In this document: in pieces, positions 1 through 15,934 of the stretch | Layout of the letters: the number at the start of each line of letters is the position of its first letter | Position numbering within the stretch: position 1 is the first letter of the stretch | Virus record (IMG/VR): IMGVR_UViG_2529292919_000020 | DNA from: a virus | Taxonomy: Duplodnaviria; Heunggongvirae; Uroviricota; Caudoviricetes | Reading direction: 5' to 3' (one strand) | DNA length: 15,934 bases | The notes under the pieces: model-generated | What the model saw: the letters and a program-made list of their open reading frames with translations, nothing else | Database searches by the model: none | What the model was told of the DNA's origin: nothing | Translations under genes and position numbers: made by a program

Positions 1-1230
1 ATGAGCAGAGCACTTAACAAACTGAGCGATACACAGCTGAGGAAAATCAACGGCACACCCGCCCAAAAAACAGCCTTTCTTAATGACGGTGGAAACCTGA
101 GCGTCAGGCATTCAACCAGCGGCCTTTTAACCTGGTATTTCACTTACAGGGCCGGAACGGGAAGGGGGGCACCACCGGAACGCATTAAGCTGGGAAATTA
201 TCCTGATCTGAGCCTGAAATCAGCCAGGGAAAAAGCCGCCCAGTGTCGCGCATGGCTGGCTGAGGGGAAAAATCCACGTCATGAGATGAATTACACCGTA
301 CAGGAAGCGTTAAAGCCGGTAACGGTTGGCGATGCGCTCACCTACTGGCTTGAGTCGTACGCAAAGGAAAACCGTGTAGATTATGACCCACTGAAAAAGC
401 GGCTAAATAATCACGTAATACAGCACATTGGCTCTATGCCGCTGGATAAATGCGAGCTACGGCACTGGCTGGCCTGTTTTGATCGGGTGGCAAAGCAAGC
501 CCCTGTTTCCGCCGGGTTCCTGCTACAGACATGCAAACAGGCGCTTAAGTTCTGCCGGAAGCGGCGCTATGCAATCAGCAACGTTCTTGATGATATGAGT
601 GTGGCTGACGTTGGGAAAAAACCGGATATAAGCGAACGTGTCTTAAGCAATAAAGAACTGGGCGAATTATTGCAGACACTGGACAAAAAAATATTTTCCC
701 CTTACTACGTCGCACTAATCCGCCTCCTGATTGTTTTCGGATGCCGGACAGTAGAACTGAGATTATCGGAGATCGGCGAGTGGGATTTTACCGAAATGCT
801 CTGGACTGTTCCGAAGGAGCACAGCAAAACGAAGGTAGCCATATTCCGGCCCATACCGGAAGCGATACTGCCGTTCGTCACGCAGCTGGTGGAGCAGAAC
901 AGGCACACGGGCTTATTGCTGGGGGAAGTGAAACAGGAAACCAGCGTATCGCAGTACGGCAGATTGGTGCACAGGAGGCTTAAACACCCTCACTGGTCAT
1001 TGCATGACATCCGGCGCACCTTTACAACGATGCTGAACGATTTAGGCGTGGATCCTCACGTCGTGGAGCAGCTTACAGGACACCAGATGCCAGGGATGCA
1101 ACGAGTCTATAATCACTCCCGTTATCTGGATGCGAAACGCAATGCGCTGGATATGTGGACGGAGCGGTTAGGGATACTGGCGGGAGCACATGAAAACGTA
1201 ACCACGCTATCAGTAGCCAGAAGAAAATAA
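1..1230 (+). CDS. int: Tyrosine recombinase / integrase, P4-type (N-terminal arm-binding-like domain plus C-terminal catalytic domain)
   Basis: 409-aa ORF starting at ATG at position 1. The N-terminus (LSDTQLRKI...NDGGNLSVRHS...TWYFTYR...LGNYPDLSLKSAREKA) resembles the arm-DNA-binding domain of P4-like integrases. The C-terminus carries the tyrosine-recombinase signature (HDIRRTF...LTGHQ...RVYNHSRY). The ORF begins exactly at the window edge, so an upstream extension and attL cannot be assessed. Confidence 0.9.
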   Translation: MSRALNKLSDTQLRKINGTPAQKTAFLNDGGNLSVRHSTSGLLTWYFTYRAGTGRGAPPERIKLGNYPDLSLKSAREKAAQCRAWLAEGKNPRHEMNYTVQEALKPVTVGDALTYWLESYAKENRVDYDPLKKRLNNHVIQHIGSMPLDKCELRHWLACFDRVAKQAPVSAGFLLQTCKQALKFCRKRRYAISNVLDDMSVADVGKKPDISERVLSNKELGELLQTLDKKIFSPYYVALIRLLIVFGCRTVELRLSEIGEWDFTEMLWTVPKEHSKTKVAIFRPIPEAILPFVTQLVEQNRHTGLLLGEVKQETSVSQYGRLVHRRLKHPHWSLHDIRRTFTTMLNDLGVDPHVVEQLTGHQMPGMQRVYNHSRYLDAKRNALDMWTERLGILAGAHENVTTLSVARRK

Positions 1231-1286
1231 TTTTTTTCGTGTTTTTTCAGTATGCGCATACTGGATAAGCACACAGATACAACGGC

Positions 1287-1322
1287 GAACAATGTGAAAC
1301 AACGTGGAACAACCACGAACAA
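1287..1322. promoter_or_regulatory. Four GAACAA units phased at exactly 10 bp (starts 1287, 1297, 1307, 1317): candidate binding array for an AlpA/Xis-type or integrase arm-binding protein
   Basis: Direct reading: cGAACAAtgtGAAACAAcgtgGAACAAccacGAACAAg. The reverse complement shares 18 identical nt with 7335..7352 and with 14335..14352. Position is between the int stop and the alpA start. Confidence 0.5.
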
Positions 1323-1605
1323 GAGGCGAAAAAGCACACAGGTTTATAAGTGACTGATTTTATTTGTATGACTGGTTTTTTATACATTAGCGAATAACGC
1401 TTTAACGCGTGAGAAAAAAGGCGTAAAACGAGATTTTATGCCTTTGTATTAATATGAATTTAAATGATTTTATCCTGATTGTTCCTCTTTCTGTAAACCA
1501 TACGGACTCAACATTTGCCAACGCTGAATCATCCTGACACAATCAGACACAACCCAACCCAATAACCCACCCAATGACTCTTTAAGAAACAACAAAGGGG
1601 GAATT

Positions 1606-1794
1606 GTGTTAAGCACAGATCGCTTTATACGTGAAAAAGAATGTCAGCAACTTACAGGCCTGAGCCGCTCATGTCGGTATCGCCTGGAGAAGACTGGACA
1701 ATTCCCATCACGGCGTAAACTCGGCGGTCGTTCCGTTGGCTGGTCTTTATCCGAAGTTCTGGCATGGAAGGACAGCCGCGAGGCAGTTCACTAA
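1606..1794 (+). CDS. alpA: AlpA-family (Xis/Vis-like winged-helix) transcriptional regulator
   Basis: 62-aa ORF with GTG start preceded by a strong Shine-Dalgarno (AAGGGGGAA). The motif ...CQQLTGLSRSCRYRLEKTGQFPSRRKLGGRSVGWSLSEVLAW... matches the AlpA pattern (L-TGLSRST-YRL---G-FP-P-KLG-R-V-W---EV--W). Confidence 0.85.
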   Translation: MLSTDRFIREKECQQLTGLSRSCRYRLEKTGQFPSRRKLGGRSVGWSLSEVLAWKDSREAVH

Positions 1795-2057
1795 TCAGGC
1801 TGGCGGCGCACCGCCGCCACCCATCCACTAACACAGAGATCTAACCATGAATACTGGATATACGCCCGAACAGGGGCGGGGCTTCGTTCGTCCTGGTGAA
1901 ACTAAAAAGCCATGTTATCGGGTATTTTCAGGCATAAAAAAAGCGGCCCCGATAAGGAACCGCCTTTCGGAACAATTAACCTGCTGCGAAAAAAATGGAT
2001 CAGTGCAGGGGAATTATATCAACCGTGTGGCGAAGCGCCACAATTGCCGGATAACAG

Positions 2058-2088
2058 GCAAAACAAAGGCGACCGCAAAAGGGTCGCC
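2058..2088 (-). terminator. Rho-independent terminator for the leftward small-gene pair
   Basis: Perfect 7-bp stem GGCGACC/GGTCGCC (2068..2074 and 2082..2088) with a 7-nt loop. On the minus strand it is followed by TTTGTTTTG. It lies about 67 bp downstream of the minus-strand ORF ending at 2155. Confidence 0.5.
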
Positions 2089-2154
2089 AGTGGGAACAAG
2101 GGAAAACAAAAGCATCACCAACAATGCCACATTTGCGGCTGGTGGGCAATGCAA

Positions 2155-2343
2155 TCAGTCTGGTTCAGTTCGTTGCCATACCTGCAATGAGCGCTTTTCC
2201 CTGTACTCTTTAAGGAATTGCTCAAGGGCAAAAGCACATGGCGCGAATCTTTCTGATTCATGCTCTATCTTTCTGCGTCGTCTTTTCCGTGTCGGTGATA
2301 ATGTTTTGGTCAATTCTTTATCGGTCATTGTGTTGTCCTGCAT
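2155..2343 (-). CDS. Hypothetical small basic protein (57-62 aa), second gene of the leftward pair
   Basis: ORF-track ORF (MQDNTMTDKELTKTLSPTRKRRRRKIEHESERF...). An AGGA lies 8 nt upstream of the second in-frame ATG, so the true start may be at 2328. It sits 42 bp downstream of the RHH-like ORF on the same strand. No recognisable family. Confidence 0.4.
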   Translation of the reverse strand: MQDNTMTDKELTKTLSPTRKRRRRKIEHESERFAPCAFALEQFLKEYREKRSLQVWQRTEPD

Positions 2344-2385
2344 AGCAATGCGCCGTAATACCTTACACCACGGCGCTGGTGATGG

Positions 2386-2565
2386 TTATTCCTGCTCTTT
2401 GGCCTTGCGACGCTGGCGGTATTCAACTTCTCGCTTTAATGCTGCTGTTACAAACTGCCCTGTACTTTCACCAGGCATTTTTACCGCCTCAACATTGTTC
2501 ATAACTTCATGCGGAACCCTTGCCGCAACTGTTTGTGATTTTGCGTTTACTGCTTTTGTTGCCAT
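2386..2565 (-). CDS. Ribbon-helix-helix-like DNA-binding protein (59 aa), candidate repressor of the divergent promoter region; not in the supplied ORF track
   Basis: Hand-translated minus-strand ORF: MATKAVNAKSQTVAARVPHEVMNNVEAVKMPGESTGQFVTAALKREVEYRQRRKAKEQE. An SD-like GGGG lies about 10 nt upstream of the ATG. The layout (N-terminal beta strand TVAARVP, helix, G-x-S/T turn, second helix) is typical of Arc/MetJ/CopG RHH proteins. It is 59 aa, so it falls below the apparent 60-aa cutoff of the track. Confidence 0.5.
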   Translation of the reverse strand: MATKAVNAKSQTVAARVPHEVMNNVEAVKMPGESTGQFVTAALKREVEYRQRRKAKEQE

Positions 2566-2613
2566 GTTGTGTACCCCTTACAAAAAACAAATGCAGTATG
2601 CAGGAAAAAAATA

Positions 2614-2667
2614 AGTGTTCAACACTTGACGTGTTTAATACCAGGGCTTAAATTGGTGTTCAACACC
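2614..2667. promoter_or_regulatory. Divergent promoter/operator region: two identical 11-bp near-palindromic operators GTGTTCAACAC (2615..2625 and 2656..2666) overlapping back-to-back sigma70-like promoters
   Basis: Rightward promoter: TTGACG (2626..2631), 17 bp, TAAATT (2649..2654). Leftward promoter on the minus strand: TTGAAC (complement of 2658..2663), 17 bp, TATTAA (complement of 2635..2640). The operators are 41 bp apart centre to centre and overlap the -35 elements. The region sits between the minus-strand RHH-like gene and the plus-strand small-ORF/replication operon. Confidence 0.45.
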
Positions 2668-2763
2668 TTACTAATGCAAGGTGCAGAAACGACGAAACCC
2701 GGCAGTGCGCTAACACTAACCGGGCTTCTAACCACCAACGATAGAAAGCGTATCGAGGTAGCT

Positions 2764-2970
2764 ATGAGAAATTATACCAGACACCCGCAAGGGCGGGACT
2801 CGTACAACCTGAATAAATACATCTGGCGTTTTATCGCCCTGAGCACGGCACAACCGCGCGTGATTACCATTGAGGCCACCAGCGAACAGGAAGCGCGTCA
2901 GCAATCTCCTGATGGCTGCGTGATGGTATTCGCTGCCCGTATTCGCCAGGGGGAAACCTATGCACAATAA
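2764..2970 (+). CDS. Small protein (68 aa), possibly of the Icd-like (P4 host cell-division inhibitor) family; family assignment is from memory only
   Basis: In-frame ATG at 2764 with GAGG 6 nt upstream. The track ORF 2569..2970 has earlier ATGs without an RBS. Sequence MRNYTRHPQGRDSYNLNKYIWRFIALSTAQPRVITIEATSEQEARQQ...VFAARIRQGETYAQ. First gene of the rightward operon downstream of the operator region. Confidence 0.5.
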   Translation: MRNYTRHPQGRDSYNLNKYIWRFIALSTAQPRVITIEATSEQEARQQSPDGCVMVFAARIRQGETYAQ

Positions 2971-3196
2971 AACCACACCGGACGCAGCCGCCGAAGCCAT
3001 CAAAACGCTGATGCACGCGCTGATTGATATTTCTGTTATCGCAGACAAGGCGCATAAGCACGCCACCAGCGAAACAGAATATGCCGGGGCTTTCGTTCCT
3101 CACTCACTGGCTCTTATGCAATTTAGTGCTGATATGGCGCTGAATGAGGCAGGCAAAATTCTTACCGCAGATATTCAGGGGGTGCACCATGCATGA
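2960..3196 (+). CDS. Hypothetical protein (78 aa)
   Basis: ATG at 2960 overlaps the upstream gene by 11 nt, with AGGGGGAA as SD. Part of a chain of overlapping small ORFs. No recognisable motif. Confidence 0.5.
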   Translation: MHNKTTPDAAAEAIKTLMHALIDISVIADKAHKHATSETEYAGAFVPHSLALMQFSADMALNEAGKILTADIQGVHHA

Positions 3197-3416
3197 TGAC
3201 CGTTATCTTAAATCAATGAGCCATGCAGAAAACGCACTGACTAACAGTGAATGTTTGAGGCAAATATTTCTTATCTGGCTTGATGGTTTAAGTGATGAGC
3301 CGGAAGATGAGCGTGAGTCTAATCTTGCTGGTGCGTTTATTTCATTACTCGATACGGTAATCGTCGAATTAAATAAAGCGATCGAAATTCACGATAAAAA
3401 AATAAACGCGGAATAA
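3189..3416 (+). CDS. Hypothetical acidic protein (75 aa)
   Basis: ATG at 3189 with AGGGGG SD. Preferred over the track start at 3144, which lacks an RBS. Overlaps the stop of the preceding ORF (3194..3196). Confidence 0.5.
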   Translation: MHDDRYLKSMSHAENALTNSECLRQIFLIWLDGLSDEPEDERESNLAGAFISLLDTVIVELNKAIEIHDKKINAE

Positions 3417-3421
3417 AAACC

Positions 3422-3709
3422 ATGAAAAATAAAAATTCTGGCTTTACTGCCAGCGGCCCCGCTCGGCCTGAAATCCGCCCCGGCGATATTTTCCGGGATA
3501 ACTATGGCGGCACGGTAACGATAAAAGGCGTGGCAGAACGGCGCATCACTTACCGCCGTGATGGCTACGAATATGACTGCGTGATGCCTGTTTATCAGTT
3601 CCGGCGTGATTTCACGCTGGTGGGCCATCGTAAAGCCGTAAATCAGAAACGTGCAGCAAGTCATATCCGCAAAATTCGTGAAATGCTGGTCGCAGGGGGT
3701 AAAAAATGA
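3422..3709 (+). CDS. Hypothetical basic protein (95 aa), translationally coupled to the replication initiator
   Basis: ORF-track ORF. Its stop overlaps the start of the downstream gene in an ATGA arrangement (3706..3709). Confidence 0.55.
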   Translation: MKNKNSGFTASGPARPEIRPGDIFRDNYGGTVTIKGVAERRITYRRDGYEYDCVMPVYQFRRDFTLVGHRKAVNQKRAASHIRKIREMLVAGGKK

Positions 3710-5520
3710 AACTGGCACCGAACGTAAAACAGCAGTTACGCGGCATAAAACACAAAGAAACAGAAGTCATTATTTTTGCGGGTAGTGATGCCTGGTCACA
3801 CGCAAAACAATGGCAGGAACATGACGCGCGTATGGCCGGAGATAATGAGCCTCCTGTGTGGCTTGGGGAGCAGCAGTTATCCGAACTGGATAAGCTGCAA
3901 ATTGTGCCGGAAGGCAGAAAATCCGTGCGCATATTCAGGGCCGGATATCTTGCGCCAGTAATGATAAAGGCGATTGGTCAGAAGCTGGCGGCGGCAGGCG
4001 TACAGGATGCAAATTTTTATCCTGAGGGTATGCACGGCCAGGAGGTGCAGAACTGGCGCGAATATCTGGCCCGTGAGCGCCAGAATCTTTCTGATGGTCT
4101 GGTGATTCAGCTTCCTGTTAAGAAAAAAACAGAAGACAGCGCCGCACCACTGGCGCTTAACCAGATGGGAGCAAGCCAGCGCGGCGAAGTTCTCCTGGCA
4201 CATTATGGCGGTGAACTGGCGATTCATGCCGACTCTGACACTGTTCACCATTACAACGGCGTTGTATGGGAGCCGATTCAGGATAAAGAGTTACAGCGTG
4301 CTATGGCGCAGATTTTCATTGATGCGGAGATCAGCTATTCGCAGAACGCCATTAAATCGGCGGTCGATACCATGAAGTTAAGTTTGCCTGTAATGGGGAA
4401 TACAGCCCGTAACCTGATTGGATTCAGTAACGGGGTATTTGATACCAGAACAGGTAATTTTCGGGAGCATAACAAAAACGACTGGTTGTTAATTGCCAGT
4501 GAATTACCTTTCAGCCCACCAGCAGAGGGGGAAACGCTGGCAACACATGCGCCGAATTTCTGGAAGTGGTTACGCCGCTCGGTGGCAGAGAATGACCGCA
4601 AGACGGATCGCGTGCTGGCTGCATTATTCATGGTGCTGGCGAACCGGTACGACTGGCAGTTATTCATTGAGGTAACAGGTCCAGGGGGAAGTGGTAAAAG
4701 CGTGATGGCGGAGATTTGCACCATGCTGGCGGGTAAGGCCAACACAGTATCGGCAAGCATGAAGGCGCTGGAAGATGCAAGGGAACGCGCGTTAGTGGTT
4801 GGCTTTTCGCTGATTATCATGCCGGATATGACCCGCTACGCTGGTGATGGCGCAGGAATTAAGGCCATTACAGGCGGTGACAAGGTGGCAATCGACCCGA
4901 AGCATAAAGCCCCCTACTCAACACGCATTCAGGCGGTCGTGCTGGCGGTGAACAATAACGCCATGTCATTCAGTGACCGCAGCGGGGGGATCTCACGTCG
5001 TCGGGTGATATTCAATTTTTCGGAGGTTGTACCGGAGAACGAGCGCGACCCCATGCTGGCAGAAAAAATAGAAGGAGAGCTGGCGGTTGTGATTCGCCAT
5101 CTGCTTACTCGTTTTTCTGACCAGGACGAAGCTAAACGCCTGCTGTATGAGCAGCAGAAATCAGAAGAAGCTCTGGTGATAAAACGCGAGGGCGATTCGC
5201 TGGTGGACTTCTGTGGCTATCTCATGTCGTCGGTAATGTGTGATGGTCTGTTAGTGGGTAATGCCGAAATTATTCCGTTCAGTCCGCGCAGGTATCTTTA
5301 TCACGCCTATCTGGCATATATGAGGGCACACGGATTCGGTAAACCTGTAACACTGACGCGCTTCGGTAAAGATATGCCGGGGGCAATGGCGGAATATGGC
5401 AGGGAGTATATAAAACGGAAAACGAAGCACGGTTTGCGTTCAAATGTGACACTGACAGAGGATTCAGAAGACTGGATGCCATCATGTGCATCGGTCACAA
5501 ATGACGACAGCAAAAATTAA
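3706..5520 (+). CDS. Replication initiator (pri-rep) with P4-alpha-like C-terminal SF3 helicase / origin-binding region; N-terminal ~200 aa of unassigned family
   Basis: 604-aa ORF with strong SD (CAGGGGG). Walker A GPGGSGKS, followed by a region resembling the phage/plasmid primase P4-family C-terminal (D5-like) helicase domain. Sits immediately upstream of an iteron array. Confidence 0.85.
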   Translation: MKLAPNVKQQLRGIKHKETEVIIFAGSDAWSHAKQWQEHDARMAGDNEPPVWLGEQQLSELDKLQIVPEGRKSVRIFRAGYLAPVMIKAIGQKLAAAGVQDANFYPEGMHGQEVQNWREYLARERQNLSDGLVIQLPVKKKTEDSAAPLALNQMGASQRGEVLLAHYGGELAIHADSDTVHHYNGVVWEPIQDKELQRAMAQIFIDAEISYSQNAIKSAVDTMKLSLPVMGNTARNLIGFSNGVFDTRTGNFREHNKNDWLLIASELPFSPPAEGETLATHAPNFWKWLRRSVAENDRKTDRVLAALFMVLANRYDWQLFIEVTGPGGSGKSVMAEICTMLAGKANTVSASMKALEDARERALVVGFSLIIMPDMTRYAGDGAGIKAITGGDKVAIDPKHKAPYSTRIQAVVLAVNNNAMSFSDRSGGISRRRVIFNFSEVVPENERDPMLAEKIEGELAVVIRHLLTRFSDQDEAKRLLYEQQKSEEALVIKREGDSLVDFCGYLMSSVMCDGLLVGNAEIIPFSPRRYLYHAYLAYMRAHGFGKPVTLTRFGKDMPGAMAEYGREYIKRKTKHGLRSNVTLTEDSEDWMPSCASVTNDDSKN

Positions 5521-5530
5521 ACTTATGGAA

Positions 5531-5760
5531 TAACTGTTCACCACTGTTCACCCTGTGATAAATATCTTTTATATCAGTACATTATAGGGTGAACAGTTAT
5601 TTGTGAACTGTTCACCAAACTATTCACTGTTCACCTTTTTGATTATTTATTGAGCTTTAAGGGTGAACAGTGGTGAACAGTTGGTGAATAGTTTTTGTGA
5701 AACTGTTCACCCCTTAACATTATGAATAAAAAGGGAAAATCTCAAAAGGTGAACAGGTGA
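5531..5760. repeat. Replication origin iterons: about ten copies of CTGTTCACC / GGTGAACAG in both orientations, with an adjacent AT-rich tract
   Basis: Forward copies start at 5534, 5545, 5608, 5627, 5703. Inverted copies start at 5588, 5662, 5672, 5748, plus a degenerate GGTGAATAG at 5683. Neighbouring copies are 10-11 bp apart. AT-rich AAAAATTTTATTTTATT at about 5774..5790. The core TGTTCACC is the octamer I recall as the alpha-binding iteron of P4 ori1/crr. Confidence 0.8.
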
Positions 5761-5853
5761 AGGGTTAAAATGCAAAAATTTTATTTTATTGCTGTGAGGT
5801 AAAGCCTGTGACAACGAAGCACGCAAAAAAAACCACAATCTCACGCCCTTGAT

Positions 5854-6054
5854 TTGACAGAACACTGGCTGAGGGTGGCGATAAAAATCATCGACCGCAA
5901 CGCGGGAGAAGGGTACGCAAAAGCACATCCCGAACTGATAAGCGCATTCATGACCACGGCGGCGGCAAACTTTGCCACGCTGACAGAACGGGAGATTGCC
6001 GAAGCGGAACAGGTGACAACCATCAACGTTAAAACCGGAGAGCAGACAGCATGA
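5854..6054 (+). CDS. Hypothetical small protein (start uncertain: TTG at 5854 or GTG at 5875)
   Basis: ORF-track ORF. Its stop overlaps the SSB start (ATGA at 6051..6054), suggesting coupling. No convincing RBS and no recognisable motif. Confidence 0.35.
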   Translation: MTEHWLRVAIKIIDRNAGEGYAKAHPELISAFMTTAAANFATLTEREIAEAEQVTTINVKTGEQTA

Positions 6055-6476
6055 CAGCACAGATAGCGGCTTACGGGCGGCTGGTGGCTGACCCGCAGTT
6101 AAAGACCACCAGCAAAGGGACACAAATGGCGATGGCGAGTATGGCGGTTCCCCTGCCGTGCAGCCAGGCAGATGACGGAACGGCGACGATGTGGTTATCT
6201 GTCCTGGCGTTTGGCAGACAGGCCGACGCACTGGCAAAACACCACAAAGGCGAACTGGTGAGCGTGGCGGGTAACATGCAGGTGGGCCAGTGGACAGGCC
6301 AGAACGGGGAAACGCAGCGGGGCTGGCAGGTTATTGCAGACAGCGTAATCAGTGCGCGAACGGCGCGACCGGGCGGCAAAAAAGGTCAACAGGGCCAGGC
6401 CACTGACGCACTGAACAGGGCAAAACAACAGACAAGCCAGCACGATGACCCGTACGGGGATAACATACCGTTTTAA
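6051..6476 (+). CDS. ssb: Single-stranded DNA-binding protein (SSB)
   Basis: 141 aa. The N-terminal OB-fold region aligns by eye with E. coli SSB (WLSVLAFGRQADALAKHHKGELVSVAGNMQVGQWTGQNGETQ versus [42 protein letters not shown]). Gln/Gly-rich linker and C-terminal tip ...DDPYGDNIPF resembling the SSB ...DDDIPF tail. GGAGAG SD upstream. Confidence 0.85.
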   Translation: MTAQIAAYGRLVADPQLKTTSKGTQMAMASMAVPLPCSQADDGTATMWLSVLAFGRQADALAKHHKGELVSVAGNMQVGQWTGQNGETQRGWQVIADSVISARTARPGGKKGQQGQATDALNRAKQQTSQHDDPYGDNIPF

Positions 6477-6512
6477 TTCACAACAGCGAACAGAGTAATT
6501 ACAGGGGAAGGC

Positions 6513-7043
6513 ATGACAACGCTGACCATTAACCGGAAGCCGAAAGGCATTTACGGCACGCCGCAGAAAACGACGCAGGCGGCGCAAGAGCAGGATAAAA
6601 CCACATCGGCGCATAAAGTGATACCCGGCAATCAGAACGCACAGCAGAAGCCCACAGGGGCGACACCGTGGCAGCATATGACCAAAAGGCAGCGCAAAAA
6701 CCGCCGACGCGTTAACCGCCTCACTGAGATGTGGCCTGACTTATTCAGCCATAAAGCACCGAAGCCGCTTAAGGTGGGGATATTCGACGACCTGATGCAG
6801 GATATCGCCGTCAGGGGGCTGGCATTCGGGCCGGGGGTATTACGTGCGACGCTGGCATCCTATGCGCAGTCTCCGCGCTATTACCGCGCCCTGATAGCTG
6901 GTGGCGCACGTTACGACCTGAAAGGCCAGCCATGTGGGGAAGTGACACCACAGGAACAGCAGGAGGCAGAAACACGGCTGATGGTGCTGAATGAGAAGCA
7001 CAAGCGCCAGCGCCGGGCAGCAAAGGGGGATACATGCCAGTGA
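6513..7043 (+). CDS. ProQ/FinO-domain RNA-binding protein
   Basis: 176 aa with strong SD (GGGGAAGG). ...WPDLFSHKAPKPLKVGIFDDLMQDIA...LRATLASYAQSPRYYRALIAGGARYDLKGQPCGEVTPQEQQEA matches the ProQ N-terminal / FinO fold signature (PLKIGIF-DL ... LR-AL--Y--S-RY ... R-DL-G-PCGE). Confidence 0.8.
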   Translation: MTTLTINRKPKGIYGTPQKTTQAAQEQDKTTSAHKVIPGNQNAQQKPTGATPWQHMTKRQRKNRRRVNRLTEMWPDLFSHKAPKPLKVGIFDDLMQDIAVRGLAFGPGVLRATLASYAQSPRYYRALIAGGARYDLKGQPCGEVTPQEQQEAETRLMVLNEKHKRQRRAAKGDTCQ

Positions 7044-7282
7044 CATTTGAAGAAGTTCAGCAACATAAAAAGCTTCATTGTTTTGATGATCTGGAAACCA
7101 CGACAGCAAAAAAATATCGTCGGTTGCTTTCTTCCGATGCGTTATTTTTTGTGGATCATCATGATTTTCTGCGTAGCTCACTGACCGGGGAAATTTTCGC
7201 AACCAACCGTGAGCAGGTGGAAGCGATGATCGAATATTTGTGGAAAATAAGACGCAGAATGCGGGAGCCAGTGAAACAATAA
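7034..7282 (+). CDS. Hypothetical protein (82 aa)
   Basis: ATG at 7034 with GGGGGA SD, overlapping the stop of the ProQ/FinO-like gene. Followed directly by an intrinsic terminator. Confidence 0.5.
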   Translation: MPVTFEEVQQHKKLHCFDDLETTTAKKYRRLLSSDALFFVDHHDFLRSSLTGEIFATNREQVEAMIEYLWKIRRRMREPVKQ

Positions 7283-7290
7283 AGCGATAA

Positions 7291-7319
7291 AGGCCCGGAT
7301 TTTTTCCGGGCCTTTTTTC
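7291..7319 (+). terminator. Rho-independent terminator closing the replication/accessory operon
   Basis: Stem GGCCCGGA (7292..7299) pairing with TCCGGGCC (7305..7312), followed by TTTTTT (7313..7318). Confidence 0.7.
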
Positions 7320-7336
7320 AGGTTTTGTAAATTATT

Positions 7337-7362
7337 TGTTCGTGGTTGTTCCAGGTTGTTCG
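7337..7362. promoter_or_regulatory. Three TTGTTC units phased at exactly 10 bp (starts 7337, 7347, 7357) upstream of the capsid operon: candidate activator-binding site for late/packaging gene expression
   Basis: Direct reading: tTTGTTCgtggTTGTTCcaggTTGTTCgg. An 18-nt exact match to the reverse complement of 1304..1321. Lies just after the terminator and about 195 bp upstream of the major capsid gene start. Confidence 0.5.
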
Positions 7363-7555
7363 GTGATTCTGGTTGATGTTTACATACTGATTTTTATGTA
7401 TATGTTGGCGTGTGGCACTCAGACGTGAGCCGCCACAATGCCGCCTGACCCCCTGCGCGATGCCGGGTTGATCTGCGAGATGCCGAGAGTGTCGGGCGGC
7501 GCTCCCCCCGTGTTGGTTTCACGTCCTGAATCTTAACCAATGCGAGAAAACCTTC

Positions 7556-8701
7556 ATGAAGAAATTAATCGAACTCCGCCAGCAAAAAACCGCCCTGAAA
7601 AACCAGATGCGATCCCTGCTGGAAAAAGCCGACAGTGAAAACCGCAGTCTAACCGATGACGAGGGCAAACAGTTTGATGAACTGCGTGCAAAAGCCGATT
7701 CCCTCGACACAGAAATTTCCCGACTCGAGTCTGTGGCTGATGAAGAACGTAACCAGCCTGGTGTTCCCGTCGAAGATAAAATCACCAAAGACGAGCTACG
7801 CTCTTACATTCTGACCGGGGAAACCCGCAACCTGTCCGGCAGTGTTCCGGCTGATGGTGGTTATACGGTTATCCCGGAACTGAACAGAGAAATTATGCGT
7901 CAGCTTTCTGATGAGTCGGTGATGCGTAAAATCTGTACTGTTAAAACCATTCACAGTAATGAATTTAAGCAACTGGTTTCTGCCGGGGGTGCGGTCGTGG
8001 GACACGGCGAAGAAGGTGCGGCACGTAACCAGACGGCAACCCCAAAACTGAATGAAGTCAGTATCCGCCTGTATCCGATCTACGCTTACCCGAAAACCAC
8101 TCAGGAAATTATCGATTTTTCCGAAGTCGATATTATGGGCTGGTTATCTTCTGAAATTGGCGACACTTTCGTTGATACCGAAGAAACGGATCTGGTTTCC
8201 GGTGATGGCGAGAAAAAAGCCAAAGGTTTCCTGACTTTCCCGCGCACTACGGATAATGACAAAACCCGTCCTTTCGGTACGCTCCAGACGAAAAAAGTGA
8301 CTGGCAGTCTCAGCGCCGATATGCTGATTGACCTGAAATTTACGCTGCGCAATAAGTACCGCAAAAAAGCTGTATGGGTGATGAACTCAAATACAGCCGC
8401 CTCCGCACAAAAACTGAAAAATGCCACTGGTGATTACATCTGGCGCGATCGTTTACAGGCTGGTGATCCTGATTCTCTGCTGGGGCTTCCGGTTGAATAT
8501 CTGGAATTTATGCCGGACGGTGTGATTGCAGTCGGTGACTTTAAGCGCGGTTATTTCATCGTTGACCATAAAACCGGTACGCGTACCCGTCCGGATTTCA
8601 GCGAGCCTGGATTCATTAACATCTATACCCAGAAATATCTGGGCGGTGGTGTGGTGGATTCGAACGCCATCAAGATTCTGGAAATTCAGGCTGGCAAGTA
8701 A
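7556..8701 (+). CDS. Major capsid protein, HK97 family (with N-terminal coiled-coil delta/scaffold-like domain)
   Basis: 381 aa. The N-terminal ~100 aa are highly charged and coiled-coil-like (ELRQQKTALKNQMRSLLEKAD...LRAKADSLDTEISRLES), as in HK97-type capsid delta domains. Gene context with protease and portal. Confidence 0.85.
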   Translation: MKKLIELRQQKTALKNQMRSLLEKADSENRSLTDDEGKQFDELRAKADSLDTEISRLESVADEERNQPGVPVEDKITKDELRSYILTGETRNLSGSVPADGGYTVIPELNREIMRQLSDESVMRKICTVKTIHSNEFKQLVSAGGAVVGHGEEGAARNQTATPKLNEVSIRLYPIYAYPKTTQEIIDFSEVDIMGWLSSEIGDTFVDTEETDLVSGDGEKKAKGFLTFPRTTDNDKTRPFGTLQTKKVTGSLSADMLIDLKFTLRNKYRKKAVWVMNSNTAASAQKLKNATGDYIWRDRLQAGDPDSLLGLPVEYLEFMPDGVIAVGDFKRGYFIVDHKTGTRTRPDFSEPGFINIYTQKYLGGGVVDSNAIKILEIQAGK

Positions 8702-8709
8702 TGAGCAAA

Positions 8710-8730
8710 GGGGGCTTCGGCCTCCTTTTT
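8710..8730 (+). terminator. Intrinsic terminator/attenuator immediately after the major capsid gene (UUCG tetraloop hairpin plus T-run)
   Basis: GGGGGC (8710..8715), TTCG loop, GCCTCC (8720..8725, one G-U pair), TTTTT (8726..8730). Located between the capsid stop (8701) and the protease start (8751). Confidence 0.6.
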
Positions 8731-8750
8731 CAGCTTTATGGAGTACACCG

Positions 8751-9311
8751 ATGAAAAACACCGATTTTGAAATCCGTACATCTGAACTGACCGCCAGCGA
8801 TAAAAAACTGGTGGGTTATGCCGTTCGCTGGAACAGCCTTTCAGAAATTATCTGGGACGAGTTTCGCGAACAGTTCACGCCGGGGGCTTTTGCTGACTAT
8901 CTGGCGGCGGGTAATGATGTGCGCTGTCTGTATGAGCATGACTATACCCGACTGCTGGGGCGTACCAAATCCGGCTCACTGGTACTGACTGAGGATAACA
9001 CCGGGCTACGTTTTGAACTGACACCGCCAAATACCCAGCTTGGAAAAGATGTGCTTACGCTGGTGGAACGTGGCGATATTACAGGAATGAGCTTTGGCTT
9101 TCGCGCATTATGCGAGGAGTGGAATATCGCGCAAAAACCGTATCTGCGTACTGTAACCGCCGCAGAACTCCGTGAAATCACGATAACATCGATGCCTGCT
9201 TATCCCGAATCCGGCGTGGAGATTGCCCACCGTTCGTTGTTTGCACAGTACCCTGAATTACGCCCGGCAGGAAATAATCGTCATCGCTGGGCTGAACTGG
9301 CGGGGTTGTGA
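8751..9311 (+). CDS. Prohead maturation protease, HK97 family (S78/U35-like)
   Basis: 186 aa from ATG 8751 with GGAG SD. The track ORF 8526..9311 extends upstream into the capsid gene in another frame. Motifs typical of HK97 proteases: LVGYAVRWN...LYEHDYTRLLGRT...GLRFELTPPNT..GKDVL..VERGDITGMSFGF. Confidence 0.85.
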   Translation: MKNTDFEIRTSELTASDKKLVGYAVRWNSLSEIIWDEFREQFTPGAFADYLAAGNDVRCLYEHDYTRLLGRTKSGSLVLTEDNTGLRFELTPPNTQLGKDVLTLVERGDITGMSFGFRALCEEWNIAQKPYLRTVTAAELREITITSMPAYPESGVEIAHRSLFAQYPELRPAGNNRHRWAELAGL

Positions 9312-9312
9312 T

Positions 9313-10527
9313 ATGTGGTGGCCTTTTAGTCGTAAAAAAAGCGATCTGCGTAACCTGTCCATTGATGATTTTCTGGCGTTGTCTGGTGTACCAAATACCG
9401 GATCCGGAGAATATGTTTCTGCCGGGACGGCTGAATCATTGCCTGCTGTGATGAACGCGGTTTCTGTCATCGCTGAGGCGGTGGCCACGATGCCGTGTTA
9501 CCTGTATCTGGTACGCAATGATAAGGGCAGAGAGGCGCGGGAATGGCTGGACAGTCACCCGGTAGATATTCTGCTGAATGAGCAGCCTAATTCGTGCCTG
9601 ACACCTTACCAGTTTAAACGCACAATGATGCGTCACTGCCTGCTGAACGGTAACGCCTATGCGGTTATTGAGTGGGGGCGGGACGGGCAGCCAAAATCAC
9701 TTCATCCTTATGCGCCGGGGTGTGTTGTACCGGAACGCACAGGCACACACAAATACCGCTATACCATCACCGAACCCTGTACAGGAACGGTGCGCACGTA
9801 TTTACAGGAAGAAGTTCTGCATCTCCGCTATGCCTCGGATGATGGCTTTCTGGGGCGTTCCCCCGTCACGATTTGCCGTGAGGCGCTGGGGCTTGGCCTT
9901 GCTCAACAGCGTCACGGAGCCAGCATTATGAAAGATGGCATGATGGCGGCAGGGATTATCACGTCAGGTGAATGGCTGGACGGCGTGAAAGGTAAACAGG
10001 CATTAGACGCACTGGAACGCTACAAGGGGGCGAAAAATGCCGGAAAAACGCCAATCCTTGAAGGGGGCATGGATTACAGGCAGCTGGGGATGAGTAACCA
10101 GGATGCGGAATGGCTGGCCTCCCGTCGCTTCTCCATTGAAGACATCGCCAGGATGTTCAACGTGTCGCCGATTTTTCTTCAGGAATACAGCAACAGCACC
10201 TACAGCAATTTCAGTGAGGCGAGCCGCGCATTTCTGACCATGACAATGCGCCCGTGGCTGGCGAACTTCGAACAGCAAATCAAGGCCGCTTTGCTGGTGA
10301 CTTCTCCCGTACCAGGTACCCGTTATCTGGTTGAGTTTGATTCAGCCGATTTACTGCGCGCCACACCCACCGAACGTTATGCCACGTATGAGAAAGGGAT
10401 TAAGAGCGGGATCATGAATCCGAACGAAGCTCGCGAACGCGAGGGGATGCCGCCGCGTGAAGGTGGTGATGAGTTCAGCCAGGCATGGAAACAGACTGTG
10501 GAAATTAAAGGGAGAAAAGATGAGTGA
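9313..10527 (+). CDS. Portal protein, HK97 family
   Basis: 404 aa from ATG 9313, 2 nt after the protease stop. The track ORF starts at 9223 inside the protease gene. Size and order are consistent with a portal; overall similarity to HK97-type portals by eye. Confidence 0.8.
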   Translation: MWWPFSRKKSDLRNLSIDDFLALSGVPNTGSGEYVSAGTAESLPAVMNAVSVIAEAVATMPCYLYLVRNDKGREAREWLDSHPVDILLNEQPNSCLTPYQFKRTMMRHCLLNGNAYAVIEWGRDGQPKSLHPYAPGCVVPERTGTHKYRYTITEPCTGTVRTYLQEEVLHLRYASDDGFLGRSPVTICREALGLGLAQQRHGASIMKDGMMAAGIITSGEWLDGVKGKQALDALERYKGAKNAGKTPILEGGMDYRQLGMSNQDAEWLASRRFSIEDIARMFNVSPIFLQEYSNSTYSNFSEASRAFLTMTMRPWLANFEQQIKAALLVTSPVPGTRYLVEFDSADLLRATPTERYATYEKGIKSGIMNPNEAREREGMPPREGGDEFSQAWKQTVEIKGRKDE

Positions 10528-10822
10528 AGCCAGAATTACACCTGATGAAGTCAGGGCACATCTTCGACTTGATGATGATTTATCCGGTGAAGGCGAACTT
10601 CTGAAAATGTATACCGATGCGGCGCTGGAAGCCTGCCAGAAGCATATCGGGAAACGTTTTGAAGACGGGCTGGAATTTACCCCGGCAATGCGTGTTGGTT
10701 GCCTGATGTACATCGCTTTCCTGTACGAGAACAGGGAAGCAGTTTCACCAGTGGAGCAGTCTGAACTGCCTATGGCTATTTCTGCGCTCTGGTCGGTTTA
10801 TCGTGATGTGGGGGTGTACTGA
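10520..10822 (+). CDS. Head-tail connector (gp6-like) protein
   Basis: 100 aa from ATG 10520 with GGGAG SD, overlapping the portal stop. N-terminal ...EVRAHLRLDDDLSGEGELLKMYTDAALEACQ... resembles the gp6-like head-tail connector family signature. Confidence 0.7.
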   Translation: MSEARITPDEVRAHLRLDDDLSGEGELLKMYTDAALEACQKHIGKRFEDGLEFTPAMRVGCLMYIAFLYENREAVSPVEQSELPMAISALWSVYRDVGVY

Positions 10823-11262
10823 TGCCGTGGCAACCATTAAGGCGATGCACTGAGCCGGGCTGTAATAAGCGCGTGAAGTCCGGCAAGTGTGAAGAGCACA
10901 GGCGGGCTGTATGGCGTGCAGAGGATGCCAGACGGGGACACCGCCGCGCGCGCGGGTATTCCCGACAGTGGGACAAATACCGCGCCCTGTACCTGAGCAA
11001 AAACCCGTTATGCGTGCATTGTCTGGTTAAGGGGATTTATACGCCAGCTCTTGTGGTGGATCACATCATTCCCATCAATGGCGGCGGTGATGTTCTCTTC
11101 TGGCCTGAGTGGAACCACCAGGCATTGTGCCAGACGTGCCACAACCGTAAGACGACACGGGAAGATCCCGCCACGAAAGCGAACCGTAAGGCGGGCATGT
11201 ATCGCGAGCAGGAAGAACGGGCGGCACACCGTAACGACTGGATGTATGGCGATGATGACTGA
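10822..11262 (+). CDS. HNH endonuclease (terminase-associated)
   Basis: 146 aa. The start overlaps the connector stop (TGATG). Cys-rich N-terminus (C..C......C..H) and HNH core VVDHIIPINGGGD...NHQALCQTCHNRKT. Confidence 0.85.
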   Translation: MPWQPLRRCTEPGCNKRVKSGKCEEHRRAVWRAEDARRGHRRARGYSRQWDKYRALYLSKNPLCVHCLVKGIYTPALVVDHIIPINGGGDVLFWPEWNHQALCQTCHNRKTTREDPATKANRKAGMYREQEERAAHRNDWMYGDDD

Positions 11263-11550
11263 ACAGGAGCAAAACAGGCTGATACGTGGGTTGATAAGGC
11301 AGCGTGACACATGGAAGACACAGGAGACAGGGCACAAAGCCAACAGGACAGGGCGCACAAAACGCACCACAGCGAAGTGATTAACCGACCGTGACCGCGA
11401 GGTCATGGAATGTTTTCGCAATCGCTGGTGAGGCCGTCAGAGGGGGTGGGGGTGGTTTTCAGGACGAAACCGCCCCTGCCGGACACCGACCGCCTCCTCA
11501 AATTTTTGTGCACGGGAATTTTTTTGAAAATAATTGGGCGAAAAAAGAAC

Positions 11551-11907
11551 ATGGCAAGACCACCAAAAGCCCCCGCTTACCTGGATGAAATCGCGGTCAG
11601 GCAGTGGAAGGAAAAATCGCGCCAGCTTTCCGGACGGGAAGACCTTACCCCCGCCGACTGGAGCAATCTGGAGCTGTATTGTGTTAACTACTCCATATAC
11701 CGCAAAGCCGTCGAAGACCTTGCCACGCGCGGGTTCAGCATTGTTAACAGTCAGGGCAGCGAGAGCAGAAACCCCGCCCTGAGCGCAAAGGCTGACGCTG
11801 AAAGAATAATGATCAAAATGGCTTCTTTGCTGGGTTTTGACCCGGTAAGTCGCCGCAGAAATCCACCGGAAACAGAGGAAGAGGACGAGCTTGACCGCCT
11901 GGCATGA
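11551..11907 (+). CDS. terS: Terminase small subunit (P27-like family)
   Basis: 118 aa from ATG 11551 (MARPPKAPAYLDEIAVRQWKE...LELYCVNYSIYRKAVEDL...NPALSAKADAERIMIKMASLLGFDPVSRRR), a pattern typical of P27-family small terminases. The track start at 11410 adds a low-complexity leader lying in the putative packaging-site region. Confidence 0.75.
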   Translation: MARPPKAPAYLDEIAVRQWKEKSRQLSGREDLTPADWSNLELYCVNYSIYRKAVEDLATRGFSIVNSQGSESRNPALSAKADAERIMIKMASLLGFDPVSRRRNPPETEEEDELDRLA

Positions 11908-13552
11908 GTACGCAGAAGGCGTAAAAAACGGCAAAATTACGGCCTGTAAACGACTGAAACAGGCCGTTAAACGGTATTTTTCTGACCTTGAAAACCCCCT
12001 TTACACGTTCGATCCGGAGGTCGTGGAGCGGTTTATTGCCTTTTCCAGGGTGTGTCCGCACGTAAAAGGCGCAATGCGCGGTAGCCCCATTGAGCTGGAG
12101 CCGTGGCAGCAGTTCGCCTTTGCGTGCATCCTGGGCTTTAAGGTTAAGGCCACCGGACGGCGCAAATACACCAGCGCATTCATTGAAGTGCCGCGAAAAA
12201 ATGCCAAATCCACGGTCGCCGCTATCCTGGCTAACTGGTTTCTGGTTATGGAAAACGGGCAGCAGGATATTTACACCGCCGTCGTGAGTCGTGATCAGGC
12301 GCGGATCGTGTTTGATGATGCGCGTCAGATGTGCCTTTTATCCCGACCGTTACGAAAGCGGGTAAATATTCAGGCACACAAGGTGATACACCCGAAAACC
12401 AACAGCCTGTTAAAGCCACTGGCAGCAAAAGCGGCAACCATTGAAGGTACAAACCCGAGTCTTGCCATTGTGGATGAATATCACCTGCACCCTGACAACG
12501 GGGTTTATTCCGCGCTTGAACTGGGAATGGGGGCGCGTCCGGAGGGGCTGTTATTTGCCATCACCACATCGGGGAGCAACGTTGTTTCAGCCTGTAAACA
12601 ACACTACGACTATTGCTGCCAGATACTGGATGGTGAAGAGGTGAACGAATCCATGTTCGTGCTGATTTACGAGCTGGATGATGAAAGCGAGGTTGACGAT
12701 CCGGCGATGTGGATAAAGGCGAATCCCAATATCGATGTTTCCGTCGATCGTGAAAAACTGGCCTCAACCATCCAGAAAGCGCGGGGTATTCCGTCGCAGT
12801 GGGTGGAAATGCTCACCAAGCGATTCAATATCTGGTGTCAGGGGGCCACGCCGTGGATGGGTAACGGTGCATGGGCGGAGTGCGCCGGAACGTTCGCGGA
12901 GGCGGATTTATACGGTCAGGAGTGCTACGCGGGGCTGGACTTATCATCAACCAGCGATATTTCCAGCGTGTGCTATGCCTTTCCGGTCGGTAAAAAGATT
13001 ATGCTGGTTTCCCGTCACTATCTGCCGGAATTTCAGCTACAGAACCCCGCCAATAAAAACCGCGCCATCTATCGCCAGTGGGTAAAGGCGGGCTGGATAC
13101 GCACAACACCGGGTGACTGCATTGATTATGACCGTATCCGTGATGACATCATGGCGGATGCAGAGAATTTCAATATCAGGCTGGTGGGCTTCGATACATG
13201 GAACGCCACGCACCTGAGGACGCAGCTACAGGGGGCAGGATTTGAGGTGGAGCCGTTCCCGCAAACATACCTTCGTTTCAGTCCGGCGGCGAAATCGTTC
13301 GAAGTTTTTGTTAACCGGAAGGTGATTGTGCATCGTGGTGATCCGGTGCTGGCCTGGTCAATGAGTAATGTTGTGATGCAGAGTGACGCGAACGCCAATA
13401 TCAAGCCGAACAAGAAAAAATCATCCAACAAGATAGACCCGAGCGTTGCGGCGCTGATGGCGTTTGGCACATTCCAGGCAGAGCATGAAGATTTTGCCTT
13501 TGATATAAGCGACAGCCACAAAGAGCGGCTTGCGGCGTTTGATGGTGTATAA
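11891..13552 (+). CDS. terL: Terminase large subunit (ATPase/nuclease)
   Basis: 553 aa. The start is probably TTG at 11891, overlapping the terS 3' end by 17 nt; the next in-frame ATG is about 60 codons downstream and would remove the conserved N-terminus (WHEYAEGVKNGKITACKRLKQAVKRY). Walker A-like VPRKNAKST. Length and position typical of terL. Confidence 0.9.
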   Translation: MTAWHEYAEGVKNGKITACKRLKQAVKRYFSDLENPLYTFDPEVVERFIAFSRVCPHVKGAMRGSPIELEPWQQFAFACILGFKVKATGRRKYTSAFIEVPRKNAKSTVAAILANWFLVMENGQQDIYTAVVSRDQARIVFDDARQMCLLSRPLRKRVNIQAHKVIHPKTNSLLKPLAAKAATIEGTNPSLAIVDEYHLHPDNGVYSALELGMGARPEGLLFAITTSGSNVVSACKQHYDYCCQILDGEEVNESMFVLIYELDDESEVDDPAMWIKANPNIDVSVDREKLASTIQKARGIPSQWVEMLTKRFNIWCQGATPWMGNGAWAECAGTFAEADLYGQECYAGLDLSSTSDISSVCYAFPVGKKIMLVSRHYLPEFQLQNPANKNRAIYRQWVKAGWIRTTPGDCIDYDRIRDDIMADAENFNIRLVGFDTWNATHLRTQLQGAGFEVEPFPQTYLRFSPAAKSFEVFVNRKVIVHRGDPVLAWSMSNVVMQSDANANIKPNKKKSSNKIDPSVAALMAFGTFQAEHEDFAFDISDSHKERLAAFDGV

Positions 13553-13557
13553 CGAGA

Positions 13558-13842
13558 GTGAGCGAAACCGAACTACTAAAAATAATCCGCCGCATTACCG
13601 GAATCAGCCAGGAAGCAGGCAAACAGGAGGCCACGCAGCCGGACAGCGTGATAGCCGAAAATTACGCGCGTGTGGTGGCTGAGGTGATGCGCCGTGATGG
13701 TATTGAGCTTAACGGCGTGGATATGCGCTACATACGGATCAGAGTTCTGGAGTTGTTGTCATATCGTCGCCGCGTGGAGATGTACCAGGAGAAAGAAAAA
13801 ATTACTTACCACTGGAAGAAGCCGGAGCGGTTGCGGCGGTAA
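13558..13842 (+). CDS. Hypothetical protein (94 aa) downstream of terL; last ORF of the element
   Basis: ORF-track ORF with GTG start and weak RBS. Charged, helical-looking sequence with no recognisable motif. Its stop codon lies inside the first copy of a 23-nt direct repeat. Confidence 0.4.
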   Translation: MSETELLKIIRRITGISQEAGKQEATQPDSVIAENYARVVAEVMRRDGIELNGVDMRYIRIRVLELLSYRRRVEMYQEKEKITYHWKKPERLRR

Positions 13843-14003
13843 CTGGTTGATATTCCCGACGGTCCAAAAATGGGTTGGCTACACCCCTCACAACTACGAC
13901 ATTTTCGCAGTTTAATTAATGGTCAGCTTAATCGCTAACCCGCTGATATTTTCGGAAACCTCAATTTGAGGAAGTCGGCGCGGTAACTGTTTGATATTCC
14001 CGA
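13837..14003. repeat. 23-nt direct repeat CGGTAACTG(G/T)TTGATATTCCCGA (13837..13859 and 13981..14003, 1 mismatch), part of a diverged ~140-bp tandem duplication
   Basis: Direct reading. A second shared block CTAACCCG(C/T)TGAT occurs at about 13936 and 14069. Confidence 0.5.
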
Positions 14004-14334
14004 TAACGCAAAATTGCGCTGGATGAATGAACATTATGTTACTTATGATTACGCAGATGATTAAGGCCTAACCCGTTGATTCTTCCACAATCCCCCATTG
14101 GGGGAGGCTGGGCGGCCTGCTGTGGGCTTTTCCACCATTGGTGGAAAGGTGCAGATCTGAATCATCATTACGGTGATCAAGGGTATGTAAAACCCACCAG
14201 CCTGATTGACATTTAACCGGAAAAAAAGCCAGGTAGCCCCGTTATGGGGATCCCCATATCGACATTAACGCCCCTCATGAATTGGCGTGCTTTCCCCTGG
14301 AAAGATGACCCGCCTGTATATTTCTTGTGTCTAT

Positions 14335-14391
14335 TTGTTCCACGTTGTTTCATACAGTGCACCGAACGGTGTAGTTAATGGTGTAGTTAAT
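14335..14391. repeat. Third copy of the phased TTGTTC motif (14335..14351, 2 units 10 bp apart) followed by a perfect tandem GGTGTAGTTAAT x2 (14368..14391)
   Basis: 14335..14352 (TTGTTCCACGTTGTTTCA) is an 18-nt exact match to the reverse complement of 1295..1312. The 12-bp tandem duplication was read directly. Confidence 0.45.
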
Positions 14392-14473
14392 TTGCGATTT
14401 TTGGTACTTTTTGTAGTGCAAATTATTTAATTAAATCAATGCCTTATCTTAATTTAGTGATAAAAGGACATAT

Positions 14474-15934
14474 TTATTCATCTTTCGGCGCAGAATGCTG
14501 GCGACCAAAAATCACCTCCATCCGCGCACCGCCCAGCATGCTCTCTCCGGCGACGATTTTACCCTCATATTGCTCGGTGATTTCGCGGGCTACGGCCAGC
14601 CCCACACCTTGCCCAGGGCGTAAAGTATCAACCCGTTGACCACGGTCGAAAATGACCTCTCGCTTGCTTAATGGAATACCGGGGCCATCATCCTCGACCA
14701 CAATATAGAGATGCTCGTCGGTTTGCCTTGCAGAAATTTCGACAAACTCGAGGCAATATTTACAGGCGTTATCCAGCACGTTGCCCATCACTTCGACAAA
14801 ATCATTCTGCTCACCAACAAAGCTGATTTCTGGCGAGATATCGAGATAGATATTGACCCCTTTGCGTTGATACACTTTGTTCAGCGCCGAGGTGAGATTG
14901 TCCAACAGTGGGGCGACCGGATGCAGCTCGCGGCTAAGCAATGTCCCGCCGCGCATACTGGCACGATGCAGGTAGTAGCCAATTTGCTGTGAAATGCGGC
15001 TGATTTGCTCCAGCATTACCGGCTCAGCATCACTGACGCTCATCTTCTCACTACGCAGAGAACGCAGCGTACTTTGCAGCACCGCCAGTGGTGTTTTCAG
15101 ACTATGGGTCAGGTCGGTGAGCGTCGTACGATATTTGTCGTAACGTTCGCGTTCACTTTTTAACAGTCGGTTCAGGTTTCGTACCAGACTGGTCAGTTCT
15201 CGCGTTGTGGCTGGATTGAGCAATTCACGGTTATGTTCTTCCAGTTCGCGGACTTCTTTTGCCAGGGCTTCGATGGGGCGTAAACTCCACCAGGCGGCGA
15301 CCCACAGCAGCGGGATCACTAACAGCAGATTGGCTGAGAGCACATAGATAAACCAGCTCCAGACCATATAGGAACTTTTTAGCTCCACCGGAATGGTATC
15401 CACCACCACAATGGTTAACTTTGGCATCCGCGATGTTGCCGGGTAGACGTTTACCGCCACCGAGTGGGTCATCTCCGCGTCGTCATCATCTTCCCGCACT
15501 TCCTGCAACTGTTGCTGTATCGAATGATCTCCACTCAGCAAGAGGCTGGTATCGTTAACATCCGCTTCAATTTCATGAAAACCATTCGATTTCAGCCAGT
15601 CAGGCTGGATCATCTTCATCAGCCAGGGCACGTCACGTTGCGCCCATAAAAGCTGCCCGTTCTCATCATAAATTAGTGTCATCGTGGGGCTTTGCTTGTC
15701 GATATTTTCGGGTAACTCGACATGCAACTTATTGTTTTCCCACTTCGCAAGGGTATAGAACAGATTGCTCTCGCCACGTAACAGCCGAAACGTGGTTTTA
15801 TCGAAACTGACGCTATAACCGATCAGCGCAACCATTCCGTAGGCAAGCGAAAGCACCAATACTACTGCTGCCGTTGCTAACAGAAAACGTACCCGCAGCG
15901 AGAGCGGGAAAAAAAGATGCAGTAATTTTTTCAT
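14474..15934 (-). CDS. phoQ: Sensor histidine kinase PhoQ (PhoP/PhoQ two-component system)
   Basis: 486-aa ORF. From memory the sequence is near-identical to E. coli PhoQ ([76 protein letters not shown]... ending ...[10 protein letters not shown]). Periplasmic acidic patch EDDDDAE, HAMP, phosphoacceptor His in [12 protein letters not shown], and ATPase G-boxes. The start codon is at the window edge. Confidence 0.95.

Follow-up and report, generated by a model that had tools for sequence, protein, structure and literature searches.

The four palindromes clustered in the non-coding right end of a capsid-forming PICI (cf-PICI) are three unrelated kinds of thing, and the cluster is best explained by duplex-DNA dyads of three kinds rather than by an RNA element. 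Palindromes 1 and 2 lie in a tandem series of five cassettes, in which they are the dyads of the fourth and fifth; the cassettes are homologous, in antisense, to one short segment of phage roi/rha/ant genes, and on the basis of sequence comparison it is moderately probable that these two palindromes are captured, non-coding dyads of the Roi/Rha type, working as duplex-DNA sites for Roi/Rha-type proteins plus IHF. Palindrome 3 belongs to a conserved 22-bp near-perfect dyad, which probably binds a dimeric protein, and palindrome 4 is a lineage-specific chance palindrome within a conserved block.

The island and its right end

The window (that is, the whole stretch of DNA analysed, 15,934 nucleotides) is a cf-PICI located between roxA and phoQ. 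The island encodes a P4-type integrase with an arm-binding domain, AlpA, a D5/P4-alpha-like primase, an SSB and a ProQ/FinO-family protein (6513-7043), together with late genes for an HK97-type capsid, protease, portal, connector, HNH, TerS (P27 family), TerL and a 94-aa ORF (ORF94, 13558-13842), the last of which matches only PHROG families of unknown function. This gene content is the set described in the cf-PICI papers. The palindromes sit in the right end of the island, a non-coding region of about 630 bp whose last ~140 bp before phoQ constitute the att arm. The earlier note had placed them in an att-proximal non-coding region, and this holds: an att core was recognised at the phoQ stop codon (Table 1) and the empty roxA-phoQ site could be reconstructed. 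The same right end is found in islands at the phoQ, smrA, allC, mdtJ-side and clpS sites, and is thus a part of the element rather than of the host. Matches to it were retrieved from 1178 of the 5426 complete E. coli genomes, O157 included. Capsid-forming PICIs are widespread; no description of their non-coding right end was found in the accessible literature.

All four palindromes proposed from the sequence were confirmed at their positions, and so was the claim that they are clustered. Perfect palindromes with arms of at least 6 number four in 213 nt, against 0.43 expected from dinucleotide shuffles (P = 0.0025), and those with arms of at least 8 number two in the same 213 nt, against 0.04 expected from such shuffles (P = 0.0005); the count of four is unmatched by any further 213-nt window across the 15.9-kb sequence. 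Their description as stems with 3-nt loops, however, had to be abandoned for palindromes 1-3, which are dyads symmetric to the centre, without a free 3-nt loop. The arms of palindrome 1 measure 7 (TCCCCCA-T-TGGGGGA), those of palindrome 2 measure 9, and those of palindrome 3 measure 8 (TATGGGGA and TCCCCATA), the latter extending to the 22-bp near-palindrome. The sub-hairpin CCCC-GTTAT-GGGG, said to overlap palindrome 3, is present here, but it is incidental, being absent from several lineages (it is missing in some of the 28 distinct island right ends compared).

Since these palindromes are short, GC-rich, intergenic and located beside a convergent host gene, they might be taken for REP/BIME-like repeats of the host, as the earlier note had suggested, or for intrinsic terminators. 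Copy number and the lack of U-tracts refute both readings, whose probability we regard as negligible. Per genome, the median number of places with these palindromes is one and the maximum 4-5, all of them in this island family, and the REP consensus is not present. The empty roxA-phoQ site was matched with a query coverage of at least 80% in 4823/5426 E. coli genomes (the matches listed being full-length, with 100% identity), and the proposed comparison with such island-free genomes reveals that the palindrome region is absent where the site is empty. As already observed in the earlier note, none of the four stems is followed by a T-run, and this holds on either strand.

Table 1. Palindromes, cassettes and att-related features of the right end of the island (positions are those of the window).
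Feature	Coordinates	Strand	Sequence and remarks
Cassette M1	13837-13884	-	IHF-consensus motif TAACTGGTTGATA (13840-13852), reverse of WATCAANNNNTTR; weak dyad CCAAAAATGG (13864-13873)
Cassette M2	13933-13980	-	near-IHF motif TAACCCGCTGATA (13936-13948); 10 nt; dyad CCTCAATTTGAGG (13959-13971)
Cassette M3	13981-14028	-	IHF consensus TAACTGTTTGATA (13984-13996); 10 nt; dyad CGCAAAATTGCG (14007-14018)
Cassette M4	14066-14105	-	IHF consensus TAACCCGTTGATT (14069-14081); 9 nt; dyad TCCCCCATTGGGGGA (14091-14105; palindrome 1)
Palindrome 1	14092-14104		CCCCCATTGGGGG; CCCCC-ATT-GGGGG in the earlier note
Cassette M5	14106-14150	-	dyad TTTCCACCATTGGTGGAAA (14129-14147; palindrome 2); no IHF motif
Palindrome 2	14129-14147		TTTCCACCATTGGTGGAAA
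Palindrome 3	14237-14255		CCCCGTTATGGGGATCCCC
22-bp near-perfect dyad	14240-14261		CGTTATGGGGA/TCCCCATATCG, central GATC; contains palindrome 3
Palindrome 4	14290-14304		CTTTCCCCTGGAAAG; CTTTCC-CCT-GGAAAG in the earlier note
Probable AlpA/RDF-type motif	14335-14351	+	TTGTTCCACGTTGTTTC; recurs at 1296-1312(-), 1276-1292(-), 7346-7362(+) and in the left att arm
Two tandem arm-type integrase sites	14368-14391	+	GGTGTAGTTAAT x2
Att-proximal IHF consensus	14434-14446	+	AATCAATGCCTTA
Att core (attR)	14466-14477		GGACATATTTAT; overlaps the phoQ stop codon

A tandem array of five cassettes

The cassettes with palindromes 1 and 2 close a tandem array of five (13837-14150), which fills the space after the last gene of the island. 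Up to and including palindrome 1, the units follow one another at a spacing of 48 nt or multiples of it, and each of them carries the motif TAACnnnYTGATW (TAACNNNYTGATW), i.e., the reverse of the IHF consensus, followed after 8-11 nt by a short dyad whose sequence differs from unit to unit (CCAAAAATGG, CCTCAATTTGAGG, CGCAAAATTGCG and TCCCCCATTGGGGGA, in this order). The motif occurs four times in the window against 0.07 expected, and the IHF consensus five times against 0.65. The combination of an IHF consensus and a dyad 9-11 nt from it was found in M1-M4; the IHF motif is missing from M5, which is of the SSU5 type, and from its source gene alike. The weak dyad of M1 is replaced by CCCAAAAATGGG in other lineages, and M3 is a paralogue of M2 for which a close phage match was not found. 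O157 islands harbor seven such units.

The comparison of 34 distinct cassettes from E. coli-type islands disclosed 20 different dyads. Perfect arms of at least 5 are present in 71% of these cassettes versus 10% of chimeras assembled from different cassettes; about 30% of the cassettes contain degenerate dyads, with arms of 4 or less. Palindrome 1 is present in some lineages only. The position of palindrome 2 is kept, and the covariation check that had been proposed revealed two Watson-Crick pair types, with one compensatory change (A-T to C-G), plus several mismatched variants, most other lineages showing palindrome 2 with one mismatch. This mismatch and the degenerate dyads suggest a relaxed constraint. 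No further copies of palindromes 1 and 2 were found in the island. Small protein genes were also considered as the content of the right end and were rejected, no ORF over the array being conserved across lineages.

The cassettes derive from roi, rha and ant genes

The region 13843-14335 was used as a blastn query against 50,697 phage records (2.3 Gb). Matches fell only inside coding sequences of roi, ant and Rha genes, and on the opposite strand. For the stretch 14058-14111, including palindrome 1, the hits are in roi of JLK-2012, Lahn2 and Stx1a phages (83-88% identity, E 6e-6); 14107-14150, with palindrome 2, finds its counterpart in the antirepressor/Rha-family gene of SSU5 (88.6%, E 6e-6), and matches of this type were confirmed in SSU5-like phage-plasmids; 13944-13978 matches roi of HK620, H-19B and HK75 (91% over 35 nt, E 1e-3). 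For M1 and M3, no phage target was detected by blastn in the same 2.3 Gb.

At the protein level, tblastn revealed that only residues ~42-59 of Roi (corresponding to residues 21-38 of SSU5 Ant) are represented, repeatedly, in the minus-strand fragments RLPQIEVSENISGLAIKL, PPMGDCGRINGLGLNH and ICTFPPMVEKPTAGRPAS, with an identity of 75-83% over 16-18 aa. The second of these is the minus-strand reading of M4 and the third that of M5 (83% identity to SSU5 antirepressor residues 21-38); M2 reads RLPQIEVSENISGL. The cassettes are antisense homologues of a ~16-codon segment of Rha/Roi/Ant, with the pattern ...PP(M/L)xE.....G, and the palindromes coincide with its codons: read on the minus strand, palindrome 1 is CCC CCA ATG GGG G (PPMG), and palindrome 2 is TTT CCA CCA ATG GTG GAA A (FPPMVE). 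Like these two, the dyads of M2 and M3 are perfect, are centred on the same codons and keep their symmetry to the centre. The phage genes themselves show the same layout. HK620 has the IHF consensus TAAGTTATTGATT, 10 nt and CCTCAATTTGAGG; JLK-2012 has the IHF consensus TAACCCATTGATT, 9 nt and ATCCTCAATTTGAGGAT; HK022 has CTGCATTGCAG, 11 nt and AATCAATGATTTA, so that the IHF consensus of the lambdoid alleles lies 9-11 nt from the dyad. The SSU5 gene carries CTTTTCCACCATTGGTGGAAAAG.

HK620 Roi is a Phage_pRha plus ANT/KilAC protein, and no solved homologue of the Rha domain was found by sequence. No Roi/Rha protein is encoded by the satellite; since it contains only fragments and no intact roi/rha ORF, the element is derived from the Roi/Rha family without being a strict member of it.

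The dyad is maintained within the phage genes

A search for the 15-mer of palindrome 1, TCCCCCAATGGGGGA, retrieved 119 IMG/VR stretches, 50 of which carry a Roi homologue; in 36 stretches, it is located at nt 125-164 of the Roi homologue. A sample of genes independent of the dyad was then assembled by means of the unrelated peptides KRDS[IY][IV]VV and PEFTARLV. A perfect dyad with arms of at least 5 spans the PP(M/L)x codons in 32 of 37 distinct genes, and the mean arm of the 37 is 6.2, versus about 2.9 after synonymous resampling. Base 3 of the first Pro codon complements base 2 of codon 4 in 30/34 genes, through three Watson-Crick combinations, and the second Pro codon is CCA in 29/34, versus a background of 21% (P 2e-15). 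The dyads of the different alleles covary: CCCCCAATGGGGG is found with PPMG, CCGCCAATGGCGG with PPMA, CCACCAATGGTGG with PPMV and CCTGCGTTGCAGG with PALQ. To judge from these codon statistics, which show it at the level of sequence, the dyad of the phage genes is itself under selection as nucleic acid.

A covariation preserving complementarity is also expected of an RNA or DNA hairpin, and in this respect it counts against the binding-site reading. The bias for CCA, on the other hand, implies that the symmetry reaches the innermost position, which cannot pair in a hairpin, and the arms of the HK022-type dyads are of 5 bp only; innermost symmetry and short arms both speak for a site at which a dimer binds duplex DNA, rather than for an RNA stem. 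The occurrence in the Rha/Roi family of an intragenic dyad maintained by synonymous-site covariation is a feature for which no earlier report was found in the accessible literature. It is known from long ago that roi and rha behave in an IHF-dependent manner, which is still unexplained, and the intragenic dyad represents a concrete candidate for this behaviour.

RNA readings

A small structured RNA, one of the possibilities raised in the earlier note, received no support from any of the analyses performed. The proposed Rfam search gave no match at gathering thresholds in the whole window, and at E <= 10 over 13700-14520 it retrieved only a spurious tsr1, outside the palindrome cluster. The folding of 14080-14420 yielded z = -1.15 on the + strand and -0.10 on the - strand, neither of which is significant; the region contains one weak promoter-like match, i.e., fewer than expected from shuffles, and no intrinsic terminators were found in it. 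The pairing of palindrome 4 is not conserved either (see below). Esr41, or another known sRNA of an O157 island, was rejected as a candidate: Esr41 lies in SpLE1/OI-43 and not at this locus.

Read-through transcripts may nevertheless have an RNA role, and an array of antisense RNAs is the main rival to the binding-site reading. In such a case, transcription of the late operon (capsid...TerL-ORF94) would include the cassettes as its 3' UTR, and these would form an antisense/hairpin array pairing with roi/ant mRNAs, possibly aided by the island ProQ/FinO protein. The orientation of the cassettes, all antisense to roi and sense to the island genes within a possible 3' UTR, would be equally expected of antisense RNA; M1 starts at the stop codon that closes the last ORF, and no convincing terminator separates the cassettes from this ORF; and the complementarity to natural roi/ant alleles is of 83-91% over 35-54 nt. 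The presence in the same island of a gene for a ProQ/FinO-family protein is in agreement with this possibility; however, FinO-domain proteins usually need a 3' U-tail, and no hairpin with such a tail is present. The dyads are able to form hairpins in either strand, but neither an Rfam match nor an excess of folding energy accompanies them, their symmetry extends to the innermost base pair, which is impossible in a hairpin, and those of the HK022 type would give stems of only 4 bp. Moreover, the mismatches do not disclose an RNA strand: G.T versus A.C mismatches are 7 versus 4 in the imperfect palindromes of the islands, too few cases to reveal a strand signal, and 2 versus 2 in the phage genes, so that no G.U-versus-A.C bias appears in either set. 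The conserved IHF consensus is a DNA-level feature, and M1 and M3 are without a detectable phage target. On the whole, the antisense array appears unlikely to us.

Palindromes 3 and 4 and the att region

The core TGGGGATCCCCA of the 22-bp dyad that contains palindrome 3 is nearly invariant in the 28 distinct island right ends; the sequence is thus conserved, and its pairing is uninformative. No other copies of this dyad were found in the island; outside it, the dyad is matched only by the lytic phage B2, with 23 identical nt in an intergenic region (E 0.07). Besides its probable binding of a dimeric protein, the 22-bp dyad may be part of an att-proximal recombination or regulatory apparatus. 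Palindrome 4 is perfect in this lineage alone: in the alignment of the 28 right ends, its fourth pair is Watson-Crick in 2 of 23 sequences and broken in 21 of 23, most relatives having CTTCCCCCTGGAAAG at this place, and in some lineages the stretch is deleted.

Palindromes 3 and 4 are both located inside a block (14186-14400) that is conserved as a unit with the att features, and the recombination features lie just downstream (Table 1). The motif TTGTTCCACGTTGTTTC, with copies close to int/alpA and upstream of the capsid operon as well as in the left arm, is a probable site for an AlpA/RDF-type regulator, and the same 26-mer as that of the arm-type sites is located in the left arm, directly upstream of int. 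This neighbourhood might suggest that the palindromes are accessory sites of the attP/attR complex, bound by the integrase, an AlpA-type directionality factor, IHF or Fis. Such a role is possible for palindrome 3. For the cluster as a whole it is very unlikely: a distance of 320-385 bp separates palindromes 1 and 2 from the core, and both are homologous to phage regulator genes; none of the four palindromes has a further copy in the left arm or in the rest of the island, and palindrome 4 is not conserved.

Two further functions were considered for the right end. It is not the replication origin, which consists of nine exact P4-type iterons (TGTTCACC) at 5535-5755, none of them being found at the right end. 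It is also unlikely to be cos, for which the G-rich site 11442-11465, upstream of terS, is more probable. This site agrees with the termini of the linear record of packaged vB_KppS-Ant, which ends with the homologous ...GGTTTTCAGGAC and starts 22 nt before terS, and the comparison indicates that cos is probably at about 11442-11465; its position is not mapped in the cf-PICI papers. The IMG/VR contigs are mostly prophage predictions from isolate genomes, and their ends are uninformative for cos.

A possible function of the array

The Roi protein of HK022 is said (in work of 1996) to bind inside its own gene beside an IHF site, with IHF stabilising the complex; no independent statement of the binding position was found in the literature searched. 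Recognition sites for proteins were one of the three options of the earlier note and are the one that fits best, palindromes 1 and 2 being, on sequence evidence, homologues of the roi/rha/ant dyad, although not in the form then imagined. From the homology, the architecture and the selection on the dyad we infer both the binder and the effect of its binding, as follows. The satellite would have copied dyad segments from inside the roi/rha/ant genes of other phages and would have retained several allelic types side by side (PQIE, PPMG, PPMV and others). The array might then bind, together with host IHF, the Roi/Rha/Ant-type regulators of co-resident or infecting phages and act as a decoy of multiple specificity, titrating them; alternatively, the bound proteins might form a roadblock that separates the late operon from attP/int.

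It is tentatively proposed, as a possibility that we consider rather doubtful, that the array is a non-coding, multi-allelic "operator sponge", in which IHF and dyad decoys derived from roi/rha/ant of lambdoid phages and phage-plasmids would trap regulators after island amplification. If this were true, co-resident or competing phages would have their lytic or induction decisions manipulated, Rha/Roi would be encoded across its own operator, and residue 4 of PP(M/L)x (G, A, V) would change together with the operator pair +/-4. More generally, if the array binds Roi/Rha/Ant, the satellite would interfere with, or listen to, Stx-type and other lambdoid phages without a protein of its own. The idea of Roi as the helper signal is weakened by HK106: the regulatory half of this published helper of EcCIEDL933 lacks a roi/rha homologue, and therefore the array is not needed for induction or mobilisation by HK106.

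The cassettes could also be neutral debris, i.e., decaying fragments of roi/ant left by prophage recombination and kept as filler for a packageable length, with the palindromes simply inherited. In one lineage, the SSU5-type fragment reaches residue 62 of Ant (47% over 42 aa), implying that larger pieces were captured and then decayed; the region is variable and mosaic, from about 530 to 1100 bp among islands, with about 30% of its dyads degenerate; and the array was not found in the related cf-PICI vB_KppS-Ant. Since cf-PICIs such as this one are without it, the array is accessory. On the other hand, the debris reading is opposed by the presence of the same ~16-codon dyad segment only, repeated 4-7 times in tandem in different alleles, and by the IHF motif and its spacing being retained although the reading frames are destroyed. 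The arms covary within cassettes (71% versus 10% in chimeras), and some dyads exceed those of any source gene, as in the case of the 12-bp arms of CGACCTCCTCAATTTGAGGAGGTCG. Debris is, in our opinion, a quite improbable explanation, and captured binding sites are preferred.

Comparison with known systems

REP/BIME elements with IHF sites (RIP/RIB) resemble the island region in the association of short intergenic palindromes with an IHF consensus, but the island palindromes occur about once per genome, are restricted to the island family and are unrelated to the REP consensus. FinP/FinO shares with the island a FinO-domain gene in cis, the complementarity to mRNAs of another element and possible stem-loops; unlike FinP, the island region is without a promoter-terminator unit, a 3' U-tail or an Rfam match.

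A likeness exists also to the arrays of dyads and IHF sites represented by F sopC, P1 parS, lambda cosB and attP, and E. coli datA, which serve to assemble nucleoprotein complexes or to titrate proteins. The island array is likewise regular and tandem, its units being spaced by 48 nt or multiples of it and containing a short dyad, an IHF site or both, in the non-coding DNA of a mobile element. However, those systems use one repeat sequence and one cognate protein from the same replicon, whereas the island dyads vary by unit and their presumed ligands come from other phages; moreover, the island origin (5535-5755) and probable cos (about 11442-11465) are located elsewhere.

Another relative is the reported intragenic Roi site of HK022 roi with its IHF site, to which the rha genes of P22 and phi80 are related as IHF-linked cases. 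The cassettes are homologues of the same roi/ant segment, with the dyad followed 9-11 nt on by WATCAANNNNTTR, and the HK022-type dyad CTGCATTGCAG is also found in one island lineage. In contrast to HK022, the satellite sites are predicted from sequence, lie outside a roi gene in non-coding DNA and in 4-7 tandem copies, include several allelic types in one array, and are not accompanied by a Roi/Rha protein of the satellite. Operators with IHF sites are thus known already, and what appears to be new here is their capture and arraying by a satellite.

Intragenic Dyad of the Rha/Roi Genes

The analysis of the Rha/Roi genes from IMG/VR (L375-L454) disclosed a dyad inside the coding sequence, kept by synonymous-site covariation. 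In 30 of the 34 genes, codon 4 carries at its second position the complement of the wobble base of the first Pro codon, and 29/34 use CCA for the second Pro (versus a background of 21%). The codons for the PP(M/L)(G/A/V)E peptide thus span a site that is probably the protein's own operator. No roi/rha/ant homologue was found in the early and late regulatory half of phage HK106 (L455, HK106 24000-41468), the published helper of EcCIEDL933.

The 22-bp dyad of the right end, with a central GATC, shares an exact identity of 23 nt with an intergenic site of Escherichia phage B2, a lytic Dhillonvirus. Because the E-value is 0.07, this match may be due either to chance or to a common protein site.

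Replication, Packaging and Other Island Features

The replication origin of the island is a cluster in which the P4-type iteron occurs nine times without mismatch, in both orientations, next to a D5/P4-alpha-like primase gene; the whole window contains 11 copies (0.57 expected). The linear GenBank record of vB_KppS-Ant (LR881103), a packaged cf-PICI relative, ends with the homologous ...GGTTTTCAGGAC, and its first base lies 22 nt ahead of terS. The corresponding stretch of the window is probably the cos site.

Some island lineages (L085/L086/L089) possess a clear intrinsic terminator in the right-end region, which the lineage of the window lacks. In the Xenorhabdus cf-PICIs, a segment bounded by two ATGGTCAAAATCTTGACCAT-type palindromes appears to have opposite orientations in two species and may therefore be invertible. 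TAACnnnTTGAT-hairpin-ATCAAnnnnGTTA units immediately 3' of terL, as well as hairpins with GGAAATC loops, are further features of these islands.

Features of the island and of related sequences (window coordinates unless another sequence is named)
Feature	Sequence	Coordinates	Location
Iteron cluster	TGTTCACC	5535-5755	directly 3' of primase gene (3706-5520)
ProQ/FinO-domain protein gene		6513-7043	between SSB and capsid operon
Probable cos	GGGGGTGGGGGTGGTTTTCAGGAC	11442-11465	between HNH/small ORF and terS
22-bp dyad/phage B2 identity	CCGTTATGGGGATCCCCATATCG	14239-14261; L374 2501-2523	
17-nt motif	TTGTTCCACGTTGTTTC	14335-14351(+), 1296-1312(-), 1276-1292(-), 7346-7362(+); L001 about 880-905	both att arms; 3' of int near alpA; 5' of capsid operon, just past terminator (7289-7315)
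26-mer	CGGTGTAGTTAATGGTGTAGTTAATT	14368-14391; L001 908-933	both att arms
Right-end intrinsic terminator	GGATGACGTGGCCAACGTCATTTTTT	e.g., L085 1388-1410	
Xenorhabdus segment		L020 about 5260-5665; L026 about 2270-2790	

Organization of the att Arms

The recurrent 17-nt motif is a likely binding site of a single regulator of the AlpA/RDF type, which would couple the control of the late operon to excision. The 26-mer, identical in the two arms, represents tandem arm-type integrase sites. The same arm-site layout exists in vB_KppS-Ant, where it is built of TGTATAAACA repeats.

Follow-up and report, generated by a model that had tools for sequence, protein, structure and literature searches.

A candidate map of the attR arm of a capsid-forming PICI inserted between roxA and phoQ

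The right end of a 15,934-nucleotide stretch of DNA assigned to a virus of the Caudoviricetes (IMG/VR record IMGVR_UViG_2529292919_000020; the whole of this stretch is termed "the window" below) carries two conspicuous kinds of short direct repeat close to the 3' end of phoQ: a TTGTTC motif recurring at 10-bp intervals, and a perfect 12-bp tandem duplication. What these repeats represent at this junction, and which proteins would read them, is the question that the locus raises. An initial annotation proposed that the phased motif belongs to a recombination arm flanking an attachment core, that this core might overlap the 3' end of phoQ, and that the 12-bp tandem could be part of the core or a target-site-type duplication. 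With a probability of about 0.8, we interpret positions 14325-14480 as the attR arm and core of a capsid-forming PICI that uses the P4-family integrase and attachment module of EcCICFT073, the prototype Gram-negative PICI. Below we describe the observed anatomy of the junctions and arms, weigh the candidate ligands of the two repeat types, and compare the arrangement with recombination modules already known.

Island, junctions and attachment core

The window opens on the ATG of a 409-residue tyrosine integrase of the P4 family (1-1230, + strand; Pfam PF13356, PF22022 and PF00589), and its last base lies inside phoQ. Two islands located between roxA and phoQ are collinear with it, one in Escherichia coli strain E200139 (L002; 99.3% identity over the right end) and one in E. 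coli strain WP8-S18-ESBL-07 (L139; 99.36% identity across all 15,934 bases). Their annotation comprises an integrase, an AlpA-type HTH protein, a primase, SSB, a ProQ/FinO protein, a major capsid protein, an HK97 protease, a portal protein and a connector, the connector being followed in the packaging part by HNH, terS and terL. Judged on the annotation of these two collinear islands, the element has the gene set that marks the capsid-forming PICI family, in which int, alpA and a replication module are combined with the island's own capsid, protease, portal, connector, HNH, terS and terL genes, without tail or lysis genes and in a size of about 15 kb (bioRxiv 10.1101/2022.09.08.507074). On these sequence grounds, the window is taken to be a capsid-forming PICI of ~14.5 kb inserted between roxA and phoQ. 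It includes alpA (1606-1794, + strand), predicted to encode a 62-residue AlpA/Xis-type winged-helix protein (Pfam PF05930, E 2.7e-18). An Rfam scan of the whole window matched no RNA family, so that a structured RNA in the right-end spacer is unsupported. Because attL is absent from the window, the left arm described here was taken from islands 99.3-99.4% identical to it, and wider comparisons drew on a set of 12 islands occupying three insertion sites (phoQ, tqsA and cspD/clpS).

The empty site of K-12 contains 75 bp between roxA and phoQ (...GTGAAGTATGGGCATATTTATTCATC...). Set side by side, the attachment sites read ...GTATGG(G/A)CATATTTATTCATC for attB, GTATGGACATATTTTATCAATT for attL in the collinear islands, and AAAAGGACATATTTATTCATC for attR, the observed junctions being GTATGGACATATTTTATCAATTAGTG on the left (collinear islands) and GTGATAAAAGGACATATTTATTCATC on the right (window). 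The block of identity between attL and attR, GGACATATTT, occupies 14466-14475, and in genomes with an empty site homology to the window begins at 14466. When the island-side halves are joined, they yield an attP core, TGATAAAA-GGACATA-TTTTATCA, in which perfect inverted repeats of 8 bp enclose a 7-bp spacer; as reconstructed, this is a core of the classic tyrosine-recombinase type, with inverted core sites bordering an overlap within the range of 6-8 bp. The full core in the window, TGATAAAA-GGACATA-TTTATTCA, extends over 14458-14480 (+ strand) and spans the phoQ stop codon (14474-14476). Its island-side component, the predicted core-type integrase site C, is TGATAAAA at 14458-14465, which pairs with TTTTATCA from the left junction in the 8-bp inverted repeat; the putative crossover overlap GGACATA, deduced by comparing attL, attR and attB, lies at 14466-14472; and the chromosomal core-type half-site B', TTTATTCA at 14473-14480, includes the stop codon, which is kept intact after integration. 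The exact positions of cleavage within the core are presumed from the same comparison. Since the core spans the phoQ stop, the earlier prediction that it might overlap the 3' end of that gene proves correct.

The overlap in K-12 carries one mismatch (GGGCATA). The predicted attB containing GGACATA is identical over 74 of 74 positions in the 12 records listed, and the band of at least 99% identity contains up to about 3000 records, a count that includes partial matches at occupied sites. Thousands of E. coli genomes have such an empty site, and 4826 of 5426 complete genomes show no interruption there. The circular or packaged form of the island is predicted to contain the junction TGATAAAAGGACATATTTTATCA (in a wider form, ...AGTGATAAAAGGACATATTTTATCAATTAGTG...), and the excised attP junction had no match in IMG/VR, two metagenome scans, a phage collection or a plasmid collection. 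A 32.6-kb "plasmid" match (CP088587.1) considered as a possible excised circle was rejected as a chromosomal fragment bearing an island at the tqsA site. A scan of a 596-Gb genome collection with TTGTTCCNNNTTGTTTCA returned almost only chance matches in unrelated phyla, the query being too degenerate.

Two repeat types in both arms

The right-end array occupies 14325-14360 (+ strand) and comprises four 10-bp repeats, which on sequence and phasing statistics we regard as putative AlpA-binding sites of the attR arm. Its strong copies, TTGTTC (14335-14340) and TTGTTT (14345-14350), are spaced by exactly 10 bp and are accompanied in phase by a weaker TTGTGT (14325-14330) and a degenerate CAGTGC (14355-14360). 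Seven base pairs separate the end of the array from the first of two copies of the 12-mer GGTGTAGTTAAT, at 14368-14379 and 14380-14391 (+ strand), which together form a gapless tandem over 14368-14391 (TRF: period 12, 2.0 copies, 100% match). Both features are therefore present as initially described, and with the phoQ stop at 14474-14476 the distances of ~85-140 bp originally given from that codon also hold.

The 10-bp phased array and the 12-bp tandem are both far beyond chance expectation: when the window was shuffled 500 times with its dinucleotides preserved, a perfect 12+12 tandem arose a single time, and same-strand TTGTT[CT] pairs at exactly 10 bp, of which the window has seven, averaged 0.024 over 1000 shuffles and never exceeded 1. 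Taken by itself, the hexamer TTGTTC shows no enrichment in the window (14 copies versus 11.1 expected), and its significance thus lies only in phasing and clustering, not in overall abundance. Single near-matches to the 12-mer occur at 286-297 and 13874-13885; these may be chance matches and were not counted as arm sites.

A matching core and repeat at the left junction, which the initial annotation had named as a check on its proposal, are both found in the collinear islands. There the left arm, starting 77 bp beyond the core, reads TTGTTCcagcTTGTTTcacgTTGTAGccctTTGTGCaacgatcGGTGTAGTTAATGGTGTAGTTAAT, and the int ATG follows 22 bp further. Each arm thus contains four repeats phased at 10 bp and, after a gap of 7 bp, two 12-mers, all in one shared orientation. 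The pair of 12-mers lies 66 bp from the core in the right arm; its left-arm counterpart in the collinear islands is ~120 bp from the core and 22 bp upstream of int. The core at 14458-14480 and this matching left arm bear out the placement of the phased motif in a recombination arm flanking the attachment core. The partner first named, an "int-proximal array" at 1277-1322, does match in motif but is not the left att arm, for it lies downstream of int and on the opposite strand; the true left-arm partner is upstream of int, just outside the window.

We searched the islands for arrays with a relaxed motif, TTGT[TAG][CTG], in at least three copies at exactly 10 bp. Such an array is found in both attL and attR of all 11 close relatives (including the window, whose attL array was counted from the collinear islands), and each of them has another, on the opposite strand, between int and alpA. 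L130, the divergent island at the clpS site, yields only its attR array with this motif, and its attL arm has two phased TTGTTCG copies. Arrays are confined to fixed island positions across the 12 related islands, and the 219 kb of chromosome flanking these islands contained none with at least three phased copies. The array between the int stop and alpA (1277-1322, - strand) has five phased TTGTxx copies; it keeps the same place in the 11 close relatives, where the TTGT cores are retained and the spacers drift, and is also carried by EcCICFT073. It is probably regulatory, serving alpA autoactivation, rather than an att arm. Its distance from the only promoter-like match is ~190 bp. A third array, of three phased TTGTTC copies (7336-7361, + strand), precedes the capsid gene (7556) and ends 18 bp upstream of a promoter-like TTTACA-16-TATGTT (7379-7406); it is present in four of four capsid-forming islands and absent from the non-capsid-forming ones. 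A reading of the arrays as replication iterons was rejected, since the true iterons follow the replication gene and the arrays do not: the ori iterons of the window are nine copies of ACTGTTCACC at 5519-5717, and iterons differ with the replication-gene allele (ACTGTTCACC, CTGTCTACC, AAAAGTGAG or TAACCCGCA) while the arrays are unchanged.

Candidate ligands of the 12-mers and the phased arrays

We assign the 12-mers at 14368-14391, with high confidence, to a pair of predicted integrase arm-type sites, an assignment that draws for both copies on their tandem arrangement, on covariation with the integrase and on likeness to P4. The integrase encodes an N-terminal arm-binding domain at residues 8-95 (PF13356, Arm-DNA-bind_3, E 4e-18), which matches the CP4-like integrase structure 3JTZ, as well as a catalytic domain (PF00589); the repeats flank the core on both sides, lie inside the element and are absent from attB. 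Covariation between the 12-mer and the N-terminal domain is directly observed. Islands at the tqsA site have a different core (..AACAGCA..) and unchanged TTGTTC arrays. As for their 12-mers, attL has two copies of GGTGTAGTCACT, and attR has one GGTGTAGTCA(C/A)T and one GGTGTAGTCATT. The integrases of these islands are 89% identical to the phoQ-site class, with ~20 class-specific substitutions in residues 5-84 and few elsewhere. By comparison, the cspD/clpS-site integrase, although only 73-81% identical, retains both the RHSTSGLL segment (GGNLSVRHSTSGLLTWYF), at which the tqsA class has KYLTSGKL, and the 12-mer GGTGTAGTTAAT. The 3' tail of the 12-mer, GTTAAT versus GTCACT, thus tracks integrase residues 5-84, and especially 36-42. 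The correspondence is imperfect for the attR copies, GTCAAT being found in both integrase classes, and copy 2 reads GGTGTAGTCAAT in some phoQ-site islands.

An informative case is the island of strain PKF11 (L132), which is inserted at tqsA yet has phoQ-type 12-mers in both arms. Its integrase is chimeric, pairing a phoQ-type N-domain with a tqsA-type central domain: all 16 diagnostic N-terminal residues are of the phoQ type, and residues 129, 133, 174, 177, 200 and 248 are of the tqsA type. This chimera, together with the covariation between classes, indicates that the type of 12-mer goes with the arm-binding domain, and the insertion target with the central domain.

Other explanations of the 12-mers can be judged against these observations. 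A perfect direct duplication near an island end would suit a target-site duplication or a part of the crossover core, as was first suggested, but the 12-mer is missing from the empty roxA-phoQ site, the tandem lies 66 bp inside the island as counted from the attL/attR identity block, its copies adjoin each other and do not flank the island, and the same pair occurs at the other end and in tqsA- and clpS-inserted islands as well. On these counts the 12-mer fits neither reading, and we regard their residual probability as negligible. A subtler alternative reverses our assignment, making the TTGTTC repeats the integrase arm-type sites and leaving the 12-mers to AlpA or another factor. Since both repeat types are present in both arms, position alone does not separate them, and the arm-type sites of lambda are likewise direct repeats of ~10 bp. 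What renders this reversal distinctly improbable is that the 12-mer tail shifts with the integrase N-terminal domain while array and AlpA stay constant, that the L132 chimera uncouples the type of N-domain and 12-mer from the integration site, that the P4 arm repeats are annotated as tandem 12-mers at the same positions, that TTGTTC arrays stand unaccompanied at two promoter-proximal positions for which no function of an integrase arm site suggests itself, and that the array matches the GTTCG sites of TorI.

For the arrays, we infer that AlpA is the probable ligand. The 62-residue protein belongs by its sequence to a family of recombination directionality factors (RDFs), matching the AlpA-family structure PDB 8C3T (E 5e-7), with weak similarity to TorI (26% identity over 42 aa), and, as in known RDF arrays, helically phased direct repeats adjoin the arm-type sites on the side facing the core. 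That arrays are also found upstream of alpA and the capsid operon makes AlpA the likely binder. The protein shows zero integrase-class-specific substitutions, and it is the constancy of both arrays and AlpA across integrase classes, together with the likeness to TorI sites and published AlpA genetics, that leads us to this assignment. In EcCICFT073, excision and replication require AlpA and need nothing beyond its expression, and the protein activates transcription from its own promoter (PMC6092414); no effect on the int promoter was found (Fillol-Salom et al., PMC6092414). This last result would be unexpected if AlpA sits directly upstream of int. AlpA of PICMI behaves as an excisionase with no transcriptional effects (PMC10803314), and excision of CP4So requires AlpA (PMC5148205).

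The arrays might instead be bound by another factor, such as a helper-phage inducer, a host protein or the island's replication initiator, or might act only as intrinsically curved DNA, a set of possibilities that we consider unlikely. TTGTT is not an A-tract, which makes strong intrinsic curvature improbable and counts against the last of them. A replication initiator could be suggested by the TGTTC that the ori iteron ACTGTTCACC and the arrays have in common; against this, iterons vary with the replication-gene allele and the arrays are constant. As for a phage product, a helper-phage factor switches alpA on (PMC6092414), and one of the arrays does lie upstream of alpA. In EcCICFT073, whose arms are the same, expression of AlpA without phage is however enough for excision (PMC6092414), and the arrays resemble the mapped sites of TorI, a relative in the AlpA family.

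Extending the assignment to AlpA, it is conceivable, though we advance it only tentatively, that a single phased TTGTTC code is read by AlpA at four sites, namely the two att arms, the region ahead of alpA, and the region ahead of the capsid-packaging operon. If true, AlpA would be an excision directionality factor as well as a direct activator of early and late satellite transcription, which would reconcile the published views of the protein as an activator in EcCICFT073 and as an excisionase in PICMI and CP4So; and the presence of an array in both arms, as opposed to the single arm described for KplE1 and observed in P4, would represent a variant intasome design.

Relation to known attachment modules and a proposed mechanism

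Between the arm sites and the core lies an IHF-like site, AATCAATGCCTTA (14434-14446, + strand), identified by its match to the consensus WATCAANNNNTTR. The WATCAA and TTR elements are kept in 11 of 11 attR arms, and the NNNN and following spacer vary. Such a site fits an architectural bend between arm and core, a single consensus match being a weak basis, and it is with this qualification that we infer IHF binding here. In the left arm, a promoter scan detected no sigma-70-like int promoter, so that autoregulation of the integrase remains an analogy with KplE1.

A close precedent in layout is P4, whose integrase belongs to the same family and likewise has an N-domain for arm binding. In its GenBank record, paired adjacent direct 12-mers annotated as "attP arm sequence repeat" flank the core at 53 and 112 bp, compared with 66 and ~120 bp in the present island. 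In both elements the proximal pair is immediately upstream of int, and in P4 it is adjoined by four 10-bp-phased xTCCG repeats, as by the array here; P4 also encodes an AlpA-like protein annotated "excisionase and transcriptional regulator". The repeats themselves are unrelated in sequence, (T/A)(T/A)GGGGGCAYNN and xTCCG in P4 as against GGTGTAGTTAAT and TTGTTC. P4 differs further in that one more arm copy, inverted, covers the int start, and a phased array was seen there only beside the int-proximal pair and not by the distal pair, whereas arrays are present in both arms here. The P4 core lies within a tRNA-Leu gene, unlike that of this island, which is at the phoQ stop codon. CP4-57 has TAGGCCCATTGA TAGGCCCAACGA where P4 has its arm pair, and its own run of xTCCG, three copies phased at 10 bp, corresponds in position to that of P4.

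A second parallel is provided by attL of KplE1 (CPS-53), in which, as in the int-proximal arm here, core, RDF sites, integrase arm-type sites and int start succeed one another in that order. The RDF sites of KplE1, bound by TorI and the nearest experimentally mapped counterparts of the arrays here, include three 8-mers 2 nt apart, with a 10-bp period and GTTCG/GATCG cores, located upstream of intS between the core and the IntS arm sites (PMC2951348); in K-12 their sequences are CAGTTCGT ca TGGTTCGC tt CAGATCGT, and their GTTCG core is close to the TTGTTCG of the present arrays. The att arm overlaps the int upstream region in both elements, and for KplE1 IHF is required in vitro (PMC2951348). 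Differences include the location on attL of the five TorI sites described for KplE1 (PMC2951348) as compared with an array in both arms here, an identity of only 21% between IntS and this integrase, and the repression of intS by TorI, in contrast to the reported absence of an effect of AlpA on int expression in EcCICFT073.

A further precedent is EcCICFT073 itself, which occupies the same roxA-phoQ site, has an integrase identical to that of the window at 387 of 409 residues and an AlpA identical at 60 of 62, and carries the same arrays, 12-mers and core in both arms. Its excision, circularization, int-attP-dependent integration and dependence on AlpA have been demonstrated experimentally (PMC6092414). 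It is distinguished by not being capsid-forming: it is without portal, protease and terL, and without the array upstream of a capsid gene.

The general logic of the arm is the same as that of lambda attP. There, a heterobivalent integrase bridges arm-type and core-type sites, the inverted core sites enclose a 7-bp overlap, phased Xis sites (X1-X1.5-X2) adjoin arm sites, and IHF (H1/H2/H') bends the DNA between arm and core. Lambda differs in its integrase subfamily, in that int is not adjacent to the arm sites in the same way, in having Xis sites in one arm only, and in its unrelated sequences.

With these precedents, a working model can be outlined. The C-terminal domains of the integrase would bind the inverted core sites TGATAAAA/TTTTATCA, with strand exchange across GGACATA, an overlap that would abut the phoQ stop contained in the adjacent B' half-site, while the N-domain would bind the paired GGTGTAGTTAAT 12-mers in both arms; a bend induced by IHF at 14434-14446 could allow one integrase molecule to bridge arm and core. 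AlpA would be made only once a helper phage switches alpA on. As a factor resembling Xis, TorI or Vis, it would then cooperatively occupy the phased arrays next to the 12-mers of both attL and attR, remodeling the complex such that attL x attR excision proceeds and re-integration is disfavored; bound at 1277-1322 and 7336-7361, it may also activate alpA and the packaging operon, respectively. In its layout this arrangement is the ordinary one known from P4 attP and KplE1 attL, and it introduces no new principle. What appears to be undescribed in the PICI literature cited is the internal map of the arms, the candidate AlpA operator, and the occurrence of the array in both arms plus two promoters.

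The analysis provides a base-level map of the roxA-phoQ site common to EcCICFT073 and capsid-forming PICIs, comprising the core, overlap, IHF-like site, integrase arm sites and candidate AlpA operator. It offers a testable handle on what AlpA binds, and on whether the protein acts as excisionase, activator or both. The natural chimeric integrase, in turn, indicates that the module recognizing the arms can be separated from the one selecting the target, and narrows the choice between phoQ and tqsA targets to at most six integrase residues, which would be useful for engineering satellites as delivery vehicles.

Phased repeat arrays inside the island

Two arrays of phased repeats occur within the body of the island. 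Directly 3' of the stop codon of int, the P4-family tyrosine integrase gene, five TTGTxx repeats in 10-bp phase occupy positions 1277-1322 on the minus strand, an orientation inverted with respect to that of the arrays in the att arms. The array occupies the same position in all close relatives inspected (11 of 11), with constant TTGT cores and drifting spacers, and at least five copies of the TTGTxx repeat are present in the int-alpA array of EcCICFT073, the prototype Gram-negative phage-inducible island at the roxA|phoQ site. In the window the array lies about 190 bp upstream of the sole promoter-like match ahead of alpA (1515-1543), and may serve in autoactivation of alpA, as part of an antisense promoter into int, or in some other capacity. 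A perfect 16-bp palindrome, CAGTATGCGCATACTG (1248-1263), located between the int stop and this array, showed no conservation in EcCICFT073.

The second array, comprising three phased TTGTTC repeats (7336-7361), is located 3' of a terminator-like hairpin (7283-7316) and ends 18 bp before a promoter-like site, TTTACA-16-TATGTT (7379-7406), which itself precedes the capsid gene (7556). An array ahead of the capsid gene occurs in each of the four capsid-forming islands and is lacking in their non-capsid-forming relatives.

Probable replication repeats and the right end

Immediately 3' of the primase gene, nine copies of ACTGTTCACC, five direct and four inverted, span positions 5519-5717 and are likely the iterons of a replication origin; in related islands the iteron sequence varies with the allele of the replication gene (CTGTCTACC, AAAAGTGAG and TAACCCGCA).

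A stretch of about 500 bp at the right end (13836-14330), where the last small ORFs stop at 13842 and 13915, contains a 43-bp direct repeat beginning GCGGTAACTGnTTGATATTCCCGA (13836-13878 and 13980-14022), three minus-strand matches to the IHF consensus (13840, 13984 and 14069), the palindromes CCCCCATTGGGGG and TTCCACCATTGGTGGAA, and a GGGCGGC stretch. Islands carrying different packaging modules are almost invariant over a block spanning roughly 14180-14330, and Rfam returned no match within 13836-14330. A cos or terminase recognition region may reside in this right-end stretch. Among relatives spanning the full length of the window, the closest one, in strain WP8-S18-ESBL-07 (NZ_AP022261), carries protease, portal and small-terminase genes (26419-29572) that are annotated as frameshifted pseudogenes.

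A natural integrase chimera and a possible shared recognition code

The counterpart of int (window 1-1230) in the island of E. coli PKF11 (NZ_CP156706; 14442-15671) is a natural chimera, joining an arm-binding domain of the phoQ class to a central domain of the tqsA class; this island is inserted in tqsA, yet its arm sites are of the phoQ type. With this chimera, the choice between phoQ and tqsA targets comes down to no more than six residues (129, 133, 174, 177, 200 and 248). Another tqsA-site island, a capsid-forming one, was encountered in CP088587.1. This record of 32.6 kb was submitted as a circular plasmid of E. coli but is actually a chromosomal segment extending from pntB to clcB, and is probably an assembly artefact.

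Phased repeats of a different sequence were found in P4 (four xTCCG repeats, about 3966-4010) and CP4-57 (three, about 650-720), in both with an exact 10-bp period and directly preceding the pair of 12-bp arm repeats nearest to int. The TorI sites of prophage KplE1 hold the equivalent position. Together these observations suggest that a GT(T/C)CG-type code is common to the AlpA, Vis and TorI proteins.
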